This document shows, one piece after another, positions 1 to 64,000 of a DNA stretch of 64,000 nt. The position numbers were made by a program, and so were the translations under genes. This stretch comes from Candidatus Doudnabacteria bacterium RIFCSPHIGHO2_02_FULL_42_25. GTDB taxonomy: Bacteria > Patescibacteriota > Doudnabacteria > UBA920 > O2-02-FULL-48-8. Within the stretch, counting starts at the first letter, position 1. Each line of letters opens with the position of its first letter. The notes beneath the pieces are model-generated. The model worked only from the letters and a program-made list of their open reading frames with translations, did no database searches and had not been told where the DNA came from. The stretch spans positions 10-64,009 of the forward strand of contig MFEQ01000004.1 of NCBI GenBank assembly GCA_001777665.1. Reading direction: 5' to 3'.

Positions 1-96
1 CACACAAAATTAAATGGACTAACTCCAGTCGAGAAGTTAGCCCAAAGTGTCATCATTGACTGTTAACTCTACATGGCTGTGTAATGCGAATTATCA

Positions 97-507
97 CTAT
101 TTTTGACCAATTCGTTCTATAAGGACCTCAAGGGATTTTCTAGTATTCTCTGTTAAATTTAATTCGAGGACTTTAGTAAGTGGGATCCAGTCAAAATCCT
201 CACCTTCATTTAAGACCATTTCGCTTTTTTTCAATTCACTCTCGATGACAAAAATATAGCTTTGTCTTTGAAATTTTTCGTTAAAATAGCTCCGTAAGGG
301 TTCTATCTTTCCAGGATCAATCTCTATACTCAACTCTTCTTTCAACTCCCGGACTAAACATTGTTCTGGTGTCTCATTATTTTCGCTTGATCCACCAAAA
401 AAACTCCACAATCCAGGATTGAACTCTGCCTTCATATCGCGTTTTTGTAGCAAGACACTTTTGGTTTTTGGATTGTATAAAAACCCTCCCACAAAAAATC
501 CATCCAT
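97..507 (-). CDS. NUDIX hydrolase
   Basis: Nudix box GGSSENNETPEQCLVRELKEELSIE (GX5EX7REUXEE); 136 aa; last gene of a co-directional operon. Confidence 0.6.
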   Translation of the reverse strand: MDGFFVGGFLYNPKTKSVLLQKRDMKAEFNPGLWSFFGGSSENNETPEQCLVRELKEELSIEIDPGKIEPLRSYFNEKFQRQSYIFVIESELKKSEMVLNEGEDFDWIPLTKVLELNLTENTRKSLEVLIERIGQK

Positions 508-600
508 TATTGTTATCTACTGCTAATTATTAAATGCCGTGGTATTAAACAAACGTCAACTTGGCAAAGCAAGCGGTTCGTGCTGTAATGTGACTTAAAT

Positions 601-1368
601 TTATTTAAATAAATCAGTTAGTTCGTATACCATTCTCAATGATGTTGCATATGCAATACTCAAGGGTGTCCGTAGTGACCCTTTTTGCGTTCTCCCTGTT
701 TTATCATCAACGACATATGCTACATTATCAGCTCCCCAATTCATATTTCCATTAATTATACCAATGACTTTGTTACTATATTTACGAAAAAGAGGAGCAC
801 CGCTGTTCCCTCCTAAACTTATACTATTAATTTGTATGTGTTGATATCTTTCTCCGACCACCTCTGTATTTGGAAAACTTGAAACAATCCCTGTGTTAAT
901 TGCAAACGGAGTCTCCCTATTATCATAAGGAGGCGAAATAGGAAAACCGGCAAAAAATACATGATCATCATAATTAATTTCTGCGTTAAAATCTAAATCA
1001 AAATATTTTATATCTTTTCCAAAATTTTCATCACTCAATTTTAGTAGAACAATATCAAATTTATGATTATGTTTCTTAAGTTTTAAACTAGCAGTAGTTT
1101 TATCCGGAAATTCTATTATTACACTTTTTACCGATTGCGCGAACCATTTGTCAAGTTTTTCATGTTCATTTAGACCAATTATTTGCTGATACTCGCTAGT
1201 GTTTTTTAATTTCGAAAACCCTTGTCCAAAAGCCACATGAAAACAAGTTAAAAAATGGCCTTTATCATTAATAAAAAATCCGGAGCCAGTACTCCATCCA
1301 TTATTAGTATAATTTATTGTTACTCGAAGTATTCTATCTTTTTTAAACGGGACATTGTTGCTAAACAT
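601..1368 (-). CDS. Trypsin-like (S1 family) serine protease, cytoplasmic (no signal peptide)
   Basis: His motif TCFHVA, Asp in DIVLLKL, Ser motif GGNSGAPLF; 19-bp gap to upstream gene. Confidence 0.6.
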   Translation of the reverse strand: MFSNNVPFKKDRILRVTINYTNNGWSTGSGFFINDKGHFLTCFHVAFGQGFSKLKNTSEYQQIIGLNEHEKLDKWFAQSVKSVIIEFPDKTTASLKLKKHNHKFDIVLLKLSDENFGKDIKYFDLDFNAEINYDDHVFFAGFPISPPYDNRETPFAINTGIVSSFPNTEVVGERYQHIQINSISLGGNSGAPLFRKYSNKVIGIINGNMNWGADNVAYVVDDKTGRTQKGSLRTPLSIAYATSLRMVYELTDLFK

Positions 1369-1386
1369 ATATATAAGGCAATAATA

Positions 1387-2478
1387 TTATTTTCCGGATT
1401 TAGTTCGATTGTCTAATTTACATAACATCTGGCAGTTTTGTGCAATTGTCTTACCACCTTCGTGCCAAGGAGTGATATGATCCGCTTCCATTTCTTCGAT
1501 ATCATAATGCTTCTTGCATTTTGGACAAATTTCATCTTGCCGCTCATAAGCCTCGCGCTTCATTTTGTCAGTAAAGGCCCGGATATTAAGATATTTTTCT
1601 TGTCTTGTAAGCACGTAGGGATATATGCCGGATTTTTTCGTCACATCTTCATCTTGCATGAGATTCTTGATTTCAACTTCTAGCTTTTTTGGATCAAGTT
1701 TCTTATCTTTGAATTCATTATACAACTCGCCCCAATTCACCACCGCCATCTCGTTTCGATAATTCGGAAACGTTTTTCGCACCCACGCAACCACGTCTTG
1801 AAAATATCCCCACAGTTCGTCAGCATTTTTATCTTTCTGATGATTCGCCATATAATCCGCGATCTCGCCGTTGTTTATCCACGAAAGTGCTGTTTCCAAA
1901 TACTCCTGTCGAATTGGCGTGCCGTTTACTAATTTTCCACCATCATTTGCCAAGCGATATGCTACGCAATTTGATTTACTAAATTTCATTTTTGCGTCGC
2001 TTAACCATGGACCAGTGTAAACAGCATTACGGATTTCCTGATCATTCACCTTCTCGCCATAAGTATTAATAATAGTGAACCAGTCTATTCGCTCCTTATC
2101 AGTCCCTTCGCAAAAATAAACCATAAGTTCGTAATCCAAAATCTCGTCCTGTTCCTCTTTGGTTAAATTATGGAAAAAACGATCGTTCAGAGAAAAATCA
2201 CCCGTAACATATTGTCCGATACTAATGGTGCGCTGTTGACCATCTAACACTTCATATCCGCCGTCGTCCCTAATCATCCAGTACATCACATTTAGCGGGA
2301 AGCCGCTTTTGATAGTTTCGATCACTGCTTTGCTTTGTTCTGGCTTGTATACAAACTCACGCTGATATTTGGGCCGAATATCCAATTTGCCACCATAAGC
2401 AACCACGCCTTCTTCAGCGCTATCTTTATAACCCTTAACTATTTCACGAATTGCAATTTTATGCGGTTCAATTTTCAT
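1387..2478 (-). CDS. DUF262 (ParB-like nuclease, DGQQR motif) fused to C-terminal HNH endonuclease; GmrSD-like
   Basis: VLDGQQRTISI near N-term; C-term CPKCKK...DHITPWHEGG...NCQMLC HNH/zinc finger. Confidence 0.6.
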   Translation of the reverse strand: MKIEPHKIAIREIVKGYKDSAEEGVVAYGGKLDIRPKYQREFVYKPEQSKAVIETIKSGFPLNVMYWMIRDDGGYEVLDGQQRTISIGQYVTGDFSLNDRFFHNLTKEEQDEILDYELMVYFCEGTDKERIDWFTIINTYGEKVNDQEIRNAVYTGPWLSDAKMKFSKSNCVAYRLANDGGKLVNGTPIRQEYLETALSWINNGEIADYMANHQKDKNADELWGYFQDVVAWVRKTFPNYRNEMAVVNWGELYNEFKDKKLDPKKLEVEIKNLMQDEDVTKKSGIYPYVLTRQEKYLNIRAFTDKMKREAYERQDEICPKCKKHYDIEEMEADHITPWHEGGKTIAQNCQMLCKLDNRTKSGK

Positions 2479-2513
2479 ACTAATTTTCTTAATATTTAAA
2501 TGTAACTATTTTT

Positions 2514-3620
2514 TCACTTCTTATTTTTTATGATGATTCTCATATAAATAAACCTGAATCGATTTCCTTCTTTAACTATAGGACTACCATTTAAATCATT
2601 AAAATTATCACCGTCTTCTTTGGTATAGATCTTTATCTTTAAATTATACGGATCATTTCTATGCGTTAATCCAATTATCTCAAACTGTTCGGGGCTATAT
2701 TTATTCAAAAAAGTGATCGGCACACCTATTGCGCCATAATAATCCGTAGGGATATCGGAAACTTTCGAAACCTCTATTGCATCGTAATTATCGTATTTTG
2801 GAAATTCTTCTGAGGTGTATTTTTTATAAAGATCAAGCTTTTCATGTCGTTTCTCCGTATCAAGGTTTGTGTACCAATTGACAGCTGGGACTTTTACATA
2901 TCCATCATTTGGATTATATCCTTTCCCTTTAACAAACTGCTTGTTGGCTTCAAGGTTGTTGTTATAAGGTGTCTTATATACCATTGACATATTAAAACCG
3001 TAACCAGACCACAATTTATTTTGTTTTATTAATCCGAAAACATCTTTATACGTAATAGCGTTCATGTTCCCTAAAATCAAAAACTTTTTATCGTGTTCAA
3101 CAAGCTGAGCTAGGTATTCACGAAAAAGAGAAAATGGTGGATTAGTGACGACGATGTCGGCTTCTTTGAGTAGTTCGATACATTCAGCGCTTCGGAAATC
3201 ACCAGAGCCTTTTAGCGGAGTGGCAACATTAGCATCGTTTTTAAGCAACCATTCTACATCAGATAAACCAACGGAACCGTCGGCGTCTGCATCTGGGACT
3301 TTATTTATTTCTATCTTTAATGGCTGTTTGCCTTTTGATCCAGCCACTTGGAGCAACGGCAACTGACCGCCAACAATTGGCGAACCGCTATAACTCGTGG
3401 TAATGAGCTTCTTGAGCTTTAATTCGTTGAATTTAGAAGCGAAATATTTAAAAAAATTGCTTTCAAATGGATCATCGCAATTACAATATACAACTTTGCC
3501 GCGAAATTGATCTTTGTAGTGCTTCAGCTCTTTTTCAATATCAACTAACTGAGTATAAAACTCATCTTTTTTGGCCTGGCTTGCCTTATGTAAATTTTTA
3601 TTTGATGATTTTTTTTCCAT
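2514..3620 (-). CDS. N6-adenine methyltransferase (gamma-class-like), probably DNA
   Basis: N-terminal DEFYTQ (FxTP-like motif X) and catalytic IVVTNPPFS (motif IV); starts 10 bp after secA stop. Confidence 0.55.
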   Translation of the reverse strand: MEKKSSNKNLHKASQAKKDEFYTQLVDIEKELKHYKDQFRGKVVYCNCDDPFESNFFKYFASKFNELKLKKLITTSYSGSPIVGGQLPLLQVAGSKGKQPLKIEINKVPDADADGSVGLSDVEWLLKNDANVATPLKGSGDFRSAECIELLKEADIVVTNPPFSLFREYLAQLVEHDKKFLILGNMNAITYKDVFGLIKQNKLWSGYGFNMSMVYKTPYNNNLEANKQFVKGKGYNPNDGYVKVPAVNWYTNLDTEKRHEKLDLYKKYTSEEFPKYDNYDAIEVSKVSDIPTDYYGAIGVPITFLNKYSPEQFEIIGLTHRNDPYNLKIKIYTKEDGDNFNDLNGSPIVKEGNRFRFIYMRIIIKNKK

Positions 3621-3629
3621 AAATGCAAA

Positions 3630-6248
3630 TCAAACACCACCTTGCTTCTTGACAAGATTATTTTTATGCTCTTCAGTATTCAATAGCCCGCATTTCTTCC
3701 ATTTTTTACCACTACCGCAGGGGCAGGGGTCGTTGCGGCCGATTTCTGATCCTTGATCATTGTTACGTGTTACGGGGCTTACAGGCTGAGGAGTGACGTC
3801 GACTCGGAAAATTGTGTACGCGACTTGTCGATTTATTTCATCGAGTAATCTGCCAAATATTTCAAACCCTTCGTTTTTGAATTCGTGTAGTGGATCGCGT
3901 TGGCCGTATCCTCGGAGTCTCACTGAATCACGTAAATGCTCCATGGTGTCCAGATGTTCTTGCCAGAGGACATCGATGGCTCTGAGATAAACCACTCGCT
4001 CTAACTGACGCATCACTGGTGCTCCTAGTTTTTGCTCTTTCTTCTCGTACTCTCGCATCGCGAGATTGACGAAGTGTTGAGTCAGAACTTCCTGATCCAG
4101 GGATTTATTTTCATCCACATCGTGTTGCAGTGGGACTATGGTTCCGATTTCATGAAAAATCTTGTGGGAATCAACTTGTTCTTGGGCTAAACCAAAGTTT
4201 ACTATGTTCGTAATTTCTTTTACTAACATATCTTTAATTTGAGCACTTAGATCGGTTTGGGGATCGAGAGATTGTTTACGCTTACCATAAATAACCGTGC
4301 GCTGTTTATTCATGACATCGTCATATTCCAACACATGTTTTCTCATGTCGAAGTTTAACCCTTCAATCTTTTTCTGCGCTGATTCGATGGATTTGGAAAT
4401 TAACGCAGCTTCAATTGGTTGATCTTCAGGAATACCCAAAGTCTCCATCATCTTCCCTACCCGATCTCCGCCGAACAATCTCATCAGATCATCTTCGAGG
4501 GACAAGAAAAATTGCGAAGAACCAGGATCGCCCTGTCGGCCAGAACGTCCTCGCAACTGATTGTCGATACGTCTGGATTCATGACGTTCAGTTCCGATAA
4601 CTGCAAGACCTCCTAATTCTTTCACACGAGCTTGTTCCTCCGGATCTGCCGGGTTTCCACCCAAAATAATGTCGACTCCTCGACCTGCAATGTTTGTAGC
4701 TAGGGTTACTGACCCCAAACGCCCTGCTTGAGCGATTATATGGGCTTCACGCTCGTTATTCTTCGCATTTAGGAGCTCATGAGGCACTCCGGCTTGCTTG
4801 AGCAATTGCGACAATAATTCGTTCTTTTCGATAGATATAGTACCAATCAGAATAGGTCGCCCAGTTGAGTGGATTTCCTTAATGGCGCGAACTAGGGCCG
4901 TGAATTTTCCTTTTACGTTTTTGTAAACTTGATCCGGCAAATCTTTTCTGATCATCGGTCGGTGTGTCGGGATCAATACTACTTCGAGGTTATAAATTTT
5001 ATGAAATTCTTCGGCTTCGGTTTCAGCAGTACCAGTCATACCGGCCAATTTTTTGTACAAACGGAAATAGTTCTGGAAAGTGATGGTAGCGAGAGTTTTA
5101 CTTTCTTGCTGAACTTTCACACCTTCTTTGGCTTCGATGGCTTGGTGCAAGCCTTCAGAATATCGACGGCCAAACATCAGACGCCCGGTAAATTCATCGA
5201 CTATAACTACTTCCCCTTCTCGAACGACGTAATTGATGTCTTTTTTAAATAAAGTTTTGGCACGGAGTGCGGCATCAGCTTGATGTCGAAGTTTAGGATC
5301 ATTATAAATCGCATCACCGTACTTTTTTTCTAATTTCACATTGCCTTTTTCAGAGAAAGCGACCTGCTTTTTCTTTTCATCTACAACGTAATCATCAGGG
5401 CTAAGTGAAGTAATGACTTTTGCAAACTCAGAATACATATCTGTCGAATCAGTATCAGGGGCGGAAATGATGAGCGGGGTTCTAGCTTCATCAATCAAAA
5501 TCGAGTCGACTTCGTCTACGATAGCATAGTGCAAATCTCGTTGTGACATTTGATTCGGATCCCAGACCATGTTGTCGCGCAAATAATCAAACCCATATTC
5601 GTTATTTGTGCCATAAGTGATATCAGAAGCATATGCTTGTCTTCGTGGCACTGGGCGCATATGTTTGACGTCCAGGACCAATCCTTGCACTCCGGCTTCA
5701 ATCTGTTTGATTTCTTCTTCTTCTGGTTTGAAAGTCGGGTCATAGATAAACGACTGCTCGTGTTGGATCGAAGCAACTGACATTCCCAAGTAGTGATAAA
5801 TCTGGCCCATCCAAGAAGCCTGCCATCTGGAGAGATAATCGTTAACTGTGACCAGATGCACTCCTCGGCCAGTTAGAGCGTTAAGGTATAGCGGAAGTGT
5901 AGCAACCAAAGTTTTTCCTTCTCCAGTTCTCATTTCAGCGATAGCGCCAGTGTGAAGCACCATGCCACCGATTAGCTGCACATCATAGTGGCGCTGACCA
6001 ATGGTTCGTTTTGATGCTTCTCTCACCGCTGCAAAAGCTTGAGGTAATAATTCTTCCAATTTGGCTTTTTGCTGATCTAAATCCAAACTCGCCAACTGTG
6101 CTTTCCATTTAACAGTTAGTGCTTTGAGATCGTCTTGTGATTTGGATTCAAATTCTTTTTCCAGGGAGTTGATTTCATCAACTTTTTTCTGGAGTCGTTT
6201 GACTACAGCCTGGTTCGAATCTGAAAATAAATTACTAAAAAATGCCAT
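3630..6248 (-). CDS. secA: Preprotein translocase ATPase SecA
   Basis: 872 aa; DEAD-like motor, C-terminal CPCGSGKKWKKC zinc-binding tail. Confidence 0.95.
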   Translation of the reverse strand: MAFFSNLFSDSNQAVVKRLQKKVDEINSLEKEFESKSQDDLKALTVKWKAQLASLDLDQQKAKLEELLPQAFAAVREASKRTIGQRHYDVQLIGGMVLHTGAIAEMRTGEGKTLVATLPLYLNALTGRGVHLVTVNDYLSRWQASWMGQIYHYLGMSVASIQHEQSFIYDPTFKPEEEEIKQIEAGVQGLVLDVKHMRPVPRRQAYASDITYGTNNEYGFDYLRDNMVWDPNQMSQRDLHYAIVDEVDSILIDEARTPLIISAPDTDSTDMYSEFAKVITSLSPDDYVVDEKKKQVAFSEKGNVKLEKKYGDAIYNDPKLRHQADAALRAKTLFKKDINYVVREGEVVIVDEFTGRLMFGRRYSEGLHQAIEAKEGVKVQQESKTLATITFQNYFRLYKKLAGMTGTAETEAEEFHKIYNLEVVLIPTHRPMIRKDLPDQVYKNVKGKFTALVRAIKEIHSTGRPILIGTISIEKNELLSQLLKQAGVPHELLNAKNNEREAHIIAQAGRLGSVTLATNIAGRGVDIILGGNPADPEEQARVKELGGLAVIGTERHESRRIDNQLRGRSGRQGDPGSSQFFLSLEDDLMRLFGGDRVGKMMETLGIPEDQPIEAALISKSIESAQKKIEGLNFDMRKHVLEYDDVMNKQRTVIYGKRKQSLDPQTDLSAQIKDMLVKEITNIVNFGLAQEQVDSHKIFHEIGTIVPLQHDVDENKSLDQEVLTQHFVNLAMREYEKKEQKLGAPVMRQLERVVYLRAIDVLWQEHLDTMEHLRDSVRLRGYGQRDPLHEFKNEGFEIFGRLLDEINRQVAYTIFRVDVTPQPVSPVTRNNDQGSEIGRNDPCPCGSGKKWKKCGLLNTEEHKNNLVKKQGGV

Positions 6249-6255
6249 ATAATCC

Positions 6256-6292
6256 GGCTACGAACTTACGAATAAATACGAAAGTACGAAAA
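6256..6292. repeat. TACGAA direct-repeat array (left arm), inverted relative to 6689-6726
   Basis: cTACGAAcTTACGAAtaaaTACGAAagTACGAAaat. Confidence 0.55.
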
Positions 6293-6688
6293 TTAGTTAA
6301 TATTTAATATTCTACGAAATTTCACACCCTCTCTTGTAAAATTTGCTAAGATACCAAGCTTCAAATCGTTTGCTTTAAGATATGCCACCACTTGCTCGAT
6401 ATTTTTCTTTGAAAAGGGCTTATCTTTCTTAATTTCAATTGCTATCTTGGATTCGACAACAAAATCTATATAATATCTACCGATTGATTCACCTTTGTAC
6501 GTTAATGGAACAAATGCTTGTTCTTGAAACTTTATTTTTCTTTTGGCAAATTCTAAAGCCACCGACTTTTGATAATATTTCTCTTGGTAGCCACTCCCTA
6601 GTTCTCTGAACACTTCGATCAAAACTCCGACGATCGCATAACTTAGCTCTGGATACACAAGATCTTGTCTACGAAGACCCGTCTGCAT
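6293..6688 (-). CDS. GxxExxY family protein (PD-(D/E)XK nuclease fold)
   Basis: 131 aa; invariant GxxExxY region (ELGSGYQEKYY), EIK nuclease-like core; flanked by inverted TACGAA repeat arrays. Confidence 0.55.
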   Translation of the reverse strand: MQTGLRRQDLVYPELSYAIVGVLIEVFRELGSGYQEKYYQKSVALEFAKRKIKFQEQAFVPLTYKGESIGRYYIDFVVESKIAIEIKKDKPFSKKNIEQVVAYLKANDLKLGILANFTREGVKFRRILNIN

Positions 6689-6726
6689 TTTTTCGTATTT
6701 TCGTAATATTTAGTACTTTCGTAGCC
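6689..6726. repeat. TACGAA repeat array (right arm, inverted)
   Basis: ttttcgtattttcgtaatatttagtactttcgtagcc. Confidence 0.55.
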
Positions 6727-6808
6727 GTCCTATTATACAAAAACCCGGGCAAAAAGAAAAGGCCGAACTTCTGTGCGTCCGACCACGTGATTGCCTTCCA
6801 CGGACCGA

Positions 6809-7057
6809 TCATCCTTCGAGGAGTTCCAGCTTCTGGTTAGCATCCGTGAGCTTTTGCTGGAGATCACCAGCAAACCTCCGAAGAGAACCAGCGACCAGGG
6901 CCATGTCAGGGATTTCCTTGTTGATCTCGTTGTACGCCACTATCAAGCCATTGTCGGCAAGATAGCGTGAGAGCTCGACTCTCTTGTTTTCGGTAAGCTT
7001 TTCGCTCATATCCTCCTCCACGAGGATCAATATATGCTGTCTCTGACTTATTGTCAA
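6809..7057 (-). CDS. Hypothetical small protein (GC-rich island)
   Basis: 82 aa ORF; locally much higher GC than neighbours; palindromic motif 30 bp upstream. Confidence 0.3.
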   Translation of the reverse strand: MTISQRQHILILVEEDMSEKLTENKRVELSRYLADNGLIVAYNEINKEIPDMALVAGSLRRFAGDLQQKLTDANQKLELLEG

Positions 7058-7084
7058 TCTAACTGATTAAATATACAAACGGCA

Positions 7085-7121
7085 ATTTGCTACCATACTT
7101 GGTAGTATAGTAACATTTGCC
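7085..7121. promoter_or_regulatory. Palindromic motif TGCTACCATAC-TTGGTAG-TATRGTARCA (copy 1, degenerate)
   Basis: Near-identical 37-bp sequence at 42811-42847; both sit upstream of minus-strand genes. Confidence 0.4.
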
Positions 7122-7194
7122 CAGATGATTATTAGTCAAAATGAAAAGGCCACTATAGACCCTTTCGGGCTTATTGTCAATTCTAAACTAAAGT

Positions 7195-7785
7195 TTATTT
7201 CTGATCTTCGGGTGGACTTAAATCTACTTCTAAATAATCGTGAGGTTCGTTCCCCATCCATCTTTCCACTACTCGCAAACGTTTCGCGCCATGCATTCGT
7301 TGCATCAACTTACCGACCAACTCATCAGCTCGAGTATGCATAGTAATTGCTTTTAATCCCTGTTCTTTTGCTTTTTCAACTGTTGCTTGAAATATCTTCC
7401 CGAAATTTCCACTAGCTCTAGCCTCTTCTAAAATTGCAGCATCATATACATAAAGTTTATCTTTTTCGTTCTGAAAATCAGCATCTTGACCATATTCAGG
7501 GTCATCTTCTATAAAATCCTCATAGAATTCCGAGTTGGGTGCTGAAGCCATAAATCCGACCACTGTTCCTTCAGCATTCTTTAAAACAACGTTTATTGAG
7601 CCTGATTTCTCTAAACTAGTTTTTAAGTCTTCTTCATCCAACCGAAAATCCTCAGGAAAAACTTGAGTTTCCACGGCATATATTTCTTGAAAAATTTTTT
7701 CATCCAAATGCTCCAAAACCTCGACCCGATATTCTGGTCGTGTTTCTGAAGGAGGTAACGGTGGACGGCGGTCAGGATTCACCAT
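7195..7785 (-). CDS. Hypothetical protein (possible GNAT-like acetyltransferase)
   Basis: 196 aa; weak GNAT-like C-terminal segment; no firm motif. Confidence 0.35.
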   Translation of the reverse strand: MVNPDRRPPLPPSETRPEYRVEVLEHLDEKIFQEIYAVETQVFPEDFRLDEEDLKTSLEKSGSINVVLKNAEGTVVGFMASAPNSEFYEDFIEDDPEYGQDADFQNEKDKLYVYDAAILEEARASGNFGKIFQATVEKAKEQGLKAITMHTRADELVGKLMQRMHGAKRLRVVERWMGNEPHDYLEVDLSPPEDQK

Positions 7786-7786
7786 A

Positions 7787-9133
7787 CTAAGTATTCAAAT
7801 ATCCCCACGACTGGAGAAGGTCGGATTCGTTGAGCCAGCGCTCCCCGATGTCGACGCGATAAAACATGTTTTGTAAACGAATATTTTTTATACGATTGTA
7901 TGCTTGCCTTCGAGCGTCTTCAACTGTGGTGCCAGTGCCGGTAACTACCAATGCATACCCAGAAACTCCGGCTAACTGCAAAGTATTGTCCACCATTTTC
8001 AAATCCCCGATGTGTATACCATCAAGATTTGGATTTGGTCGACGGAAAAGTATCGATAAATCTTTATATGTCGAAATATCATCTGGGTCATCGGAAAGAT
8101 ACGAAGATACGGCACAACAAATGCCGAGTTGGAATCCTTTTTTGGTTGGAATCTCAAATTTTTCTCCACTTGCCAGTCGGTATAGAAATTCTCCAAACGG
8201 TAATTCCATACCAGTTGTTTGGACACTCGCTGTCGGATATCCAAATCGCGAAGTAAATTCCAGTGGATAAATTCCACGGGCATTCACGATACAATTAATA
8301 TCAAAATACCCGACATAATTGGCTTTAGCCAAATCAGTAACCATTTTATCGAGAGTCGCTTTAAACATAGCATTTGGTTGACTCCAAAACATCAGTGAAC
8401 CCATGTCCCCTGTCAGGGGCCCTATGTCTCCTGGAAATAATCGTTTAAATTCAAAATTGACATTGATCGGGTACAAAAACTCTTTGCCATTAAAATATCC
8501 ACCGACAGCGATCTCGACACCAGCAGCATAACGCTGGAGTTGAAAAGTTTTGATTTTACTTTTCCAGGCTTTTTTATTTGAAATCAAAAGTTCCAAAATA
8601 TCTCGGCCATCATCTTCTTCCCCGATAAACAACAAATCTTTATGATTTTGAGCGTGCCCGCTAGGTTTGAAAACATAACGGCTTGGGTTTTTTTGGATAA
8701 ACTCAATGGCTGCATCAAAATTCGTAAAATACCAATGCGGCAGAACATTCATACCAACTCGTTTCATTTCTGTCTGCCCAAATTCTCGGTTGTCTTCCAG
8801 ACTGTCTGTATATTTGCTTCCGCCAACCACGAGCTTACCTTTTTTACGCAAAGCATCAGCTAATTTACCAAACCCGACGTCATCAAAAACGATGATATCA
8901 GCCCAGTCGACATGATCTTCCCATTTTTTTACTTTATCTAAAATACCATCGTAAACGTCGACATCAGCTTCTCGTTCGATGTAAGCTTTTACTTCATGAC
9001 CTTCTTTTTGAACTTTCCAAGCAATATCGCCTGACAAGCTCTCAAAAGATACAAAAAGAAATTTTCGTGATGGTTTAGTTGGCAAAACAGCTTCTACGCT
9101 GGTCGTACTGCCATTACCGTTAGTGGTTCCCAT
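7787..9133 (-). CDS. ATP-grasp protein, phosphoribosylamine--glycine ligase (PurD) family
   Basis: C-terminal AYNRIKNIRLQNMFYRVDIG resembles PurD signature AYxxxxxIxFxGxxYRxDIG; N-term DIAWKVQKEGHEV like PurD ALAWKL. Confidence 0.5.
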   Translation of the reverse strand: MGTTNGNGSTTSVEAVLPTKPSRKFLFVSFESLSGDIAWKVQKEGHEVKAYIEREADVDVYDGILDKVKKWEDHVDWADIIVFDDVGFGKLADALRKKGKLVVGGSKYTDSLEDNREFGQTEMKRVGMNVLPHWYFTNFDAAIEFIQKNPSRYVFKPSGHAQNHKDLLFIGEEDDGRDILELLISNKKAWKSKIKTFQLQRYAAGVEIAVGGYFNGKEFLYPINVNFEFKRLFPGDIGPLTGDMGSLMFWSQPNAMFKATLDKMVTDLAKANYVGYFDINCIVNARGIYPLEFTSRFGYPTASVQTTGMELPFGEFLYRLASGEKFEIPTKKGFQLGICCAVSSYLSDDPDDISTYKDLSILFRRPNPNLDGIHIGDLKMVDNTLQLAGVSGYALVVTGTGTTVEDARRQAYNRIKNIRLQNMFYRVDIGERWLNESDLLQSWGYLNT

Positions 9134-9139
9134 TATTGT

Positions 9140-9475
9140 TTAATTTTTCCTCTTAGCAGATCGTGCCCCTCGACGAGTCAACGTTTGCTTTTTATCTTTA
9201 AACTTTCCAATTTGATCTTTAATTTTCGGGATTACCAAATCAATCGCGGCATAAACGTCTTCTGCTCGGGTTTCTCCACGCATAACTTTCCCGCCGACGA
9301 TTAACATCACTTCTGCACGAAAAACTTGCCCGGATTTGTGATGTTTGTCACGCTCGAGCTCAACTTTCGCATCAGTGGCAACTATAAATTTTCCCAAGTT
9401 GCCAATTTTCTCATTCACATATTGTTTGACTGATGGCGTCAAACTCATATTCGTTCCTTTTATAGATATATTCAT
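9140..9475 (-). CDS. hpf: Ribosome hibernation promoting factor / sigma-54 modulation protein
   Basis: 111 aa; MNISIKGTNMSLTPSVKQYVNEKI... RaiA/HPF fold. Confidence 0.8.
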   Translation of the reverse strand: MNISIKGTNMSLTPSVKQYVNEKIGNLGKFIVATDAKVELERDKHHKSGQVFRAEVMLIVGGKVMRGETRAEDVYAAIDLVIPKIKDQIGKFKDKKQTLTRRGARSAKRKN

Positions 9476-9576
9476 CCCGTTAGAAATAATGATTAGTTAA
9501 TAAATAAAATTATTTAAGATTGTCCCGATAACTATAATCTACACGTAACTTTAAACTCTGTAAAATTTCTAACGGG
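9476..9576. repeat. MITE-like palindromic element, family CCCGTTAGAAAT...ATTTCTAACGGG (copy 1, abuts hpf ATG)
   Basis: 12-bp terminal inverted repeats ~100 bp apart; internal GATTAGTTAAT. Confidence 0.55.
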
Positions 9577-9612
9577 ATTCATGCACTAATATTATCTTAA
9601 GCAAGGGACTTT

Positions 9613-9691
9613 GTAAAATTAACTCGCGCAGGACGACGGTCCGAGCGCGTAGGCCAAAAATTCAGCAGAATTTTATGGCCGGTAATTTTAC
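9613..9691. repeat. 79-nt multi-hairpin structured element, copy 1 (candidate cis-regulatory/ncRNA element)
   Basis: Closing stem GTAAAATTA/TAATTTTAC, hairpins CTCG..GGAC-GACG-GTCC..CGAG and GGCC-AAAAATTC-AGCA-GAATTTTAT-GGCC; ~90% identical to 43693-43771. Confidence 0.6.
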
Positions 9692-9707
9692 AATGATCCC
9701 GAGCGCG

Positions 9708-11078
9708 CTACTTTACCATCTTTCTTGCGAGGTTGTCTATATCTCCTGCGCCCATCATTAATACTAAATCAAAATGTTTTATTTTTTCTTTGATCAATTT
9801 TTCTGTTTGAGACAAGTCTTTGGCATAAGTAGCCTTAGCTCCCTTTTTTGTTAACTCTTCTACCAACTGCTCCGAACTTATATCTTCACCGTGCTCTCTT
9901 CCAGTTACATCAAATATTTCTGGCAAGATTATTTCGTCAGCAGTGACTAATGCCTCGACAAAATCCCCAAATAGCGCTTTCGTTCGATTCCTGTGGTGTG
10001 GCTGAAAAACTACCAAAATCTTTTTATTTGGAAAGAATTCTCGAGCTGCTTGGATCGTTAGCTCCACTCCTGCTGGATGATGAGCGTAATCTGAAATGAC
10101 CGGTTTCAAATAATGATTACCGACTTCTTCAAACCTTCGCCATAGCCCATTAAATTCCGCTAGAGTTTGTTTAATCACGTCAAATTCTACCCCGAGCTTG
10201 ATCGCAGCTAGAATCGCGCCTAATGCATTGCTCATATTAAATATCCCTGGGACTTTGAGGACTATTTGACCAATCATTTCATCATCGTAGTGAAGATCAG
10301 CTATTTGTTCTCTATTGCCTATTTTGCAATTTACAGCCTGCAAATCAGCATAATGGTGGATACCAAATGTAAATTTGTGACAGGCCACGTGTTTGCATAC
10401 ATCCACTGTATTATGATCATCAGCGTTAAAAATCAAAATCCCTTCCGGTCCGATTGATTTAGCATATTCCAAAAATGCGGATTTGATATCTGACAAATCA
10501 TTGTAATAATCCAAATGATCTTCAGCGACATTAGTCACGATAATCATTTTGGGTTTGTTAAACAACATCTTGCGATGATATTCGTCAGATTCAACTACTA
10601 AATATTCACCTTTCCCATACCTAGCATTCGCCTGAAATTTATCCGATTCATTTTTGTGGGAAAGAGTAGAGCCTATTAACACTGTGGGGTCTAGATTCGC
10701 TCTTTCGAGGATTAGGCCCAATAAAGCCGTGGTTGTAGATTTGCCATTGGTTCCGGTCACCCCAATCCCATATTTCTCAACCATTAAATCGCCTAGAGCT
10801 TGAGCTTGGGAAATTTTCGGAGAGGTTATAAAATCCAAATCATCTTTCGGGATATCTTGAGAATAGATAACCAGATCTGGTTCAGGTGTAATTTTTGCGG
10901 GATTTGGACCTATGTCCACATCCATCCCCAAATCTTCCAGGGATTTGGTAATCACTGATTCTTTGATGTCTGAACCGGAAACATTTTTACCCATAGCAAA
11001 AAGAATTCTAGCTAGAGCTGAAACTCCAATTCCTCCAATTCCCAGACAATAAATATTTTTAGCTTGTTTGATATCCAT
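9708..11078 (-). CDS. murC: UDP-N-acetylmuramate--L-alanine ligase
   Basis: 456 aa; N-terminal GIGGIGVSALA Rossmann, Mur ligase central GTNGKSTT. Confidence 0.85.
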   Translation of the reverse strand: MDIKQAKNIYCLGIGGIGVSALARILFAMGKNVSGSDIKESVITKSLEDLGMDVDIGPNPAKITPEPDLVIYSQDIPKDDLDFITSPKISQAQALGDLMVEKYGIGVTGTNGKSTTTALLGLILERANLDPTVLIGSTLSHKNESDKFQANARYGKGEYLVVESDEYHRKMLFNKPKMIIVTNVAEDHLDYYNDLSDIKSAFLEYAKSIGPEGILIFNADDHNTVDVCKHVACHKFTFGIHHYADLQAVNCKIGNREQIADLHYDDEMIGQIVLKVPGIFNMSNALGAILAAIKLGVEFDVIKQTLAEFNGLWRRFEEVGNHYLKPVISDYAHHPAGVELTIQAAREFFPNKKILVVFQPHHRNRTKALFGDFVEALVTADEIILPEIFDVTGREHGEDISSEQLVEELTKKGAKATYAKDLSQTEKLIKEKIKHFDLVLMMGAGDIDNLARKMVK

Positions 11079-11178
11079 CCCGTTAGAAATTTTGATTAGT
11101 TAATTTTTATTATAATTTATATTTAAATGCGCCAAGGTCTGTAAATAGAAAAAGCGACTAAAAAGCATTTCTAACGGG
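11079..11178. repeat. MITE-like palindromic element, same family (copy 2, abuts murC ATG; distal arm lies in patatin 3' coding end)
   Basis: CCCGTTAGAAATTTTGATTAGTTAAT ... ATTTCTAACGGG. Confidence 0.55.
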
Positions 11179-12153
11179 ATCCATATCCGCTGCAATTTGT
11201 TTTTGTTGATATTGTTTGATTAGTTTTTTTATTTCTGGAACAGCGGCCTCCGCAGCCCTCCGACCTTCTTGATATATTTTATCCAAATTCGAAAATTCAG
11301 TTTTACCATAATGCTTAACATGAGGTTCGATCATCAGATCACAGGCGACATGGGATTCGTCCCATTGTTCCTCAATCCGGAATGAATGTTCGACAGCTTT
11401 GGTCATGACAGATATAACTCCGGGTATTTTAATATCTCTTTGTTCCAGGACGTCAGATTGGCTGTCTAATCGAAATAGCAGTCTGGGAGAGAGCTTAGGA
11501 ATAATTTTTTCCCGAATAAACTGTAGCCCCATGACATTGGTCAAAAATCTGTAGCCTCGCCAGATCGGCATCTTTTTTTCGTATATAAATTTAGTAGCAG
11601 CGATATTGATGCCAATTACGATATCGGCTCCCATTTCTTTCACGGGAAGAGTTGGCACGATATTTACCAATCCACCGTCTACCAAAACATGCTTTTCCCA
11701 AACAACTGGTTCAAACAATCCTGGCACAGCCACTGAAGCTTTAAATGCTGTATTGATGCTTCCAGATTTAATAGTAACCAGTTCTCCTGTATTGATATCT
11801 GTTGCAGAAAAGCCAACTTTTGGTCCTTCGATATCTTCAAAATTCATGTTATGTGTAACACTATTCAGCAACTCCTCCATAGCCTCATTGTGCAAATGAA
11901 ATAACCCGCCTTTTGCATTTTTCAAAGACCAAAATCTTAGTATACTCGGAAAACTCAACTCATAAAAAACTTTTTTCATGGCTTCCATGGTTCCAATAGC
12001 AAAACTAGCGGCAATCAAAGCCCCAGACGAACATCCAACTAAATAGTCTATCGTAATTTTATGTTCGCGAAACACCTCCAAAGCACCAATATGCGCTATA
12101 GCTCGGCCAGAGGCTCCAGATAAAGCGATCCCAATTTTCGGTCGGTTAGTCAT
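11158..12153 (-). CDS. Patatin-like phospholipase
   Basis: GxSxG lipase motif GCSSGA; glycine-rich oxyanion GIALSGASGRAIAHIG. Confidence 0.75.
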   Translation of the reverse strand: MTNRPKIGIALSGASGRAIAHIGALEVFREHKITIDYLVGCSSGALIAASFAIGTMEAMKKVFYELSFPSILRFWSLKNAKGGLFHLHNEAMEELLNSVTHNMNFEDIEGPKVGFSATDINTGELVTIKSGSINTAFKASVAVPGLFEPVVWEKHVLVDGGLVNIVPTLPVKEMGADIVIGINIAATKFIYEKKMPIWRGYRFLTNVMGLQFIREKIIPKLSPRLLFRLDSQSDVLEQRDIKIPGVISVMTKAVEHSFRIEEQWDESHVACDLMIEPHVKHYGKTEFSNLDKIYQEGRRAAEAAVPEIKKLIKQYQQKQIAADMDPVRNAF

Positions 12154-13235
12154 TATTGTTTCGTAATTATCGCGGCAATCCTTTTACTCGCATCTTTCGG
12201 AATTAGATGGCTGATATTACTTCCCATGGCTTCCCCACGCTTGGCGTTGAATTTGAGACTATTCAGAATTTGCTTGAGATTTGCAGGTATAGCTTCTTTT
12301 GCATTCAATACCACAGCAGCATGGGCATCCATAAGTATTTTAGCATTTTCTTCCTGATGTGTCTGAGGCATGGGGATAATGATCGCGACCTTGCTCAATG
12401 CAGATAATTCTGCGATCGTCGATAACCCGGCCCGAGCTATAACCAAATGCGCTGCTTTTAATATCGCGGCATAAGGTTCAAAAGGGATCAACTCATAAGG
12501 ATGATAATTTTGATGTTTAAACTTTATTCTGTTTTTGCCCGAACCGGTTTGGTGGATAATTTGATGCGCTGTGACTAAGTCTGGGAGTATCGCTTCGATT
12601 AAATTATTGATTTGGGCAGCACCAGTGGCTCCGCCTAAAATCAAAAGGATCGGCAACTCGTCATGTAAATTAAAATGTTTTTTTGCATCAACTTTTGAAT
12701 CAAATAGATCAGGTCGAACAGGATTTCCGACCCAAATCGCTGGATGCCAATTTTTATTAAACAAACCAGAGCCTGAATGAAATTCCTTTGCTGTTTGTTC
12801 GAAAGCTGTAGTGATCTCGGAAGCTAAGGGTGCTATCAATTTATTCGCAAGCCCAATAGCAGCATCTTGTTGATGAATATAAATTGGAATTTTCTTGAGA
12901 TAACAAACCCAAGCCAGAGGCACGGCCACAAAACCACCCGCTGAAAAAAAGACATCTGGTTTAAACTTATTAATTATTGAATATGCTTTCGATAGCCCAC
13001 CTACAAAAATAAACGGTGCAAACAAATTTTTCACACTCAAAAAACGACGCCACCGAGCGGCTGGCACGGTCTTAAACTTGATCCCGGCTTGTTCGACCAT
13101 CGTCCGCTCTGGTCCTTTTCTGGTTCCGACGAATAAAAATTGAACTTTCGGATGTTGATTTTTGATTTCCATGGCAACAGCGAGAACCGGCGAAACCGGA
13201 CCTCCAGAACCGCCACCAGCTAGTAAAATTTTCAT
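12153..13235 (-). CDS. murG: Undecaprenyldiphospho-muramoylpentapeptide beta-N-acetylglucosaminyltransferase
   Basis: 360 aa; N-terminal ILLAGGGSGG motif typical of MurG. Confidence 0.85.
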   Translation of the reverse strand: MKILLAGGGSGGPVSPVLAVAMEIKNQHPKVQFLFVGTRKGPERTMVEQAGIKFKTVPAARWRRFLSVKNLFAPFIFVGGLSKAYSIINKFKPDVFFSAGGFVAVPLAWVCYLKKIPIYIHQQDAAIGLANKLIAPLASEITTAFEQTAKEFHSGSGLFNKNWHPAIWVGNPVRPDLFDSKVDAKKHFNLHDELPILLILGGATGAAQINNLIEAILPDLVTAHQIIHQTGSGKNRIKFKHQNYHPYELIPFEPYAAILKAAHLVIARAGLSTIAELSALSKVAIIIPMPQTHQEENAKILMDAHAAVVLNAKEAIPANLKQILNSLKFNAKRGEAMGSNISHLIPKDASKRIAAIITKQ

Positions 13236-14332
13236 TTGTACACCTCTACAGTTTCTTCAGCAGCTTTTTTCCAGCTGAAATGTTTTGACCTTGCCAATGC
13301 TAAATTTGCTAATTCTTCCAAACGAATTGGATTATTCAATAAATTTTTCAAAACATCTATCATGTTAGTTAAATTATTCGGATCAAAATATTCCGCTCCC
13401 TGACCTGCGACCTCATGCAAAACCGGAATATCCGAACAAGCGATCGGGGTCCCACAAACACCCGCCTCGAGAATCGGCAAACCAAATCCTTCCATGTGTG
13501 AGGGTAAAACAAAAAGTGTGGCAGCATTGTATACTGCTTTCAAATCGTCATCAGATATTCGGCCCAGTGCTTTGATACGATCCTTGTTTTTTATATTATA
13601 CACTTCTTCCTTTATTTCTGGATAAAAAGGATCTGGCTCACCCACTAATACCAGCTCCAGGTCCAGTCCTTGAGTAACTAATTTATCAAAAGCTCTCGCA
13701 AGCATTGGTAGGTTTTTATATCGGCGCCAGGTTCCCACATACAATATATAGTGTTTAGTAATTCCAAATCTATTGGATATTTGCTGGAAAGCCAATTCTT
13801 TGTCCATCATTTGGTAAGTTTGATTAAACCCTTCGTAAACTACTTTTATTTTACCAGGATTCAAATTCTGATAATAATCCAAAAGCGCTCTTTTTGTAGC
13901 TTCTGAGACAGCGATGATTTTATCCGCACTTCGAACTGCGTTCCAAAACACGAGATGATAAGCCAAGCGATGAAAAAATCGCGACTTCTTTTTCCCAGGA
14001 ATCAACGTGTGAGTTAAATCATGAATCGTGACTATAAATCTTCCTCGATAAAATATCGGGGCATTGAAATGCGGGAAATGGACTATATCTAATTTTTCTT
14101 TTTTCAAAACAGATGGCAGATGTAATTGCTCTGCTACAGAATAATGTTTAATTCCGGTTATGACTATTTTTTGATTGTATTTTTTAAATACCTCGGTCTG
14201 TGATTCTTCGCGGAAAAACAATACAAACTCATTCAATTTATCCTGGTTGAGAATTTCATGAAAAAGCTCGGTAATGTACCGATCTATTCCCGTTCCCCCA
14301 CCAATCATTCGTAAATCAATTCCTATGCGCAT
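13232..14332 (-). CDS. Glycosyltransferase family 1 (GT4)
   Basis: EGFGLPILEAGVCGTPIACSDIPVLHEV GT-B C-terminal motif. Confidence 0.75.
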   Translation of the reverse strand: MRIGIDLRMIGGGTGIDRYITELFHEILNQDKLNEFVLFFREESQTEVFKKYNQKIVITGIKHYSVAEQLHLPSVLKKEKLDIVHFPHFNAPIFYRGRFIVTIHDLTHTLIPGKKKSRFFHRLAYHLVFWNAVRSADKIIAVSEATKRALLDYYQNLNPGKIKVVYEGFNQTYQMMDKELAFQQISNRFGITKHYILYVGTWRRYKNLPMLARAFDKLVTQGLDLELVLVGEPDPFYPEIKEEVYNIKNKDRIKALGRISDDDLKAVYNAATLFVLPSHMEGFGLPILEAGVCGTPIACSDIPVLHEVAGQGAEYFDPNNLTNMIDVLKNLLNNPIRLEELANLALARSKHFSWKKAAEETVEVYK

Positions 14333-15401
14333 ATTTTTCCTCTACGAATTGCTTAATCTTTCTTTGGAATTCGTTTTTATCAAACTGTAGGGCATGGTTT
14401 CTGATTGTTGTGCGATCAAACTTAGTGGCATCAAAATTCCTAACTTTTTCGATAATTGCTTCTTTTGTCTGTTCAGCAAAAAATTCACCCGTGACTCCCT
14501 CTTTTATCGCTTCTAGTGCTCCACCCTTACCGTAGGCGATTACTGGCGTACCGCAAGACTGAGCTTCCAAAAAAGTAATTCCAGCGTCTTCATCTGCTGC
14601 AAAAACATAAGCCTGTGCCTCACTGTAGTGTCTTCGCAATTGTTCATTCGACAGTACTCCCAAGAATTCTATGTTTGATTTGGCCTGGGATTTCAGCGTT
14701 TCCATTTCAGTACCAGATCCTGCAATTTTTAGAGATAACCCCAATTCATTGAAAGCCTGAACTATAACATCTACTTTCTTGTAAGGTTCAAGTCTACTAG
14801 CTGTAAAAAAATAATCTTTTTTTTCACCCATTGGTTGAAACGCTTGTGTGTCTACAGGTGGCGGAATCACAACTGAATCACGATTATAATATTTTTTTAT
14901 ACGCTCCTGGACATTCTTTGAATTCGTAATTATATAATTGGGTCTCTGAGCTGCTTTATAATCCCATTTTCTTAAAAGCGGAACAAACATTTTACCAATT
15001 GCTTTGAAAATTCTAGGATATTTCTGAACGTCTAAATATTTCGATTCTGTCCAAAGAAATCTAGTTGGTGTGTGCATATAACAAATATGGAGCTTGTCGG
15101 TCTTAATTCCTTTTGCAAACGAAGAGGAATCAGAAAGAACTAAATCATACTCTGCAAATTTAAAACTCTCGATTGCAGACGGCATCCAAAGCAAGAGCAA
15201 CCTATGATGGGTTTGGGCCAATGGAAAACTATTTAACCAGCTAATTTTCTTTTGATATTTTTCAAACTCATTACGTGTTTTTTCTTTATTGTAGAGAATC
15301 AAATGGACTTTAGCATCAGGCCAAATTTCAAAAAAATTCTGCAACACTCTTTCAGCACCTCCGATTTGATTCAAAAATTCATGTACTAACGCTACCTTCA
15401 T
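14316..15401 (-). CDS. Glycosyltransferase family 1 (GT4)
   Basis: C-terminal GTPVIAYGKGGALEAIKEGVTGEFF GT-B motif. Confidence 0.7.
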   Translation of the reverse strand: MKVALVHEFLNQIGGAERVLQNFFEIWPDAKVHLILYNKEKTRNEFEKYQKKISWLNSFPLAQTHHRLLLLWMPSAIESFKFAEYDLVLSDSSSFAKGIKTDKLHICYMHTPTRFLWTESKYLDVQKYPRIFKAIGKMFVPLLRKWDYKAAQRPNYIITNSKNVQERIKKYYNRDSVVIPPPVDTQAFQPMGEKKDYFFTASRLEPYKKVDVIVQAFNELGLSLKIAGSGTEMETLKSQAKSNIEFLGVLSNEQLRRHYSEAQAYVFAADEDAGITFLEAQSCGTPVIAYGKGGALEAIKEGVTGEFFAEQTKEAIIEKVRNFDATKFDRTTIRNHALQFDKNEFQRKIKQFVEEKYAHRN

Positions 15402-15799
15402 TGGTGTAACTCCGCAGTTGTTCCCCTCCCTGGAAGGGAGGGGTTAGGGGAGGGTCGAAGAGCTAACTTAAGCGTTAGGTCTGCAAACACTCCATCTAGG
15501 TTATTGAGAATTTGGGAGTTATCATAACGAATGATTTGATAACCTTTGGATATTAGATATTTCGTTCTGGTTTTATCGTAATCTATTCCTTGTGTTGTAA
15601 AATGCGAATCCCCATCTATTTCGATAATTAGATTTAAGGCTGCACAGTAAAAATCTACTATATAGGGACCTATGTCATGCTGCCGACGAAACTTAAGGTT
15701 ATTAAATTGCTTTGCAGAAACCATAGCCCAAAATACCTTCTCTGCTGGAGTAGAGTTGTGTCTTAATTCTCTTCTTTGCTTTGTTCGAGCTAAAACCAT
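15398..15799 (-). CDS. DUF559 endonuclease-domain protein (Vsr-like fold)
   Basis: GPYIVDFYCAALNLIIEIDGDSH... DUF559 core; C-terminal tail encoded by a CCCCTCCC/GGGAGGGG hairpin. Confidence 0.6.
   Translation of the reverse strand: MVLARTKQRRELRHNSTPAEKVFWAMVSAKQFNNLKFRRQHDIGPYIVDFYCAALNLIIEIDGDSHFTTQGIDYDKTRTKYLISKGYQIIRYDNSQILNNLDGVFADLTLKLALRPSPNPSLPGRGTTAELHQ
15423..15443. repeat. GC-rich hairpin CCCCTCCC-TGGA-AGGGAGGGG (family flanking DUF559 genes)
   Basis: Related hairpins at 15826-15846, 25566-25589, 40372-40392, 40804-40824, 40887-40907. Confidence 0.5.
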
Positions 15800-15859
15800 G
15801 TTAACCCTTTACGCTCCTCCCCCAGCCCCTCCTCAAAGAGGAGGGGTGAAACTGCGAGA

Positions 15860-17278
15860 TTAATAGTCAACCTTGGGCTTACGTCCAAGCAAAATCAAAA
15901 AAGTTTTAAAGATGATGTATATATCTAACCAGATCGACCAGTTTTCGATATAAAATGCATCAAGCTTGATTTCTTCCTCCCAAGATAACTCTGGTTTTTC
16001 TGAAGCCTGGGTAATTTGAGTAAGCCCAGTAGCTCCCGGCTTTAACACAAACAAATGTTTATATTCATTACGGAAATGATCTACCTCTTTCACCATGTGC
16101 ACCCTAGGACCGACCAAACTCATCTGGCCGATAAGGATGTGCCAAAGTTGTGGCATCTCGTCGAGTTTAGTTTTACGTAAAAATTTCCCGATCGGGGTAA
16201 CCCTAGGATCATTTTTAATTTTTACGAAGTGGCCTTGCCTCGCGTTTTGCTTCTCCAGCTCTTCTCGCAATTTGTCACCTGACACTGTCCCTTCACTCAT
16301 TTCATAAAACATGGTTCGGAATTTATAACATTCAAATTGCCCTAAGCCCGCCGCACGTAGTTGATGAAAAAATACAGGACCTCTGGAACTTAACTTGATC
16401 AAAATCGCTATGACCAAAAATATCGGACTTAGAATAATTAAACTAATCAATGAAATTATAAAATCGATAACCCTCTTCAATACCCGCCCCCAACCTTCGA
16501 GAGGTGTGCGTTTCAAAATAATAATCGGAATTCCGGAAATGGTTTCGACGTCTATGTTCGTCACCGAGGTTTCATACAAATTCGGGACAAAATTAAACCT
16601 GATTCCATAGTCTCGACAAAATTCAAGTAATGCTTCACTTACGTCTTGATGGAGTCTGGTGTCGGCTTGGAGGAGCTCGTCTATCCCTTCGTGATTTTTG
16701 ATTCGATTTAGTTCCTCTAATATCTGTTCCTTCGATAAATTCGAATCAATTTTGGCGACAATTCTATATCCGAGCTCTTTCCGTCGGTCAATATCCGATA
16801 TCAATTCCAAAACATCTTGCGGTTGAATTATAACCAGTCTATGCTGACCAATTCCCCTTCGAAGCATATTGACTTGGACCTGACGTAAAATAATTCTCCC
16901 CAAACTTATAAGAACAATCGTCAGAATCCATGTGAACAAAATAATTAACCTGGAGGGGAAAACTGTTTGGTTAAAAAAGAACAAAATCACGACCAGCAGT
17001 AGCCCCGAAGAAACTGCTAGTGTAATTTTTAGAAGCTCGGCCGATGTTCGTCGCGTGCCTTTCAAATTGTAAAGCCCGGCAAAAGCCAAAATCAAGATAA
17101 GTCCGGGACTGATTAGAAACAGAATTTGCATAAAATCAGCCAACGTCATCTCGTAAATAATCGGTCGGAATTTGTCGAATTCAAAGCGTAAATAAAAAGC
17201 GATGATACCCGCAAAAATGATCATCAAAAAATCGACGAAAATCGAGATTAAATTGAAATATAATTCGGACTTCTTCAT
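15860..17278 (-). CDS. Polyprenyl glycosylphosphotransferase (bacterial sugar transferase, WbaP/PssY-like)
   Basis: 472 aa; N-terminal TM helices, C-terminal YKFRTM...SLVGPR sugar-transferase domain. Confidence 0.8.
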   Translation of the reverse strand: MKKSELYFNLISIFVDFLMIIFAGIIAFYLRFEFDKFRPIIYEMTLADFMQILFLISPGLILILAFAGLYNLKGTRRTSAELLKITLAVSSGLLLVVILFFFNQTVFPSRLIILFTWILTIVLISLGRIILRQVQVNMLRRGIGQHRLVIIQPQDVLELISDIDRRKELGYRIVAKIDSNLSKEQILEELNRIKNHEGIDELLQADTRLHQDVSEALLEFCRDYGIRFNFVPNLYETSVTNIDVETISGIPIIILKRTPLEGWGRVLKRVIDFIISLISLIILSPIFLVIAILIKLSSRGPVFFHQLRAAGLGQFECYKFRTMFYEMSEGTVSGDKLREELEKQNARQGHFVKIKNDPRVTPIGKFLRKTKLDEMPQLWHILIGQMSLVGPRVHMVKEVDHFRNEYKHLFVLKPGATGLTQITQASEKPELSWEEEIKLDAFYIENWSIWLDIYIIFKTFLILLGRKPKVDY

Positions 17279-17301
17279 TGATTTAGGTAATTAGTATAGC
17301 A

Positions 17302-17332
17302 AAAAGCCTCGCTTTTCGCGAGGCTTTTTTTA
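17302..17332. terminator. Bidirectional rho-independent terminator
   Basis: AAAAAGCCTCGCTTTTCGCGAGGCTTTTTTT. Confidence 0.7.
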
Positions 17333-17342
17333 TGCGTAACGT

Positions 17343-17624
17343 TTAGCGTCTATCGTAGTCCCTACGTGGGCCTTCGGTTTTAGGACGTGCTTCGTTAACA
17401 GCCAATTGTCTTCCGCCAAAATCTGTACCATTGAACATCTCAATAGCTTTGTCAGCTTCATCATCGCTGGACATTTCCACGAATCCAAAGCCTTTAGATC
17501 TGCCAGAAAACTTGTCGGTTATGATTTGCGCGCTTACTACATTACCAGCACCTGAAAAGTGATTTTTCAACTCATCAGAAGTGGTAGAGTATGGCAAACC
17601 ACCGACGAACAATTTCTTAGCCAT
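17343..17624 (-). CDS. RNA-binding protein (RRM domain)
   Basis: RNP2 LFVGGL and RNP1 KGFGFVEM motifs. Confidence 0.75.
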   Translation of the reverse strand: MAKKLFVGGLPYSTTSDELKNHFSGAGNVVSAQIITDKFSGRSKGFGFVEMSSDDEADKAIEMFNGTDFGGRQLAVNEARPKTEGPRRDYDRR

Positions 17625-17704
17625 TTACTAGCCTTCAATACAAAGGGAAACACACTAATATGCGAACCCCTATTGTCTAATTAATGAACTTCCCTTCGAC
17701 TAAA

Positions 17705-17846
17705 CCCAGTATATCAACTTCGATAAATGGCTAATTTGCTTTTGCCTATTATCAAAGCTTGTTTTATAAAAAAATTATTAATCTATAAACCAAATTTTGA
17801 CGTTAAGCCATTTGAAGGGCAAAAGCATCGAAGTTGTATTACTGGG
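17705..17846. repeat. Long imperfect palindrome, family CCCAGTATATCAACTTCGATA...TATCGAAGTTGTATTACTGGG (copy 1)
   Basis: ~21-30-bp TIRs plus inner IRs (AAATGGCT/AGCCATTT; GCTTTTGCC/GGCAAAAGC). Confidence 0.55.
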
Positions 17847-17875
17847 AAAGGAAACAGGAATAAGTATACACTAGG

Positions 17876-17904
17876 TTGACAAATATGTCAATATCCGCTA
17901 TACT
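17876..17904 (+). promoter_or_regulatory. Sigma-70-like promoter for rnpB (TTGACA-17 bp-TATACT)
   Basis: TTGACA at 17876-17881, 17-bp spacer, TATACT at 17899-17904, ~7 nt before RNase P RNA 5' end. Confidence 0.6.
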
Positions 17905-17911
17905 ATACATT

Positions 17912-18288
17912 GCTTTCTAAGTAAGTGGGTAATCGCCCTGACGGAAACGTCCGGGAGGAAAGTCCGAACACGTGTGAATTGGATGAAGTCTCATGAGTTC
18001 ATGCAGTTCAGCAGGTAGTGGGTAATTCCCACCGGGAGTAATCCTCGAGATGCGAACAGAAACGCTTCGATCAGAAATGGGAGAAGTATCCAGTAATGGA
18101 TAATGCTCGTCGTAAGGCGAGAGTGAAACGGCTAAATTCATACTTGTCAGTGCAATACCGAATAGGTCCTTCACAGGACGGGTAGGTAGCTAGAGTTCTA
18201 CAGCAATGTAGATCCCAGAGAGATGATTGCCTCTCCCGACGTAAGTCGGGATCAGACAGAATTCGGCTTATAGCTTGCTTAGAAAGCA
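17912..18288 (+). ncRNA. rnpB: RNase P RNA (bacterial type A-like)
   Basis: GGGAGGAAAGTCCGAACAC (P4 5' strand) and ACAGAATTCGGCTTATAG (P4 3' strand); P1 pairing GCTTTCTAAGTAAG / CTTGCTTAGAAAGC; promoter immediately upstream. Confidence 0.8.
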
Positions 18289-18343
18289 TTTTTAAAATCC
18301 GATCAAAAGATGGGATTTTAAATTGTATTAATTATTTTTATAA

Positions 18344-20176
18344 ATGAAAAGACAAGACATCCGTAACATCGCTATAATCGCTCACGTCGACCATGGCAAA
18401 ACTACACTTGTAGACGCCATGCTCAAACAAACCCATGTTCAGAGAAATGTAGAAGAACTTGGGGTTTTGATCATGGATTCGATGGACCTCGAACGTGAAC
18501 GCGGAATCACTATTAAAGCCAAAAACGCATCAGTTACTTACAACGGAACCAAAATCAACATAGTTGATACCCCAGGCCACGCTGATTTCGGCGGAGAAGT
18601 CGAACGTACACTCCGAATGGTAGAAGGTGTGTTGCTTCTGGTAGATGCCAAGGAAGGCCCGATGCCTCAGACCAAATTTGTGCTCAAAAAAGCTTTAGAG
18701 CTCGGCCACAAAGCGATCGTGGTTATAAATAAAATCGATCGATCTGATGCGCAAATAGATGAAGTCGTGAACAAAACTTTTGATTTATTTGTTTCCCTCA
18801 AAGCCACAGACGAACAACTGGATTTTCCCATTATCTACGCTTCCGGTATTGCTGGCCAAGCCTCCCTCGATTCACACAAACCGGGAACTGATCTCAATCC
18901 CCTTTTCGATACAATTCTTGAAAAAATTCCTGGACCGGAAGTTTTGGAAAATGAACCTCTGCAAATTCTAGTTTTGGCACTAGCTTATGATTCTTACAAA
19001 GGCAAACAAGGAATTGGCAAAATCACTTCTGGGGTGATTAAGAAAAACATGCCAATCATGCAGATTGCCCCAGATGGAGCTAGACTCTCTGGTCGAGCTG
19101 TGGATATTTCGGTTTTCTCAGGTCTTGATAAAAAATCAGTAGAAGAAGCAACAGCCGGTGAAATCGTCTCTGTCGCAGGACTTACAGAAGTCACTATCGG
19201 TTCCACTATTACTGGTCACGCCAATCCTAAACAGATTGATCCAGTTACTGTCGATGAACCGACAGTTCAAATGACTTTTGCAGTCAACAACTCGCCTTTC
19301 GCAGGCAAGGAAGGTAAGTTTGTAACCTCTCGTAATCTTCGCGATCGACTATATAAAGAACTGGAGACCAATGTCGCGCTTAAGGTTACTGACACTCCTA
19401 GCCCAGATACTTTGCTTGTGGCTGGCCGAGGTGAATTGCATTTAGCTATTCTCATCGAAACCATGCGACGCGAAGGATACGAGCTCCAAGTTTCTCAACC
19501 AGAAGTTATCTTTAAAACAATAGATGGGGTGCAGTCTGAACCATTTGAACGCCTATCTGTCATCGTCCCAAATGAATTCCAAGGAGCTGCTATAGAAGAG
19601 GTCGGACGACGCAAAGCTGAACTCGTCACCATGGTTCATACTGATAATGGTGAAGTGCATCTGGATTACGTTATGTCTACACGGAACTTGATTGGGCTCA
19701 AAAGCAAACTCATGACCCAGACCAAGGGCACGGCCATTATCAATCATATCTTTGATTCATATAAACCCGCAGAAGCACAAATCCAGTCAGCCAGCGCTCA
19801 TGGTGCTCTCATCGCCTCTGAATCCGGGGTCTCGAATGCCTATGGTCTAAATAACGCTCAAGAACGAGGTGACTTATTTATCAAACCAGCGGTGGAGGTT
19901 TACCAAGGCATGATCGTCGGTGAAAATTCCAAAACAGAAGATATCGAAATTAACGTCAACAGAACTAAGAAACTGACAAACATGCGTGCCTCTGGTTCAG
20001 ATGATTCAATTATTCTGACCCCACCTAAAGTTATGAGTTTGGAAGAATCTTTGGAATTCCTGGCTTCTGACGAACTGCTCGAAGTCACTCCTCAAAGCCT
20101 ACGACTACGCAAAAAAATTCTCGACCCGACTAAACGCAAACGCGAAAAAGTCGCTCAAGAAAAAAATCCCGCCTAG
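18344..20176 (+). CDS. typA: Translational GTPase TypA/BipA
   Basis: 610 aa; G-domain [26 protein letters not shown]. Confidence 0.9.
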
Positions 20177-20190
20177 GCGGGATTTTTTTC
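20161..20190 (+). terminator. Rho-independent terminator after typA
   Basis: AAAAAATCCCGCCTAGGCGGGATTTTTTT perfect hairpin + T-run. Confidence 0.7.
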
Positions 20191-20553
20191 TAACCTACTC
20201 GTCAGAGCTAGTCTCTTGTCGATTCATTTCCTCTTCTGATGAGTCAGGACTATATTCTCTATCAATCATATTCGCTCCTTTCAATTAATATCAAAAAGGT
20301 ATCTTAACTATTTTGAGAGCCACTTTGAGTTCCACTCTGGCCTTGTTTCTTCAATTCATCATCATTGAACATAAAGTCTCCTTTCTATTTAATGATCTCC
20401 TGTTATTTAACCAGGAAAAAAAGATATATAAAATAACTAATTAACACTAAGACCATCAAGCTTTTCAGGCTTTGCTTTTGTGCACTTCCTACAGCGCTAG
20501 CTTAAAAGTTGTGATATACTCATACATAACGTTGCCAAACGGAGGCACATTTT

Positions 20554-20877
20554 ATGCGAAGGATTTACGAGATGATTAAATGGGTTCGAGAGCTTAGCAA
20601 AGTCAACCAGTGGATTTTCTGGTTGGCAAGCGCAATCTTCGTCTTCGCTTCCACCACCGCGCTCGTCATGATTGCTCACATACTTGGGATTCATTCCCAG
20701 ATCTCAATTCCACTGGCAATCCTGATAAGTTGCATTTATGTCTTCCTGGCTGCGACATTCGCGCCATACTCACCTCTGAGTCTGAGAAAATCCACGGAAA
20801 CCAAGATAAATGTTAATCCTGGTGGAACAAGCTTGAACGAGGAGCCATTCTCCAGCGATCCCAGCCGTGGAGATTGA
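20554..20877 (+). CDS. Hypothetical small membrane protein
   Basis: 107 aa, two hydrophobic helices; GGAGG SD 8 nt upstream; extended -10 TGtgaTATACT upstream; terminator hairpin 20893-20926 downstream. Confidence 0.45.
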   Translation: MRRIYEMIKWVRELSKVNQWIFWLASAIFVFASTTALVMIAHILGIHSQISIPLAILISCIYVFLAATFAPYSPLSLRKSTETKINVNPGGTSLNEEPFSSDPSRGD

Positions 20878-20937
20878 AGCCTGGTTACGCTAAAGGTGCA
20901 CCCTGTCGTGCCACCTTCTTTTTTTATGCTTAAAAAT

Positions 20938-20965
20938 AGACCCCGGATCAAGTCCGGGGTGGTTA
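20938..20965. repeat. Hairpin repeat GACCCCGGATCAAGTCCGGGGTGGTTA (copy 1, intergenic)
   Basis: CCCCGGA-TCAAG-TCCGGGG hairpin; identical 27-mer at 34719-34746. Confidence 0.5.
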
Positions 20966-20978
20966 TTTTGCTATAAGA

Positions 20979-21530
20979 TTAGCGCTTGCTAAATTGTGGA
21001 GCACGCCTAGCTCGTTTCAAGCCTGGTTTCTTTCGTTCCTTCACGCGAGGGTCGCGTGTGAGGAAACCTAATTTCTTCAGGGTTCTTCGTGATTCAGGAT
21101 TGTAATTTATCAATGCTCTGGAAATAGCATGTCTGACGGCTTCGGCTTGAGAGTGAATACCTCCGCCACTGACTTTGGTTTTAACATTTAAACCCTTCTC
21201 AACGCCAATCGATGTCATCGGATGCATTACGATATATTGCAAATCTGAAGTTTGGAAATAACTCTCTAGAGGTAACTTGTTAATCGTGATCTCCCCTGTA
21301 CCGACACTGACCAGAACTTGAGCTACGGAAGTTTTGCGTCTCCCGACAGCATAAAAATTCTTGCCATGGGCAACTTTGTGAGCTGCGGCTACAGGAGCTG
21401 CTTCTGGTTCAACATGCTTTACTTCATGATGCTTAGTTTCAGGCTTCACATGAGGTTTAGCAACCCTTGGTTTCCGAGTTGCGTGAGGCTTTGCAGTAGG
21501 CTTTTTAGTTGTCGGCTTTTTCTGAATCAT
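20979..21530 (-). CDS. rpsI: 30S ribosomal protein S9 with Lys/Pro-rich N-terminal extension
   Basis: C-terminal GGGIHSQAEAVRHAISRAL...RDPRVKERKKPGLKRARRAPQFSKR. Confidence 0.85.
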   Translation of the reverse strand: MIQKKPTTKKPTAKPHATRKPRVAKPHVKPETKHHEVKHVEPEAAPVAAAHKVAHGKNFYAVGRRKTSVAQVLVSVGTGEITINKLPLESYFQTSDLQYIVMHPMTSIGVEKGLNVKTKVSGGGIHSQAEAVRHAISRALINYNPESRRTLKKLGFLTRDPRVKERKKPGLKRARRAPQFSKR

Positions 21531-21546
21531 AAATTCTTGTTACGGG

Positions 21547-21963
21547 TTATATGTTACGTGTTATGGGAAAACTATGCTTATCCCCTTTAACGACTTTTAA
21601 TCTGCGCATGATATCTTTTCTTAATCGATTCTTATCTACCATATTATATACGGCATCACGGATAACTTTCTCTGGCTCTTTTTCCATGCGCTCTTTCAAA
21701 CTCTTTTTATAAATTCCACCAGGATATCCTGAAAATCTGTAGTATTGCTTTTGGTCTAATTTGCGGCCGGTAAACTTAATCTTCTCTGCATTTTTGACCA
21801 CAACGAAATCCCCGACATCCATGTGTGGTGTAAACGTCACTTTGTGCTTGCCACGAAGAATCGTAGCAATTCTGGTAGCTAGGCGGCCTAAAGTAAACTT
21901 GGAAGCATCAGCTTCGTACCAAGCGCGTTTGATCTCTGAAGTTTTAGGTAAAAAAGTCTTCAT
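21547..21963 (-). CDS. rplM: 50S ribosomal protein L13
   Basis: MKTFLPKTSEIKRAWYEADASKFTLGRLATRIATILRGKHK. Confidence 0.9.
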   Translation of the reverse strand: MKTFLPKTSEIKRAWYEADASKFTLGRLATRIATILRGKHKVTFTPHMDVGDFVVVKNAEKIKFTGRKLDQKQYYRFSGYPGGIYKKSLKERMEKEPEKVIRDAVYNMVDKNRLRKDIMRRLKVVKGDKHSFPITRNI

Positions 21964-21968
21964 ATAAA

Positions 21969-22313
21969 TTAATCAACTAACTCCAATTGAACTTTCGGCA
22001 TGCCGTCTTTGGATTTACCGATACGGATAATACGAGTGTAACCGCCTTTTCGTTCTTTATATTTCGGTCCCAATACTTCAATAACTTTCTTTGCAGCGTT
22101 ATTAGGAAGGGCTGCAAAAATCTGACGCTTACTGTGAAGAGTTTCGCTCTTACCTTTGGTAATTAATTTCTCAACCACTGATCGTGTGACTTTAGCCCTG
22201 GCTTCTGTGGTCTGAATTTTTTCGTAAATAATTGCAGATGCGGCCAAAGCACGGACCAGTTTTCTGCCGTGATTTCTACCGCTACCGATTTTTTTCTTCT
22301 TCAAATGTCTCAT
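21969..22313 (-). CDS. rplQ: 50S ribosomal protein L17
   Basis: MRHLKKKKIGSGRNHGRKLVRALAAS... Confidence 0.9.
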   Translation of the reverse strand: MRHLKKKKIGSGRNHGRKLVRALAASAIIYEKIQTTEARAKVTRSVVEKLITKGKSETLHSKRQIFAALPNNAAKKVIEVLGPKYKERKGGYTRIIRIGKSKDGMPKVQLELVD

Positions 22314-22321
22314 GTGTATTG

Positions 22322-23269
22322 TTACGTGTTACGTGATCCGTGATACGTGGCCAATAATCTTTCAATCTCTTCGACTGATTTCGCGCCCAATCCTTCCACA
22401 GTCATCAGTTGTTCGTGTGTCATGGCTGACAGTTGAGAAATCTTATTGATCTCATTCTTAAGCAAAGCATTGTACGATCGGTTGGAAAGTCCGAGGGATT
22501 TCAAATCATCTTCTTCTGGGGTGCGCAGTCCTTCTTCGACTGCAACATCCATAACTGGAGCTTCCATTTCACTGGCAGCTTGCAAATTATTTTTACCAAG
22601 CAATGCGAAGTGATCCATCAAAATTACTGCAGCTTGGTCAATAGCATCTTTACCTGTGATCGTGCCGTCAGTTTCAATAGTCAAAATCAATTCATCATAG
22701 TTGGTGATTTGGCCAACACGGACATTGTTAATGTCATAATTCACGGTTCGGACTGGGGTGTAGATGGCATCCACAGCAATCATTCCGATTTCCAATTTCT
22801 CATTCTCACGTTGTTCTACAGGAACGTAGCCACGTCCAGCTTGGACGACAACTTCCATGTCCAAATCCGCACTCTTGTTGTCGAGAGTGGCGATGTGAAG
22901 ATCTGGATTGACGATTTCGACTTCTGAATTCTTTTTAAAATCAGCACCGGTTACGGCTTTCTCCCCTTTAACTTTGAGTTCTAATCTTACCTGGCCTTCT
23001 GAATGAATTTTCAAACGCAACTGTTTGAGATTTAAAATAATTTCGATCACATCTTCTTTGACATTTGGGATAGTGGAAAATTCATGATCTACACCTTTGA
23101 TCTTCACAGCGACCACAGCAGCTCCTGGAAGTGAAGACAACATAACTCGGCGAAGACTATTGCCCAGGGTTACCCCATAACCTGGATATAGAGGCTCCAT
23201 AACAACCTTGTATTTATTATCGCTTAGATCTTCGAATAAAACTTTTTTTGGTAATGGAATATTTTCCAT
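22322..23269 (-). CDS. rpoA: DNA-directed RNA polymerase subunit alpha
   Basis: 315 aa; NTD GNSLRRVMLSSLPGAAV; C-terminal 9 codons overlap a CACGTAA tandem repeat. Confidence 0.9.
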   Translation of the reverse strand: MENIPLPKKVLFEDLSDNKYKVVMEPLYPGYGVTLGNSLRRVMLSSLPGAAVVAVKIKGVDHEFSTIPNVKEDVIEIILNLKQLRLKIHSEGQVRLELKVKGEKAVTGADFKKNSEVEIVNPDLHIATLDNKSADLDMEVVVQAGRGYVPVEQRENEKLEIGMIAVDAIYTPVRTVNYDINNVRVGQITNYDELILTIETDGTITGKDAIDQAAVILMDHFALLGKNNLQAASEMEAPVMDVAVEEGLRTPEEDDLKSLGLSNRSYNALLKNEINKISQLSAMTHEQLMTVEGLGAKSVEEIERLLATYHGSRNT

Positions 23270-23305
23270 AAATTTAGATTAAAGATTAATGATTTAAGAT
23301 TAAAG

Positions 23306-23914
23306 TTACCTAGAGTAATACTCAACAATTAACTGCGTATTGAGTGAGCTGTCGAGCTGATCTTTGGAAGGTTTGGACAAAACCTTACCGGATAAATTCT
23401 TTGGCTCCAGAGACAACCATTCTACTGTTTTGTAATTAGCCAAGCCTTGAGCCATGGTTTTGATATATGAGGAATTCTTCTTTCCCTCTAAAATTTTAAT
23501 CTCGTCGCCGACTCGGACTTGATAAGAAGGAATATTGACTCGTTTGCCATTAACTTCAAAAAATCCGTGAGAAACGATTTGTCTGGCTTGTGGTCGAGTT
23601 TGAGCAAATCCCATTCGGAAAACGATGTTGTCTAATCGAAATTCGAGCATTTGGAGCAAAGCGTCTCCGGTTACTCCAACTTTTTTAGTAGCAGTTTCGT
23701 AATATCTGCGGAATTGCTTTTCCATCACGCCATAAATAATTTTGGCTTTTTGCTTTTCTCGAAGTTGCATACCGAATTCAGAGACACGCTGTGGATTTTG
23801 TCCATGTTGTCCTGGTCGATAATTTCGCTTCGCCAAATACTTTTCAGCTTTCTTAGTTAAAGCTATGCCGAATTTGCGAGATTGTTTAATTTTGGGTCCG
23901 GTATGACGTGCCAT
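23306..23914 (-). CDS. rpsD: 30S ribosomal protein S4
   Basis: MARHTGPKIKQSRKFG... Confidence 0.9.
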   Translation of the reverse strand: MARHTGPKIKQSRKFGIALTKKAEKYLAKRNYRPGQHGQNPQRVSEFGMQLREKQKAKIIYGVMEKQFRRYYETATKKVGVTGDALLQMLEFRLDNIVFRMGFAQTRPQARQIVSHGFFEVNGKRVNIPSYQVRVGDEIKILEGKKNSSYIKTMAQGLANYKTVEWLSLEPKNLSGKVLSKPSKDQLDSSLNTQLIVEYYSR

Positions 23915-23919
23915 ATTAT

Positions 23920-24369
23920 TTAAACTCTACGTGCTTTCTTAGGACGCACTCCAGCGTGTGGAATTGGCGTTTGATCTTTAATTGATAGTATAGAAAATCC
24001 TGAACCCTGTAGCGCGCGCACTGCTGATTCTCGGCCAGTACCTATCCCTTTGACGAACACATCTACTTCGGACAATCCGACATCTTTGAGTCTAGCTAGA
24101 GCTTCTTCCATAGTTTTCTGAGCGGCGTAAGGGGTAGATTTTTTGGAACCTTTAAATCCTGTGCGGCCAGATGAACCCCAACCAATGACGTTGCCATTCA
24201 CATCTGTGATGGTAATAATCGTGTTGTTGTAAGTCGATTGGACATAAATTCGGCCACGCGTAACTTTAATCTTCGATTTCTTACGCTTCGAAGGTGTCGC
24301 AGCAGTAGCAGTGCTTGCCGCTGCTTTCGTTTCTTCTCCTGGAATTGTAGTGGTTTTAGTTTGTCCCAT
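23920..24369 (-). CDS. rpsK: 30S ribosomal protein S11
   Basis: [28 protein letters not shown]... Confidence 0.9.
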
Positions 24370-24431
24370 AGATCATGTATCCCGAAACCTGAAACCCGAA
24401 GCAATTCTGTTTCATGTTTCATGCTTCATGT

Positions 24432-24827
24432 TTAAGTTTTCTCGGATGATGCTTTACGTCCTGATCCGGCTGTTCGTCTAACGTTACCTCGACGAGTACG
24501 TGAATTAGTTTTGGTTCTCTGTCCTCTTACTGGAAGTCCTCGGATATGTCGGATGCCTTGATATGAACCAATTTCTTTCTTCAACTTGATATTAGAAGAA
24601 ATTGTTTGGCGAAGAGCTCCTTCGACGCTGTAGTTCTTTTCTATAAATTCACGAATTTTCGCAACTTCGGCTTCGGTCAATTCTGAAGTTCGTTTGTTCG
24701 GATCGATTTTGGCAGCAGCTAAAATCCGTTTGCTGGCAGGCCAACCCACACCAAAGATATATGGGAGAGCGGCTTCGATTCTTTTTTGTTGTGGCAAGGT
24801 CACCCCTGCAATTCTTACTAGCGCCAT
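24432..24827 (-). CDS. rpsM: 30S ribosomal protein S13
   Basis: [28 protein letters not shown]. Confidence 0.9.
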
Positions 24828-24909
24828 GTGTTTTTGCGTTAATGGTTATTCGGCGGAGCTGCGCGTATCGGTTAACGTCTGACGATACGCGTGGCGCTGC
24901 CCGATACCG

Positions 24910-25023
24910 TCAGCCTTGTCTTTGCTTATGTTTAGGAATTTCGCAAATAATATAAACTCGACCGCGGCGGCGGACAATTTTGCATTTCTTACAAATCGGT
25001 TTTACACTTGCTCTAACCTTCAT
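24910..25023 (-). CDS. rpmJ: 50S ribosomal protein L36
   Basis: Manual translation of minus strand: [37 protein letters not shown]; below the 60-aa ORF-track cutoff. Confidence 0.8.
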
Positions 25024-25134
25024 AGTTTATCGTTATTCGTCTGCGCTGCGAGTATCGTCTTACGGCGGCGTTGTGCGTTGAGATCCGGTTTACGTTTGAC
25101 GTTTACCGATACGCGCTGCGCTGCCGTTTAACTT

Positions 25135-25317
25135 TTAACGCAACCTTCTAATTACGCGACCTCGGGTCAAATCATAAGGGGTTACTTCAATGATAACTTT
25201 ATCCCCTGGTAAAATTCTAATTTTATTTACTCGCAATTTACCGGCTATATGAGCCAAAATAATCTGCCCCGACTCAATTTGCACACGAAAAACAGCGTTG
25301 GGCAGAGTTTCTACCAC
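25135..25317 (-). CDS. infA: Translation initiation factor IF-1
   Basis: [29 protein letters not shown]...; GTG start in track; IF-1-like residues continue in-frame upstream. Confidence 0.8.
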
Positions 25318-25407
25318 TTTACCCTCAAGTTCGATGGTATTTTTTTGTGGGCCTTGCGTCCCTAAATCTTGAGTGCCTGTAGAAATATGAGTGGGTTCTT
25401 ACTTAAA

Positions 25408-25508
25408 CCCCGTTAGAGATAACGAATACTAGTAAAATGGGGTCTAAAATTTAAAAATATCTTAGATAATAACAAATTACTTAACCGTTAATTAATCTCT
25501 AAACGGGG
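25408..25508. repeat. MITE-like palindromic element, variant termini CCCCGTTAGAGAT...ATCTCTAAACGGGG (copy 3, upstream of infA)
   Basis: Seen directly. Confidence 0.5.
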
Positions 25509-25928
25509 TAATTTGCTCAAAAATGATAACAAATTCTGACAGATGTGTCAACTCGAATTAGAATACCCCTCTCCTTGAGAGGAGAGGGGCCGGGGGTGAG
25601 GTAGATTTATAGCTAACATTAGCCATTTTCTATATCTAAGGCCAGCCGACACTTGCAAAAATATAGTCAGAATTCGAAGCGAGCTGTAGTGTTGCGACGG
25701 TAGAGGTATAGGTCTTCTGAGCAACATGAAGAGAGTAAGCGAGCTAAGAATTCTGGTATATTTTTGCCGTGTCGCCAATTTTTGGGCGGATCGCTAAAAC
25801 GCGATCCGCCCTTTTGTTTGGTACAAAAGGTGGAGAATAAATAATAACTTGAGTATTAATTATAGAAATGGATCCCGGATCGCCCTTCACCCTGGTATAT
25901 TCCAGGGAACGTAGCGTCCGGGATGGAC

Positions 25929-27488
25929 TTATTGCTTAAGCACTGTTTCGATATTTATTTTCCCGTTGAATCTTGGGGCTTTGTGGACGAACCACTCGGG
26001 CCAGAACTTTACTTCTACATCATCGACTTCTGGCTTGCTTAGCAAAATTTCTTTTATTTCTAATTCATTTTTTCCAGTCAGAAGCTTTGAGAGATTATCA
26101 GTATCCATTTTGTACGCAGCGACGGTTTCGAAATGCACTGACAAAACACCTTTGGTCTGGGCTGGATCTATTGTCTTATAGACGGCTTCATACTTCGACT
26201 CTGCAGACTCAAGGAGGTATTTATCATCTGATAAGACTTCATTGATTTTTGCCAAAACAACTTCGCTGACATCATCTTCACGGAATGCCAGTCCACTGAC
26301 CCGTGCGATTATCGTCATATCGAAACTAGTAACTTCAGCACCAATATTTTTATTCGCCGTTTTTGCCAATACTTCTTTTTTGGAGCCCGAATCCAGTAAC
26401 TTCATTTCAACAGAGTTGGTTTGAGATATTTCAGCAGCAGCCACAGATACAATTTCAACTAGCATGGCATCTGTCGCTTTATCGATGTCTTCCTGGGTCA
26501 GGATTTTTGTAACTGCGCCCGTTGTTCCTCCAGTCAATGCCTGGGGATTAGTAGCATATACATCAGCATTACCCAGGGCCGCATTGGAAATTTGAAATCG
26601 CGTATTCGCGGCGAGATTCGAATCCGCTCCCCCATCTTGGGCAATAATTTGGATTCCGGTTGTAGAAGCGCCGTTACCCCGAATTCCACCGACATCACTC
26701 ACGAAATTAAACTTTTTGCCATTCGCAATCAAAGTCGTAGTAGCTGCTTTAAGTGTTAAAGTATTCGGAGTGTTATTAACTATTGTTACTGTTCCTGTGG
26801 CTTTTGTACCTGACGACTTAGTCCCTGTTGTATCAAATGTTTTAGTTAATGAAACTTCTTTCGAAACTACTACACCAGGAATAGAAAGTGCCGACGCATT
26901 CACTGCTTTATTTTCTTTATCAACACTGACTTCGAAATCTCTCGATATAGCTTCTGATCTCGCCGTAACTTTCACATTGGCTTTTGGTAACAGCACTAGT
27001 GCCCCAAACACTGCCACTATCACCACCACTAAAATTAAAATAAAAAATTTGGAAAACTTGGAAGACTTCTTGGCAATTTCAAATTCGAGCCTGGAACCGC
27101 TGGGTTCATACGACTGATGTACGACATGATGTTGTGGTTCTTCATGGACTTTTTTCGACATCGTGATATCGCCAAATTGGGTCCCAGGTTTTGGACTAGC
27201 ATTAGTCCGACGAGTGGGCCTCACGGCTTTTACTGAAGTCACCTCACCGGGTAACATCCCAACTTTCTTTACGAGCTGCATCCCCGCTTCGTCAGAAGTT
27301 TGAATTTTTACTTCTTTACCATAAATCTCACCAGTCTTCTTTAGTAGCCTCAAATGGTTCTGATTCCGTAAGATAGCCGACCCAGATTCTAACTCAAAAA
27401 CCACCCCATCATCCTTTAGGGATTTGATCTGCTTTACTGCTTCAACCAGATCGTTTTTCTTATTTAATTTAAGGATTTTGAGGGACAT
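25929..27488 (-). CDS. Hypothetical membrane-anchored protein with Thr-rich extracellular region
   Basis: 519 aa; cytoplasmic N-domain, single TM (FFILILVVVIVAVFGALVLL), long T/S/A-rich region. Confidence 0.5.
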   Translation of the reverse strand: MSLKILKLNKKNDLVEAVKQIKSLKDDGVVFELESGSAILRNQNHLRLLKKTGEIYGKEVKIQTSDEAGMQLVKKVGMLPGEVTSVKAVRPTRRTNASPKPGTQFGDITMSKKVHEEPQHHVVHQSYEPSGSRLEFEIAKKSSKFSKFFILILVVVIVAVFGALVLLPKANVKVTARSEAISRDFEVSVDKENKAVNASALSIPGVVVSKEVSLTKTFDTTGTKSSGTKATGTVTIVNNTPNTLTLKAATTTLIANGKKFNFVSDVGGIRGNGASTTGIQIIAQDGGADSNLAANTRFQISNAALGNADVYATNPQALTGGTTGAVTKILTQEDIDKATDAMLVEIVSVAAAEISQTNSVEMKLLDSGSKKEVLAKTANKNIGAEVTSFDMTIIARVSGLAFREDDVSEVVLAKINEVLSDDKYLLESAESKYEAVYKTIDPAQTKGVLSVHFETVAAYKMDTDNLSKLLTGKNELEIKEILLSKPEVDDVEVKFWPEWFVHKAPRFNGKINIETVLKQ

Positions 27489-27506
27489 GTAAGGTATTCT
27501 AACACA

Positions 27507-28310
27507 TCAGGAAGAAAGTGAAGAAAACTGCACTGCGTACTTAATCGGATTGTTGAGAAACTCGAGAAGTTTAGGATTTCGGATAGCTGCAGTATACATT
27601 GGTTCCTGGGCATCAAATCCGAAATCGGTTCGGACTTTGTCATTCATGGTTAACTTGCGCATTAAAGGTTGGTTTTCATAATTTTCATTTTTTACAAAAG
27701 TTGGTTGACCATCTTTGCCCCTAATTACATAAATTGCCATACCCTCCTTCTCTTTTATCGGTTCATAGAGTGGTTTGTAATCGGTCGATATCCAATTTGC
27801 AGTAACTAAAACCTCCGCTCCGATGTTGACGATAATATGACCATAATTAGGTGGGTAAATAACTTTATCACCGGCTCCAGCCTCGAATGCTAAAATTGTA
27901 ATAACATTCTTCATCTCTGGATCCATTTTTTGGAGCAAAAATAATGCTTTTCCGTTTAAGACTTCGTAAATTTCTGGATGAGCAACTGTGGATCCTTCAA
28001 TATTCTGATGATAATGCCCAAGTGTTTTGTTATACTCGTCTCCAAGCATTATTGGTGGAATAATAGTAACGTCATACTGAATATGGTTAACCGCAGTAAG
28101 GGTTTTATCTGATTCGAGAGATATTCCGCGGTACACATGATACAGCTCTTCTTGTTCTGGTTTGGCTTTGCGGTCAAACAGGACAGGCTCCATTTCGGAT
28201 AATTTGCGGACGAATTTTTGACCACTTTCCACTACACCCGGCTTTAAATTGAGCTGAAAGTCATCTGTGACTTCCATGGGAAGACCGGAAACTTTAGTTA
28301 AATCGATCAT
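27507..28310 (-). CDS. Cupin-type glucose-6-phosphate isomerase (archaeal-type PGI)
   Basis: VRKLSEMEPVLF, TLGHYHQ, YPPNYGHIIVNIG align with cupin PGI motifs VRRLSDMEGYF, TKGHFHA, VPPYWAHRTVNIG. Confidence 0.6.
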   Translation of the reverse strand: MIDLTKVSGLPMEVTDDFQLNLKPGVVESGQKFVRKLSEMEPVLFDRKAKPEQEELYHVYRGISLESDKTLTAVNHIQYDVTIIPPIMLGDEYNKTLGHYHQNIEGSTVAHPEIYEVLNGKALFLLQKMDPEMKNVITILAFEAGAGDKVIYPPNYGHIIVNIGAEVLVTANWISTDYKPLYEPIKEKEGMAIYVIRGKDGQPTFVKNENYENQPLMRKLTMNDKVRTDFGFDAQEPMYTAAIRNPKLLEFLNNPIKYAVQFSSLSS

Positions 28311-28317
28311 ATGGATG

Positions 28318-29991
28318 TTAATTAATTATCGCTTTGATTCGGCGGACGCCAGCAGAAACGGCTTCTTCTTTCTGAATTTTTACCTCGCCTATCGCTCCTG
28401 TGTGTTCGACGTGGGGACCTCCACAAAACTCTCGAGAAACGACCGCATTCGACTGAGGGTCATATATAGTATATACCGAAACAGTCTCTGGGTACTTCTC
28501 ACCGAAAACCCCGATGGCTCCCAGATTTTGCGCCTGGTCAAAGGACATTTCTTCCCGTTTTACCCTTAAATCCCTTTTTACCCACTCATTAACAAGTTTT
28601 TCTACTTCGGATTTCTCTTCATCCGTCATCTTCTGTTTATGTGTGAAATCAAATCTAGTTCGCTCTTCAGTGATATTACTCCCTTTTTGCCAAACTTCTG
28701 ACCCGAGCACCTTTCTCAAAGCTGCGTTAAGTAGATGCGTGGCAGTGTGCAGTCTGACAACTTTTTCGGAATGATCGGCGAGACCGCCCTTGAACTGACC
28801 CGCAGACGCAGTCCTGGATAATTCTTGGTGCTTTTTAAATTCTTCTTCGAATTTTTCTCTTTTTAAACTTTGGGCTTTAGGACCAGCGACCTCTTTGATG
28901 ACTTCAAACGGCAAACCGAAACTTTCATAAAGTCTAAAAGCAGTTGCAGCATTTAAGTCCTCTGTTTTTTCTAGCTCTTTCAGTCCTAACTGCAGAGTTT
29001 TATAAAACTTGTCAGATTCATTGCGCCAAACTTGAATTATTGCCTTTTCTTCTAAGTTATAAATGCCCTTAAACTTTAGAACGAATTCGTCAATAATCAA
29101 ATACGGGGAAATATCAATATTTTTTTTATTATACAGTTCCTCCAGCGTAATTACTCGACGCATAAGTCTACGCAACACATAACCCTGTTCTTTATTAGAT
29201 GGAATCACGCCATCATCAATCAAAAAAGTGGCGGCACGGATATGGTCAAGAATAATCCGCTTATCTCTAGTTGAGATTTCAGGATTTAATTTTCCGATTG
29301 GACCATCAAACAAATCCGTCTCGTATACATTTTTTATTTTTTGAACAACAGTAAGCAGTCTTTCCAATCCCATTCCCGTATCAATGCCAACAAATTTTAG
29401 TGGTTGAAATTTTTTATTTTTAGTTTGAAAATATTGATTGAAAACAATATTCCAAATTTCTAAACCATTTACATAAATCTCGGTAGTCGGACCACAAGGC
29501 CCTTCGTCACCAGTGGGTCCCCAAAAATTATCTTGGCGACCTGATAGTTTGACTATAATATTTGAATCTATAGCTTTCCAAATTGATTCTGACTCGGTAT
29601 CAGCAGGAATCCCCTCTTCCCCTTTAAAGACAGAAACGTAATCGATGGTTAAATTTAATCCCTTAGTGATGAATTCGTGGGCATATTCGATCGCTTCTTT
29701 CTTACCATAACCACCGAATGAAAAATTTCCCAACATTTCGAAAAATGTTAGATGGGTGTCGTCTCCCACTTCGTCTATATCAGAAGTGCGGATACATTTC
29801 TGTACTGAAGTTACACTTTTTGCAGGTGCACTATCAGGATTTAAATAATATGGTTTAAACTGCTGCATGCCAGCAGTAGTAAACAGAACAGAGGGGTCAT
29901 TGACGGGAATTAGAGAAGCCGAGGGCACGATTTTATGCCCTTTGCTTTCAAAGAATTTGAGAAATTTATCCCTTATCTCGCTTGAATTCAT
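28318..29991 (-). CDS. alaS: Alanine--tRNA ligase, short form (catalytic + editing domains, no C-Ala domain)
   Basis: N-terminal FTTAGMQQFKPYYL; editing domain HTATHLL...CGGPHVEHTG. Confidence 0.85.
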   Translation of the reverse strand: MNSSEIRDKFLKFFESKGHKIVPSASLIPVNDPSVLFTTAGMQQFKPYYLNPDSAPAKSVTSVQKCIRTSDIDEVGDDTHLTFFEMLGNFSFGGYGKKEAIEYAHEFITKGLNLTIDYVSVFKGEEGIPADTESESIWKAIDSNIIVKLSGRQDNFWGPTGDEGPCGPTTEIYVNGLEIWNIVFNQYFQTKNKKFQPLKFVGIDTGMGLERLLTVVQKIKNVYETDLFDGPIGKLNPEISTRDKRIILDHIRAATFLIDDGVIPSNKEQGYVLRRLMRRVITLEELYNKKNIDISPYLIIDEFVLKFKGIYNLEEKAIIQVWRNESDKFYKTLQLGLKELEKTEDLNAATAFRLYESFGLPFEVIKEVAGPKAQSLKREKFEEEFKKHQELSRTASAGQFKGGLADHSEKVVRLHTATHLLNAALRKVLGSEVWQKGSNITEERTRFDFTHKQKMTDEEKSEVEKLVNEWVKRDLRVKREEMSFDQAQNLGAIGVFGEKYPETVSVYTIYDPQSNAVVSREFCGGPHVEHTGAIGEVKIQKEEAVSAGVRRIKAIIN

Positions 29992-31220
29992 TACTTTAGA
30001 AGTTCTAAGGCCTTGTCCATTTGTGGATCTTTGTCATTTTTGGCGTCATCAGCTGTCATTTCGACTATCACATCTGGTTCCAGCCCGAGCTTATCAATTC
30101 CTCGACCATTCGGAGTAAACCATTTGGCCACAGTAATTTTGATTTGAGATTCACCACGCAACTCTTGTAGTTCCTGGACTGATCCTTTACCGAAAGTTTT
30201 CTCGCCAACAATAGTGGCTGCACCATAATCCTGTAAGGCGCCAGCGACAATTTCTGAAGCTGAGGCCGAGCCGCCATTGACCAATACTATGGTTTTTATC
30301 CCTTTCAACCTTGGTACTCCTTTTGTTCTAAACAGCCTTTCGTCATCACCATATCCCATTTCCTTTACCGCGACTTTATCTGCATCCACCCAGTTAGAAA
30401 TAGTCGTGACAGCTGTGTCTAGATAACCCCCAGGATTATTCCGGAGATCCAGAACCATTCCGTCATACCCACCTGTTACTATCTTATCGATTGTTTGATC
30501 CAGCAATCCTTTCGTACCATCACCAAATTGATTCATTTTGACTACGGCAATTTTTTTACCATTCACGGTCTTGTCTTCCAACTTCACACTTTTAATTTCG
30601 ATCTTCGCTCTAGTGATTGTAATTTCCACGGGTTCACTTGTTTCTTTGTGAACGACTGTCAATGTCACTTGGGTGCCTGCCTTGCCACGAATTTTGCTCA
30701 CTGCAACATCTGTGGTCATACCGATGGTGCTTTCGCCATCGATTTCCAGAATCGTATCACCTGCTAGGATACCAGCGCGTTCGGCTGGAGTATCTTCCAG
30801 CGGGGCCACAACGACGATCTGTTCATTTTTCTTTCCGATTTCAGCCCCAATGCCATCGAATGACCCACGAAGCTGTTCACGAAACTTTTTGGCATCATCT
30901 GGACGAAGAAAAGCTGTATATGGATCGCCAGCAGCTCCGACCAATCCTGAAACCGCGCCATACATTAATTCGACCTGGTCCAATGGACGATCGACGTATT
31001 CATTATTTAATCGATCAAGCGCTTCCCAAAGTAATGAATAATCTGCAGAAGTTGCGGGCGCATTCCCTTTATTTATTTCAATCTTACCGTTTGTAACTGT
31101 AAGACCTGATTTACCTGAAAGAAATCCCAAAGAAAAAACTCCGACAACCAATAGCAGGATAAGAAAATATTTTGGGATCGGACTTTTCTTTGCTTCTGAC
31201 GTCAATTCTTGATTAAGCAT
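29991..31220 (-). CDS. ctpA: Carboxyl-terminal processing protease (S41)
   Basis: N-terminal TM, PDZ region, VNGGSASASEIVAGALQDYGAATIVGEKTFGKG. Confidence 0.8.
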   Translation of the reverse strand: MLNQELTSEAKKSPIPKYFLILLLVVGVFSLGFLSGKSGLTVTNGKIEINKGNAPATSADYSLLWEALDRLNNEYVDRPLDQVELMYGAVSGLVGAAGDPYTAFLRPDDAKKFREQLRGSFDGIGAEIGKKNEQIVVVAPLEDTPAERAGILAGDTILEIDGESTIGMTTDVAVSKIRGKAGTQVTLTVVHKETSEPVEITITRAKIEIKSVKLEDKTVNGKKIAVVKMNQFGDGTKGLLDQTIDKIVTGGYDGMVLDLRNNPGGYLDTAVTTISNWVDADKVAVKEMGYGDDERLFRTKGVPRLKGIKTIVLVNGGSASASEIVAGALQDYGAATIVGEKTFGKGSVQELQELRGESQIKITVAKWFTPNGRGIDKLGLEPDVIVEMTADDAKNDKDPQMDKALELLK

Positions 31221-31275
31221 GAATTAACTTTACCATAATCAGGAAAGGTCGTAAAATGATAAGCCCTGATAGGTG

Positions 31276-31304
31276 TTGACAAGCATTTATTGCAGCTTTA
31301 TAAT
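31276..31304 (+). promoter_or_regulatory. Consensus sigma-70-like promoter (TTGACA-17-TATAAT) facing a GC-rich non-coding island
   Basis: TTGACA 31276-31281, 17-bp spacer, TATAAT 31299-31304. Confidence 0.5.
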
Positions 31305-31890
31305 TTAGGCAAGAGCCGATGTTTGGCTCAAACACTCAAGAAACAAAGCACAATCTCAAGTTAGAGAGGAGGATTTACGGCCATAAACCGCAGACCTCGC
31401 TTTCGACGTCTCGCACGTAGGCGACCGTTTTTCCTGTTGATCTCTCCACCGACGCCACCCTACGGCGTCACGCTCCTCACCGCGCGTTCGAACGGAGGCA
31501 CGATGAGTACATCGGCACGTGGATCGCCCACACACCTGCGCAGAAAAGCGCGAGCACCCTAGTCATCTGACGATCGCTCGCGATCTCTCTTCCGGCTCGA
31601 TGCTCGACAGCCCTTTCTTTGATGGGTGTAACGCCTAACAACCTGCCGTCTGCAGTGGAATGCCCCCAATAGTGATGACCAACCCGCGTCGCCTCGGCGT
31701 ACGCAATACGCACCTTGTGCGTTGGTCTACAAACCCGTCGAGGGGCTGGACTCTGTCCCGCCCCTCACCTCTCCTCGTTCTAACGAACGCTTTTTTTATG
31801 CCTATTATTTATCGTACTTCTCGACTCCACTAATCGCTCTGCTCGAAGACTATTATTCTTCGACCAAGTGAATCGCGTGGAGAAGTCCTC

Positions 31891-32757
31891 TCAATGCACT
31901 GTCTTTTTTTTACGAAAAATATTTACAAGCAAAACCAAATACATTCGCAAATTGATGCCGAGATATACAAATACGTTGAATAGCGAATTGTACTTCGGAG
32001 CATAATGTTTTCTATAAAAAATCTTCATAGCTTGGTGGGCCATTTTGATGGTACGAAATGGAATCAGCTGTGACGATCCATACTTGTAGTGGACAATCTC
32101 TGCTTTTGGATAATACATAACTTTATAGCCAGCAGCTTTGGTTTGCCAGCACCAATCCAAATCCTCGCCGTACATAAAGTACTCTTCATCAAGTAATCCG
32201 ATCTTATCGACAACGGTTTTTCGAATCATCAAATACGCGCCCATCACGGCATCAACTTCGACTTCCTGATCAATCGGGGTATCGATGTTGTAGTCACTCA
32301 ATTTGGCCAACCCGAATAATCTCAAGAAAGAATTCCACGGATTAGGAAATTTTCTTCGACAGGCTTTATCCAAAGTTCCATCTGGCAACAATACCTTCGC
32401 ACCCATAATTCCAACATCTATATGATCATCCATGTACTTGATCGAGAGATCAATCGCATCTGGTCTTACTGCTGTATCAGAATTCAATAGCAATATGTAC
32501 TTCCCTATTGCTTGTTTAATCGCGACATTATTGCCTTGAGAAAAACCTAAATTCGCATTGTTTTGAATTAGTTTGACTTGGGAAAAATTCGTCTCGACCA
32601 TGGTAATGCTGCCATCAGTCGAACCATTATCCGAGACTATAACTTCCATCTGCCAACTGCCAACTGAATTTAAAACCGACCCCAAACATTTTCGGAGCAG
32701 TTCTTTCGTATTGTAATTAACTATTATAATTGATAAATCCATATTATTGATTTGCAA
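31891..32757 (-). CDS. Glycosyltransferase family 2
   Basis: LSIIIVNYNTKELL, DNGSTDGS, downstream D.D GT-A motifs. Confidence 0.75.
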   Translation of the reverse strand: MQINNMDLSIIIVNYNTKELLRKCLGSVLNSVGSWQMEVIVSDNGSTDGSITMVETNFSQVKLIQNNANLGFSQGNNVAIKQAIGKYILLLNSDTAVRPDAIDLSIKYMDDHIDVGIMGAKVLLPDGTLDKACRRKFPNPWNSFLRLFGLAKLSDYNIDTPIDQEVEVDAVMGAYLMIRKTVVDKIGLLDEEYFMYGEDLDWCWQTKAAGYKVMYYPKAEIVHYKYGSSQLIPFRTIKMAHQAMKIFYRKHYAPKYNSLFNVFVYLGINLRMYLVLLVNIFRKKKTVH

Positions 32758-33694
32758 ACTTTCTTTTTTTCCAGATACTAGGCAACTGGCGAAATAGTTC
32801 TGGAATAACTTTTAAAGTACTTGTTTCAAATATTATAATATAACCCAACATCGCAAGTTCACGCAAAATAAAAGCCGGGTGCCAGACATGCTTCGCGTTT
32901 TTGATATACATCAAAATATGATTTTTGTAATTCCATCGTAAAATTTGTGGAGATAATTTTTTATGATGTTTGATAAAACCAAGAAGGTTTTTGTATCCGC
33001 CTTTGCTCTGGCCCGCCGATCGACCGTGATAAGCAATCGCCGTCGGTATATATTTAGAAATAAAACCCGCATTTTGTAATCTCCAAGACAAATCCGCATC
33101 ATCCCAGTACATCACGAAATCTTCATCCAAATATTCATCTTGGTATTTTACTTTATCTAAGGCTGATTTTCGGTGCATGGGGCCAGCACCTGAAACTCCA
33201 AATATTTCTCGTGAGGCTTCAGACTGACCTCGGTCAATTTCCAGTTGAGCGATATCCCTCACTCTTCCCGACCTATCTAAAACCAGTCCTAAAGTATCAA
33301 TAACTTTTGTTTTTGCGTGATTAGCAAAATCATATCTTAGGATTTTCCCAGTTGCAGAAGCGACTTTTGGATCACTGAATGCTTTTAAAATCTCTTCGAT
33401 ATAGTTCGGCTCCAGAATCAGGTCATCATTTACTAATTGAATAAACTCCCCAATCGAATTATTGATGCCCAAATTAACTCCTTTAGCAAAAAACAGATTC
33501 TGACCAGGTTCCAGAATTTTCACTTGCGGATAATTTGCTTGGATTATTTCTCTCGAACCATCGTTCGAATCATTTAGCACAGCGATCACTTCCAAATCTT
33601 TGTGCGTTTGCGCAAAAATCGCATCAAATACAGGCTTGATGATCTGCGTTCTTCGAAATGGCAATATTATCACACTAACTTTCATTTGCACCAC
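32744..33694 (-). CDS. Glycosyltransferase family 2
   Basis: VSVIILPFRRTQIIKPVFDAI... GT-A fold. Confidence 0.75.
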   Translation of the reverse strand: MVQMKVSVIILPFRRTQIIKPVFDAIFAQTHKDLEVIAVLNDSNDGSREIIQANYPQVKILEPGQNLFFAKGVNLGINNSIGEFIQLVNDDLILEPNYIEEILKAFSDPKVASATGKILRYDFANHAKTKVIDTLGLVLDRSGRVRDIAQLEIDRGQSEASREIFGVSGAGPMHRKSALDKVKYQDEYLDEDFVMYWDDADLSWRLQNAGFISKYIPTAIAYHGRSAGQSKGGYKNLLGFIKHHKKLSPQILRWNYKNHILMYIKNAKHVWHPAFILRELAMLGYIIIFETSTLKVIPELFRQLPSIWKKRKFANQ

Positions 33695-34976
33695 CCCGGA
33701 CTGAGATCCTAGGGGTCCATACTAATATTAAATAAATCAAAAGTAATAACGCAAGGTCTAGATACATTTCAGCGCGGACTGTGAATGACAAATATACGGT
33801 CATAACTATAAAGAACATGGTGTAAGCATAAAGATTGGTACTCAAAAAATTGGGTCTGGTTTCCCAGTACTTCCAAGCCCAAGTTAAGATACCGGCGATG
33901 ATAAACGGGATGAAATAAAACGCAACTGTCCCGAAATCTTGAACAAAAGGAAATAAGTAAGTGCCTGTGTTCCACCAAGGATGAAAAATCGCGCCTAAAT
34001 CATAGTTGGATTTAAATTGATTGAGTGGTTTGATAACTTTTCCAAAAATATTTGTAAACGGATCTAAGAAAACCCTACCCTTCTGGACTTCATGATCTTG
34101 GTAATAATTTTCAGCGTGGAGCAATGCTTGCTGGTTGAACGAAACCCCGACATAAATCGGAACCAAGGCTTTTTGGACGACATTATAATTACTGGTATCT
34201 ATTCCGGTAATGCTGCCTAGATAGTCGGCGCCATAACTTTTATAATTCCGATAGAGTGGGACAGCAGCTAATACCAAAACCGAAACAAGTAAAAAAACTG
34301 GGTAAAATTTTAATGCCTGCTTGAGGTTTGGCTTCCGCATCAAAAGATAAAGTGCCATAATCCACAAATCGATAAAGAAAATTTGAGTTCTGGAAGCAAA
34401 CAATATCAAGAACCAAACCCCAATGACACAAATCCCAATCAAATCCCAATGTTTCTTCCAGGAAAACTTTTCTGCAAAAAATACAAAAAAAGATAATGGG
34501 ATAAAAATTCGAGCGAGTTGTGATAAATAATTAATCAGTCCTGGTACTGATTCATCAGCCGTAAATCGAAACGCATCGGGATCAGGGGCTAGAAGCGGAA
34601 AATTTCCTGCATTTTGGTAAAAAAGGTAAAGAGCTAAAAGTGAAATAGCGAAAAGAATATAAATTACCCAGCGTAGCTTACTCGAACCCATCCCAGCGGA
34701 AGCTGGGATCCTAGAAGTGGACCCCGGATCAAGTCCGGGGTGGTTAAAAACAAAAAATCCTAAACAAAAGCTTATGAGTGAAATAAGTAGCAATCCCCAA
34801 TATTTCCCTGACCATGGCAACTCTAAAGTTGATAAATTAAGCTGTGAAATAGCAATTGCTATAAACCACACTGAAAGCATTAACCACAACGGGCTTAATT
34901 TATATTTACCTCGCAAAAACAACCAAAACGATCCAGCAGATAAAAACGTAAATAAAATTATTAAAAATAGTTGCAT
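33675..34976 (-). CDS. Polytopic membrane protein, O-antigen/oligosaccharide repeat-unit polymerase (Wzy)-like
   Basis: 433 aa, ~10 TM segments in a glycan gene cluster; carries a 57-nt in-frame double-hairpin insertion (34690-34746). Confidence 0.5.
   Translation of the reverse strand: MQLFLIILFTFLSAGSFWLFLRGKYKLSPLWLMLSVWFIAIAISQLNLSTLELPWSGKYWGLLLISLISFCLGFFVFNHPGLDPGSTSRIPASAGMGSSKLRWVIYILFAISLLALYLFYQNAGNFPLLAPDPDAFRFTADESVPGLINYLSQLARIFIPLSFFVFFAEKFSWKKHWDLIGICVIGVWFLILFASRTQIFFIDLWIMALYLLMRKPNLKQALKFYPVFLLVSVLVLAAVPLYRNYKSYGADYLGSITGIDTSNYNVVQKALVPIYVGVSFNQQALLHAENYYQDHEVQKGRVFLDPFTNIFGKVIKPLNQFKSNYDLGAIFHPWWNTGTYLFPFVQDFGTVAFYFIPFIIAGILTWAWKYWETRPNFLSTNLYAYTMFFIVMTVYLSFTVRAEMYLDLALLLLIYLILVWTPRISVRGGANES
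34690..34746. repeat. Two tandem hairpins (ATCCCAGC-GGAA-GCTGGGAT and CCCCGGA-TCAAG-TCCGGGG) inserted in-frame in Wzy-like gene
   Basis: 57 nt = 19 codons; degenerate relative at 33697-33728 forms the gene's 3' end. Confidence 0.5.
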
Positions 34977-36082
34977 TATTTCAAACTCTCTATCACTTCT
35001 AGCGTTTGTTTGGCGGCATTTTCCCAGGTAAACAGCTTGGCTCTCTCCAGTCCTTTGGCAATCATTTGTTTACGCAAATCTGAATCGATGATCACCTTCA
35101 ACAATCCGCCTGCAATTGAATTCACTGAAGTCGGATCCACGAGCACTCCTGCATCCCCCACCACTTCTGGTAATGATGAAATATTTGAAACTACAGTCGG
35201 AACTCCAGAAGCCATGGCTTCCAAAGGTGGAATCCCAAAACCTTCATAGGTGGCTGGTAGAGTCAATAATTTCGCCCCTGCGATTAGGTATGGCAAATCT
35301 TCTTTGGGTATGTAGTCCAAATATTTTACCGATCCATCTATACTAGCCGTTTTAACTACTTTTAAAATTGGTTCCCATAACCAACCACGGCCTCCGGCAA
35401 TAATTAGTTTTTCTTCAATTCGATTTTCTTTTCTTACTTTTTGGAATGCTTCTACAAGTTTGGGAATATTTTTGCGAGGCTGAATAGTGCCCAAAAACAA
35501 AATGTATTTTTGATAAACAAGATTGTATTTATCTAAAACAGGTTGACACTCTTCGTAACTCATCGGTTTGAAGCCTTCGGCAGAACCTAAAAGCGTAACC
35601 GTAATTTTCTTAGGATCGGTATTATAAACCCTGACCAAATCTTTTTTAGTAGCCTCTGAAACCGTGATCAATCTCGAAGCAAATCTCGACGCATACCTCG
35701 AACTAAATTTCTGAAAGTATTTCATATACCCTGTGTATATGCCATCGAACAGCTCATATGCGATGTCGTGAATAGTAACCACTGTTTTCCGAGGATGGAT
35801 CAATGGTAGTGTTGCGGCTAAAATAACCAAAACTTCCACAGGTTTTATCAGCATCTCCCATGAGATTCTGATTTGAGTCCAAAATTTCGGAAACGGAATA
35901 ACTTTAATCGAGAAATTTTTCGGTAGCTGATAGAACCAGTCCTGGGGTTTGGTTCTAAAATATAAAATATATTCGTTGGTATGATCGAGTTTGGCCAAAT
36001 TTCTGATTATTTCCGCGGCGTACCTCTCGGGTCCAGCTGGGTTTGGCATATTTGCTCGTTCGGCTTCAATCCCGATTTTCAT
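34976..36082 (-). CDS. Glycosyltransferase family 1 (GT4)
   Basis: EGFGIPPLEAMASGVPTVVSNISSLPEVVGDAG. Confidence 0.75.
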   Translation of the reverse strand: MKIGIEAERANMPNPAGPERYAAEIIRNLAKLDHTNEYILYFRTKPQDWFYQLPKNFSIKVIPFPKFWTQIRISWEMLIKPVEVLVILAATLPLIHPRKTVVTIHDIAYELFDGIYTGYMKYFQKFSSRYASRFASRLITVSEATKKDLVRVYNTDPKKITVTLLGSAEGFKPMSYEECQPVLDKYNLVYQKYILFLGTIQPRKNIPKLVEAFQKVRKENRIEEKLIIAGGRGWLWEPILKVVKTASIDGSVKYLDYIPKEDLPYLIAGAKLLTLPATYEGFGIPPLEAMASGVPTVVSNISSLPEVVGDAGVLVDPTSVNSIAGGLLKVIIDSDLRKQMIAKGLERAKLFTWENAAKQTLEVIESLK

Positions 36083-37515
36083 GGAATTTCAACTTTCTTT
36101 CGGAAATTAAATGTCGTTTTGATTAGATCAATATCTTCTTTCGTGAAAAATCGCATCAGGAGTAATCCTGCTAGGTAGATAACTCCGCCGGCAGGTAAAA
36201 GCAGATAAATACTTCTGTCCTTGAAATAATAAATCGCTACGCCCATGATCAATCCTGCTATAAATGGTTTCAAGAAATTTTCAAAATATTTAAAGTTTAA
36301 TATTTTGGTTCTAACTATATATGTATATCCGGTTAACTGGATTAATTCACTAAAAAGCGTGATCACTGCTGCCATGACAAATCCGAATTTCGGTACCAAT
36401 AAAATATTCATGATTAAATTAAAAGCCAAAGTAATCCCTGTGATTTTTGTCGCGGTTTTAGTTCGTTGGGAAATCATAATACTATTTACTGGTGCATAAA
36501 CCATCAGCACTGAAACCGCAGCAACTAAAAGCCAAAGCGCTGGAGCTGCTGGAGCGAATTCCGTGGTTCTTAAAAGAGTTTCTAACAATCTCTCTGCAAG
36601 CAAAGCAGCCCCTACGGTGAGTGCGACCCCTAACGCGATCATAAATTTGGTATATGTCTGGACTACTCTCCGAGCTTCAGTCAATTCGCCCATAAATAAT
36701 CTACTGGCAAAATATGGATACAGGACTGCTCCCACAGCGCCAGGAATAAATGCCAGCAAATCCCAGAACTTGTACGCAACAGTATAGAATCCAGTTTCGG
36801 TAAAATCACGCAAATGCGGTAATAGTAGCGTATCGACTCTGTTATAAATACTAAACAAAGTTAGAGGGATGAAAGGCAGATTCCAAATAAACAATTGACG
36901 CCAAAAATCATAATCAAATTTAAACTTTAAATGGGCAAATCTTTTCCGGACGATGTAACTATATACTGCTATATCAAATAATGAGACTATGACTGGAATA
37001 AATGCCAGAAATAAAATATTGCGATGCAGGACAATGGTCAGTAAAATCATACTGGCATTGATCATGGTATTCAAAAAATTGATCGATGCAATGACTTTGA
37101 ATCTCTCAAATGCATTCAGCACTGACATGAATGGCATAGTCATCGAGGACAAAAACAAACCTACTGTAGTGACCAGCAAAGCCTTGGTTACGATCGGAGG
37201 GTAATCCGCAGCCAAAACTATCACTGCCATAATTGCAGCGAATGCTAATCCGAGTAAAAATTGAATGCCGAAGTAGTTACTTAAATATTTACTAGCTTCG
37301 TTTTTATTTTCGCTGATTTTTTTTATGACTAATTGTTGCATACCCAAGTCAACGAAGTATGCGAACACGATCAAATAGGACGCCTGCAGTCCATACTTTC
37401 CCATCGCATCCGCGCCAAGGTATTCAGGCAATCTAAAATATATTAAAAGAAGGATGATCGCGGAGAGCACCCTCGAGGTAATCAAACTCAAAATATTGCG
37501 TCCAATATGCAGCAT
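36079..37515 (-). CDS. Polysaccharide flippase (Wzx-like, MOP superfamily)
   Basis: 478 aa, ~12-14 TM helices, adjacent to GT and Wzy-like genes. Confidence 0.65.
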   Translation of the reverse strand: MLHIGRNILSLITSRVLSAIILLLIYFRLPEYLGADAMGKYGLQASYLIVFAYFVDLGMQQLVIKKISENKNEASKYLSNYFGIQFLLGLAFAAIMAVIVLAADYPPIVTKALLVTTVGLFLSSMTMPFMSVLNAFERFKVIASINFLNTMINASMILLTIVLHRNILFLAFIPVIVSLFDIAVYSYIVRKRFAHLKFKFDYDFWRQLFIWNLPFIPLTLFSIYNRVDTLLLPHLRDFTETGFYTVAYKFWDLLAFIPGAVGAVLYPYFASRLFMGELTEARRVVQTYTKFMIALGVALTVGAALLAERLLETLLRTTEFAPAAPALWLLVAAVSVLMVYAPVNSIMISQRTKTATKITGITLAFNLIMNILLVPKFGFVMAAVITLFSELIQLTGYTYIVRTKILNFKYFENFLKPFIAGLIMGVAIYYFKDRSIYLLLPAGGVIYLAGLLLMRFFTKEDIDLIKTTFNFRKKVEIP

Positions 37516-37531
37516 TTGCTATTATTATAAC

Positions 37532-37654
37532 ATGGACTGGGGTTTTATACTTAAAACAGGAGCGATTGTATTTATCGGCATATTGCTGGTAGTTTGGGAT
37601 ATCTATTTATATCATAATCCCAGAAAAAATAAAGACTCCGACGCCTCCCACTGA
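37532..37654 (+). CDS. Putative 40-aa single-TM peptide
   Basis: MDWGFILKTGAIVFIGILLVVWDIYLYHNPRKNKDSDASH; lone plus-strand ORF with terminator hairpin overlapping its stop. Confidence 0.25.
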   Translation: MDWGFILKTGAIVFIGILLVVWDIYLYHNPRKNKDSDASH

Positions 37655-37665
37655 GGCGTTTTTTA
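37642..37665. terminator. Hairpin CGCCTC-CCACT-GAGGCG + T-run (likely bidirectional terminator)
   Basis: Seen directly; sits between guaA stop and the small plus ORF. Confidence 0.5.
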
Positions 37666-39189
37666 TTCCCACTCCATGGTACCTGGTGGCTTATTCGTAA
37701 TATCGTATACTACTCGATTTACTTCTTTTATTTCGTTTGTGATCCTCGTCGAAATCTTTTCCAAAATTTCGTAAGGCAATTTTGAAAAATTTGCAGTCAT
37801 ACCATCTTTTGATTCAACAATCCTTAAAACAAGTGGGAATTTATAACTTCTTTCATCTCCCTGTATGCCCACACTCTTGATTGGTAAGACTACGCCAAAA
37901 CTCATCCAGATCTGTTTCCAGTATTTGGTGTTGATCAATTCCTCTTCAATAATTACTTGCGCCTTGCGGACAATCAACGCACTTTCTTTGTTTACCTCAC
38001 CAATAATTCTTACAGCCAAACCAGGACCCGGAAATACCTGACGTGAAGTTATTTCATTGGGTAGTTTTAATATCCTTGAAATTTTTCGAACTTCATCTTT
38101 GTATAAATCTTTCAATGGCTCATGCAACTTTAACTTCAAATCTTTCGGAAGTCCTCCGACGTTATGGTGTGATTTTATATTAGAAGAATGTTTAGTTAAC
38201 CCACTCTCTATTCGATCAGAATAAATGGTGCCTTGTATCAAATAATCAGCGTTTGATTTTTTTGCCTCTCTGTAGAACACATCAATAAATAATTTTCCGA
38301 TAATTTTTCGCTTTTGCTCTGGAGAAGTGACACCCTTCAACCCTTTGAAAAATAATTCACTCGCATTTACTATTTTTAAATTTAAACCTTTATTTCGAAA
38401 AGCTTTTTTTATGTACTGTGTTTCATTCGCTCGCATAAGACCAGTATCGACATATACGGCCGTTAATCTCTTGCCAATGGCTTTGCTGACAATCATCGCC
38501 GCTACTGACGAGTCAATTCCTCCGGATAGGCCAATTATAGCTTTGCTACTGCCTATAGCTACTTTCGTCTCCTTTATCAATTGAGAAATAATATTTTTAT
38601 CGCTTCTTTGAGGCTTTGACCTGCAAATCTTAAAGATAAAATTTTCTAGAATTTTATCTCCTTTTTGAGTATGACTGACTTCTGGGTGAAACTGAACTCC
38701 AAAAATACGAAGTTTCTCGTTTGAATAGGAAGCAATTGGGCTATTCTTTGTGTGCGTTGTAGGTACAAAACCTCTTGGAAGTTTGATTACTATATCTCTA
38801 TGATTCATCCAGACTTTTAATTTTTTGTTTAAACTGGTAAGTAATTTATCTCGTTTGCGAATTTCTAAATCCATCAACCCATACTCACCTGATTTACCCG
38901 AACGGACTATCCCACCAAGTTTGTGCGCGATGAGCTGATGGCCATAACAAATACCAAAAACTGGAATTTCTAAATCGAGAATCCTTTTGTTAAATTTGGG
39001 TGGATTTTTCTCATATACTGATCTGGCACCCCCTGACAATATTATCCCCTTTATTAGGGGATCTTTTCGAATCTCTGCTGGAGTTATCGAAGATTCAGTC
39101 ACTTCAGCCAAAACACCGAAGTCTCGAATTCTTCGAGCGATCAAGTGACAATATTGGCCCCCAAAATCGAGTACTATAATTTTATCCAT
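37663..39189 (-). CDS. guaA: GMP synthase (glutamine-hydrolysing)
   Basis: 508 aa; GATase domain + ATP-PPase SGGIDSSV motif. Confidence 0.9.
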   Translation of the reverse strand: MDKIIVLDFGGQYCHLIARRIRDFGVLAEVTESSITPAEIRKDPLIKGIILSGGARSVYEKNPPKFNKRILDLEIPVFGICYGHQLIAHKLGGIVRSGKSGEYGLMDLEIRKRDKLLTSLNKKLKVWMNHRDIVIKLPRGFVPTTHTKNSPIASYSNEKLRIFGVQFHPEVSHTQKGDKILENFIFKICRSKPQRSDKNIISQLIKETKVAIGSSKAIIGLSGGIDSSVAAMIVSKAIGKRLTAVYVDTGLMRANETQYIKKAFRNKGLNLKIVNASELFFKGLKGVTSPEQKRKIIGKLFIDVFYREAKKSNADYLIQGTIYSDRIESGLTKHSSNIKSHHNVGGLPKDLKLKLHEPLKDLYKDEVRKISRILKLPNEITSRQVFPGPGLAVRIIGEVNKESALIVRKAQVIIEEELINTKYWKQIWMSFGVVLPIKSVGIQGDERSYKFPLVLRIVESKDGMTANFSKLPYEILEKISTRITNEIKEVNRVVYDITNKPPGTMEWE

Positions 39190-39206
39190 ATTAAAATGAT
39201 ACCAGT

Positions 39207-40355
39207 TTATTTCTTTTTCTTGAAATACTTTTTCCCTTTTAGTTTGTCTGGCAATAAATCCTCTTTGGTATACAATTCATAGCCCTGATGATAACCCAAT
39301 TCTTTCATCAATTTAGTCGGGGCGTTGCGGATCATCATTGGTATGGGTAAATTCCCTGTATCTCTGACGTCGTCTACTACTTCAAAATATGCGTCGTAGG
39401 ATTCGCGACTTTTAGGAGCCAAAGCTAAATATGCCACACCGTGGGATAGATTGATTGCACACTCCGGATATCCGATAGTCTCACAGGCTCGAAATACGTC
39501 ATTGGCTAGCTGTAATGCCACCGGGTCTGCGAGGCCTATATCTTCTGACGCAAACACAACCATGCGACGGGCGATGAATTTCGAATCCTCGCCTGCTTCG
39601 ACCATTCGAGCTAAATAATACAGCGCTGCATCGACTTGCGAGGCGCGCATAGATTTAATGAATGCGGAAATAGTATTGTAATGCTCATCTGCTTTTTTAT
39701 CGTATCTTAAATGTTTACTCTGTAAAGTATTCTTTAAATTTTCAACAGTAATATCCTGATAAAATTTGGCCGTGTTCTCGAGCATAGTGATAGCTTGTCT
39801 CGCATCGCCATTGGCCATGCGAATCAACCAATCTTTGGCTTCTTTGTCTATCTGGAAACCCGTACTCTCAATTATTTGCTCCATTTCTTTTTCTGGGAGT
39901 TCATTGAGGACAAATACTCGACAACGAGAAAGTAGAGCTGGGATGACTTCGAAACTAGGGTTTTCAGTGGTGGCACCAATCAAAGTTAAAACACCGTTCT
40001 CAACATAAGGTAAAAGAAAATCTTGCTGGGCTTTATTGAATCTATGAATTTCATCTAGAAATAATATTTTTGGTTTATTGCCCGTCAGCAAATCGGCTTT
40101 CTTTTCAACTATGTTTCGAATGTCTTCCTTTCCTGCAGAAACTGCGGAAAGTTCGTAATAATCGGCTTCCAATGCTTGAGCATAAATTCGAGCCAGAGTA
40201 GTTTTGCCTACTCCAGGTGGCCCCCACAGAATAAAGCTAAACAAATGCTTGCCTTCGATGGCAATTCGAAGAGGCTTGTCAGGACCAACTAGGTGTTCCT
40301 GACCGACAAAGTCTTTCAAACTCTTAGGGCGAATTTTGGATGCGAGGGGTTCCAT
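39207..40355 (-). CDS. rarA: Replication-associated recombination protein A (AAA+ ATPase)
   Basis: Walker [12 protein letters not shown]; MgsA/RarA-type C-terminal domain. Confidence 0.85.
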
Positions 40356-40426
40356 TCAAGAGAATCCTGACCCTCTCCTTCCAGGAGAGGGTGGCGCGAA
40401 GCGCCGGGTGAGGTGGTTTAAGGTGG

Positions 40427-40777
40427 TTAATGATTCAACAAACGATCAATTGTCTCCATTACACCATCAAAATTATCAGAGATATCACTGTTCCAGAATC
40501 TTACCACTTTATACCCAGTCGAGGTCAAGTAATTAGTTCTTATTTGATCTTTAATAATATTTATCTGTTCGTTGTGTTGCCCACCATCAAGCTCAATTAC
40601 TAGTTTCTTCTCAAAACAACAAAAGTCTACAATATATGGACCAATAACAAATTGGCGACGGAATCGATAACCGTTAAATCTCTTTCCTCTGAGATAATGC
40701 CAGAGAGTGTCCTCCCAAGGAGTTTGAAGTTTCCGAAGTTGTCTTGAACTTGATAATAATCTTTTGTTGATTCTCAT
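40427..40777 (-). CDS. DUF559 endonuclease-domain protein
   Basis: Start at MRINKRLL; GPYIVDFCCFEKKLVIELDGGQHNE core; upstream track extension is encoded by GC hairpins. Confidence 0.6.
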   Translation of the reverse strand: MRINKRLLSSSRQLRKLQTPWEDTLWHYLRGKRFNGYRFRRQFVIGPYIVDFCCFEKKLVIELDGGQHNEQINIIKDQIRTNYLTSTGYKVVRFWNSDISDNFDGVMETIDRLLNH

Positions 40778-40803
40778 GGTTGTAAAACTCTCTCCTGCCA
40801 GGA

Positions 40804-40907
40804 GAGAGTGGCCGAAGGCCGAGAGAGGTGCTTTAGCCACCCCACCCCGTCCGGTCAATCGACCGGACGGCCCTCCCCTGTTAGGGGAGGGTGCGTTATT
40901 CTTTGGA
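40804..40907. repeat. Cluster of GC-rich hairpins upstream of DUF559 gene
   Basis: CTCTCTCC-TGCC-AGGAGAGAG; GGCC-GAA-GGCC; CCGTCCGGTC-AA-TCGACCGGACGG; CCCTCCCC-TGTTA-GGGGAGGG. 40804-40836 is a ~75% direct repeat of 40372-40406 on the other side of the gene. Confidence 0.5.
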
Positions 40908-41066
40908 ATAAAAACAGCGACGTTGCCGCCGCTCATCTTTATTAACTCCCCTATTTCTAGGGTTCCGAATGTGTTACTAAGATATTATACCCCATGAAGG
41001 AGAATTATGCAAATTTGCTCTCGATTTGTTATTGCTATAAAATATAATAAATCAGAGGAGGCAACC

Positions 41067-41624
41067 ATGGACGAGCCGACTCGAACGAAGTTGACCGAGG
41101 AAATCTGGGAATGCCGTACTTTTGTACGGGCCTTGTGCTATCGGTCCGTATGGCGCGAGACGGATGCGGCCGGCCTTGCTGAAGATTTGACTCAAGAAAT
41201 CATGGTCAAAGCGTGGCGAGGCCTCGACAAGTTCAAGCAGAATGCCAAAATCAGTTCTTGGATGCACCGCATCGCGATCAATCACTGTCTGACCTACCAC
41301 AGGACACATCGCCGTCGATCAGTTTCGACTGACGACGTACTCTATGCCATCGAGGACTCGACAGATCACGTCTTAGAATTGCTCAATACCGGCGACTCTG
41401 AAAGCCGGTACATCAGCGACTTAAACGCACTTCGACAGGCCAGACGCTATTCGCAGTACCTCGACCCGTCTGAAAAAAAATTGTTCCACTCCTTATTAGT
41501 GGACAAAACTTGGGTTGAGTCCGCTCGAATGTTGGGCCTTAAACTCAGCGCCTACAAGTCACGGGTTCGTCGTCTAAGGAAACGACTTCAAGAGCTGAAT
41601 GCAACAAATCCACGCCTTATGTAG
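41067..41624 (+). CDS. ECF-type RNA polymerase sigma-70 factor
   Basis: AGGAGG SD then ATG; region 2 DLTQEIMVKAWRGLDKF...SWMHRIAINHCL; region 4 SARMLGLKLSAYKSRVRRLRKRL. Confidence 0.7.
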   Translation: MDEPTRTKLTEEIWECRTFVRALCYRSVWRETDAAGLAEDLTQEIMVKAWRGLDKFKQNAKISSWMHRIAINHCLTYHRTHRRRSVSTDDVLYAIEDSTDHVLELLNTGDSESRYISDLNALRQARRYSQYLDPSEKKLFHSLLVDKTWVESARMLGLKLSAYKSRVRRLRKRLQELNATNPRLM

Positions 41625-41650
41625 CAGTTGCTCGCAGGCGTTTTCTTTTT

Positions 41651-42169
41651 TCAATTTGAAAATCTTTTTATTAATAAATCTATATATGGCATGGGAGACC
41701 ATTCAGCTTTATTGTTTTTATTCGCTGCGACATTTTTTAAATCCATCCATTTGACTTCATCTACTTCCTCTTTTTCTAGCTTCAGATCTTTCAAATCACC
41801 CTCCCATCGATAAACATAGACGTATCGGAATTCTTTATTTAAACCATTATCCCATTTAATCGTTTCGACGAATTCTAAATCCTCTGGCTTTGCATTCAGT
41901 CCCGATTCTTCAAATAATTCCTGTCGAGCGTTTTCCAAAATATCTTGTCCTGCCAAACAATGCCCGCCAAAAGCCGGATCCCAACATCCAGGCGAGTGGA
42001 CTTTCAACATCGAGCGCTTATTGCAAAGAATTTCGTTTTTGTCATTCATAACAATAATGTCCGTGCCCCTATGCCAAATTCCTTCAGCGTGAGCTTTTTC
42101 TCTAACCACTGATTCTATAGGCTGATTGTTTTCATCCACTGCAAAAATCAATTCTTGATTGTTGATCAT
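41651..42169 (-). CDS. NUDIX hydrolase
   Basis: GGHCLAGQDILENARQELFEESGL Nudix box. Confidence 0.65.
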   Translation of the reverse strand: MINNQELIFAVDENNQPIESVVREKAHAEGIWHRGTDIIVMNDKNEILCNKRSMLKVHSPGCWDPAFGGHCLAGQDILENARQELFEESGLNAKPEDLEFVETIKWDNGLNKEFRYVYVYRWEGDLKDLKLEKEEVDEVKWMDLKNVAANKNNKAEWSPMPYIDLLIKRFSN

Positions 42170-42768
42170 AGACTTTTAATATCTTCTATAATCACGGGTA
42201 ATTCTGGAAGATTAAAATGGCCAAACCCATCAAGAACTCGGACGGTTGCTTTTGGTAGAGCTTTGCGATAAATTTCTAAATCAGAAAACGGAACCATGTT
42301 ATCATCTTTGCTGTGATATAAAAATATTTTATCTGCTTGAGATGATAACTTTTCTAGACTTTCAGGCAATGAAAAATCTAACAATCTATACTCGGGCAAA
42401 TTATCTTTGGCTGGTCCCGCTAAAAGAAAAACAGCTTTTATTTTCTTAGGAAAATCGTTCTCACTTAAATATTTCGCAAGAAATAACGCGCCTAGTGAAC
42501 CGCCTATTAAAATAACACCATCATTTAAATACGAAATAAACTTTTCAAACCAAATTTTCCATTCAATATACTTGGCATTGCGCTTGCTCGGCATCTCTGG
42601 TCGAATAATTTGATAATCCGTCCCGAGTCGATCAGCTAAATTATCTTGCCAGCCCTTAACCCGCAAACCGTGCTTTTCAAAATCAATCTGCTTATTTTTA
42701 AGATAAGCTAAATATTCCTCGTGTGTCTCCCAATTATCGCCGCCATGAACCAATAAGATTTGTTGCAT
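42166..42768 (-). CDS. Alpha/beta-hydrolase (serine hydrolase, YdeN/RBBP9-like)
   Basis: Start at MQQILLVHGG; GxSxG nucleophile elbow GGSLGA. Confidence 0.5.
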   Translation of the reverse strand: MQQILLVHGGDNWETHEEYLAYLKNKQIDFEKHGLRVKGWQDNLADRLGTDYQIIRPEMPSKRNAKYIEWKIWFEKFISYLNDGVILIGGSLGALFLAKYLSENDFPKKIKAVFLLAGPAKDNLPEYRLLDFSLPESLEKLSSQADKIFLYHSKDDNMVPFSDLEIYRKALPKATVRVLDGFGHFNLPELPVIIEDIKSL

Positions 42769-42810
42769 ACAATAATCATAACAAAAAATCGCCCGCGAGG
42801 CGACTGGGCT

Positions 42811-42847
42811 ATTTGCTACCATACTTGGTAGTATGGTAGCATTTGGC
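42811..42847. promoter_or_regulatory. Palindromic motif TGCTACCATA-CTTGGTAG-TATGGTAGCA (copy 2, perfect 10-bp IR)
   Basis: Seen directly; ~45 bp upstream of hydrolase ATG. Confidence 0.4.
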
Positions 42848-42907
42848 TATTTTGATGTTTGGTCTGAACGAAAAAAAGACCTGGCGTATGCCGCCAGGCA
42901 CGACCGA

Positions 42908-43540
42908 CTACTTCGTTGTCACGGCGATGATAGATCGGGCACGATCGTTTGTATTCAATGCCCGAAACCTCGCGTAGGACATCGAGTCCAGAATCGTGGC
43001 ACCAACCTCATCGAGCCTGCTCGACGCCGAACTACGGATGATCCGATCAACCTCGGTAGGATTAGCGTGATGTGCATATTGGCGTACAGCATTTTCGAGT
43101 AAACCTAGAGATAACTCGTCGAACTCTTCTGCTCTTAAACCGTAGCGATCACTGATCAGTCGACACGCCTTCTCGACAAAATAACCGTCGTCGTTTTTCC
43201 GTGTACCAGCTTCGCAGATCGCTGCTATGCCGAAGAACAACCCCGGCAAAGCTCCCATCACAAACCCCGAATTGTGCGAACGGTCAGGATGTTGAACGAA
43301 AGGACACACAAAAGTCCCAAGCCAATCATCCTGGTGCTCTGGGAACAGACGGTAGAGAGCCACGATGGCGCCCACTACGCGGTTTCTGTCTTGCGCCCTT
43401 GCCAGCACAGGATAGATTTCTTGCGCGTTGGAATGCGTCGGATTTCGGGCCTTAAGCGCGATAGACACGACCTCGTGTGCGAGCCGACTGTCGACCAGAT
43501 ACATTACTTCTTTCAGCACGTCACGTGGAATACTCAGCAT
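42908..43540 (-). CDS. Hypothetical protein, GC-rich island
   Basis: 210 aa, no recognisable motif; GC content clearly above flanking genes. Confidence 0.4.
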   Translation of the reverse strand: MLSIPRDVLKEVMYLVDSRLAHEVVSIALKARNPTHSNAQEIYPVLARAQDRNRVVGAIVALYRLFPEHQDDWLGTFVCPFVQHPDRSHNSGFVMGALPGLFFGIAAICEAGTRKNDDGYFVEKACRLISDRYGLRAEEFDELSLGLLENAVRQYAHHANPTEVDRIIRSSASSRLDEVGATILDSMSYARFRALNTNDRARSIIAVTTK

Positions 43541-43631
43541 ATTCCCTCATTTCTTTTGTCGAACTCCCTCTGCAGGAGTTTCACTCCTTAGGCACTGACA
43601 CTCAGCATGTCAGCACCATGAGGATAGCATA

Positions 43632-43655
43632 ACAAAAAACCGCCCCGAGGGCGAT
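43632..43655 (-). terminator. Rho-independent terminator (minus strand) after ABC permease + structured element
   Basis: Minus-strand CGCCCTCGGGGCG hairpin followed by GTTTTTTGTT. Confidence 0.55.
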
Positions 43656-43692
43656 GTGTAAAAAATCCATTAACCTGGCAGCGAGGCACTTG

Positions 43693-43771
43693 GTAAAATT
43701 AGCTCTCGCAGGACGACGGTCCGAGAGCGCAGGCCAAAAATTCAGCAGAATTTTATGGCCGGTAATTTTAC
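43693..43771. repeat. 79-nt multi-hairpin structured element, copy 2
   Basis: Same architecture; stem differs by paired changes (CTCTCG/CGAGAG vs CTCGCG/CGCGAG-like in copy 1). Confidence 0.6.
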
Positions 43772-43788
43772 CAACGTGCCGAGCGTAA

Positions 43789-44871
43789 TTATTGGCGTTT
43801 TTCTTCGAAGGAGAAGGTCCAGTTGGCTAAAATTACCAGGATGATGGCCCAGCCGATCATCCACCAAATATCAGTACTGATTTGCGCAAAACTTGCGCCT
43901 TTGGTCATGACTTCCCTCATTGAGTGTGAAAGAAAAGTTAGCGGTAAATATTTCGCAATGTTCATAAGCCATGTCGGGAAAGATTCGATAGCAAAAAATG
44001 TTCCGCCCAAAAACAACATCGGGAAAGCGATGAGGTTTGCAAACACCGGTACTGACTCAACTGTCGATGCCATGCCTGATATGGCAAACCCGAGACCCAG
44101 AAACATCAATGAACCTAAAATAGCAATCAATGCTATCAGCCAATACGAACCTATAATTTGGACATTAAAAAATATAACTGCAATGCTGATAAATATTGCG
44201 GTTTGGATCAATGTAATCAGCAATCGCACTATGACATTGGAGAGAACAAATGTAGACGGTCGCATCGGGGTGGCAATCATTCGCTTGAGGATTCCTTTTT
44301 CTTTGAAAGTGACAAACAAAAATGCCACAGTGAAAATCGTCATTTGCATGATCGAGAGAGCCACTAATCCCGGTAGCAAAAAATCGATATACTTTAGATG
44401 ATGAGAATTAATCTCTTCTTTATTAACAGTGAAATGATTGGCACCGCCACTTAGAGTTAGCGCAGTTTTATCGAGCATACCACTGATAATATTTACTGCG
44501 GCCGCTGATTCTGCAGGTTCGTTGGCATTGGCCAAAACCTTGATTTCGCTCGGACCCGGAATTAAATCAGCTGGAATGATAAAAACAGCAGCACGCTTAT
44601 CATCTTGAAGTGCTTTCCGCTCTTCGGACTCGATTCCTTCGTGGATTTCAAAAACCGGAACTTGTTTAATGCCCTCGATGAACTGCTTTGTTTGTGCACT
44701 GGGCGGTGCATTTAAAACAATTCCGACATCGAATTTGGTGGCACTGTCAAAATTGATTAAACCCAAAACTACCATCAGGAAAATTGGGAAAAAGAAAGTA
44801 AAATACATTGCCTGCTTGTTGCGGACAAACATTTTTATCGCGACGACAGTTAGTTTCCAAAGTGTAAACAT
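43789..44871 (-). CDS. ABC-2 type transporter permease
   Basis: 360 aa; N-terminal TM, large periplasmic loop, 5 C-terminal TM helices; 4-bp gap to ATPase gene. Confidence 0.7.
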   Translation of the reverse strand: MFTLWKLTVVAIKMFVRNKQAMYFTFFFPIFLMVVLGLINFDSATKFDVGIVLNAPPSAQTKQFIEGIKQVPVFEIHEGIESEERKALQDDKRAAVFIIPADLIPGPSEIKVLANANEPAESAAAVNIISGMLDKTALTLSGGANHFTVNKEEINSHHLKYIDFLLPGLVALSIMQMTIFTVAFLFVTFKEKGILKRMIATPMRPSTFVLSNVIVRLLITLIQTAIFISIAVIFFNVQIIGSYWLIALIAILGSLMFLGLGFAISGMASTVESVPVFANLIAFPMLFLGGTFFAIESFPTWLMNIAKYLPLTFLSHSMREVMTKGASFAQISTDIWWMIGWAIILVILANWTFSFEEKRQ

Positions 44872-44875
44872 CCCG

Positions 44876-45802
44876 TTAGTCCCTTAATCCATGGCCCGTT
44901 AGTTTCAAAAAGACATCTTCCAAAGTCGGCTGATGAAGTTGTAAGTCTACTAATTTTACTCCTGCTTCTCTGCTCAATTTAAATAAATCGGATAACGTCG
45001 CTTCAGAATTATCTGTAGTTAATCGATAAGTATGATCTTCAGACTGAACAGAAGTAACCCCTGTTATTGCTTTTAGTTGTTCTATATCCAAAGGCTTATC
45101 CACCAAAAAATGAATAGACGTTGACAAACCAGGCAATTTCAAAAGATTTTGTGTAGTATCGAGAGCTATAATGTGAGCATGGTCCATGACCGCAATTCGA
45201 TCACATAAAATCTCTGCTTCATCCATATAGTGGGTTGTCAGGACGACGGTTTTTCCTTTTTTGTTAATCTCTGTAATCAATTCCCAAAGATTACGTCTGG
45301 CTTGAGGATCTAGGCCCGTGGTTGGCTCATCCAAAAATAAAACTTTCGGATCATTGACTAGAGCAGCAGCTATAGAAAATCTCTGCTTCTGTCCACCAGA
45401 TAATTCTTTGTGCTGAGATTTTGCTTTTTCCTCGAGTTGGACTTCACGCAGCAATTCCATGGCATCAACTTTGCGGTTATAAAGAGCGCCGAAAGTTTCC
45501 AATAATTCTAATAAATTTAATCCTTCGAAAAACGAAGACGACTGCAACTGCACTCCAATCAACGATTTTACAGTTCGAGTATCTTTGCTGACATCGTGCC
45601 CATCCAAAAAGGCCTGGCCAGATGTTATACCCTTCAGCCCTTCAATCATTTCTAGCGTAGTAGTCTTCCCTGCTCCATTTGGCCCGAGAATACCAAAAAC
45701 CTCACCTTCATTAACCTCGAAGCTGATATTATCAACGGCAGTTAATCCGCCAGCTGGCGGACCGTATTTTTTCTTTAAATTTTTGACTTCAATAATTGCC
45801 AC
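44876..45802 (-). CDS. ABC transporter ATP-binding protein
   Basis: Walker A GPNGAGKTT, signature LSGGQKQR, Walker B LFLDEPTTGLD. Confidence 0.85.
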   Translation of the reverse strand: MAIIEVKNLKKKYGPPAGGLTAVDNISFEVNEGEVFGILGPNGAGKTTTLEMIEGLKGITSGQAFLDGHDVSKDTRTVKSLIGVQLQSSSFFEGLNLLELLETFGALYNRKVDAMELLREVQLEEKAKSQHKELSGGQKQRFSIAAALVNDPKVLFLDEPTTGLDPQARRNLWELITEINKKGKTVVLTTHYMDEAEILCDRIAVMDHAHIIALDTTQNLLKLPGLSTSIHFLVDKPLDIEQLKAITGVTSVQSEDHTYRLTTDNSEATLSDLFKLSREAGVKLVDLQLHQPTLEDVFLKLTGHGLRD

Positions 45803-45876
45803 AGTTAAATATTATAGCGTATTTTGGAACGCCTGTCAAAGCCGAGTTCTTATTACTATTTACTACTTACTAGTTA

Positions 45877-47595
45877 CTAATTTATTATTTCACCGGCTGG
45901 AAAACCATCAACATCGCCTTGTGGTAAGATAGTCGGTTTCGGATACCTCGCCCGTTTGTATGACGCGGCAGTGTACATGCGCTTCAAACCATTTTCCATT
46001 TTATATATGGCGGAAGACTGATCGCCTTTGATCACTGTCCCATCGCGAGGTGGGAACAAACCTCCATTCGGAATGGCCATTAACTCCTCCGAGGAAACTG
46101 TCAACAGTGGGAAGAATCCAACCCCTCGTTGCTTCCAGACAAAAGCCGTCACTCCTCTTCGAGAATTGTCACGGAACCACCAAATCGTTGGGTCATCCGG
46201 AGTTTTCAGAGCGACCATATTAGGCGGTGTTAGAAACGGTCCAGATGCCATAGAAGACACTTCAACATCGGACAGTTTCATAATTTTCCCGAAAGAATAT
46301 TTACGAGCAACAAATACAGCACCTGATATTGGTCGTTTTAATCCGGTATCAATAATATATACCGTGGGATTCGTCTCACTCATGATCAGGGTTCCATCTG
46401 TTGGAGTTTCATAACTACCGGTCGCATATGAATCGACTTCGGCTTGGGGTAGTATCATCACGTTGCTAGCTAACAATTTTCGTTGGGCGAATACTGGGGC
46501 AGAAATGGGATGCTTTACTCCATCGCCAATTACATACGTTGTCGCATCGATATCACCTTTGAGCAAAGTGCCCTCAAGGGGAACCATTTGTTTTTCAGTT
46601 GGATATGAATCAAATTCTGTTTGGGAGACAATTATTACATTTGCAGTTTTGATGCCCCTCTGTCCCGCTACAAATGCAGAGAACGGCCGCTTCGTGCCAT
46701 TATCTATGACATACTGTTGAATGTCGCCAACACGGATAATAACTGTTCCATTCGGGTATTTAAACCAAGTGGAATAAAATTTCCAAAAATTATAATTGCC
46801 ATTGTAGACGTGAGGGGTATATCGATAAAGCGCAGCCGTCGCGTAATTGCCCAAAGTTACTGTTTGCTGTTGTTGGACTCCACTATAACCATTCAAAGTA
46901 TTATCAAGCGTAATACTATCGCCCACTCTGGCGGTTCGGACTACAGGACGGCCATAGGTCGTATTTTGGGCATCTACCATAGGTCCGCGGCCGACTCGAG
47001 CACCACCAACTTCAGCTCTAAATGAGCGCATCAAGGAAGCTGCAGCGCCTAGCCATCGATTACCTTCTCCGTCGAAAGTTCCAAATAGTTGTCGATAGAA
47101 ACCTAGGAAAATATCGCCGCAACCTTCGTAATCAGGACAGCCAAATCCTAACGAACGATCAAGCGCTCTTTGCAAACTACTGTCAGAATTAAAAGTTCCA
47201 GCAATTAAACTTTGTTCTTTTTGCAAAATTACTAAGATGACTTGAGGATTTAGCCCCCACTTCGCACCGGCATCGTAAATTAGCTCTGCGGCTGTACGCA
47301 GTCTGGTTAGGTTTGGTTGTGGATCTTCAAGCCCGACTTTCGTCAATGTATCTGCTTCTTTGAGTTTGATTAAAAATTCCGGAGTGGTATTGGCTAACAC
47401 TGAACCCTTTAATTCCAAAAAGCTCTGAATTCCCGCAGCGGAACCAAACGTTCCGACATCAGCAAATGCTTCGTCAGGAATAATCAATCCGGGATTAAAT
47501 GCAGAATCAGGCACCGCTTGAGCTAACGCTTGCAGGGGTGAAAATCCAATTTCCAGGCTCCAAAACACAATTAGCAACCATTTGATATTTTTCAT
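45877..47595 (-). CDS. Secreted protein: N-terminal putative cell-wall/glycan hydrolase-like domain + five ~55-aa repeats
   Basis: Signal peptide; repeats of form DGTLIxxxxDPTVYxIDxGxKRPIS..VF...Y.F..V..L..AEV. Confidence 0.45.
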   Translation of the reverse strand: MKNIKWLLIVFWSLEIGFSPLQALAQAVPDSAFNPGLIIPDEAFADVGTFGSAAGIQSFLELKGSVLANTTPEFLIKLKEADTLTKVGLEDPQPNLTRLRTAAELIYDAGAKWGLNPQVILVILQKEQSLIAGTFNSDSSLQRALDRSLGFGCPDYEGCGDIFLGFYRQLFGTFDGEGNRWLGAAASLMRSFRAEVGGARVGRGPMVDAQNTTYGRPVVRTARVGDSITLDNTLNGYSGVQQQQTVTLGNYATAALYRYTPHVYNGNYNFWKFYSTWFKYPNGTVIIRVGDIQQYVIDNGTKRPFSAFVAGQRGIKTANVIIVSQTEFDSYPTEKQMVPLEGTLLKGDIDATTYVIGDGVKHPISAPVFAQRKLLASNVMILPQAEVDSYATGSYETPTDGTLIMSETNPTVYIIDTGLKRPISGAVFVARKYSFGKIMKLSDVEVSSMASGPFLTPPNMVALKTPDDPTIWWFRDNSRRGVTAFVWKQRGVGFFPLLTVSSEELMAIPNGGLFPPRDGTVIKGDQSSAIYKMENGLKRMYTAASYKRARYPKPTILPQGDVDGFPAGEIIN

Positions 47596-47602
47596 TTATG
47601 AT

Positions 47603-49615
47603 CTAATTTAATATTGGCAAGCCAGGACTAACAACCTCCACTTCAGCCTGGGGTAAAGTTTTTACGCTTGAAAACAGATAGCCCCTTCCAGCAAATGCTT
47701 CAAACGACATTAATCTTTTGGTTCCATTTTCGATAACGTAAATTCCAGGATCTGTGTCGGATTTAATCAAAGTTCCATCAAGTGGTGCGAGCCAATAATT
47801 ATCTCTCGGCACAGGGATGTGGCCAAATTCATCTCGAGTAACATTCACAACATTCTTAAAAGATAAATTTCTTTGCGTAAAAACAAAATATGTTGACGGG
47901 CGCCTGACTCCCTGATCCATGACGAATACTGTCGGGTCATCTTTTATCAAAACCATAGTACCGTCTGGTGGCCAATACCATTCCCCTGTTGTAAATGCCG
48001 CAACTTCTGCTGTTGGTAAGACTTTTATGTCCGAAAATTTATAACCCCTAGAAATAAAGACGAGGTAAGTCAGAGGGCGTTTCATTTCCGAATTAATTAT
48101 ATAGACTTGCTGGTCATTCGATGATTTAATTAGCGTTCCTTCTGGTGGGGTTAAAGCCAAAACCAAAGAAAAATTGGCTAGCTCGTTTTTCGTATCGCTA
48201 ACCACAACATTCAGATCAAATCCACGTTCTACAAAAACACTCGGAATCACTAACCTCTTCGTGCCGTTAACCAAAAAATAAATATCCCCTGTCCCTAAAT
48301 CACGCATCAGAGTCCCATTTGGAATTGGCTGGGGCTTGATCGCATTCAATGCATTTATCCGACCCTTACCGAGCAACCCATTACAGCTACTACCCAAACA
48401 GGATGTTTGATTAACCCCATCTATATTATCGACCGAGCGAAGCAATAAGTTACGGATTTCCACGTTCGATAAATTTGGATTCTGCGCCTTTAACAAGGCC
48501 GCAACACCTGACACTATCGGTGTGGCCAGTGAAGTTCCTGAACCATAAATCAAAAGATTGTTTGCTGGATCAGATGGTAGATAAGTGGTTGTGATAATTT
48601 TTTTGCCCGGAGCTGCGATATCGAGACAGATCGCACCGAAGTTGGAAAAACCTGCTTTTTGATCATTGATGTCGGTTGCCGCCACCCCAATAATCATATT
48701 TTCTCCATTGTCACCACACACAGGATAAATAGGATTTTTGTCCAAACTATTTCCTACGTCAGCTGTATCGTTACCAGCAGCAGAAACTAATAGCAACCCT
48801 TTATTATAAGCGTACGAAATTGCATTACTCAAAGTCATATCGTTGCCAAAACCCGGGCCTCCCATGCTTAAATTGATAATGTTTGCGCCATTATCAGCAG
48901 CCCAGACAATTCCTGCTGCCACGTCTGAGGTGTCCCCTGTGCCATCTGCGGCCAAGGTTTTAACCGGCATTAATCTAACATTCCAATTAACTCCAGCAAT
49001 TCCTTTTTGATTATTCGGAATGGCGCCGACGACTCCAGCTACTGCGGTCCCATGTCCATTGTCATCTGAATTGCCACCTGATGGAATAATTTCTTTTTTA
49101 AATACATCATAGCCAGGTCCCACTCTGCCGTCATTTAATTCGATATGGCTAGCATGAATGCCAGTATCTATAATGGCCACTGTCACCGCTGTCGAACCCT
49201 TGGTATATTCCCAAGCATCGGGAATCTGGGTTTTCGGCAAATACCACTGCCTATCTTCTTTCGTCGCATCCAAAGTAAAAAACGGATCATTGGCAGTGAC
49301 CAGTTGAGTAACAGAAATCTCGGCAGCAGTCATTTTACTATCCCGCTGAACATAATTAATTCTCGGATCCGAACTCATCAAATCAAAAGTTCTCGTAGAA
49401 ATTTCTGTTTTATAAATATTTTGAAATAAATATGAAGCGTCCAAAGAATAATCTGAAAATACTGCCTGATTATATTCAGGGCTTTTTATTTGAAACGTAA
49501 CCTCTACCAATTCTTGATCAGTAATTGCTTGCGGTATGGCCGTAAATAAAAAAATTGGCACCAAGATGCTGCCTAGAGTTTGTAATTTGAAATTTGTAAT
49601 TTGTAATTTACTCAT
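47603..49615 (-). CDS. Secreted subtilisin-like serine protease (S8) with four C-terminal ~55-aa repeats
   Basis: Catalytic D (AIIDTGI), H (HGTAVAG), S (GTSLATP); repeat family shared with upstream neighbour. Confidence 0.8.
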   Translation of the reverse strand: MSKLQITNFKLQTLGSILVPIFLFTAIPQAITDQELVEVTFQIKSPEYNQAVFSDYSLDASYLFQNIYKTEISTRTFDLMSSDPRINYVQRDSKMTAAEISVTQLVTANDPFFTLDATKEDRQWYLPKTQIPDAWEYTKGSTAVTVAIIDTGIHASHIELNDGRVGPGYDVFKKEIIPSGGNSDDNGHGTAVAGVVGAIPNNQKGIAGVNWNVRLMPVKTLAADGTGDTSDVAAGIVWAADNGANIINLSMGGPGFGNDMTLSNAISYAYNKGLLLVSAAGNDTADVGNSLDKNPIYPVCGDNGENMIIGVAATDINDQKAGFSNFGAICLDIAAPGKKIITTTYLPSDPANNLLIYGSGTSLATPIVSGVAALLKAQNPNLSNVEIRNLLLRSVDNIDGVNQTSCLGSSCNGLLGKGRINALNAIKPQPIPNGTLMRDLGTGDIYFLVNGTKRLVIPSVFVERGFDLNVVVSDTKNELANFSLVLALTPPEGTLIKSSNDQQVYIINSEMKRPLTYLVFISRGYKFSDIKVLPTAEVAAFTTGEWYWPPDGTMVLIKDDPTVFVMDQGVRRPSTYFVFTQRNLSFKNVVNVTRDEFGHIPVPRDNYWLAPLDGTLIKSDTDPGIYVIENGTKRLMSFEAFAGRGYLFSSVKTLPQAEVEVVSPGLPILN

Positions 49616-50354
49616 TTGATGAGTATTTACCAGTTAATGCTTTCCATTTAATAATAAACAGGTCGCGAAGCGATTGTAAGTATGCTTTTAGGGGCACATG
49701 CGAACCTCCATGTTCTTCCCAGGACACTGGCACTTCCTTAATTCTATAGCTTAATTTCAGAGCAATAGCAAGTAATTCCATGTCGAAAGCCCAACCAAAA
49801 ATGGTCAGGTGCTTGAAAATTTTTGTTGCCGCTGATGTTTTAAATGCTTTGAAGCCACATTGCGTGTCCTTGATATGTGGTATTAATACTATTTGGATGA
49901 GCATATTACTCATCCTGGACAAAAGAATTTTATAAAATGGTTGTTTGATTTTTACTGTAGTCTGATCTTGGTATCGGGAGCCAATGACAACTTCTATTCC
50001 GGATTCTAAATACTGCCAAAATTTTTCAATCTCCGAGATAGGTGTTGCGTTATCCGCGTCCATAAACACAGCAAATTCGCCTCTCGCTTCAGCGATTCCT
50101 AGTTGTACTGCCGCACCTTTCCCCCTCACCCATTGTTTAATTGCTCGGGCATTTTGGACTGTTGTCGTCTCTAATTTTCGAACAACTTCAAAAGTTTTGT
50201 CCTTACTATTATTATCGATAACAATAATCTCATACCCAAAATTTTGTTTCTCTAAGTAACTATCAACAGCGCGCAGAGTTTTTTCGATACGCTTTTCTTC
50301 GTTATATGCAGGGATAATGACTGATAATTTGATCATATTTTGAGGGCAAATCAA
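49608..50354 (-). CDS. Glycosyltransferase family 2 (dolichyl/polyprenyl-phosphate glycosyltransferase-like)
   Basis: LSVIIPAYNEEKRI, VIDNNSKD, FMDADNAT (DxD). Confidence 0.75.
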   Translation of the reverse strand: MICPQNMIKLSVIIPAYNEEKRIEKTLRAVDSYLEKQNFGYEIIVIDNNSKDKTFEVVRKLETTTVQNARAIKQWVRGKGAAVQLGIAEARGEFAVFMDADNATPISEIEKFWQYLESGIEVVIGSRYQDQTTVKIKQPFYKILLSRMSNMLIQIVLIPHIKDTQCGFKAFKTSAATKIFKHLTIFGWAFDMELLAIALKLSYRIKEVPVSWEEHGGSHVPLKAYLQSLRDLFIIKWKALTGKYSSNE

Positions 50355-50388
50355 AAGTAATTATACCAAAAATTGCTTTGATTGTAAA

Positions 50389-51402
50389 TTATTTTGTTTC
50401 GAATTCGCGTTGTTTTTCCACCAATAACTTCTGATGCCAGGCCCAGGCAGTTTTTATGATTGTTTCGACATCAGAATAGATAGGGTTAAATCCCAATTCA
50501 GTTTGGATTTTGGTGGGATCTGCGACTAAAACTGCTGGATCCCCTGGCCGTCTGGGTGAATACTCAATCGGGATCATTCGCTTTGTCACCTCAACACAGG
50601 TGTTCACGATTTCATTTACTGATCGGCCCTTACCAGTACCGACATTGTAAGCAAATACGCCTTGGTCAGAATCTAATTTATGCAAAGCGAGATTATGTGC
50701 TGTCGCTAAATCTTCCACATGAATATAATCTCTGACGCATGTTCCATCAAAAGTGGGATAGTCGTTGCCAAAAATCTTTAAGACTTCTTGCTGCTTGGCT
50801 GCAACCTGTAAAATTTTCGGGATCAAATGTGATTCGACTGGATGACTCTCGCCGATTCTTGCATCCGTGCTGCCACCGCAGGCATTAAAATATCGGAGGC
50901 TGATCGAGGACAGCCCAAACGCTTCGTGGTACCACTTCAATATTTTTTCAAACACCAGTTTCGTTTCACCATATGGGTTGACGGGTTTTTTGGGATGCTC
51001 TTCGTCAATCGGAACATAATGTGGCTCACCGTAAATGGCTGCACTGGATGAGTAAACCAATTTCGTGACTTTGTGGCTGACCATGGCATCGAGTAAATTT
51101 CGGCCGTTATTGACGTTGTTATCAAAATATCGATTCGGGAACAAAACTGATTCTTCAACTATGATTGAGTTGGCAAAATGGATTACAGAATCGATTTCAT
51201 GATCATCAAAAATTTTATCAAGGAGTTTTTTATCAGATAAATCCCCGACTATCAACTGACAATTAATTGCGTTGGAATGCCCGGCCGAGAGATTATCAAG
51301 GACGATAACCTCTTTCCCGATGGATTGCAATAATTTCACGGTGTGGGAACCGATGTAGCCCGCACCACCAGTAACTAAAATTTTCTGCTTTGGGGAATCC
51401 AT
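50389..51402 (-). CDS. galE: UDP-glucose 4-epimerase / NAD-dependent epimerase
   Basis: VTGGAGYIGSH Rossmann, YxxxK active-site region; 337 aa. Confidence 0.75.
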   Translation of the reverse strand: MDSPKQKILVTGGAGYIGSHTVKLLQSIGKEVIVLDNLSAGHSNAINCQLIVGDLSDKKLLDKIFDDHEIDSVIHFANSIIVEESVLFPNRYFDNNVNNGRNLLDAMVSHKVTKLVYSSSAAIYGEPHYVPIDEEHPKKPVNPYGETKLVFEKILKWYHEAFGLSSISLRYFNACGGSTDARIGESHPVESHLIPKILQVAAKQQEVLKIFGNDYPTFDGTCVRDYIHVEDLATAHNLALHKLDSDQGVFAYNVGTGKGRSVNEIVNTCVEVTKRMIPIEYSPRRPGDPAVLVADPTKIQTELGFNPIYSDVETIIKTAWAWHQKLLVEKQREFETK

Positions 51403-51409
51403 AGTTTAT

Positions 51410-51496
51410 CTACGAAATTACGAATCTTTTACGAAAATACGAAAAGGGTTCTCTCTTGTTCGTACTTTCGTAACCTTTCGTAATTCGTAGACGAAC
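51410..51496. repeat. Gene-less palindrome of inverted TACGAA arrays (19-bp centre), immediately upstream of galE ATG
   Basis: ctacgaaattacgaatcttttacgaaaatacgaaaag ...centre... cgtactttcgtaacctttcgtaattcgtagacgaac. Confidence 0.55.
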
Positions 51497-51557
51497 AAAA
51501 AACCGACATCAGCGCGGTTTGTTTTTGTTTTCTTTATGTTGGATTAATCATAGATGA

Positions 51558-51600
51558 CAAAAAAAAGTGCCGCAAGATCTGCGGCACTTTAGTTTTTTTG
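51558..51600. terminator. Perfect hairpin AGTGCCGCA-AGATC-TGCGGCACT flanked by A-run and T-run (bidirectional terminator)
   Basis: Seen directly downstream of the 51602..52195 gene. Confidence 0.7.
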
Positions 51601-51601
51601 A

Positions 51602-52195
51602 TTAATTACCGGAAGTTATCCCCACTAACCGTCTCCGGAATATAAATCCGGCAGTCAATAATGCGGCCAGGAGCACTGGAACAAATTCAGAGGCACCTGA
51701 TGTTGGTGCAATGTAGTTTGAAGCAACTTGCTGCATGGCAGAACCCCCAGAAACTACTGCTGTTGGTCGAATCTCTACAGCTAGTTCGTTATTGAAGCTG
51801 ATTCTCATCGTGGTCGATGTACTACCAGAAGGCAGCGAGTTAACTTTGACCGAGAAAGTTTGGGAGATGGATTCGTGTGGTGGAATATCGCGAGGTGTCC
51901 AGACGAGTGAATTCGTCGCAGAATTATAGGAAGCACCTGAAGCTTCAACTAGTGAAGCTTGATTGGTAACATCAGAGATGTTTGCTTCCATAACATAACC
52001 CGAGATAGTCTCATCATTTGGATTTTCAGCATTGAGAGTAAACACAACACTGTCCCCTGGTACAGCAGTCGTGGTAGAAGCCGAGACCGAGAGTACTGGA
52101 GTTGCTTTTTCTTTCTCGTCCCAATTAACGAACCAGACAATTGCCCCAATGATGAGGATTAGCGCCACAAGGCCAATAATTGTTCTTTTGTCCAT
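51602..52195 (-). CDS. Small surface protein (DUF11-like domain) with C-terminal IAPTSG sorting-signal-like motif
   Basis: N-terminal signal/TM; C-term YIAPTSG + hydrophobic stretch + RRR. Confidence 0.5.
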   Translation of the reverse strand: MDKRTIIGLVALILIIGAIVWFVNWDEKEKATPVLSVSASTTTAVPGDSVVFTLNAENPNDETISGYVMEANISDVTNQASLVEASGASYNSATNSLVWTPRDIPPHESISQTFSVKVNSLPSGSTSTTMRISFNNELAVEIRPTAVVSGGSAMQQVASNYIAPTSGASEFVPVLLAALLTAGFIFRRRLVGITSGN

Positions 52196-55134
52196 AGTTT
52201 TCCCTTTCTAATACCTACGTATGCTAGCACAGCCAGTGCGGCTAATGCTAGTGCGATAATGGTTGAAGTAGGCCCTGTCTTTGGTGCGATGTATGTAACC
52301 CCAGCAACAATTGGAGCAGCAACACGAACATTGAGTGTATTGCCAAAGATGTTGGTCATGGTCAAATCAGAACCAGTTGGGAAACTGCCATTAACTTTCA
52401 CACTGAAAGTTTTTTCTACTGTTCCGTTTGCTGGAATGGTGGTTGCCGGCCAGCTCAAACTTAGATTGCCAATATTAAACGCAGCATCACCGAAAGTTTG
52501 CAACATGGATAACTGCAAAACATCAGAGATGCCATCCTGGAAGACATAGTTAGTTGCAGCCACACTTCCGCTGTTACGTACGCTCAAAGTGTAGATAATA
52601 ATGTCACCGGGTCGTGCAATGCTAGACACAGCATCAATATTTTGAGTTTGATTGAAAGCTCTTTTGCTCAAAATAAGATTGATGCTACCCCCGCCTGATA
52701 CAGATCGATTGACCACCACAGTGGCAGAATCTGATACTGAACTTGCATTACTAGAAGTAACTGTAACATTGTTGACCCAGTTCGAAATTCCGGTCGGGAA
52801 ATTTCCTTCTGAAGCAGCTTGTACTGTAATGAACACAGTTTGAGTGTTCCCAGCATTCATGCTGCCAAAATTCGTAACTGTAGAACCTGAGACCAAACTA
52901 AAGTTATTCGGGAAGGTGTCAGTGACTACAACATTATTGGCTGTCGCATTGCTGACTGAAACTTGAATCTGATATTGAACTTGATCACCTGGGTTGGCAT
53001 TTACTGTTTTACTAAACCCTGTTCCTTGGGTGACATTTTTTACTAATTTAGTTACCAAAATAACTGGAGTTGGTGAACCACCGCCACCACAAGATTTGCT
53101 GACAGTGATAGCTGCGGTATCAGAAGCTGAACCAGCGTTGGTTGAAGTTGCAGATGCAGTGTTGGTGTGATTAGTAGAACCACAAGCAACATCTGGGACT
53201 ACAGAAGACAGAGTAAAGGTATGAGAAGTTCCTGCGTTTAGATTGCCTATATTGTTCGCAGAGTTTGAGCCAGTCACAAAGCTCCAGCCTGATGGCAGAG
53301 TGTCTGTAATAATTACATTTTGGGCATGAGTATTACCAGTAGCACTTACTTTGATTTGGAACTGAACGATATCACCAGGAGCGGCATTGGTAGAATTGCT
53401 GAAACCACTATCATTTTTGGTGATATTTTTTACTTGTTTATCTAGACTCAAACTCACATTCGTAGAAGGTGGGTTTATAGTCACAACGACGTTCGCTGAA
53501 GCGCTTGCGCTATTGGAACTAGAAGTAACTGTTACATTGTTAGTCAGAGTAGATGTTCCGACACTAAAGCTTCCTGAGCCACTAACTGTAGCGCGAATAA
53601 TAATTTTTCTGTCACTGCCAGCAACTTCAGAACCGAGTCCGATTTGATTGATTGGGTCGGAGCTAGGAACGCCGTCCACAGTCAAAGAGTTTGCCACATA
53701 ATTCAGTCTGTTTGGCAAAACATCATTGATAACAACACCAGTGACTAGTCCAGCATTTACTTTCAAATTGATTTGAAATTCCACTTGGTCACCAGGATTG
53801 GCAGCAGTAGAAGACGTAAAAGCGCTTTGTCCTTGGGTTACGTTACGAACAGTTTTAGTTATGGTCACGGTCCCAGGGGTAGGTGTTGGTGTAGGAGTCG
53901 GAGTTGGTGTCGGAGTAACAACTATAACAACAGGTTTGTATCCGAAGTTATGGACGAAATCCGGACAAACAGTAAAAGCTATACTGTCATCAGTAGTTCG
54001 AGTATATCCAGTTGGTACAGTGTGTTTAACGCGGTAAGTTCCGGCAGTTAAGTTATTGAAGGAATAGAAACCCTGGCTGTCTGTTCTAGTAGTTGAGATC
54101 ACTTGAGTATCAGCGGAATTAGTCAAAGATACTAGTTCGTTACTTTGAGCTTGATCATTGCCATCAAATATTCCGTTACCGTTGTGATCTATGAATACGC
54201 GGCCAGTAGCTTTGGCTATACATTGGCTAACTTTAAAATCATATGTGACTAAATGCAAATATTCATAGCATCCACGCATATCACCTATTGAAGCCCCGGT
54301 TGTGACTACGGAATCCGATAATACGCGAACATTTGTCATGTTGCGATCGTATAACTTAGCAGAACCAGCAACGTAATTCAGAGAAGAACCATTTGGCATA
54401 CCAATTGTGACATCACCACCTTTTTGAGCAGAATTGATTCGATCAGCATTGTTGGCCCAAGCTTCGGCAGTGATGGTTGATCCTGAAATCGCTGATTTCA
54501 CTATGACATTATTAGCCACGTTCACATCGTAATCTAGAGTCCCGTTATGAACATAAAGTTCTGCTCGAAGAGTATCACCAGGATTGGCGTTTACAGTGCT
54601 ACCATTAACCCAGTTACCACCTTGAGTAACATTCTTTACAGAAAGCAGAGGGTAGTCTGTACAATCCGCACCGGTCGTGGCAATAGGGAAAATGTTGAGC
54701 ATTGGTTGGCCCATTGGAGGTGTTGGCGTACAACCATCTGGGCTTGTGTTTCCGCCCGTGCCGCCGCCGCCAGTTATATCCATACGAATCATCGATGCTA
54801 TCCATTCAGTATCCATATCAGCGAGGATATTGGTATAGGTTCGAGAATAGAACCCGGTTGCAGTTAATTCAATATCAACGTATCCAGGAGTTATACCCTG
54901 AAAAGTATATGCACCTGAACCATCCGTAACACCTTGTAACCCACTATTGAGTTTGACATTTACTCCTGAAACTAGAGTGTTGTTCGCTGGGTCGCCTTCA
55001 TAAACTCGAACAGTCAAGTTGACTGGGTCCGCAGCGAAAGAAGTGGCAACAGCAGAAACTGTACCAGCCAATACTAATGCCATCGCAATTGTTTTTATGA
55101 CTTTTGTTTTTTGAAGACCTTTGATGAATTGCAT
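52159..55134 (-). CDS. Large surface adhesin/pilin-like protein (Cna-B-like and multiple DUF11 repeats, TP-linker) with IAPKTG sorting signal
   Basis: Start at MQFIKGLQKT (SD AGGAA); GTYRVKHTVPTGYT Cna-B motif; (TP)6 linker; C-term YIAPKTGP + hydrophobic + RKGK. Confidence 0.6.
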   Translation of the reverse strand: MQFIKGLQKTKVIKTIAMALVLAGTVSAVATSFAADPVNLTVRVYEGDPANNTLVSGVNVKLNSGLQGVTDGSGAYTFQGITPGYVDIELTATGFYSRTYTNILADMDTEWIASMIRMDITGGGGTGGNTSPDGCTPTPPMGQPMLNIFPIATTGADCTDYPLLSVKNVTQGGNWVNGSTVNANPGDTLRAELYVHNGTLDYDVNVANNVIVKSAISGSTITAEAWANNADRINSAQKGGDVTIGMPNGSSLNYVAGSAKLYDRNMTNVRVLSDSVVTTGASIGDMRGCYEYLHLVTYDFKVSQCIAKATGRVFIDHNGNGIFDGNDQAQSNELVSLTNSADTQVISTTRTDSQGFYSFNNLTAGTYRVKHTVPTGYTRTTDDSIAFTVCPDFVHNFGYKPVVIVVTPTPTPTPTPTPTPGTVTITKTVRNVTQGQSAFTSSTAANPGDQVEFQINLKVNAGLVTGVVINDVLPNRLNYVANSLTVDGVPSSDPINQIGLGSEVAGSDRKIIIRATVSGSGSFSVGTSTLTNNVTVTSSSNSASASANVVVTINPPSTNVSLSLDKQVKNITKNDSGFSNSTNAAPGDIVQFQIKVSATGNTHAQNVIITDTLPSGWSFVTGSNSANNIGNLNAGTSHTFTLSSVVPDVACGSTNHTNTASATSTNAGSASDTAAITVSKSCGGGGSPTPVILVTKLVKNVTQGTGFSKTVNANPGDQVQYQIQVSVSNATANNVVVTDTFPNNFSLVSGSTVTNFGSMNAGNTQTVFITVQAASEGNFPTGISNWVNNVTVTSSNASSVSDSATVVVNRSVSGGGSINLILSKRAFNQTQNIDAVSSIARPGDIIIYTLSVRNSGSVAATNYVFQDGISDVLQLSMLQTFGDAAFNIGNLSLSWPATTIPANGTVEKTFSVKVNGSFPTGSDLTMTNIFGNTLNVRVAAPIVAGVTYIAPKTGPTSTIIALALAALAVLAYVGIRKGKLWTKEQLLALWR

Positions 55135-55249
55135 ATAGATTCCTTTCTTAAAATAATAAATAAATAAATTTTTTATTTGTTTATCACTTGAAAAAAGAGA
55201 GTGAGCAGGGTGGTGATTTTCATCAACCACCCGCTCGGGAAACGCGTAC

Positions 55250-56236
55250 TTACCGACTACCCGGACTACCTGTCTTGCTGGGTGTGTTGTTGCCGTCAGG
55301 ACCAGCACGTCCTCGAATGACGGGCAGGATCGCTGCAGCAGCACATGCAGCCCAAGTGTAGCTGGACACGCATGGAATCCACACCTTACCCCGCTTCTTC
55401 TCGACAACCGGGACTGGTGCTGGCTCTGGGGTGGGTCTCGAGACCAGGAGCGGCGGCAGATCCTTCGGCAGGAGCGGCTGATACGTGACGATGTCAGGCT
55501 CAGGTTGCAACGGCTTCTCAGGCCTAACCTCGCTCGTCTGTGTCAGTCCCTCCCGAAGCATGTCCAACGAAAAGTCGAGGTTACCGCAGATTAGGTAGAA
55601 CCAGCCTGTCTGCCTCTGACCCATCTGATGTCCTTCTGTGATTTCGAGTTCTGAAGTCGCGATCACTCGGACACCACACTCGCCTGCTTCGGTCTTCACT
55701 CCGACTTCGCAGAAGCCGAGAACGACCGCCTCGTTACTCCACATGCGGGCCCACGGAATCCGAGATCCGTCAGGCATCACCCGATCGGGAGCCGCCTCTG
55801 ACGGGAACCAAACAGTGGTCTTACCGCAAGGGACGATCTTCTCGACGAGCTTGACCGAGCGTAACGCCGGAAGAAACGAAGCCGGCGGTTCCACTGCGAC
55901 CTTGTCCATCATCGTACCAGGCGGTGTAAACGCCTGCTGGACGAAGAGCGCATTTATCCTGACACGAGCCCTAATCAAATCAGGTTCTGTAGTCGGATCG
56001 AGCACGGGATCCGCCAGTACGCGACGGATGTACGAAATTGCCTCCGCCGTCTGCATCCTGCGCAGTTCTGGAATCACGGGATTGGTACCCGCATGATCCT
56101 TGGTCCAGCGCGGCATGGTTTCGAACCCAGGCCGGTACTGTGTCACAGGACAGTCCTGGAGCTCGCCGACCTGTGCTTCCGCGGTGGAAGCCAAACACAC
56201 ACAGAGCGCGATCAGCATGGGGAGTATGCGTCGCAT
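55250..56236 (-). CDS. Secreted hypothetical protein (GC-rich island)
   Basis: Signal peptide MRRILPMLIALCVCLASTAEA; AGGAGG SD; GC far above neighbours. Confidence 0.45.
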   Translation of the reverse strand: MRRILPMLIALCVCLASTAEAQVGELQDCPVTQYRPGFETMPRWTKDHAGTNPVIPELRRMQTAEAISYIRRVLADPVLDPTTEPDLIRARVRINALFVQQAFTPPGTMMDKVAVEPPASFLPALRSVKLVEKIVPCGKTTVWFPSEAAPDRVMPDGSRIPWARMWSNEAVVLGFCEVGVKTEAGECGVRVIATSELEITEGHQMGQRQTGWFYLICGNLDFSLDMLREGLTQTSEVRPEKPLQPEPDIVTYQPLLPKDLPPLLVSRPTPEPAPVPVVEKKRGKVWIPCVSSYTWAACAAAAILPVIRGRAGPDGNNTPSKTGSPGSR

Positions 56237-56419
56237 CTTGCCTCCTTATTGGCATTGCGCTTCCTTGGGTAAGAAGCGACTCCCAAGCCCTCTTTTCTTG
56301 GGACTCACTTCTTCATAAACGCAACTTAGAACTTTACCACAAAACCCTAGCAAAGTCAATGTGATTTTCTGTTTGGAGAGGAGACGGGGAACCCATAGTG
56401 GGCTCCCCTTTGTACTTGC

Positions 56420-56971
56420 CTATAAGGCACCCCTGATGTACGTGTAGTAGCGGTCCACCAAGCCGCTGTCGTCGTACGTTTCGCGGACCAATTCCAGCGA
56501 AACCGGATCGCGCCGCACGTGTTCAGCAAACGGGAACCGCAGCTCCTTGATGCCGCTGCCGTCAGCCGCTTCGACACGAATACGGATCCGCAGGATGTTG
56601 CCGGGACAAAGAGCAACGCTCGGAAACAATACCGTGCGCTTTTTCGTCACTGGGTCGACCGAGTTGCTATACTCGGTCCCGACCTGGGTCGCCTTCGTTT
56701 CATCGTCGCACTTTCGTACGACGTAGATCTTGGCGCCATTCCAGTCGGATAACCCGCCGTCGTCTCCGAAGGCCCAGTTGAAGTTCTCGCCCAGTATGAG
56801 CGAAGCCTTGCCTTCTGCGATCTTCTTCGCCGTGATGGTGATCACGTCGACCTCAGCGCTCGGTGTCACCGCACGCTGTTCCGGCGTCATCTCAGGCGCC
56901 AGAGGTGACTTCTTGTCGCAACCCAAGGTCGCGACGACGAACAAAACTATACCTACGATCCGCATGTCCAT
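56420..56971 (-). CDS. Putative lipoprotein (GC-rich island)
   Basis: Start MDMRIVGIVLFVVATLGC (lipobox LGC) after GGAGGA SD; GC-rich. Confidence 0.45.
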   Translation of the reverse strand: MDMRIVGIVLFVVATLGCDKKSPLAPEMTPEQRAVTPSAEVDVITITAKKIAEGKASLILGENFNWAFGDDGGLSDWNGAKIYVVRKCDDETKATQVGTEYSNSVDPVTKKRTVLFPSVALCPGNILRIRIRVEAADGSGIKELRFPFAEHVRRDPVSLELVRETYDDSGLVDRYYTYIRGAL

Positions 56972-57009
56972 TCCTCCGTTTGGAGGGCTCTGGGGGGAGC
57001 CCATGACCG

Positions 57010-58119
57010 TTACAATGCTACCGGAACTGCTGATACAACAAGCCTGTCTTTCGTGGTTCCTATCGGCCAGCAGGTTGAAAGATTCAACTTGCTACCCGAT
57101 CCATCCGTAAATTGAGATTGGTCATCTGGTCTGTATGTCTTGCTGCCTGTAACCTGATATCGAAAATTGTAAGTCTTGCCGTCGTTACCATAAACTTCAA
57201 CAAAAATGTCATCACCTGGGGCAAGGTTATTTAGTCTAGAAAAAACGTTCTGCATTGGGTTACGTTTCCAGAGGTAATCTGAAGAGTGTCCAGAAACATA
57301 AATGATTCCATTCTCTCCTGGTAAAGCTGTTCCAGGGTAATGGATTATACCTTTGGTTAAATCAGCATCGAATTGAGAAACATCTTTGGACCAAATCAAA
57401 GGCACCTGCAAATTTAATTTGGGAATCGAAATTCTACCAGGTAAATCAAGATTGTAAGCGATCATACTACCTCCGCTGACAACTCCTTCTGGAATTTGGG
57501 AAGTACTAAACGAAATTCGGTTGTTGATTAAATTCAAATCAATACTTTCAGATAATTTTTTCTGATTAGCAGTCATCTGTCCTCGACCCCATGGGTTATA
57601 ACCATTGAGGAGTTCTACCCCATCAGTAAAATTGTCAGAATCCGAGTCAGCAATAATAGGATTGGTCCGCATCACGAATTCATCATGATTAGAAAGCCCG
57701 TCTTTATCGATATCATTGGTTGGCTCTAAAAACTTATCATCGCCTACGGCATAGAAATAATTACCAATCCATTTGTAATATTCCTGAAGATCTTCACCCA
57801 AAATTTGTTCATCCTGAGGTTTAGAAAACCAGCCCTGGATTTGGCTCCAAAATGCACCAAAATTTATAACACTATAAAAGAATACAAAAGCGGCTAGGAA
57901 AAGCATAACATAGCCAACTAACATCTTTAACGCTTTGCCCAGTTTGGAACCAACCTGAACAGAAACTTCTTCTATCGCAGCGGTGCTATCTGAAGCCATG
58001 CTCAATTCTTCTACAGCCTCATGCGGTGTCATGTGTTCTTGGCCAGAACCAAGATGATGGACCTCCTCTGCAGGAGCCCCTATTTTCAAAAGTTTATGAA
58101 TTTCTGATTCGTATTCCAT
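57010..58119 (-). CDS. Sortase-family transpeptidase with N-terminal TM and Ca-binding-like Asp-rich insert
   Basis: His (YVSGHSS), Cys (KLNLSTCWP, TLxTC-like), Arg (KDRLVVSA) in sortase order; one TM helix. Confidence 0.55.
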   Translation of the reverse strand: MEYESEIHKLLKIGAPAEEVHHLGSGQEHMTPHEAVEELSMASDSTAAIEEVSVQVGSKLGKALKMLVGYVMLFLAAFVFFYSVINFGAFWSQIQGWFSKPQDEQILGEDLQEYYKWIGNYFYAVGDDKFLEPTNDIDKDGLSNHDEFVMRTNPIIADSDSDNFTDGVELLNGYNPWGRGQMTANQKKLSESIDLNLINNRISFSTSQIPEGVVSGGSMIAYNLDLPGRISIPKLNLQVPLIWSKDVSQFDADLTKGIIHYPGTALPGENGIIYVSGHSSDYLWKRNPMQNVFSRLNNLAPGDDIFVEVYGNDGKTYNFRYQVTGSKTYRPDDQSQFTDGSGSKLNLSTCWPIGTTKDRLVVSAVPVAL

Positions 58120-58188
58120 ATATTTAACTTGAAGTGAGGATTAAAAAAATTCAATCCGAACGGTAAATATTAGCATAAATCAGTCCAC

Positions 58189-58218
58189 TTGTCAAGAGCA
58201 ATAGGCAGTTTGTATAAT
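58189..58218 (+). promoter_or_regulatory. Sigma-70-like promoter (TTGTCA-18-TATAAT) for CAP-domain gene
   Basis: TTGTCA 58189-58194, TATAAT 58213-58218, ATG at 58242. Confidence 0.5.
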
Positions 58219-58241
58219 ACCATCAGGCCTATTCTAACGGG

Positions 58242-59420
58242 ATGAAACTAAAACATTACCTAATAGCTTCCGAACAAAACGACTATAAACCCTGGATTAT
58301 CAAACCGAGCGCACTTGGGCTTTTTTGTCTCGTTATCTGGAGTTTACGGATCCTAGTCCCAGCAACTGTCACTTTGGCTGCCAATTCTATCGATCCCACT
58401 GATCTGATGGCGAAAGTCAACGCTGAACGCAGCCAGCGTTTCCTTTCCACACTAAAGACAGATTCCAGACTCTCTACCGCTGCCAATGACAAAGCCAATG
58501 ACATGATTACACGAAGCTATTTTGCGCACGTTGATCCAGATGGTAAATACGTCTGGCCCAGAATCGAAGCCGCTGGGTATAAGCCTTATGTCACGTTAGG
58601 AGAAAATCTGGCCATGGATTTTGATTCAGCGAACAAAGTTGTAGAGGCTTGGATGAACAGCCCGACTCATCGAGCAAATATTGTAAACACAAAGTTTGAA
58701 GATCAAGGACTGGCTGCCGTCGATGGACTTTATGAACCAGGGCATAACACGATTATGATTGTTAGTTTGTTCGGGACTCTGGTTAAAACTCAAACGAATC
58801 CTCCAGCGCCCGCCCCTAGCCCCACTCCAACCACGACTCCGCCGCCCGCCCCAACTCCGACACCTACATCACCAACTCCTACACCCACCCCTCCTCCTGT
58901 TACTGCTGTCATTCCAGTAGAAATTTCAAAAGATATAAAAATAATTAGCACGTCACTTTCAGGTCATACCATGGTCGACATCACTGTACCCATTTCAGGA
59001 AATCCGACTTTAGTCACAGCGCAACTCAATACCCAATCCATTTCGTTAATCCAAAGTCAAACAGCTGGAGAATTTTTGGGCACATTTACTTTTAACCAAT
59101 CTGAAGATCTGACCCAGTCCAAACTTTCGATTGAGGCCAGAGATAGTTCAGGAATTAAAACCAATCAAGAATTCCCAGTGAACATCGAATCACATGTAAC
59201 AGGCTCAGCCCAATCAGAGACTGTCCCAGTTTCAAACGAAGCAGGAGTGATTAAAATATTAAGAATTATATTCGGAATATTTGCTGTTATATACCTGGGT
59301 TTTTTGATTCTAGACGCAGTAATTTTACATCGGGATAAAATAAAAAGAGACGGGATTCGACCGAATGCCCATCTCTTAATCTTTGTTATTCTAGTAGGCG
59401 TAACGTTATTTACGCTATAA
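58242..59420 (+). CDS. Secreted CAP/SCP (YkwD-like) domain protein with Pro/Thr-rich linker and C-terminal membrane anchor
   Basis: YFAHVDPDGKY...GENLA...AWMNSPTHRANIV CAP motifs; P/T linker; C-terminal TM helices. Confidence 0.65.
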   Translation: MKLKHYLIASEQNDYKPWIIKPSALGLFCLVIWSLRILVPATVTLAANSIDPTDLMAKVNAERSQRFLSTLKTDSRLSTAANDKANDMITRSYFAHVDPDGKYVWPRIEAAGYKPYVTLGENLAMDFDSANKVVEAWMNSPTHRANIVNTKFEDQGLAAVDGLYEPGHNTIMIVSLFGTLVKTQTNPPAPAPSPTPTTTPPPAPTPTPTSPTPTPTPPPVTAVIPVEISKDIKIISTSLSGHTMVDITVPISGNPTLVTAQLNTQSISLIQSQTAGEFLGTFTFNQSEDLTQSKLSIEARDSSGIKTNQEFPVNIESHVTGSAQSETVPVSNEAGVIKILRIIFGIFAVIYLGFLILDAVILHRDKIKRDGIRPNAHLLIFVILVGVTLFTL

Positions 59421-60383
59421 AATTCGTTGGTTGAAATTGTGTCCAGCAAACACTAACGTAACTATAAATACCATCATCGCCAAATACTCAAAGGCGACTT
59501 TTTTAGTTAAAGTGTTATCCAAACGATGATGCAAAATGCCCCAGGCGGCGTTGTACACAGCCAACATCACTAGTCCGGCAGTGAGGTACTCACTATTCCA
59601 ATTGCTATAAACCCAAAATGAAACCAAGGCCATCATCACAGCGATGAGTAATATCCAGAAAAAAATCGTAAAGTTCAGTAAACGGTGCTGGAATAGAGCT
59701 TGATATACCAAAAAAAATGTCAAAGTTAAAACACTAAGCGATAAAAAGAAGGCATTGAAACCGAAATAAAAAGTTACACCAACGGTTGAAGCAAAAATAA
59801 TATATGCTCCATAAAGCTTGACCAAAGATAAAACTAAAATCCAATGGTCTTGGTGCTCTAATTTTCGGCTGACGTGTTCTTTCATATACCAGTAAGCAAC
59901 AGCCATAGCGATTGTTGATGAAAAAACTAAAATCTGTTTGAGTCCAATGTTAAATGGATTCAATAAAAGCAGGGTTACAGTACCCCAATAAATTATTCCC
60001 GGTAAGACCAAATAGTTCTGATAATGACGAAAATAATGCCAGTTCCGTAAATGTTCAAACCTTTCTAATAAAGCCATCCAGAGCATTCTTACACCAGTAT
60101 GATTAAGTTTCGCGTTGGCTAACACTCCACGCTTTTTTAAGTGTAAATCGAACATGAAAGTCAACCAGATCAAATGGAAGGCGTAAATATAAAGCGATAA
60201 GTAAAGTCCAGAGTTTAGTTGGTAAAGCGAAAGTGTGGTGCTGATCGCTTGAAATCCAAAAAATGCACCAAGCGTAACGATCAAAACCGATAAAATTTTA
60301 TTTTTGGTTTCGTTAAGTAATGGTTGCATTCTTTTTGCGAGCAAGTTCCCCTGCCTTAAATAAAGATTCGAACGTCCCAGCAT
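59415..60383 (-). CDS. Polytopic membrane protein, unknown function
   Basis: ~9 TM helices; likely true start at the internal Met (60329) to avoid overlap with rfbA. Confidence 0.4.
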   Translation of the reverse strand: MLGRSNLYLRQGNLLAKRMQPLLNETKNKILSVLIVTLGAFFGFQAISTTLSLYQLNSGLYLSLYIYAFHLIWLTFMFDLHLKKRGVLANAKLNHTGVRMLWMALLERFEHLRNWHYFRHYQNYLVLPGIIYWGTVTLLLLNPFNIGLKQILVFSSTIAMAVAYWYMKEHVSRKLEHQDHWILVLSLVKLYGAYIIFASTVGVTFYFGFNAFFLSLSVLTLTFFLVYQALFQHRLLNFTIFFWILLIAVMMALVSFWVYSNWNSEYLTAGLVMLAVYNAAWGILHHRLDNTLTKKVAFEYLAMMVFIVTLVFAGHNFNQRIL

Positions 60384-61032
60384 CTATCCATTCACCCTTC
60401 AAAACGTCTACTTTTAACTGTCCTTTTTGTAAATAAAAATTATGCAACTCTGTAATCTCCAGTTCCCCGCGTGCGGATGGTTTCACTGCTTTGGCTGCCT
60501 CAACTACTTGCGAATCATAAAGATACAATCCGGTGATCGCATAATCTGAAATTTTTATTTCGGGTTTTTCAGCTATCTCCACAGCATTCATGCTTGCATC
60601 AAATTTAACCTGACCAAATCGCTCTGGGTCAGAAACTTTTTTCGCAAATATATGTCCGCCGCTTTTAAAATTCTTTATAGTTTCGGATACATTGTCCTCA
60701 AAAATATTATCGCCAAGGATCATACAGACATTATCATTCTCTATAAAATTTTCACCAATGATAAATGCTTGAGCCAACCCTTCTGGCTTGTCTTGCACTT
60801 CATAGGCGAATCTTGCGCCGAACTCTTTTCCACTTCCTAAAAGATTCAGATAATCCCCAGCGTGATATGGAGCGACAATAATTAAGATGTCTTTGATTCC
60901 TGCACTCAATAATGTTTGGAGAGGATACATGATCATCGGCTTATCGTAAACAGGTAAAAGCTGCTTACTAGTAACTTTTGTAAGCGGCTGCAATCGTGTA
61001 CCCGAACCTCCCGATAAAATTATGCCTTTCAT
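60313..61032 (-). CDS. rfbA: Glucose-1-phosphate thymidylyltransferase (short form)
   Basis: MKGIILSGGSGTRLQPLT nucleotidyltransferase motif. Confidence 0.8.
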   Translation of the reverse strand: MKGIILSGGSGTRLQPLTKVTSKQLLPVYDKPMIMYPLQTLLSAGIKDILIIVAPYHAGDYLNLLGSGKEFGARFAYEVQDKPEGLAQAFIIGENFIENDNVCMILGDNIFEDNVSETIKNFKSGGHIFAKKVSDPERFGQVKFDASMNAVEIAEKPEIKISDYAITGLYLYDSQVVEAAKAVKPSARGELEITELHNFYLQKGQLKVDVLKGEWIDAGTFESLFKAGELARKKNATIT

Positions 61033-61856
61033 TTGAGATGATCTTTCAGTGCTTCGTGCCAGGGACGAAGCTGAATAAATTTCGTGTTGTTCAAAATACC
61101 ATATTTAGGCCGCTCTGCTAGTCGGACAAATGCGTCACGACTTGCTGTTTCAAGTTTGATATCCAAGCCTTTGATCTTGAATATTTCTTTGGCCCAATCA
61201 TACCAACTGGCCATCCCAGAATTCACAATGTGATAAATGCCAAATGGTTTTTCTTGGTCTACCAAAGCCTTGGTCGCTTCAGCTAAATCTTGAACAAAAG
61301 TCGGTTGGCCAAACTCATCAGAGATGACTTTAATCTCTTTTTGGTCCTTACTTAACTTAAGCATAGTATCGACAAAACTCGGCTTGCCTCGTTCACTCAA
61401 CCGGCCATAAAGCCAAGTTGTACGGATTAAGTAATAATTCTCACAATTCTCGGGCAGTTCCATCTCGCCCAAAAGCTTTGATTTGGCATAAGCCGAGTGC
61501 GCACTAGGCTTATCATCTTCATTATAGCCTTCTGGATTGTTTCCATCAAAAACATAAGCAGTGCTGAAATGAACCAAGGTTGCATTAACTGCAGATGCGG
61601 CTTTGGCGATGTACCCCACCGCAGAACCGTTGAGGAGTTCAGCAGTGGCTCGATCTTCTTCAGCGCGGTCCACCGCGTTATACGCAGCACAGTTAATGAT
61701 CAAATCTGGTTTCAATTCTGAAATTTTTTGCATGACCATTTCTTCATCTGTGATGTCGAGCTCCTCGCGGTCCCATGCAAAAATCTCTTCTCCCTTATAG
61801 ACATCAACAAAAGTTTGGCCCAGAGCTCCTTTAGCTCCTAAAATAAGTACTCTCAT
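61029..61856 (-). CDS. rfbD: dTDP-4-dehydrorhamnose reductase
   Basis: MRVLILGAKGALG Rossmann; RmlD-like length, in rfb operon. Confidence 0.8.
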   Translation of the reverse strand: MRVLILGAKGALGQTFVDVYKGEEIFAWDREELDITDEEMVMQKISELKPDLIINCAAYNAVDRAEEDRATAELLNGSAVGYIAKAASAVNATLVHFSTAYVFDGNNPEGYNEDDKPSAHSAYAKSKLLGEMELPENCENYYLIRTTWLYGRLSERGKPSFVDTMLKLSKDQKEIKVISDEFGQPTFVQDLAEATKALVDQEKPFGIYHIVNSGMASWYDWAKEIFKIKGLDIKLETASRDAFVRLAERPKYGILNNTKFIQLRPWHEALKDHLK

Positions 61857-62404
61857 TTATAAATATCCTTGAGCAAAGGATGGCTTTTATCTTTTTCAGA
61901 AATAATAGCCTGGTCAAGCGGGATCGGCCACTTGATAGCCAACCCTGGATCAGCTAAATTGACTGCTAAATATTTTTTATCAGGAGACCAGTGATCATTG
62001 ATCAAATATTGATAATAAGTATTTGGTTCCAATGTCTGGAAAGAGTTTCCGACACCGCGAGGAACGAAAACTGACTTAGATCGGTCAATGACTATTTCGA
62101 CATGTTTGCCCATGTCAATCCCTTGTCGCAAATCGACAAAGACCGCATGGACTTTTCCACTGACCACACTAATGTATTTATCCCAAGGTTCGGCATGAAT
62201 TCCTCTGGTCACGCCAACCTCTTTGTTAAAAGAAAGATTTTCCTGCACTGGAACAAAGCTTTCAGGGAAGCCTGCTGCTACTAATTTTGCCTTTTGAAAT
62301 TTTTCCTGAAAAAAACCTCTACCGTCTTCTACTAGAGTTACGTCAATTTCCAAAAGACCCGGAATCTCCCGTTCAGTTATTTTAAATTCAGTCATCTTTT
62401 GCAT
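61853..62404 (-). CDS. rfbC: dTDP-4-dehydrorhamnose 3,5-epimerase
   Basis: 183 aa cupin; RmlC-like; operon context. Confidence 0.85.
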   Translation of the reverse strand: MQKMTEFKITEREIPGLLEIDVTLVEDGRGFFQEKFQKAKLVAAGFPESFVPVQENLSFNKEVGVTRGIHAEPWDKYISVVSGKVHAVFVDLRQGIDMGKHVEIVIDRSKSVFVPRGVGNSFQTLEPNTYYQYLINDHWSPDKKYLAVNLADPGLAIKWPIPLDQAIISEKDKSHPLLKDIYK

Positions 62405-62459
62405 GCTAGTAATTTACTCCAATACTCTATAGTATTGGAGTATTTTTCTCTATAAATTA

Positions 62460-63443
62460 TTATAACCCTTTTTCTAATCGATCGACTAAGGGTTGCCACC
62501 ATTCTTGATTTTGCTTATACCATTCTACTGTTTCGGCTAATCCTTTTTCAAACTCGTAATCTCTTTTGAAAGCGAGCTCACGTTCAATTTTGCTGCTATC
62601 AATCGCATACCGTAAGTCATGGCCTGGTCGATCTGGAACGAGTTGAATGAGGGTTTCGGGTTTACCCAACAAATTTAAAATTTGACGAACTACTTCCAAA
62701 TTCGCCTTTTCACAATTACCACCAACAAGATACGTTTCGCCTGTTCTTCCAGTTTGGAGGACCATATCAATCGCTTTACAATGATCCTTAACATGGATCC
62801 AATCTCGAACATTGCGACCCTGGGCATATACAGGGACGGGTTTGTCTCGAAGTGCGTTAACAATCGTTTTCGGGATTAACTTTTCTGGGAACTGATAAGG
62901 ACCATAATTGTTCGAACAATTGGTTATAGTTGCATCCAAACCATAGGTCCGACTATACGCATGCAGCAAATGATCACCAGCGGCTTTGCTGGCGGAATAT
63001 GGTGACGATGGAAAGTAAGTGCTGTGCTCGGTAAACTTTTGTCCTGTGCCCAAAGGCAGGTCCCCGAAAACTTCATCAGTGGAAATATGATGAAGCCTTT
63101 TTTTGTGCTGTGTGGCAGCATCAAGCAAGGTATGCAATCCCACAACATTGGTTTGAATAAATTCCGACGGGCCAGTGATCGAACGATCGACATGAGTTTC
63201 AGCTGCAAAATTCACGACAAAATCCACATCTTTCATCAACTCATCCACTAGTTTCGCATCCGCGATATCCCCTTTTACAAATTTGTATTGAGGGTTCGCT
63301 TCAAATTTTTTGAGATTCGCAGGATTGCCAGCATAAGTTAACTTGTCCAGATTCGTCACATGGACATCATGATATTTCTCAAACAGATAATGAATAAAAT
63401 TCGAACCGATAAACCCAGAACCTCCAGTAATCAAATATCTCAT
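62460..63443 (-). CDS. rfbB: dTDP-glucose 4,6-dehydratase
   Basis: MRYLITGGSGFIGSNF; YxxxK (YSASKAA). Confidence 0.9.
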   Translation of the reverse strand: MRYLITGGSGFIGSNFIHYLFEKYHDVHVTNLDKLTYAGNPANLKKFEANPQYKFVKGDIADAKLVDELMKDVDFVVNFAAETHVDRSITGPSEFIQTNVVGLHTLLDAATQHKKRLHHISTDEVFGDLPLGTGQKFTEHSTYFPSSPYSASKAAGDHLLHAYSRTYGLDATITNCSNNYGPYQFPEKLIPKTIVNALRDKPVPVYAQGRNVRDWIHVKDHCKAIDMVLQTGRTGETYLVGGNCEKANLEVVRQILNLLGKPETLIQLVPDRPGHDLRYAIDSSKIERELAFKRDYEFEKGLAETVEWYKQNQEWWQPLVDRLEKGL

Positions 63444-63588
63444 CCCAGTATATCAACTTCGATAATGGTTTTTGAGTTCGCTTTTGCGAAAGAAAAACGC
63501 ATTAATTTAATATTTTCTAAAATCATAGCAATTATATTTTAATTATCAAAAACCATTAAAGCAAAAGTATCGAAGTTGTATTACTGGG
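63444..63588. repeat. Long imperfect palindrome, same family (copy 2; fills the HIT-rfbB intergenic region, abutting rfbB ATG)
   Basis: Same TIRs; inner IR ATGGTTTTT/AAAAACCAT. Confidence 0.55.
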
Positions 63589-63999
63589 TCATAGATGTTT
63601 TTTAATTTCTTCGGCTAATTGTGTTCGTGTTCGTGGCTCTGTTTCTTGATGCGGCCAGGGCTTGAGTCCATCTTTTCGATACCTCGGAATGATATGGAAA
63701 TGTAAATGAAAAACTGTTTGACCAGCTGCCTCGCCACGATTAGTGCTAATCGTAAAACCGTCAGCGTTCAATGCATGCTGAATTGAAACCGCAATCCTTT
63801 TGGCCTGTTTCATCACATCAGCAATCACATCATCAGGTGTTTCCACAATATCTGCTGCATGAAGCTTAGGTAGGACTAAGGCGTGGCCTCGACTCACAGG
63901 GCGAATATCCATAAAGGCAACAACTTTGTCATCTTCATAGATTTTATCCGATGGAATTTCACCAGCTGCAATTTTACAAAAAATACAATCCTTCATCAT
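63589..63999 (-). CDS. HIT-family (histidine triad) protein
   Basis: HLHFHIIPR histidine triad motif. Confidence 0.7.
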   Translation of the reverse strand: MMKDCIFCKIAAGEIPSDKIYEDDKVVAFMDIRPVSRGHALVLPKLHAADIVETPDDVIADVMKQAKRIAVSIQHALNADGFTISTNRGEAAGQTVFHLHFHIIPRYRKDGLKPWPHQETEPRTRTQLAEEIKKHL

Positions 64000-64000
64000 G

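Follow-up and report, generated by a model that had tools for sequence, protein, structure and literature searches.

The DNA that follows secA in the analyzed stretch of 64,000 nucleotides (the window) is most probably a mosaic. It would consist of a horizontally acquired type II-like restriction-modification (R-M) pair, a separate accessory protease, a resident Nudix gene, and an IS border. The features are listed in Table 1. The initial annotation had placed four co-directional genes with gaps of 10–94 bp after secA, and this layout was borne out; the gaps from secA through the methyltransferase, nuclease, and protease genes to the Nudix gene were 9, 35, 18, and 93 bp. The identities proposed for the four products (methyltransferase, DUF262/HNH, Trypsin_2, and NUDIX) were all recovered by the Pfam search.

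Table 1. Features from secA to the IS border of the window, in the order of the block.
Feature	Position	Strand	Basis
secA	3630–6248	-	ORF list
EcoRI-family N6-adenine DNA methyltransferase (predicted), 368 aa, NPPF motif; modification half of the module	2514–3620	-	Pfam, PADLOC, identity to M.EcoRI, linkage
Spacer between methyltransferase stop and nuclease start, 35 nt, without cargo	2479–2513	-	Junction comparison with relatives
DUF262 (ParB/Srx-like) and C-terminal HNH/zinc-ribbon endonuclease (predicted), 363 aa; restriction half of the module	1387–2478	-	Pfam, PADLOC, motifs
Stand-alone cytoplasmic trypsin-like (S1) serine protease (predicted), 255 aa; adjacent accessory gene	601–1368	-	Trypsin_2
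MutT-like Nudix hydrolase, small (136 aa); most likely resident, with a housekeeping role	97–507	-	NUDIX
rve-type (DDE) transposase gene, 3' end, convergent	1–66	+	Translation; rve_2 match of the longer tail in L001

Identical proteins of the block were called on at least 24 contigs of independent assemblies, so the ORFs are real genes and not chance ones. A check of the gaps gave no convincing terminator between the four genes. Together with the 18-bp gap between the nuclease and protease genes, this made co-transcription possible. The GC content was 0.352 for the methyltransferase gene and 0.400 for the nuclease gene; since these two genes themselves differ, base composition was indecisive for a single acquisition. 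A nuclease pseudogene was considered for strain contig L003 and rejected, as the apparent break was a 20-N scaffold gap with no mutation.

The methyltransferase matched Pfam EcoRI_methylase (PF13651) at 5.6e-138 over profile positions 1–345 of 345, and PADLOC MTase_II (PDLC03297) at 1.2e-118 over the full length. The NPPF motif lay within VVTNPPFSLF. Along its entire length, the protein shared 43.6% identity with the genuine M.EcoRI, which is encoded beside R.EcoRI on the E. coli plasmid NZ_OW967970. The earlier assignment to the NPPF N6-adenine methyltransferases was upheld, and the enzyme is predicted to act on DNA. Alignment of homologues showed a hypervariable C-terminal segment in the methyltransferase family and no variable segment in the nuclease. 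In the window, no 4- or 6-mer palindrome was notably depleted; GAATTC was observed 36 times (34.6 expected) and AATT 699 times (651 expected). Sulfitobacter indolifex carries a homologous pair; its GAATTC sites are unmethylated, and its m6A motifs include GGCATC, which is non-palindromic and unassigned (PMC9025767).

The nuclease matched Pfam GmrSD_N at residues 34–154 (3.1e-16) and Pfam HNH (PF01844) at the C-terminus (8.8e-10), and the Pfam search gave no match to GmrSD_C (PF07510, DUF1524). The N-terminal part contained the motifs PKYQREFVY and DGQQR; the C-terminus contained CxxC, DH, N, CxxxC, and NR, consistent with an HNH domain with a zinc ribbon. Among 29 diverse homologues, D333-H334, N348, N357, and the four zinc-ribbon cysteines were invariant or nearly so, and the QR and DGQQR motifs of the DUF262 NTP site were invariant. 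PADLOC REase_II (PDLC03418) matched residues 1–363 against profile positions 1–372 at 2.2e-131. With both MTase_II and REase_II matching, standard annotation software would label the pair a type II R-M system, and the earlier statement that no named system has this composition did not hold.

The nuclease had at least 8000 homologues and formed 489 clusters at 50% identity (E ≤ 1e-30); its RefSeq name is just "DUF262 domain-containing protein". Sequence and profile searches of the PDB returned generic HNH matches only (4h9d at 2.8e-5, McrA, and Cas9) and marginal similarity to BrxU (7p9k, E 0.16–0.24). No solved structure of a family member was found. The 42 homologues behind the AlphaFold2 model were each 80% identical or more; the model was of poor quality (mean pLDDT 49), with confidence restricted to the HNH part, at about residues 300–360. 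A literature search found no characterized pair of such a methyltransferase and DUF262-HNH protein, the sole match being a remark on a Sulfitobacter plasmid, and no biochemical or genetic test or recognition sequence for any member of the family.

Linkage was surveyed over genes within 8 kb in 80 nuclease-bearing loci, all of other species and spanning a range that included CPR bacteria, Bacteroidota, and archaea. In 74 of the 80 loci, a methyltransferase gene with the same orientation as the nuclease gene was located upstream of it. Four of the six loci lacking it had less than 260 bp of upstream sequence; L034 and L076 contained the nuclease and no methyltransferase. The junction of the two genes was in most loci 1 nt (TAA-T-ATG) or a 4-nt overlap (ATGA). 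The pairwise identities of the two proteins were correlated (r = 0.60), with a mean of 73.8% for the nuclease versus 60.6% for the methyltransferase; the nuclease was the higher in 96.6% of pairs. One protein of 688 aa was a fusion of EcoRI_methylase, GmrSD_N, and HNH. Small HTH_3 controller-like genes were located 2 nt upstream of the methyltransferase in L011 and L036.

Cargo genes were inserted between the methyltransferase and nuclease genes in about 22 loci, and their kinds were RhuM, Fic/DOC, Bro-N, T5orf172, DUF2130, DUF6602, and ThsB-like TIR. No conserved third gene was found beside the pair; the flanking genes fell into 98 singleton families, and AbiEii, OLD, PifA, KAP NTPase, and GmrSD genes occurred in the flanks at other loci. 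The pair was present on plasmids of Firmicutes, Actinobacteria, Proteobacteria, and Bacteroidota, including one of 7.5 kb whose annotated genes were only rep, a MerR regulator, M, and R, and also in a Flavobacterium phage. Judged from these sequences, the genes for the methyltransferase and the nuclease form a mobile two-gene module, which is conserved. A methyltransferase beside a modification-dependent-type nuclease had been called unusual in the initial annotation. The pairing is instead the rule, because the methyltransferase was linked in 74 of 80 loci, and it recurs on plasmids and in the phage; DUF262 is a ParB-type NTPase module and not by itself a reader of modified bases.

secA was found in 0 of the 80 nuclease-bearing loci. 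In a metagenome scan of loci around SecA relatives, which were only 46–59% identical, the block was absent in 80 of 80. The expectation that the defence-type locus was accessory and not core agreed with both results. At this range of identity, the scan did not reveal the insertion site cleanly unoccupied in a closely related genome. At the other end of the block, positions 1–66 translate to HTKLNGLTPVEKLAQSVIIDC followed by a stop codon, and the transposase tail, which is longer in L001, matched Pfam rve_2 (4.1e-5). The five contigs displayed all end 77–163 bp past the Nudix gene. An IS element borders the block and is the assembly break point in all five of these contigs.

The protease matched Pfam Trypsin_2 at 6.5e-16. 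The triad motifs for His (CFHVAFG), Asp (KFDIVLL), and Ser (GGNSGAP) were present and a hydrophobic N-terminus was absent, in agreement with the earlier description of a signal-peptide-less S1 protease. The match to PADLOC PDC-M35A was weak (3.7e-10) and not better than that to the generic Pfam profile. About 100 homologues were found, which were sporadic and 35–55% identical; their neighbours included recombinases or integrases, HEPN, Shedu SduA_C, Trypco2, and lambda Ea47-like genes. Among six contexts of protease homologues, none contained the Nudix gene, the methyltransferase, or the nuclease. The protease gene had the lowest GC (0.318) and GC3 (0.207) of the 42 long ORFs in the window, and the GC3 of the adjacent nuclease gene was 0.401. 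In L088, a protease homologue was followed by a Trypco2 gene (6.5e-7). The window differs from the Trypsin-Trypco conflict module (Kaur et al. 2020, PMC7159879) in that no Trypco-type ORF is located beside the protease, which is flanked by spaces of 18 and 93 bp.

The Nudix protein matched Pfam NUDIX at 9.7e-19, contained the Nudix box G-x5-E-x7-REUxEE, and scored below every NCBIfam equivalog cut-off. Its match to PADLOC PDC-S07 (2.8e-18), a candidate consisting of a single Nudix gene, was not better than that to the generic profile. Homologues with 50–78% identity were mainly from CPR bacteria and were located between ddl and pepP, beside metK-msrA-msrB, or among HIT, MazG, and GNAT genes. 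The other three genes of the block were in none of four such contexts.

The initial annotation had regarded all four genes as a candidate for one new defence system. In such a system the methyltransferase would mark self, the nuclease would attack, and the protease and Nudix hydrolase would be effectors or regulators. This is highly improbable: co-direction, short gaps, no convincing terminator, and the weak hits of the protease and Nudix proteins to PADLOC candidates are set against a protease or Nudix homologue in 0 of 80 pair-bearing loci within 8 kb. The ten homologue contexts without the other three genes, PADLOC scores not above those of Trypsin_2 and NUDIX, the sharp difference in GC3 between the protease and nuclease genes, and the housekeeping operons of Nudix relatives also argue against it. 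That the protease acts in this lineage as a cargo effector alongside the R-M pair, like the genes inserted between M and R elsewhere, is quite improbable. The protease adjoins the pair in this species only and has no Trypco-type partner here, although its gap to the nuclease is 18 bp, about 22 related loci have cargo, and protease homologues occur beside HEPN, Shedu, and Trypco2 genes. Serine proteases also abut the module elsewhere: an SDH-type protease is located 1 nt upstream in L013 and an S49 protease 55 nt downstream in L034. Since these three protease families are unrelated, a protease next to the pair in 3 of 81 loci is what chance within defence islands could produce. A local functional link between the protease and the pair could exist, judging from the sequence alone.

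A further reading concerns the pair itself, which by analogy might not be classical type II. DUF262 would then be an NTP-dependent sensor or clamp, and the nuclease would read m6A as "self" or need the methyltransferase for its targets. We considered this unlikely, as REase_II matches the nuclease over its full length, and a size of 363 aa and the coupled M-then-R order on tiny plasmids suit an ordinary type II addiction cassette. It is nevertheless consistent with the invariant QR and DGQQR motifs, with the resemblance of the DUF262 part to Menshen NsnA (2e-27) and PD-T4-2_A among the PADLOC models, and with GmrSD, BrxU, and SspE, whose DUF262 proteins are NTP-stimulated or modification-sensing nucleases (PMC12707154; PMC12065111). 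It would also accord with unmethylated GAATTC and the GGCATC m6A motif in S. indolifex (PMC9025767), and with a nuclease conserved evenly and more strongly than the methyltransferase with its hypervariable segment, but that variability may represent neutral loops. The broader proposal that the EcoRI-family methyltransferase and the DUF262-HNH nuclease form a restriction class of their own is likewise doubtful. In this class a nucleotide-dependent ParB-type domain would gate the HNH nuclease, the methyl mark or the methyltransferase would set target or self, as PT does for SspE, and the M-R junction would be a recurrent slot for defence genes. If true, such dependence would explain why the nuclease is conserved above the methyltransferase.

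The pair shares with type II R-M systems with an HNH endonuclease (PADLOC/DefenseFinder) the separate adjacent methyltransferase and endonuclease genes on one strand, carriage on small plasmids like classical addiction cassettes, and occasional upstream controller-like HTH genes. It differs in the N-terminal ParB/Srx-like DUF262 of the nuclease, which to our knowledge is not a feature of characterized HNH type II enzymes such as KpnI, Hpy99I, and PacI. It also differs in the nuclease being more conserved than the methyltransferase, the opposite of usual type II pairs. The EcoRI system has a methyltransferase of the same family (PF13651, full length, with the identity given above), whereas its R.EcoRI, annotated "type-2 restriction enzyme EcoRI", is unrelated to the DUF262-HNH protein, and its order is R then M versus M then R here. 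Type I R-M (hsd) operons have defence-type genes embedded inside them. The cargo in about 22 related loci is similar, but the host there is hsdMSR and here a two-gene type II-like pair, with the slot empty (35 nt) in the window.

The GmrSD or type IV-like architecture proposed initially was correct for DUF262 and did not hold for the C-terminal domain. The QR and DGQQR motifs, the His-Me finger at the C-terminus, and the domain order are shared with GmrSD and BrxU (DUF262 and DUF1524). The C-terminal domain, however, is PF01844 HNH with a zinc ribbon and not DUF1524, the length is 363 aa versus 587 aa for BrxU, and the nuclease nearly always comes with a methyltransferase of its own (74 of 80 loci), whereas type IV enzymes have none. 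SspABCD-SspE also links a DNA-modifying module to a DUF262-containing nuclease, and it is an established arrangement of a modification enzyme plus a DUF262 nuclease (PMC12707154; PMC12065111). The modification there is phosphorothioate made by four proteins, compared with N6-methyladenine predicted from a single methyltransferase here, and SspE is a DUF262-DUF1524 protein, with another nuclease domain family.

In the preferred mosaic, the two-gene R-M module would have been acquired horizontally and inserted 9 bp past secA in the Candidatus Doudnabacteria genome. The methyltransferase would mark its recognition sequence in host DNA with N6-methyladenine, and the nuclease would cut incoming unmarked DNA, with the methyl mark blocking cleavage. 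DUF262 may gate or clamp the nuclease with nucleotide, as in BrxU, GmrSD, and SspE. The methyltransferase gene comes first and is translationally coupled in most relatives, so that synthesis of the nuclease should not run ahead of protection, and this M-then-R arrangement could enable the pair to serve as an addiction cassette for plasmids. The protease, whose family appears to travel with mobile and defence-type genes, would have been acquired separately; its gene may be co-transcribed with the pair and yet be no component of the module. The Nudix hydrolase would be a resident MutT-like nucleotide-sanitizing enzyme.

The outcome for the window is chiefly corrective: what looked like an exotic four-gene defence operon would resolve, next to an IS, into an ordinary mobile R-M pair and two genes unrelated to it, one for an accessory protease and one for a housekeeping Nudix protein. 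Among R-M-like modules of uncultivated lineages, for example CPR bacteria, Omnitrophota, and Elusimicrobiota, the pair ranks with the more abundant ones, and plasmids of cultured bacteria carry it as well. One characterized cultured example would annotate thousands of genes, and would show whether the ParB-like NTPase domain serves modification-blocked as well as modification-dependent nucleases.

secA and the four genes that follow it lay on the minus strand of the window at 97-6248, with inter-ORF gaps of 9, 35, 18, and 93 bp in the order from secA to the Nudix gene. Identical proteins bore source names that assign the window to a Candidatus Doudnabacteria genome recovered from Rifle groundwater. 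The initial annotation had described co-directional genes with specific motifs, and this was borne out, as all the motifs were seen in the translations. PADLOC models supported both genes of the restriction-modification (R-M) pair: the type II methyltransferase model PDLC03297 matched the methyltransferase (M) at 1.2e-118, and the type II restriction enzyme model PDLC03418 matched the nuclease (R) at 2.2e-131, with residues 1-363 aligned to profile positions 1-372.

Features of the window and of related loci (L-numbers are loci or contigs from database scans)
Feature	Location	Strand	Length (aa)	Evidence or description
secA	window 3630-6248	-	872	ORF listing
Methyltransferase	window 2514-3620	-	368	Pfam EcoRI_methylase 5.6e-138, entire profile covered
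Nuclease	window 1387-2478	-	363	Pfam GmrSD_N (DUF262) 3.1e-16; HNH 8.8e-10
Trypsin-like protease	window 601-1368	-	255	Pfam Trypsin_2 6.5e-16
Nudix hydrolase	window 97-507	-	136	Pfam NUDIX 9.7e-19
GxxExxY / PDDEXK_3 nuclease-superfamily gene	window 6293-6688	-		TIGR04256, 1.9e-31
Hairpin	window 15-44	-		12-bp stem, T-rich tail
rve-type transposase gene, 3' end	window 1-66	+		HTKLNGLTPVEKLAQSVIIDC*
Transposase tail, longer version	L001 10412-10574			Pfam rve_2, 4.1e-5
Scaffold gap	L003 8591-8610			20 N
Nuclease with upstream NYN-domain gene	L034 2851-4396			no methyltransferase
Nuclease with upstream NYN-domain gene	L076 5964-8800			no methyltransferase
SDH/ClpP-like serine protease	L013 5947-6864			1 nt upstream of methyltransferase
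S49 serine protease	L034 4452-5291			55 nt downstream of nuclease
Trypsin-like genes	L183 2952-3719, 5160-5933			two within 2.2 kb

The methyltransferase was 43.6% identical over its full length to the M.EcoRI gene of an E. coli plasmid, which adjoins 'type-2 restriction enzyme EcoRI'. Judged by sequence, the methyltransferase is a DNA enzyme. In the plasmid EcoRI system R precedes M, whereas in the window M precedes R. The same pair was described in Sulfitobacter indolifex in a 2022 plasmid paper, and GAATTC was unmethylated there (PMC9025767). This was the closest statement in the literature, in which no experiment on any family member was found.

The linkage of the two genes was investigated by scanning one genome per species, which gave 80 loci with nuclease relatives of 59-83% identity. 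These loci spanned many CPR lineages, Omnitrophota, Elusimicrobiota, Poribacteria, Bacteroidota, Proteobacteria, one Methanobacterium, and one Pacearchaeote. An EcoRI-family methyltransferase was located upstream of the nuclease on the same strand in 74 of them, and four of the other six had less than 260 bp of upstream sequence. In most loci, the M stop and R start were 1 nt apart (a conserved TAA-T-ATG) or overlapped by 4 nt. The pair was also carried by plasmids of Chryseobacterium, Macrococcoides, Mammaliicoccus, Aeromonas, Sulfitobacter, Variovorax, Gordonia, Enterococcus, and Ligilactobacillus, as well as by Flavobacterium phage laban6-1; apart from the pair, one 7.5-kb plasmid had only rep and a MerR regulator gene annotated. 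Carriers available in culture include Ligilactobacillus agilis La3 (pLa3_1), Macrococcoides canis Epi0082 (pMiCAN82a), Sulfitobacter indolifex DSM 14862, and Moheibacter lacus. P0296, a single cluster representative of 688 aa, contained EcoRI_methylase, GmrSD_N, and HNH in one protein and is apparently a natural fusion of the M and R genes, with a gene-calling artefact being possible. Two loci had a 70-74-aa HTH_3 gene 2 nt upstream of the pair, whose product resembles type II controller proteins. The nuclease family contained at least 8000 proteins at 1e-10 in a word-indexed search, and formed 489 clusters at 50% identity (E ≤ 1e-30). No conserved third gene was found beside the pair, since the flanking genes elsewhere fell into 98 singleton families. 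The methyltransferase and nuclease form one module.

Some individual loci deviated from this arrangement. L034 and L076 had the nuclease with an NYN-domain gene in place of the methyltransferase, and a Bro-N gene was also present in L076. A suspected nuclease pseudogene in L003 (GCA_001777545.1) was rejected, as the uncalled gene corresponded to a scaffold gap.

About 22 related loci (L007, L012, L015, L018, L021, L026, L046, L047, L050, L051, L053, L054, L057, L058, L061-L063, L065-L067, L074, and L083) carried an insert of 0.35-1.9 kb between M and R, consisting of co-directional genes of unrelated families. These included RhuM, Fic/DOC, Bro-N, DUF2130 with T5orf172, DUF6602, and a ThsB-like TIR gene; several had no Pfam match. 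The tight M-R junction seems to have taken up insertions repeatedly, much as type I hsd operons have defence-type genes embedded in them.

Conservation of the two genes was unequal. Across 68 loci, mean pairwise identity was 73.8% for the nuclease versus 60.6% for the methyltransferase, and the nuclease had the higher identity in 96.6% of pairs. Type II pairs usually show the opposite. The nuclease was evenly conserved from end to end, including its middle region (residues 160-300), almost without indels and with no variable segment, while residues 321-360 of the methyltransferase formed a hypervariable, indel-rich segment.

The initial annotation had read all four genes as one candidate novel system. 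This was not supported, as the protease and Nudix genes were absent from all 80 nuclease loci: no homologue of the protease, Nudix, or secA gene occurred there within 8 kb. The protease had about 100 sporadic homologues with 35-55% identity. Six of their neighbourhoods were inspected. One combined genes for a serine recombinase, an N6_N4 methyltransferase, and a HEPN protein. In another, a Shedu SduA_C gene and a recombinase were present, and the protease homologue was followed immediately by a Trypco2 gene. The remaining four held, respectively, a DUF2726 gene; CsgG and LpoB genes; a lambda Ea47-like gene plus another trypsin-like copy; and a phage integrase. Neither a Nudix gene nor the R-M pair was found in any of the six. 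Among the 42 window ORFs of 200 aa or longer, the protease gene ranked lowest in both GC (0.318) and GC3 (0.207); the corresponding values for the adjoining nuclease gene were 0.400 and 0.401. Serine proteases of other families abutted the same R-M pair in L013 and L034, which is probably coincidence within defence islands. The protease is an unrelated accessory gene and no part of the R-M module. In L183, whose protease homologue was among the closest (52% identity), two trypsin-like genes lay beside a lambda Ea47-like gene and a dCMP deaminase gene.

The Nudix protein had about 45 homologues with 50-78% identity, and all named ones were from CPR bacteria. In another Doudnabacteria genome the homologue was flanked by ddl and pepP, the closest relatives adjoined metK-msrA-msrB, and others occurred among HIT, MazG, and GNAT genes; these are housekeeping contexts. 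Its PADLOC PDC-S07 score was no better than the generic Pfam NUDIX score. The Nudix gene is most likely a housekeeping gene outside the R-M module. Its transcription may be terminated by the hairpin located directly behind its stop codon, within the end of the transposase coding sequence.

The block is bordered by a multi-copy IS element, with the 3' end of its rve-type transposase gene facing that of the Nudix gene. The five contigs listed, from independent assemblies, all stopped within the transposase gene 77-163 bp past the Nudix gene, which fits a repeated IS element. None of the four genes was found in 80 loci with SecA relatives; therefore, the block is accessory, the SecA relatives compared being only 46-59% identical. 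The small GxxExxY / PDDEXK_3 gene, 44 bp upstream of secA, is probably accessory too. Taken together, the region holds an R-M pair, an accessory protease gene unrelated to it, a Nudix gene of probable housekeeping type, and an IS element.

D333-H334, N348, N357, and the zinc-ribbon cysteines of the nuclease were conserved throughout the family, and the QR and DGQQR (D79, R83) motifs were retained in its DUF262 domain. Most likely, the methyltransferase would place N6-methyladenine on host DNA at its recognition sequence, and the HNH site would cleave DNA without the mark. DUF262 in BrxU, GmrSD, and SspE serves in nucleotide binding or hydrolysis and nuclease control (PMC12707154; PMC12065111), and by analogy it may gate the nuclease in a similar way here. 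The M-then-R order and translational coupling would fit protection made no later than the nuclease. On sequence grounds, the pair in the window can be identified as a further member of a bioinformatically recognised type II-like R-M family.

Follow-up and report, generated by a model that had tools for sequence, protein, structure and literature searches.

A GxxExxY nuclease gene nested in inverted hexamer arrays upstream of secA in a Doudnabacteria genome: a possible compact selfish element

Comparison with described repeat systems

REPIN/RAYT systems combine doublets of REP sequences with a REP-associated tyrosine transposase (Nunvar 2010, Bertels & Rainey 2011, Ton-Hoang 2012). The locus described here lies in a window (the whole stretch of DNA that was analysed) of 64,000 nucleotides and consists of a GxxExxY gene enclosed by inverted arrays of short repeats. 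As in REPIN/RAYT, one gene is flanked by inverted short repeats, gene-less inverted doublets are dispersed between genes, several repeat families can coexist in a genome (in REPIN/RAYT each with its cognate gene, typically in single copy, and here perhaps likewise), and residence is long-term and largely vertical. The differences concern the enzyme, which here is a 131-aa PD-(D/E)XK nuclease and there an HUH/Y1 transposase of the IS200/IS605 type, and the arms, which here consist of 3–4 tandem hexamers and there of one imperfect palindrome of 20–30 nt; moreover, the gene is nested to the nucleotide between arms whose pairing is not under selection.

Insertion sequences and their MITE derivatives (e.g. 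the Correia elements of Neisseria) share with this locus the discrete unit with terminal inverted repeats in unrelated contexts, the short gene-less multicopy derivatives, and a position beside or within transcription units with which they are co-transcribed. Unlike these, the present element lacks a recombinase of the DDE, HUH, serine or tyrosine class, a target-site duplication could not be detected, and its terminal inverted repeats are built from sub-repeats. At about 470 bp it is smaller than any autonomous insertion sequence known to us. Free-standing homing endonuclease genes, among them that of the PD-(D/E)XK enzyme I-Ssp6803I and the seg and mob genes of phage T4, are likewise small nuclease genes, patchily distributed between conserved housekeeping genes, and spread is expected to rely on break repair in both cases. 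In contrast to these genes, the element brings inverted repeat arms of its own along to new sites; its flanks are repeated gene-less through the genome, and an apparent target stays unoccupied beside the gene.

Two further systems resemble the arrays as such. Enterobacterial REP/BIME sequences are also palindromes in intra-operon gaps, transcribed and with potential effects on mRNA stability and translation, but in our case the hexamer and its spacing are conserved and not the stem, and a dedicated gene is nested within. Iteron-type operators of ribbon-helix-helix proteins (omega of pSM19035, the met-boxes of MetJ, ParR/parC) are made of tandem 7–9-bp units, direct or inverted, with strict spacing and free spacer sequence, as here. 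However, the present arrays have no such DNA-binding protein linked to them, they move with the nuclease gene, and their type varies within one genome. By this comparison the element is close in logic to REPIN/RAYT or to MITE/IS and is a member of neither, because its enzyme class differs, its arms are arrays and target-site duplications are absent. Literature searches on the array motifs, GxxExxY, PF13366 and MITE or REPIN sequences of Patescibacteria returned nothing relevant; going by the literature available to us, GxxExxY genes have not been described in association with repeat-array palindromes before.

The loci upstream of secA and galE

The features of the two loci are given in Table 1; GxxExxY, secA and the other genes concerned are all encoded on the minus strand.

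Table 1. Positions of the features at the secA and galE loci (numbering of the window; arms named in the orientation of the GxxExxY gene).
Feature	Position	Strand	Description
Whole element	6255..6727	-	CGGC, T arm, GxxExxY ORF, R arm, GCCG; 473 bp
T arm (upstream arm)	6692..6723	-	TACGAA-AG-TACTAA-ATAT-TACGAA-AA-TACGAA; 3 nt, then ORF ATG
GxxExxY gene	6293..6688	-	131 aa, PD-(D/E)XK fold; E36, D75, E85, K87 intact
R arm (downstream arm)	6259..6290	-	TTCGTA-CT-TTCGTA-TTTA-TTCGTA-AG-TTCGTA; stop codon + 2 nt before, secA ATG 10 nt after
Extended -10 box TGTATAAT	6732..6739	-	Directly upstream of the element, 4 nt before CGGC; read from the sequence
Intrinsic-terminator-like hairpin of the upstream gene	6761..6784	-	Kept in relatives (cggccttttcttttt)
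secA	3630..6248	-	Downstream host gene; transcription must cross the element
Gene-less palindrome	51410..51490	-	C, (TACGAA)x4, 15-bp centre, (TTCGTA)x4, G; ~7–8 nt before galE-like ATG
NAD-dependent epimerase (galE-like) gene	50389..51402	-	Downstream of the gene-less palindrome

The sequence-only reading had placed the 131-aa ORF inside inverted TACGAA arrays, and this description holds. On the plus strand TACGAA is found at 6259, 6267, 6277 and 6285 (spacing 8, 10, 8), and TTCGTA at 6692, 6700 and 6718 together with a one-mismatch TTAGTA at 6710 (again 8, 10, 8), which makes four hexamers per arm with the ORF fitting exactly between the arms. At the second locus TACGAA occurs at 51411, 51419, 51430 and 51438, and TTCGTA at 51459, 51467, 51477 and 51484. 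The inverted arrays reported for this site are thus present, but the centre between the inner hexamers is 15 bp; the 19 bp given before includes flanking A/T. The palindrome ends extend to CGGC...GCCG on the secA side and to C...G on the galE side. The outer arm does end 7–9 bp before a start codon at both loci, as had been stated: TTCGTAG is followed by 9 nt and the ATG of secA (equivalently, GCCG by six nt and ATG), and by 7 nt and the ATG of the galE-like gene. The two copies differ in their spacers and are not near-identical. In total the window holds 55 TACGAA hexamers compared with 32.4±5.9 in shuffled sequences (55 was reached in 0 of 100 shuffles), and the excess is due entirely to the secA-side and galE-side clusters. 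A TACGAA palindrome lies unoccupied 45 kb from a resident gene of TACGAA type, within the same 64 kb. The galE site is not orthologous with two epimerase sites that are occupied in other genomes (L139 and L186), since identity is only 27–34%.

The element is located between the -10 box and the ATG of secA. The SecA of the window is 100% identical to a named protein from a metagenome-assembled genome, which places the window in a Candidatus Doudnabacteria genome; this species is represented in at least 48 assemblies. The -10 box TGTATAAT is homologous to a TATAAT found 12–13 nt before secA in element-free relatives, although a strict two-hexamer promoter scan missed it. The hairpin further upstream, conserved in relatives, is a mark of the ancestral region before secA. 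The R arm could in principle act as a sigma-70 promoter, with TTCGTA as -35 and the TAnnTT junction as -10 hexamer. The geometry fits arms of the TACGAA, TACTAA and TACAAA types and fails for the TCCGTA and TTCGTT types, the strict scan gave no promoter, and -10-like enrichment upstream of elements was weak; this reading was not adopted.

The protein encoded by the element matches PF13366 (PDDEXK_3; E = 3e-30, 105.5 bits, cut-off 22) and TIGR04256 (GxxExxY; E = 2e-31, 108.8 bits, cut-off 35), with the family motif at G33-Y-Q-E36-K-Y-Y39. PDDEXK_3 is the sole domain, and no recognised transposase (DDE, HUH/Y1, Ser, Tyr) is present in the element. E36, D75, E85 and K87 do not vary among 82 homologues, whose identity to the window protein is ~55%. 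None of the solved structures matches by sequence; the AF2 model (pLDDT 92.6) has a PD-(D/E)XK fold, and its structural neighbours are generic enzymes of the same fold (lambda exonuclease, Cas4, Hjc, tRNA-splicing endonuclease). A profile search yielded 17,693 GxxExxY cluster representatives at 50% identity, many of which are ~265-aa forms with two domains in tandem. These tandem forms suggest that the protein works at least as a dimer, which would fit paired hexamers. Columns that differ between proteins of TACGAA and TACTAA type were inspected for specificity residues and set aside, since most of them fall in the N-terminus, where the alignment is poor, and phylogeny confounds the difference. 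A 2012 survey of PD-(D/E)XK proteins listed PF13366 as 'Unknown', with multiple transfers (PMC3424549), and a search for more recent papers gave none.

Recurrence of gene and arms as a unit

The association of gene and arrays was assessed from both sides. In a protein-based metagenome scan that was blind to the arrays, 68 unique GxxExxY relatives with complete flanks were recovered. Arrays of at least three hexamers were present on both sides of 45 of these 68 genes compared with 24 of 2000 control windows (~1%), and arrays of at least four hexamers on both sides of 22 compared with 6 of 2000. The median gaps are 2.5 nt from the upstream stop codon to the T arm, 5 nt from the T arm to the ATG, 1 nt from the stop codon to the R arm and 5 nt from the R arm to the next ATG. 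Many other GxxExxY genes, then, carry the flanks seen at secA. A scan for the array pattern, using one genome per species, gave at least 118 loci. Nearly all of them are in Patescibacteria and most are gene-less (among the matches listed); the lineages represented in this list are Saccharibacteria, Uhr-, Moran-, Doudna-, Falkow-, Taylor-, Portnoy- and Liptonbacteria and Peribacteria. The matches listed comprise 72 T...R palindromes, whose centres are mostly 0–56 bp with a minority of 395–474 bp, and 84 single arrays; a GxxExxY ORF is present in only 7 of the pattern-derived loci among them. A phage origin was rejected, as there were no arrays in the viral contigs examined.

The hexamers are of several types (TACGAA, TACTAA, AACGAA/GCGAA, TACAAA, TACGGA and TGCGGA), and both arms of any one element are always of the same type. 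Different types coexist at short distances: in one contig (L131) three consecutive gaps each contain a GxxExxY gene, with arms of a different type in each, and another (L077) has gene-less palindromes of TACGGA, TGCGGA and TACGAA type. Gene-less TTAGTA-type arrays are found in contigs whose GxxExxY gene is of the TACTAA type. Such element-specific types are hard to reconcile with a single host regulator, and would be expected if each nuclease variant reads its own repeat.

We asked what is conserved within the arms. The middle spacers show no complementarity (0.25 compared with 0.33 in shuffles) and the 2-nt spacers a weak excess of it, while deviant hexamers are mirrored in the other arm in only 6 of 106 cases. 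The non-complementary middle spacers and the unmirrored deviants rule out that the arms are kept as a stem; because there is no sign of stem upkeep, the conserved objects are the individual hexamers and their spacing (8-10/11-8). These data bear on the possibility that the arrays work at the RNA level to the benefit of the host, as transcribed intercistronic elements (compare REP and RNase III sites) that tune mRNA stability, processing or translation, with GxxExxY as a trans-acting nuclease or binding protein whose own mRNA is framed by the same signals. The palindromes do lie in co-directional stop-to-ATG gaps (31 of 60 cases among the matches listed) and hence must be transcribed, and the galE palindrome folds as RNA with -39.9 kcal/mol (z = -6.1). 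With the -10 box just upstream of it, the T arm would form the 5' leader of a GxxExxY-secA transcript; in some of the elements the R arm is the better preserved of the two, and tRNA-splicing endonucleases are among the structural neighbours of the protein. However, there is no compensatory change between the arms, matches to Rfam covariance models were all far below the gathering scores, and the E..D..ExK triad is typical of metal-dependent DNases. An RNA-level role would also leave unexplained the indel at secA and the identical units in unrelated contexts described below, and we consider it improbable.

The region upstream of secA was compared with that of relatives. Two Doudnabacteria (L213 and L214), whose SecA is 75% and 72% identical, have kept a homologous terminator (cggccttttctttttggccg) and the TATAAT box, and in these TATAAT-N12/13-ATG leads directly into secA, with neither arms nor gene. 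Since these two sites are element-free, the 473-bp unit is an indel polymorphism between the -10 box and the start codon of secA. Two closer relatives (P0127 and P0132; SecA 82% and 79% identical) have no PDDEXK_3 gene at secA, as judged from gene maps only. A GxxExxY gene without the repeats was not found at secA in any of the relatives. The closest homologues of the window protein (81% and 74% identity) are again encoded upstream of secA, between the same arms of 4+4 hexamers, and a homologue of 66% identity has these arms in a gap between polX and a NUDIX gene. In all three the order is T arm, ATG, stop codon, R arm, with the next ATG 6–10 nt further on.

Some of these results could be taken to mean that GxxExxY is an ordinary, vertically inherited host gene, the T array regulating GxxExxY itself and the R array the next gene, and neither being mobile. 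Its linkage to secA is kept in three Doudnabacteria-like genomes with a divergence similar to that of SecA (80% identity for the nuclease and 74% for SecA), and its catalytic residues are conserved. Yet the distribution of the gene among close relatives at secA is patchy, the R array follows GxxExxY whatever gene lies downstream, pseudogene remnants occur, and outside Patescibacteria the gene is wedged between fabD and fabG or between radA and the gene for an FAD-dependent protein. Near-identical units in unrelated contexts also speak against it. The proteins of three elements (L150, L151 and L184) are 78–93% identical and their neighbouring genes differ; the stretch of DNA that can be aligned runs from (A)ACC/CC-TACGAA to TTCGTA-GG(G), and beyond it the sequences are unrelated. 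In general, among elements at unrelated sites with proteins 74–93% identical, the identity stops exactly at the arm ends. In five further pairs of elements at different sites, the arm spacers and a short terminal extension are common to each pair. An immobile host gene is therefore largely refuted, and we give it very little credence. A target-site duplication was seen neither on comparing the occupied secA site with the empty ones (L213, L214) nor in the three elements with alignable DNA. Pairwise identity between GxxExxY proteins is ~53% regardless of site; identity within sites is 0.59 and between sites 0.53, a contrast too weak to decide on site-specific clades.

Several gene-less copies are present per genome among the matches listed, and there the gene-less palindromes typically take up the entire gap between co-directional genes, at medians of ~6 nt and ~8 nt from the flanking genes. 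The downstream genes in this list are diverse housekeeping genes, 72 of 99 occurring once; GroEL is found five times, SecA and PilC three times each, besides aminoacyl-tRNA synthetases, S7, L1, TIM, FtsH and others. Certain junctions recur, namely groES-groEL (five times), rpsG-fusA (six times) and pilT-pilC. In line with the sequence-only reading, gene-less and gene-bearing versions are related. In one locus (L063) the centre, 248 bp long, is what remains of a GxxExxY gene with a frameshift (E = 5e-15); some of the gene-less palindromes, at the least, are thus derived from gene-bearing ones. In one Uhrbacteria genome (MGEP01) at least four near-identical copies were found (two in L019, one each in L055 and L070), which have the arms, a 28-bp centre and some flank in common; this points to amplification of the repeat itself.

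The gene-less palindromes could also be viewed as the original state. The arrays would then be cis-elements of the host (operators or elements of the 5'-UTR) to which a conserved host factor binds, and GxxExxY a free-standing homing endonuclease with intact palindromes as its cleavage sites; copied into the centre of such a palindrome, the gene would split and thereby immunise the site. This corresponds to the earlier proposal of a shared operator into which the gene has inserted, with galE as the empty site. It would account for the pilT-pilC junction, whose palindrome is empty in L104 and L080 but contains the gene in L092, and for the exact fit of the ORF between the arms. The conservation of hexamer and spacing across phylum-level lineages, the recurrent junctions and the orientation of single arrays, of which 37 point with TTCGTA towards an ATG and 7 do not (among the matches listed), are in line with it too. 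Against it, the unoccupied secA state has no palindrome, the outermost arm sequence and terminal extension move with the gene to unrelated sites, and the three hexamer types in one contig (L131) each have their own gene. Further, a cognate palindrome has stayed unoccupied at a distance of 45 kb from the resident gene, the arms offer only ~32 bp of interrupted homology for repair, and the near-identical copies within one Uhrbacteria genome include their centres. We regard homing into host palindromes as unlikely. As to the earlier proposal, the operator part is weakened by the element-specific hexamer types, with the single-array orientation and the two states of pilT-pilC still in its favour. 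The unoccupied secA sites, which have no arrays at all, speak against a simple empty target site at galE. Because the arms travel with the gene, their type is element-specific and a decayed remnant exists, the galE palindrome is probably not such a site, and gene-less palindromes resemble non-autonomous or decayed derivatives (MITE- or REPIN-like) more than they do an operator of the host into which the gene has intruded.

A selfish-element reading and its extension beyond Patescibacteria

We put the probability at roughly one half that the locus represents a REPIN/RAYT-like or MITE/IS-like selfish system with a nuclease that reads its own repeat arrays. The small selfish nuclease gene proposed by the sequence-only reading is supported by the intact PD-(D/E)XK gene, by the recurrence of the arrangement and by the insertion polymorphism of gene plus arms. 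The segment at secA would be one copy of a compact element, mobile or formerly mobile, composed of a single GxxExxY nuclease gene and terminal inverted repeats of four tandem hexamers each (TACGAA in this lineage); the galE palindrome would be a gene-less member of the same repeat family, non-autonomous or decayed, comparable to the derivatives in MITE/IS and REPIN/RAYT. The nuclease, probably a dimer or higher oligomer, would recognise single hexamers of its cognate arrays and cut at or near arrays or palindromes, after which break repair or recombination by the host may copy or relocate the unit. Survival in the tight gaps of essential operons would depend on co-orientation and on read-through from the upstream promoter, and also on a right end that lies a few nt before the next start codon. 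A Shine-Dalgarno-like TAGG(A/G) is frequent there in many lineages, and this motif together with the 37:7 bias of single arrays suggests that the right end is shaped to preserve expression of the next gene. The array itself as a Shine-Dalgarno substitute was set aside, as the genome of the window seldom uses such sites (13 of 56 genes).

A number of observations count against the selfish-element reading. No target-site duplication was seen, and integration chemistry is not known for the PD-(D/E)XK fold. To our knowledge PD-(D/E)XK enzymes hydrolyse DNA without any strand transfer, and autonomous transposition by one would be biochemically unprecedented. Hexamer and spacing have stayed the same between lineages that separated very deep in the tree, as one would sooner expect of a host protein's binding site than of selfish repeats, which evolve fast. 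The similar divergence of nuclease and SecA in the secA lineage fits long vertical residence and not frequent movement. The pairwise identity of ~53% whatever the site and the unoccupied cognate palindrome beside a resident gene weigh against this reading as well, the single-array bias suggests some host-level function, and the recurrent use of the same operon junctions pulls in the same direction.

GxxExxY genes outside Patescibacteria are also associated with repeats. In Bernardetia the gene, flanked by CACAGAGA arrays, has ade on one side and a mannose-1-phosphate guanylyltransferase gene on the other; in Sphingomonas it splits fabD from fabG and is preceded by three copies of CGCGAAGG. The copies in Treponema, Fusobacteria and Persicobacter are flanked by other repeats, inverted or direct. 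In Bacteroides finegoldii the gene is found between radA and the gene for an FAD-dependent protein, with TTCACCACAGAGGACGCAGAGGACACGGAGGAG and its inverted counterpart as flanks and three 9-mers per arm (inverted arms of three CACAGAGGA). We advance, as a tentative extension, that the GxxExxY family may be the protein half of an unrecognised, phylum-spanning class of selfish elements, with palindromic arrays of TACGAA in Patescibacteria, CACAGAGGA in Bacteroides and CGCGAAGG in Sphingomonas placed in intra-operon gaps. A lone minimal PD-(D/E)XK nuclease would recognise the cognate tandem hexamers or nonamers and drive the copying of itself and of gene-less derivatives, as an analogue of REPIN/RAYT built on a different enzyme. 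At ~470 bp this would be the smallest autonomous element known.

If the selfish-element reading is correct, it would provide the first functional context for a very large protein family of no known function, and an enzyme that is neither HUH nor DDE would join the few proteins by which dispersed repeats are maintained in bacteria. It would also account for the conspicuous intergenic palindromes found within such essential operons as groESL, str, pil, fab and gmd-fcl, both in ultra-small Patescibacteria and in gut Bacteroides. The arrays are likely to mislead gene calling and the assignment of start codons in metagenome-assembled genomes, and could be of use as markers of lineages. Direct tests of the hypothesis are feasible in Bacteroides, a genetically tractable genus. 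The Bacteroides arm is present in 16 Bacteroides records, at up to 7 places per 25 kb and essentially always between genes, and gene-less palindromes with a 10-bp centre are found, for example, in the gmd-fcl gap and in that between dnaN and an exonuclease gene.

Variants and possible variants of the array element and of the GxxExxY protein

Variants of the element, or arrays that may be related to it, were found at several of the loci compared from other genomes and metagenomes. In L131 (2225–4546), a type IV secretion-like cluster contains a GxxExxY gene in each of three successive intergenic gaps, and each gene is flanked by a hexamer type of its own (TACGGA, TACGAA and TGCGGA); the third protein is only 35–38% identical to the other two. 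At L050 (2458–2997) the TACGAA arms enclose a 474-bp centre, which codes on the opposite strand for a Cys-rich protein of 122 aa that is not GxxExxY. This gene is either an alternative cargo or framed by two independent arrays. In six Uhrbacteria loci (L013, L019, L055, L057, L067 and L070) the repeated unit does not stop at the hexamer arms but continues with another array, built of TTAG/CTAA units (for example tggctttagatattagtgcttagggtttag), so that the composite element measures about 150 bp. A MAG labelled Bacteroidetes (L035, 251–532) carries about 37 TACGAA-like units in tandem, compared to four per arm elsewhere.

In Bacteroides finegoldii (L221, 8731–8900) a gene-less CACAGAGGA palindrome lies within the annotated 5' end of a CDS for a 'zinc ribbon domain-containing protein'. 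Because of this repeat, the start codon has probably been misannotated.

In the representative library, tandem two-domain proteins of about 262–277 aa are common among the GxxExxY relatives, and a few relatives (300–480 aa) are fused to other regions. The frequent tandem architecture suggests that GxxExxY would act as an obligate dimer, with occasional domain fusions.

Interior and surroundings of the secA element

The additional TTCGTAG motifs within the GxxExxY ORF of the window (see the table below) fall at codons for L-R-R and F-R-R and are not conserved in L004, one of the compared loci; they may be due to chance or represent vestigial arm units. On the other side of secA, the EcoRI-methylase-like gene and the GmrSD_N/HNH gene, the latter of the modification-dependent restriction type, look like a defence islet adjoining the element.

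Features in and around the secA element and elsewhere in the window
Feature	Position	Strand	Location or flanks
Two additional TTCGTAG motifs (gene orientation)	6313–6318 and 6670–6675		within GxxExxY ORF, near its two coding ends
EcoRI-methylase-like gene, then GmrSD_N + HNH gene	1387–3620	(-)	after secA
DUF559/Vsr-like nuclease-fold gene, 133 aa	15398–15799	(-)	flanks 15402–15455 and 15800–15858
4 TTAATC units, spacing 9–10 nt	23272–23310	(-)	intergenic, immediately upstream of ATG at 23269
4–5 TAGTAA units, period 7 nt	45852–45889	(-)	end of one gene, upstream of GTG at 45802

Other repeats, a second small nuclease-fold gene and translation starts

The DUF559/Vsr-like gene has GC-rich hairpins on both sides, of a type unlike the hexamer arms. 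The upstream hairpin reads CCCCTCCTC-TTT-GAGGAGGGG and the one at the 3' end CCCTCCC..GGGAGGG. Palindrome-framed small endonuclease genes may recur in this genome.

Shine-Dalgarno use is low across the window (13 of the 56 long ORFs), and many genes have a TATAAT-like box just 5–14 nt upstream of the start codon. The proximity of these boxes to the start suggests that leaderless or very short-leader mRNAs are widespread in the window.

The TTAATC array, a further short-repeat array, fills its gap; it consists of one arm only and encloses no gene. The TAGTAA units resemble the TTAGTA hexamer variant but differ from it in period.

Follow-up and report, generated by a model that had tools for sequence, protein, structure and literature searches.

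In the 64-kb stretch of CPR DNA analysed here (the window), two core genes, murC and hpf, begin exactly where a ~100-bp inverted repeat ends. This raises the question of whether such repeats are regulatory parts of the genes or insertions. A sequence-only reading of the window had proposed either a hairpin that sequesters the translation initiation region or a mobile element that donates a start context. The second proposal is directly supported by what we found: empty sites in relatives, direct repeats, a family-wide terminal inverted repeat with a 4-bp duplication, and a terminal base that lies in the start codon. The elements are very probably non-autonomous MITEs that landed on the hpf and murC start codons and rebuilt them from their terminal base and the duplicated target.

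Three ~100-bp inverted-repeat elements had been described. The window does hold three CCCGTTAGAAAT/ATTTCTAACGGG inverted pairs; those at 9476-9576 and 11079-11178 have exact arms and the third, at 25408-25508, is decayed. The copies, their target-site duplications and the neighbouring genes are as follows:

9475..9577, minus strand: probable MITE, copy 1, 103 bp, with 13-nt repeats T-CCCGTTAGAAAT ... ATTTCTAACGGG-A
9471..9474, no strand: copy 1 target-site duplication, gene-proximal, TTCA on the plus strand and TGAA on the coding strand
9578..9581, no strand: copy 1 target-site duplication, distal, the same 4 nt as 9471..9474
11078..11179, minus strand: probable MITE, copy 2, 102 bp, with 13-nt repeats
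11074..11077, no strand: copy 2 target-site duplication, gene-proximal, TCCA on the plus strand and TGGA on the coding strand
11180..11183, no strand: copy 2 target-site duplication, distal, in a relic ATGGAT within the patatin reading frame
25408..25508, no strand: probable MITE, copy 3, decayed, C-CCCGTTAGAGAT ... ATCTCTAAACGGG-G, with flanks TAAA and TAAT
9140..9475, minus strand: hpf, ribosome hibernation factor, 111 aa, downstream of copy 1
9708..11078, minus strand: murC, downstream of copy 2
11158..12153, minus strand: patatin-like gene; copy 2 supplies its final 7 codons and its stop codon

The exact 12-nt arms of copy 1 (9476-9487/9565-9576) and copy 2 (11079-11090/11167-11178) lengthen to 14 nt once the flanking AT is included. 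As the earlier reading had noted, the element adjoins the ATG of both genes, with ATTTCTAACGGG abutting positions 9475 and 11078 on the coding strand. Base 9475 doubles as the final repeat base of copy 1 and the A of the hpf start codon, and the proximal duplication supplies the TG of that ATG, plus AA. Base 11078 of copy 2 is the A of the murC start codon. Direct repeats flank both full copies on the coding strand, ATGGAT for copy 2 and ATGAAT for copy 1, where the relic upstream of the element occupies 9582-9577. The distal arm of copy 2 lies inside the 3' end of the patatin gene (...DMDPVRNAF-stop) rather than in non-coding DNA, and the end D-P-V-R-N-A-F-stop corresponds to the distal 18 nt of the copy plus a TAG stop. 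Copies 1 and 2 share only ~28 nt beside the proximal arm, plus TTTACAG. The arms of copy 3 (25409-25420 and 25495-25507) are degenerate (CCCGTTAGAGAT versus ATCTCTAAACGGG, with an extra A in the right arm) and adjoin no start codon.

The window holds 8 occurrences of the octamer CTAACGGG versus 0.84 expected, and none of 100 shuffles contained at least 8. It also directly abuts the ATGs of the ABC permease (44871) and CAP-domain (58242) genes, as had been claimed, in these partial arms:

58231..58241, plus strand: solo right arm, ATTCTAACGGG, 11/12 match, adjoining the CAP-domain gene ATG (58242)
44872..44902, minus strand: two partial right arms in tandem, CTAACGGG cc ATGGAT taaggga CTAACGGG ATG

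These solo CTAACGGG-ATG motifs are remnants of further copies, bringing the window total to 3 copies and 3 solo arms in 64 kb. The ABC ATPase gene stops at the TAA of the proximal tandem arm, 4 nt ahead of the permease ATG, and comparable partial arms occur in tandem at two metagenome loci (L091 and L045). At the CAP gene, relatives L132 and L133 keep the promoter-like part and have a leader 20-35 nt longer, without the arm motif. All start-abutted genes are on the minus strand, except the CAP gene.

The elements at hpf and murC are insertions, because the orthologous sites are empty in three relatives, with clean boundaries between empty and occupied sites. The copy 2 site is empty in L010, L011 and L012, relatives with MurC identities of 83%, 73% and 70%, and in all three the patatin and murC genes overlap by 20 nt. 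The two closer relatives (L010 and L011) also have an empty copy 1 site, and their hpf begins 4 nt after murC. Relatives carry a single ATGAAC or ATGAAT at the hpf site, and L010 carries a single ATGGAT at the murC site. The comparison of orthologous intergenic regions suggested earlier returned a presence/absence polymorphism. Both elements are identical across four samples of the same species, and a MurC search of genome contigs returned distant homologues only. The N-terminus of hpf as called here (MNISIKGTN) agrees with relatives. Public gene calls give 102 aa for hpf versus 111 aa here and some read through the element, errors that the element explains, as it does short decoy ORFs upstream and some changes of the start from ATG to GTG.

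We derived the anatomy of the family from 122 metagenome copies. The terminal inverted repeat is 13 nt long, Y-CCCGTTAGAAAT (the family ends are also written Y-CCCGTTAGARAT), and the base beside each 12-nt arm is complementary in 93% of the copies. The target duplication is 4 bp with the consensus TNNA and is exact in 81 of the 122. Left and right flanks are identical at positions 2-5 in 80-86% of copies and at positions 1 and 6 in 42-43%. Some duplications depart from the consensus (TGCG, CGCA, CTCA, CGGA and TGAG) and, therefore, the repeated bases are a direct duplication rather than part of the inverted repeat; the same cases rule out a 2-bp duplication with a 14-nt repeat. The elements measure 86-114 nt between outer arm ends, have no ORF of their own and, in many copies, carry a partial third site (xCGGG) close to the distal arm. 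Rfam returned no family for them at gathering or E-value thresholds. Among the criteria for MITEs, the family shows terminal repeats, a fixed-length duplication, small non-coding and multicopy elements, and presence/absence polymorphism at orthologous sites. Some observations count against the MITE reading: exact duplications are absent in 41 of the 122 copies, copy interiors are highly diverse, which is atypical of a young MITE family, and one flank pair, (A)CTTGC ... GTGAA, recurs.

Start codons are strongly overrepresented among the insertion sites. Of 124 copies, 46 adjoin an ATG or GTG opening at least 70 codons, where neutral TNNA sites predict 1.8% (p about 6e-47), and in the TGAA/TTCA class 25 of 32 are at starts versus 7.7% expected (p about 3e-22); both p-values are generous, as copies are phylogenetically non-independent and the 'intergenic' null includes unannotated small genes. 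The arm adjoins the start codon because the target is the TGNA of A-TGNA, so that the terminal A or G of the repeat, joined to the duplicated TG, rebuilds ATG or GTG. The terminal element base gives the first base of the start codon as ATG in 27 and GTG in 17 of the 46 copies, and 37 of the 46 keep the A before the upstream target copy as an ATG or similar relic. The internal CGGG lies near the distal arm in 28 start-codon copies versus 8 in the opposite sense, and an orientation bias of these copies seems likely.

A bolder reading, possible but doubtful in our judgement, is that the family is mechanistically aimed at translation starts, that the geometry of its ends is an adaptation, and that the CPR copies are mobile 5'-UTR/promoter modules that rewire expression. 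On this reading, tolerance alone is insufficient to account for the preference, because starts are at least 20-fold overrepresented relative to intergenic sites with the same tetranucleotide, where insertions should be at least as harmless. At issue is the combination of a terminal R with a 4-bp duplication starting in TG, which would allow a landing at A-TGNA without killing the gene. If true, the CPR copies would uncouple operons and change how core genes, among them murC and hpf, are expressed.

In the mechanism that we propose for these MITEs, a putative transposase supplied in trans would recognise the 13-nt repeats Y-CCCGTTAGAAAT and cut a TNNA target with a 4-bp stagger; the ~100-bp element would enter there, and the target would be duplicated. 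The targets of the two full copies in the window were A-TGGA-T (murC) and A-TGAA-T (hpf), with the TGNA after the A of a start codon as the duplicated part. The gene-proximal end, ...CTAACGGG-A, joins the duplicated TGNA to rebuild the ATG, repeats ending in G leave the gene starting with GTG, and the upstream copy of ATGNA stays behind as a relic. The insertions would have pulled apart the 20-nt patatin/murC overlap and the 4-nt murC-hpf spacer. Patatin would have gained its 7-codon tail and stop codon, and murC and hpf a 5' flank made of repeat and devoid of a Shine-Dalgarno (SD) sequence. The element may also bring an outward promoter. In a read-through transcript, the 14-bp arm stem could cover -12 to +2 of the start site and dampen translation.

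The last step touches on the main non-mobile alternative, a host cis-regulatory hairpin whose arms evolved to pair in mRNA and sequester selected start sites. The predicted minimum-energy fold at both loci is a 14-bp stem whose end falls on the A and U of AUG (z = -2.2 and -2.9), in line with the proposed pairing of the region 5' of AUG with the upstream arm, and the location of the murC distal arm in the upstream coding region could allow a translating ribosome to open the stem. But such pairing is an automatic consequence of terminal inverted repeats and needs a read-through transcript. Furthermore, the elements bear target duplications and are missing from the corresponding sites in relatives, whose genes there overlap or adjoin one another, and in unrelated phyla these arms are also found at stop codons and within ORFs and tRNA genes. 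A host regulatory hairpin is very unlikely. These objections hold equally for operator pairs, in which a DNA-binding regulator would loop the DNA between two inverted sites about 90 bp apart. The exact conservation of 12-14 nt in both arms and the partial third site (xCGGG) near the distal arm of many copies are in keeping with such a regulator, but the spread of the family over phyla and inside ORFs is unlike one regulon, and we regard operators as highly improbable.

A further alternative is an intron-like element removed from RNA: everywhere, removal of the element plus one duplication would recover the ancestral sequence, and the arm helix would join the duplicated 4-nt sites for cutting and rejoining, as in archaeal bulge-helix-bulge introns and split tRNAs. 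An arm pair interrupts the tRNA anticodon region in the CPR contigs L093/L097 (Azambacteria), L027 and L126, and the interrupting pairs enclose a complete tRNA-Pro. These tRNA cases lack the duplication, however, and the outer tRNA of L126 is degenerate, as expected of a disrupted gene. Bulge-helix-bulge motifs place a 4-bp helix between two 3-nt bulges where exon and intron meet; the prediction for the tRNA insertion in L097 is instead a continuous 25-bp helix with one bulged base, and for that in L126 a 6x5 internal loop, so this motif was rejected. Of seven copies inside ORFs, five lengthen the frame by 99 or 120 nt without closing it and so are translated through; this argues against splicing, which would impose no length constraint. 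Repeats ending in G also produce GTG starts with an ATG relic upstream. RNA removal is, on balance, very unlikely. Integron-type attC sites are a negligible prospect. These recombination sites have an inverse core (RYYYAAC) followed by a core (GTTRRRY) within 57-141 bp and lie downstream of cassette ORFs, with an integrase nearby. The GTTAGAA within CCCGTTAGAAAT resembles the core and the elements are imperfect palindromes of about 100 bp, but the core and inverse core are in reversed order relative to the short palindrome, the intervening genes are syntenic housekeeping genes (murC and hpf), a 4-bp duplication is present, and no integrase was seen in the window. Site order and synteny contradict the attC reading, which we rejected in favour of MITE insertion.

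Two further features of the start context were considered. Copy 1 contains one candidate promoter:

9536..9564, minus strand: promoter-like site in copy 1, TTTACA, 17 nt, TAGATT, a consensus match only

The site points at hpf and lies downstream of the distal arm. The case for an internal promoter, made from the sequence of copy 1 only, is weak because -10-like hexamers in the start-codon copies have no strand bias (42 sense, 54 antisense). The earlier contrast between these starts and other genes with a GGAGG SD proved weak as well: at -20..-5, the 4-mer core is present in 14 of 59 window genes and the 5-mer in 6 of 59. A missing SD therefore marks nothing, as SD absence is normal across the window. 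We also rejected CTAACGGG as an SD-like motif, given its zero spacing to the ATG and the lack of an SD in most window genes.

The family is present at other loci: we found it in more than 119 metagenome contigs. The hosts that have been named belong to Doudnabacteria, Zambryskibacteria, Azambacteria and Thermodesulfobacteriota. Searched viral contigs contained no arm pairs. Neither the window nor ~1 Mb of loci yielded an autonomous partner or transposase that shares the ends of the elements, nor was a transposase found between long-range arm pairs (L028, L050 and L070), among recurrent protein clusters across loci and ORFs beside solo arms, or by Pfam searches of ten window ORFs. We infer the transposase family and mechanism from the footprint only. 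Literature searches with the arm sequence gave chance matches in unrelated papers only, and those on MITEs in Patescibacteria or at start codons found nothing relevant. The elements thus appear to form an undescribed MITE family, large, spread over several bacterial phyla and with an unusual preference for start codons. Rebuilding the start codon lets a transposon enter a gene at its most sensitive point and still leave the gene active, a strategy that is undescribed as far as we found. CPR bacteria (Patescibacteria) are regarded as having streamlined genomes with little mobile DNA; here, overlapping core genes were repeatedly split by a MITE family, which gave them a new translation start context. 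The family also provides a marker of recent gene flow between CPR bacteria and Thermodesulfobacteriota of the same sediments.

Several known systems share part of this design. The ERIC and REP-BIME sequences of enterobacteria are transcribed intergenic imperfect palindromes that affect mRNA structure but, unlike the family described here, have no TNNA duplications and do not abut start codons. Group I introns of CPR tRNA genes also insert in anticodon loops; they are self-splicing ribozymes with model matches, whereas the elements are ~100 nt long with inverted repeats and no Rfam match. Rickettsia palindromic elements (RPE) are Rickettsia-specific and lack a clear target duplication or start-codon preference. 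Both they and our elements are palindromic and tolerated in genes as in-frame additions; in our family, the 93-nt subfamily adds 99 nt (33 codons), for example to nuoI of L070. IS families with 4-bp duplications (for example the IS5 group, IS701, IS1182 and IS1380) are possible autonomous parents. They have similarly short terminal inverted repeats, a 4-bp duplication and a loosely palindromic target, but no transposase gene was found between the ends of our elements, whose repeat matched no family. Neisseria genomes carry Correia elements (CREE/NEMIS), non-coding MITEs about 100-150 bp long, with 26-bp repeats and a TA duplication, which adjoin gene starts, can provide promoters and form hairpins if co-transcribed. 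The two families are alike as small non-coding MITEs with terminal inverted repeats beside gene starts. They differ in the 13-nt repeats, the 4-bp TNNA duplication and the rebuilt start codon of the elements described here, which have no sequence similarity to Correia elements and reside in CPR bacteria and Thermodesulfobacteriota rather than in Neisseria.

The window derives from a Rifle aquifer MAG of Candidatus Doudnabacteria (CPR/Patescibacteria) and carries nearly all of its genes on the minus strand, on which the finding must be read. The features concerned are listed here with the duplication that flanks each element.

11158-12153, minus strand, patatin-like gene, first in the order patatin-murC-hpf
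11078-11179, minus strand, MITE copy 2, before murC; duplication TGGA
9708-11078, minus strand, murC, middle of that order
9475-9577, minus strand, MITE copy 1, before hpf; duplication TGAA
9140-9475, minus strand, hpf, last of that order
25408-25508, decayed MITE copy 3, not adjoining a start codon; duplication TAAA/TAAT

The arm CCCGTTAGAAAT and its reverse complement form exact pairs at 9476-9487/9565-9576 and 11079-11090/11167-11178, as the sequence-only reading had reported. A third pair that it claimed (25409-25420/25495-25507) is present but degenerate. Also borne out on the coding strand are the ATG of hpf and murC immediately after ATTTCTAACGGG and the ATG of an ABC permease (44871) and a CAP-domain gene (58242) immediately after CTAACGGG. 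The latter octamer occurs eight times in the window versus 0.84 expected, a count reached in none of the shuffles. The arms and octamers form a genuine pattern, far in excess of chance. The supposed contrast with other genes bearing a Shine-Dalgarno (SD) sequence fails, as only 14 of the 59 window genes have a 4-mer SD core and 6 a 5-mer. Short tandem oligonucleotide repeats lie immediately 5' of other starts (6248, 6688, 51402, 21530, 22313, 23269 and 24369, minus), with the units TTCGTA x4 (secA and 50389..51402), TACGAA x3, ACGTAAC-like x3-4, TAATCTT x3 and TTTCGGG/TTCAGG. These may be SD-independent leader motifs.

A scan of metagenome contigs (L numbers below) with the pattern CCCGTTAGARAT-N60-90-ATYTCTAACGGG matched at least 119 contigs, whereas its 22 fixed bases predict less than one match by chance. 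We compared the six bases outside the left and right arms in 122 copies with flanks among the matches listed. Agreement reached 80-86% at positions 2-5 but just 42-43% at positions 1 and 6; positions 2 and 5 were mostly T and A, and the bases touching the arms, Y at the left arm and R at the right, complemented each other in 93% of copies. Together, these patterns point to a 13-nt terminal inverted repeat with a 4-bp duplication of consensus TNNA, which is exact in 81 of the 122 copies. A 14-nt repeat with a 2-bp duplication was excluded because the unusual flanks (TGCG, CGCA, CTCA, CGGA and TGAG) match as direct, not inverted, repeats. A non-duplicated flank pair, (A)CTTGC-element-GTGAA, recurs at L030 (7475), L032 (2322-2422), L126, L097 and L041; its left part, CTTG(C), is found at unrelated loci and is not accounted for by the 4-bp duplication model. 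Neighbouring proteins place hosts in the Doudnabacteria (L047), Zambryskibacteria (L108), Azambacteria (L097) and Thermodesulfobacteriota (L095 and L129). No arm pairs were found in viral contigs.

Three relatives (L010, L011 and L012, with MurC 83%, 73% and 70% identical) have the same gene order without the spacers. The patatin gene and murC overlap by 20 nt in all three; the murC stop lies 4 nt from the hpf start in L010 and L011, and a Band_7 gene separates the two in L012. These empty sites confirm presence/absence variation in the orthologous intergenic regions. Alignment with L010 gives clean boundaries at the murC junction (L010 ...GAATATGGATATCAAAC versus window ...GGATATGGAT-[100 bp]-ATGGATATCAAAC) and the hpf junction (L010 TAATTCTATGAACATATCT versus window ATGAAT-[101 bp]-ATGAATATATCT), and therefore a direct repeat containing the start codon flanks each element. 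Both elements are unchanged in four samples of the same species. This comparison marks copies 1 and 2 as very probable insertions.

Insertion into a target TGNA that follows the A of an ATG would yield the filled site A-TGNA-Y[element]R-TGNA-N, with a gene-proximal junction (R-TG) whose first base is the last base of the repeat: a final A would give ATG, a final G would give GTG. In both window copies the repeat ends in A and the start is ATG. Among the matches listed, 46 copies abut long ORFs: 27 have ATG (T...A repeat), 17 have GTG (C...G repeat) and 2 carry a C...A repeat, and in 37 of the 46 the upstream target copy is still preceded by an A (ATG or a similar relic). Given the R-TG junction, the start codon probably owes its first base and its entire upstream context to the element. 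Thus, the earlier suggestion that a start context is donated by a mobile element was correct, given the empty sites, the duplication and the terminal base that completes ATG or GTG. The Hpf N-terminus (MNISIKGTN...) is common to the relatives, which supports the 111-aa form from the MITE-rebuilt ATG; public calls place the start at a later internal ATG, giving 102 aa. Elements of this family likely mislead start-site prediction elsewhere (e.g., an ORF of L062 runs through the element).

The null for start-codon use came from the loci after removal of the elements, with 14,694 TNNA sites in intergenic DNA and 273 TGNA sites at start codons. Start codons take 46 of 124 copies among the matches listed versus 1.8% under uniform use (p about 6e-47) and, in the TGAA/TTCA class, 25 of 32 versus 7.7% expected (p about 3e-22), although the copies are non-independent and the 'intergenic' class takes in unannotated small genes. 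The excess stays large even after several-fold correction. Purifying selection alone does not predict it because intergenic insertions should be at least as harmless; either target choice prefers gene starts or selection favours start-codon insertions. In the targets reconstructed for the 46 start-codon copies among the matches listed, no further conservation was observed past the start codon. In 19 further copies among these matches, the stop codon of the upstream ORF falls within the duplication (TAAA, 11 copies) or the arm (CC CGT TAG, 8 copies).

Copy interiors are highly diverse across the family. Copies 1 and 2 have in common TTAACTAATCA(N2-3) beside the proximal arm and TTTACAG toward the distal side, and L066 and L047, the latter a different Doudnabacteria genome, are similar to copy 1. 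Among the matches listed, 28 start-codon copies have an internal xCGGG close to the distal arm and 8 have it in the opposite sense, a contrast inflated by subfamily relatedness that suggests a non-random orientation relative to the gene. Copy 1 contains a promoter-like TTTACA-17-TAGATT downstream of the distal arm, and -10-like hexamers have no strand bias across the family (among the matches listed); the element is therefore a putative promoter donor.

The insertions probably also reshaped neighbouring genes. The last seven codons of patatin and its TAG (P-V-R-N-A-F plus stop, after the duplicated D) derive from copy 2, and taking out this copy and one duplication in silico produces an in-frame patatin-murC fusion; hence, the patatin tail has been altered since insertion. 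Upstream of the CAP gene, the relatives L132 and L133 retain a promoter-like TTGcCA...TAAAAT, and the leader after it lacks CTAACGGG and is 20-35 nt longer; the window has ATTCTAACGGG immediately 5' of the ATG. We read this solo arm as a putative copy that lost its distal part. The ABC permease has two partial right arms in tandem, the proximal one providing the TAA stop codon of the ATPase; tandem or nested arm fragments occur likewise in L021, L041, L045, L046, L091, L103 and L116.

Folding of the coding strand across each element predicts a 14-bp stem (AUCCCGUUAGAAAU/AUUUCUAACGGGAU) in which the A and U of AUG belong to the final two pairs (-27.9 and -31.1 kcal/mol; z = -2.2 and -2.9). The stem could form only on transcripts beginning upstream of the distal arm. 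Since the murC distal arm is within the patatin reading frame, ribosomes ending patatin would open the predicted stem, and this could partly restore the patatin-murC translational coupling lost by insertion. A hairpin acting at the start site is a possible reading, secondary to that of a mobile element, and its predicted effect is plausibly a side effect of the repeats.

RNA-level removal of the arm-bounded segment has a low probability. Arm pairs do interrupt tRNA genes in CPR contigs, at L097 7496-7686 (the same as L093), L027 520-860 and L126 3400-3960 and 4860-5201, where they lie in the anticodon region and enclose a complete tRNA-Pro; target duplications are absent from these sites. L126 links several tRNA halves via arms, with three levels of nesting, and a distinct GC-rich inverted repeat (GCCCGCC/GGCGGGC) encloses the outermost level. 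However, the L097 flanks and arms are predicted to form a 25-bp helix, continuous apart from a single bulged base (L097 fold, -92.8 kcal/mol and z = -7.2), for which a bulge-helix-bulge was rejected, and the outer tRNA is degenerate in L126. Furthermore, frame-keeping copies within ORFs point to translation rather than splicing. They belong to a GC-rich 93-nt subfamily with a mostly TAAA duplication and a single member with a named host (L095, Thermodesulfobacteriota); the size of the subfamily (93 + 2 + 4 = 99 nt; variants 117 and 120) keeps the frame. Five of seven copies inside reconstructed ORFs, among the matches listed, add 3n nt and remain open, which argues that in-ORF copies are translated and not spliced out. 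For example, NuoI of L070 (772-1398) gains 33 residues near its N-terminus, after residue 6. Additions of 99 or 120 nt are read through inside ORFs at L070 and also in L022, L029, L085, L113 and L124. We read the tRNA cases as disrupted or rearranged tRNA genes. Group I introns are known in tRNA genes of Patescibacteria (PMC13011429) and are a different kind of insertion from these arm-bounded segments.

The window contains other repeats. Copies of a ~105-nt family (9600-9707 and 43680-43785, minus) lie directly 3' of stop codons (murC TAG and ABC permease TAA). They are 89% identical, with a predicted RNA fold of -48 kcal/mol (z = -5.0) and compensatory differences in two stems (GGGAU/GUCCC versus GGCAC/GUGCC and UUGU..ACAA versus UUGG..CCAA). 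This repeat has no Rfam match, is absent from the murC-hpf junction of the relatives and makes up an insert of about 105-131 nt, unrelated to the MITE, in the murC-hpf spacer. A GC-rich intergenic hairpin family (CCCCTCTCC...GGAGAGGGG) occupies the upstream regions of 14316-15460 and 39207-40400 as well as 25560-25600. A repeat of ~145 bp, whose inverted ends read CCCAGTATATCAACTTCGATA, is found at 17705-17846 and 63444-63588, and one copy adjoins the RNase P RNA gene (17917-18286). The decayed copy 3 lies in 1.1 kb without long ORFs (24830-25930), which also contains a 51-nt GC-rich inverted repeat (24834-24884/25093-25143) and has weak Rfam matches only.

The search for a transposase covered the segments separating distant arm pairs, the surroundings of solo arms, the protein clusters that recur across the loci and the window itself; it revealed none, and thus we infer the likely transposition mechanism from its footprint of inverted repeats and a fixed 4-bp duplication. 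Inverted repeats with a fixed-length duplication are typical of DDE transposases. The literature searched contained no mention of the arm sequence, and no Rfam family matches the elements. The family is a MITE on every testable criterion bar an autonomous partner. It is set apart by how strongly its copies associate with start (and stop) codons, by the ATG or GTG rebuilt from the element's terminal base and by its occurrence in CPR bacteria and Thermodesulfobacteriota alike. In the frame-keeping insertions of the 93-nt subfamily that are read within ORFs, it resembles the Rickettsia palindromic elements.

Follow-up and report, generated by a model that had tools for sequence, protein, structure and literature searches.

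An intergenic region of a Candidatus Doudnabacteria contig carries, directly downstream of murC, a strongly structured stretch of DNA that recurs elsewhere in the same contig, raising the question of whether it is a conserved structural RNA, as was supposed when the sequence was first read, or an element of another kind. The window is the whole 64-kb stretch of the contig that was analysed. The sequence-only reading had placed a related pair of 79-nt multi-stem structured elements at 9613-9691, 3′ of murC, and at 43693-43771, 3′ of an ABC permease gene; both copies are present at these places and their cores are identical at 75 of 79 positions (95%). The similarity, which had been put at about 10 bp beyond each side of the core, does extend outwards but actually reaches 13-14 nt past these limits on each side, giving a repeated unit of 106 nt in the window (element A; Table 1) with 94 of 106 bases shared (89%). 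The flanking genes are encoded on the minus strand, and the element is therefore to be read as the reverse complement of the way it was originally written out.

The two window copies are 34 kb apart and both lie on the sense strand of their flanking genes. Two invariant sub-motifs, 18 and 32 nt long, are each found at exactly two places in the 64 kb, where 0.00-0.01 occurrences would be expected by chance, and a search of the same window with blastn, nhmmer and a covariance model (R1, filters off) detected no third copy. Contigs from two independent assemblies (L005, L024) break off inside element A, a behaviour typical of repeats. Assemblies from ENA, NCBI, JGI and Logan show the same filled sites, which are thus not an assembly artefact. 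These results confirm that element A is a real repeat with the coordinates listed in Table 1.

Table 1. Coordinates of element A, its parts and neighbouring features (window positions unless another contig is named)
Feature	Coordinates	Strand	Remarks
Element A copy 1	9600..9705	-	106 nt; similarity limits, fold; covariance model R1 127.4 bits
Copy 1 closing stem, 5′ arm	9681..9704	-	carries invariant tip CGCTCGG; consensus structure and pair table
Copy 1 hairpin 2	9652..9680	-	GGCCATAAAATTC-TGCT-GAATTTTTGGCC; invariant in 3/3 copies
Copy 1 hairpin 1	9625..9649	-	invariant core GGAC-CGTC-GTCC; outer helix CGCGC/GCGCG
Copy 1 closing stem, 3′ arm	9601..9623	-	consensus structure and pair table
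Element A copy 2	43680..43785	-	106 nt; covariance model R1 124.5 bits
Copy 2 hairpin 2	43732..43760	-	same sequence as copy 1 hairpin 2
Copy 2 hairpin 1	43702..43729	-	core as copy 1; outer helix register-shifted, GCTCTC/GAGAGC plus 3-nt bulge
murC, upstream of copy 1	9708..11078	-	TIGR01082, 397 bits; stop TAG at 9710-9708
hpf (ribosome hibernation factor), downstream of copy 1	9140..9475	-	TIGR00741
ABC-2 type permease, upstream of copy 2	43789..44871	-	stop TAA at 43791-43789
Intrinsic terminator downstream of copy 2	43630..43655	-	stem 43655-43639, then T run
Element B (B1, B2)	9476-9576 and 11079-11178	-	~100 nt each, unrelated to element A
Endonuclease-like genes	15398-15799, 40427-40936, 6293-6688; L016:6552-6854; L017:2187-2471; L018:3767-4162

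When read in the sense of the genes, each copy folds into a Y in which a closing stem of approximately 20 bp encloses two hairpins at a three-way junction with hardly any unpaired bases. The order of parts is the tip CGCTCGG, the 5′ arm, hairpin 2, hairpin 1 and the 3′ arm ending in ...GCT, and hairpin 1 consists of its short core (GGAC-CGTC-GTCC) and an outer helix of 5-6 bp. The two ends of the element (CGCTCGG... and ...CCTCGCT) form an imperfect inverted repeat of about 20 bp. The predicted folding energy lies between -45.9 and -53.2 kcal/mol, compared with about -24 to -27 kcal/mol for shuffled sequences (z = -7.4 to -7.7), and none of 200 shuffles was as stable as element A on either strand. 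The closing stem around two hairpins that had been recognized at the outset is therefore a genuine feature (z about -7.5), although the stem spans approximately 20 bp rather than 9. The fold holds equally with DNA energy parameters (z of -6 to -9), and the antisense strand and the DNA fold as well as the sense RNA or slightly better, so that the folding data fit selection on DNA as well as on RNA.

The search for further copies described below yielded one additional sequence, and differences among the three copies are confined to the closing stem and the hairpin 1 outer helix. No variation was seen in hairpin 2 (29 nt), in the hairpin 1 core (12 nt), in the bases of the junction or at the extreme tips. 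Within the closing stem, four pairs are changed on both sides with pairing retained and one C-G pair has become U-G, a pair that in copy 1 is tolerated in the sense RNA only; the sole defects are one A-A mismatch and one bulge, with 97.6% of cells paired. Pairing values equal to those observed were reached by 7 of 500 shuffles, and controls in which the partner was slid along gave 0-1 compensated pairs. A chimaera that combines the 5′ arm from one copy with the remainder of a different copy is 6-14 kcal/mol less stable. Hairpin 1 behaves differently from what had been proposed, namely that its differences are paired: the four positions at which copies 1 and 2 differ do not form simple covarying pairs and show no covariation in one register, but displace the outer helix by two positions. 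The two versions match in stability, and the native hairpins (-14.6 and -14.0 kcal/mol) are about 4-5 kcal/mol better than those with mixed arms (-9.6 and -10.5 kcal/mol). Template switching from arm to arm of a palindrome could yield matched changes without selection. The earlier suggestion of selection on RNA structure is thus supported as far as the preservation of pairing goes, with four closing-stem pairs compensated, but not for RNA in particular, as both strands and DNA fold alike; across three sequences the covariation is suggestive rather than conclusive, its statistics being thin.

The additional copy came from a pattern scan of one genome per species (185,579 species representatives), which returned six stretches comprising one real match and five chance matches. 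The real match (L011:728-835) belongs to a Candidatus Doudnabacteria metagenome-assembled genome (JAIFWV010000001.1) and is ~90% identical to element A over 108 nt, such that the length of the element is 106-108 nt across the three copies. A lack of both further copies and covariation, which had originally been named as the outcome that would refute the observation, is thus not what was found: there is one extra copy and some covariation in three sequences. The L011 locus has a G+C content of 47%, compared with ~41% in the window, and shares no DNA similarity with the window beyond element A; the identity of the element between the two genomes (~90%) equals that within the window genome (89%).

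The same scan returned no further match from the window's own species, which limits the window genome to at most two copies if its representative is in the collection with only the window masked. Overall the copy number is 1-2 per genome. Searches with blastn, nhmmer and R1 (filters off) gave no further copies in the murC loci of four relatives or in the 10 kb past the window end, nor in 20 kb around the thioredoxin gene trx of the window organism or 20 kb of the L011 genome. The pattern GGCCNNNNNNTTCNNNNGAANNNNNGGCCN{7,11}GGACNNNNGTCC and partial patterns gave 0, 0 and one chance match in viral contigs; blastn returned just three weak partial matches from a phage collection, which covered 31% of the query at an E value of 0.09 (the limit applied), and no match from a plasmid collection. 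A comparison of the three open reading frames of element A with 5.8 billion proteins matched nothing. That element A is rare is supported by the genome-representative scan, the one survey from which this statement derives.

The positions of the copies relative to genes are similar. In keeping with the original observation that the elements directly follow a stop codon, copy 1 starts 2 nt past that of murC and copy 2 starts 3 nt past that of the permease gene, and the copy on L011 lies 2 nt after the TGA (L011:723-725) of trx. All three are in the sense orientation, and a spacer of 16-24 nt is left on the 3′ side. A rough calculation, made post hoc, puts the chance of such stop-codon proximity for all three copies at ~0.002. 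The terminator that had been noted after copy 2 is indeed an intrinsic terminator, located ~25 nt 3′ of the element, and copy 2 is therefore inside a 3′ UTR; a further intrinsic terminator lies ~20 nt 3′ of the L011 copy.

Comparison with related genomes separated filled from empty sites. In three relatives (L015, L016, L017; MurC 83-73% identical) the murC stop codon is 4 nt from the ATG of hpf, whereas this gap measures 232 nt in the window organism; in a fourth relative (L018) a different gene lies between murC and hpf. Element A is absent from the orthologous murC-hpf junction in all four. The trx neighbourhood is syntenic among the L011 genome (L038), its closest relative (L031-L033) and the window organism (L034-L036), and here the site is filled in L011/L038 only; the closest relative, whose Trx is 91% identical, and the window organism both have an empty site. 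Accordingly, 126 nt separate the trx stop codon from the terminator in L011 versus 22 nt in L031, with spacers too diverged for an alignment of the filled and empty sites to fix the borders of the insertion. The empty orthologous sites in relatives indicate that each copy is a lineage-specific insertion, and the occurrence of three copies at three unrelated genes in two species with empty orthologous sites points to mobility or horizontal acquisition, not to a conserved feature of any of these genes. The description of the element as conserved is therefore not upheld. The stop codon also differs, being TAA at all six empty sites (L015-L018, L031, L034) and TAG or TGA at two of the three filled ones, a difference that may be fortuitous or may result from the strong structure that follows immediately.

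Several familiar identities were considered and set aside. Comparison with Rfam, a check proposed together with the original observation, matched the window element to no family at the gathering threshold or at E ≤ 10 (best sub-threshold scores 13.5 and 12.9 bits, E = 1.1 and 4), and gave no match on L011; ARAGORN made no tRNA-like calls. Element A is not an intrinsic terminator, as no T run directly follows copy 1 or copy 2, and the 3′ end of the L011 element holds one weak terminator-like site (GCAAAGTGCCTCGCTTTGT + TTATTATT, 3 GC pairs) against 1.0 in shuffles, a site that is not conserved in the window copies. A hammerhead or other junction ribozyme was rejected given the near absence of unpaired junction bases and the negative Rfam result, and a readthrough peptide given that the frame past the stop codon, which is open in copy 1 and L011, closes after 6 codons in copy 2. 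Reading the element as a Coxiella QMITE was dropped, the host being Candidatus Doudnabacteria. A REP/REPIN mobilized by a RAYT does not fit inner hairpins that differ in sequence, 1-2 copies per genome and the absence of a Y1-transposase among the scanned window proteins. A palindrome-associated element derived from IS200/IS605 was rejected on hairpins that are mutually unrelated and 5′ flanks (GTAGCG, AATTA, TGATT) that share no common motif.

We therefore favour the reading that element A is probably a low-copy, non-autonomous palindromic mobile element of the MITE/ERIC/REP kind that is co-transcribed as part of 3′ UTRs. It has inserted independently at three places, immediately behind the stop codons of murC, trx and the ABC-2 permease gene. 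The Y-shaped three-way junction can be adopted by either strand, both as RNA and as single-stranded DNA, and according to this model an enzyme acting in trans would recognize the invariant inner hairpins and tips in their folded form, as hairpins or as a cruciform; with an enzyme reading these parts, the stem need only stay paired. As each copy lies in sense orientation, with a stop codon before it and a gene or terminator after it, the element is presumably transcribed within the mRNA, so that the Y-shaped RNA would arise 3′ of coding regions or between them. There the ~20-bp stem would be a plausible target of RNase III or a block to 3′ exonucleases, by analogy with Correia, ERIC and REP sequences, and in this way element A may alter mRNA processing or stability, an effect that would be secondary to mobility.

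Element A shares several properties with MITEs. It is short and non-coding (stop codons in three of six reading frames) with paired ends of about 20 bp, and its dispersed copies vary in presence and absence at orthologous sites, albeit at low copy number. A second small insertion within the same 2 kb (element B, described below) shows that the window genome takes up small insertions. There is no consistent target-site duplication among the three copies, their flanks being CG/TA (copy 1), TA/GC (copy 2) and TT/TT (L011); with shifted borders copy 1 fits a TA duplication and L011 a TT duplication, while copy 2 fits none. The window, a further ~30 kb from the window genome and 20 kb from the L011 genome yielded neither a transposase nor a parent element whose ends match, and no transposase, recombinase or integrase was detected among 27 window proteins (7 scanned with ncbifam, 20 with Pfam) or in the look-up Pfam labels. 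Among these 27, the only stand-outs from housekeeping or unknown proteins were DUF559 endonuclease-like open reading frames. An invariant interior combined with a variable stem is not the classical pattern of MITE conservation. Lacking a consistent target duplication in the three copies, element A provisionally falls outside the strict MITE definition; it is also distinct from REP, ERIC and attC, although it works in a similar way.

Known repeats provide partial precedents. The ERIC or IRU sequences of Enterobacteria, imperfect palindromes of 127 bp, resemble element A in being non-coding, imperfectly palindromic and ~100-130 nt long, in occupying transcribed intergenic regions, often at gene 3′ ends, and in varying between relatives at orthologous sites. 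ERIC sequences have no sequence similarity to element A, however, and form one long hairpin present in tens to hundreds of copies, whereas element A forms a three-way junction with an invariant interior and has 1-2 copies per genome. Correia elements (CREE) of Neisseria are co-transcribed with their neighbours and have terminal inverted repeats that give a long double-stranded stem in the mRNA. They produce a duplication of a TA target and contain promoters as well as an IHF site. Part of this is also described in PMC10969869, which reports that RNase III cleaves Correia elements at their inverted repeats and that ERIC copies at a gene 3′ end alter transcript levels. Such cleavage is the RNA-level effect that we infer for element A, which differs from Correia elements in having no consistent duplication and no conserved promoter, and in its 1-2 copies per genome against more than 100.

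REP and REPIN sequences, which are mobilized by RAYT proteins, are likewise palindromic and extragenic, lie 3′ of genes, lack a target duplication and conserve their stem structure rather than their sequence. They affect mRNA decay, as RNase R and PNPase act on REP-containing mRNAs (PMC12320835). A REP is 20-40 nt long and a REPIN consists of two inverted copies of the same REP, in contrast to the mutually unrelated inner hairpins of element A; furthermore, no RAYT gene was seen among the scanned window proteins and the copy number is orders of magnitude lower. Similar in size are QMITE2 of Coxiella burnetii and RUP of pneumococcus (107 bp), with sequences and hosts unrelated to those of element A. 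QMITE2 and RUP are MITEs in the full sense: they show direct repeats or have a parent insertion sequence that is known. Like element A, QMITE2 favours 3′ untranslated regions (PMC10969869).

An alternative model holds that element A is a functional module of the 3′ UTR, with its RNA fold under selection for an action on the mRNA or the terminating ribosome and mobility explaining its arrival only; it might shield the upstream message from 3′ exonucleases, uncouple murC from hpf through cleavage by RNase III, or delay termination. We regard this as possible but rather unlikely. The strict position favours it, all three copies being in sense orientation 2-3 nt from the stop codon despite the 16-24 nt available on the 3′ side, and for two of the three, which have a stop codon on one side and an intrinsic terminator on the other, inclusion in the transcript is certain. 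The compensated changes that maintain the stem, the U-G pair of copy 1 that suits sense RNA only and the TAG or TGA codons at filled sites point the same way, and there is precedent in the changed transcript levels at ERIC-bearing 3′ ends and the RNase III cuts in Correia inverted repeats (PMC10969869). However, the same genes lack element A in close relatives and so do not need it, the three host genes are functionally unrelated, and the antisense strand and DNA fold as well or slightly better. Moreover, agreement of three orientations has a chance of 0.25, and at the ancestral 4-nt murC-hpf spacer an insertion could be tolerated only beside the stop codon. Nevertheless, plain random insertion would not predict the 2-3 nt spacing, which may point to a targeting rule or to selection acting on RNA or translation. 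One could imagine a horizontally moving RNA module, placed 2-3 nt after stop codons by targeting or selection, that acts on the terminating ribosome or the mRNA 3′ end in these genome-reduced CPR bacteria, or an element moved by a structure-specific enzyme, HUH-type or RNA-guided and of a kind so far not associated with substrates like these, that reads the folded junction. The invariant hairpins, covarying stem, absent target duplication, stop-codon proximity and stop-codon change are all compatible with such a scheme, to which we attach little weight.

It is also conceivable, although in our judgement quite improbable, that element A is a DNA recognition site for recombination or binding, resembling an integron attC site or a single-strand origin, bound by a site-specific enzyme and carried along with neighbouring DNA. 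A strong fold as single-stranded DNA, invariant inner hairpins within a covarying stem (as expected for structure-recognized sites), the lack of a target-site duplication and a fixed, attC-like orientation directly after open reading frames would all suit such a site. On the other hand, the ends of the element lack the attC core sites RYYYAAC and GTTRRRY, the copies sit among housekeeping genes in conserved order where ~106 nt and no gene cassette have been added, and no integrase or recombinase appears among the 27 window proteins or the look-up Pfam labels. An integron attC site in particular was rejected on these missing core sites and on the insertion of the element alone among such neighbours. 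Last, it is very improbable indeed that element A is a small RNA gene in its own right, or that it is a product of chance or of assembly. The strong fold and a promoter-like sequence partly in the 3′ arm of copy 1 would agree with a small RNA gene, but this promoter-like match is not conserved in copy 2 or L011, the element has no terminator of its own, and two copies per genome at insertion-type sites speak against a small RNA gene and an artefact alike; chance and artefact are further countered by a repetition far beyond chance that is reproduced in many independent assemblies.

Taken as a mobile element, element A represents a family that is new, though rare, within a well-known class of elements; it is present in two uncultured Doudnabacteria and is not a conserved gene for a regulatory RNA. 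Cultivated bacteria are well known to harbour small mobile repeats of palindromic structure, whereas the tiny genomes of Patescibacteria/CPR are thought to be poor in mobile elements, and we found no description in the literature of palindromic small mobile repeats in this group. Elements A and B, each ~100 nt, are wedged into junctions at which the genes of relatives are 4 nt apart or overlap, and so illustrate in a concrete case how intergenic DNA, and possibly new promoters or signals for transcript processing, can be added to such genomes. For annotation, element A should be flagged as a repeat and a point of assembly breaks, not as a conserved riboswitch-like RNA. The features that may lead somewhere new are solely the stop-codon proximity and the combination of an invariant core with a covarying stem, as seen in three copies.

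Element B, which is present in the same genome and at the same locus, is like element A in its size and its absence from relatives. It differs in its weaker fold (-22 kcal/mol, z = -4, compared with the much stronger, branched fold of element A) and in having a 6-bp target duplication, which element A lacks. Its ends are 12-bp terminal inverted repeats (CCCGTTAGAAAT...ATTTCTAACGGG), with four exact sites observed against 0.39 expected, and its flanks are 6-bp direct repeats, ATGRAT, that include the start codon of the next gene (ATGAAT at hpf, ATGGAT at murC). In the relative L015 a single ATGGAT is found at the position of element B, and the patatin and murC genes overlap by 20 nt; B2 has split this overlap in the window organism, where the patatin gene now ends inside B2. 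B1 and B2 share a conserved right-hand portion of ~35 nt. Element B looks like a textbook MITE. B1 holds a promoter-like sequence, TTTACA-17-TAGATT, and the one associated with copy 1 of element A (TTTACA-17-TAATAT, window 9589-9617, minus strand) lies half in the 3′ arm and half in the spacer and points to hpf.

The window start adjoins a further candidate mobile gene. The 3′ end of a putative transposase gene, identified by eye from an integrase-core-like ending (...YNTKRIHTKLNGLTPVEKL), is located on the opposite strand just beyond the window start (window 1-85; L025:11284-11435). Contigs of three independent assemblies all end within ~60 nt of it, as expected at a multi-copy insertion sequence, and the sequence at its end bears no relation to element A. 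Small, free-standing endonuclease-like genes (DUF559/Vsr-like, PDDEXK_3 and GIY-YIG) occur at differing spots between syntenic Doudnabacteria genes (Table 1), a pattern typical of selfish homing-type genes. The sole Rfam family in the window is a bacterial class A RNase P RNA (17917-18286, plus strand, 127.5 bits), and the 64-kb window contains no tRNA genes. Finally, an EcoRI-type methylase gene and a gene encoding GmrSD_N and HNH domains adjoin secA (window 1387-3620, minus strand); this pair is not listed downstream of secA in the relative L016 and may be a lineage-specific restriction or defence insertion.
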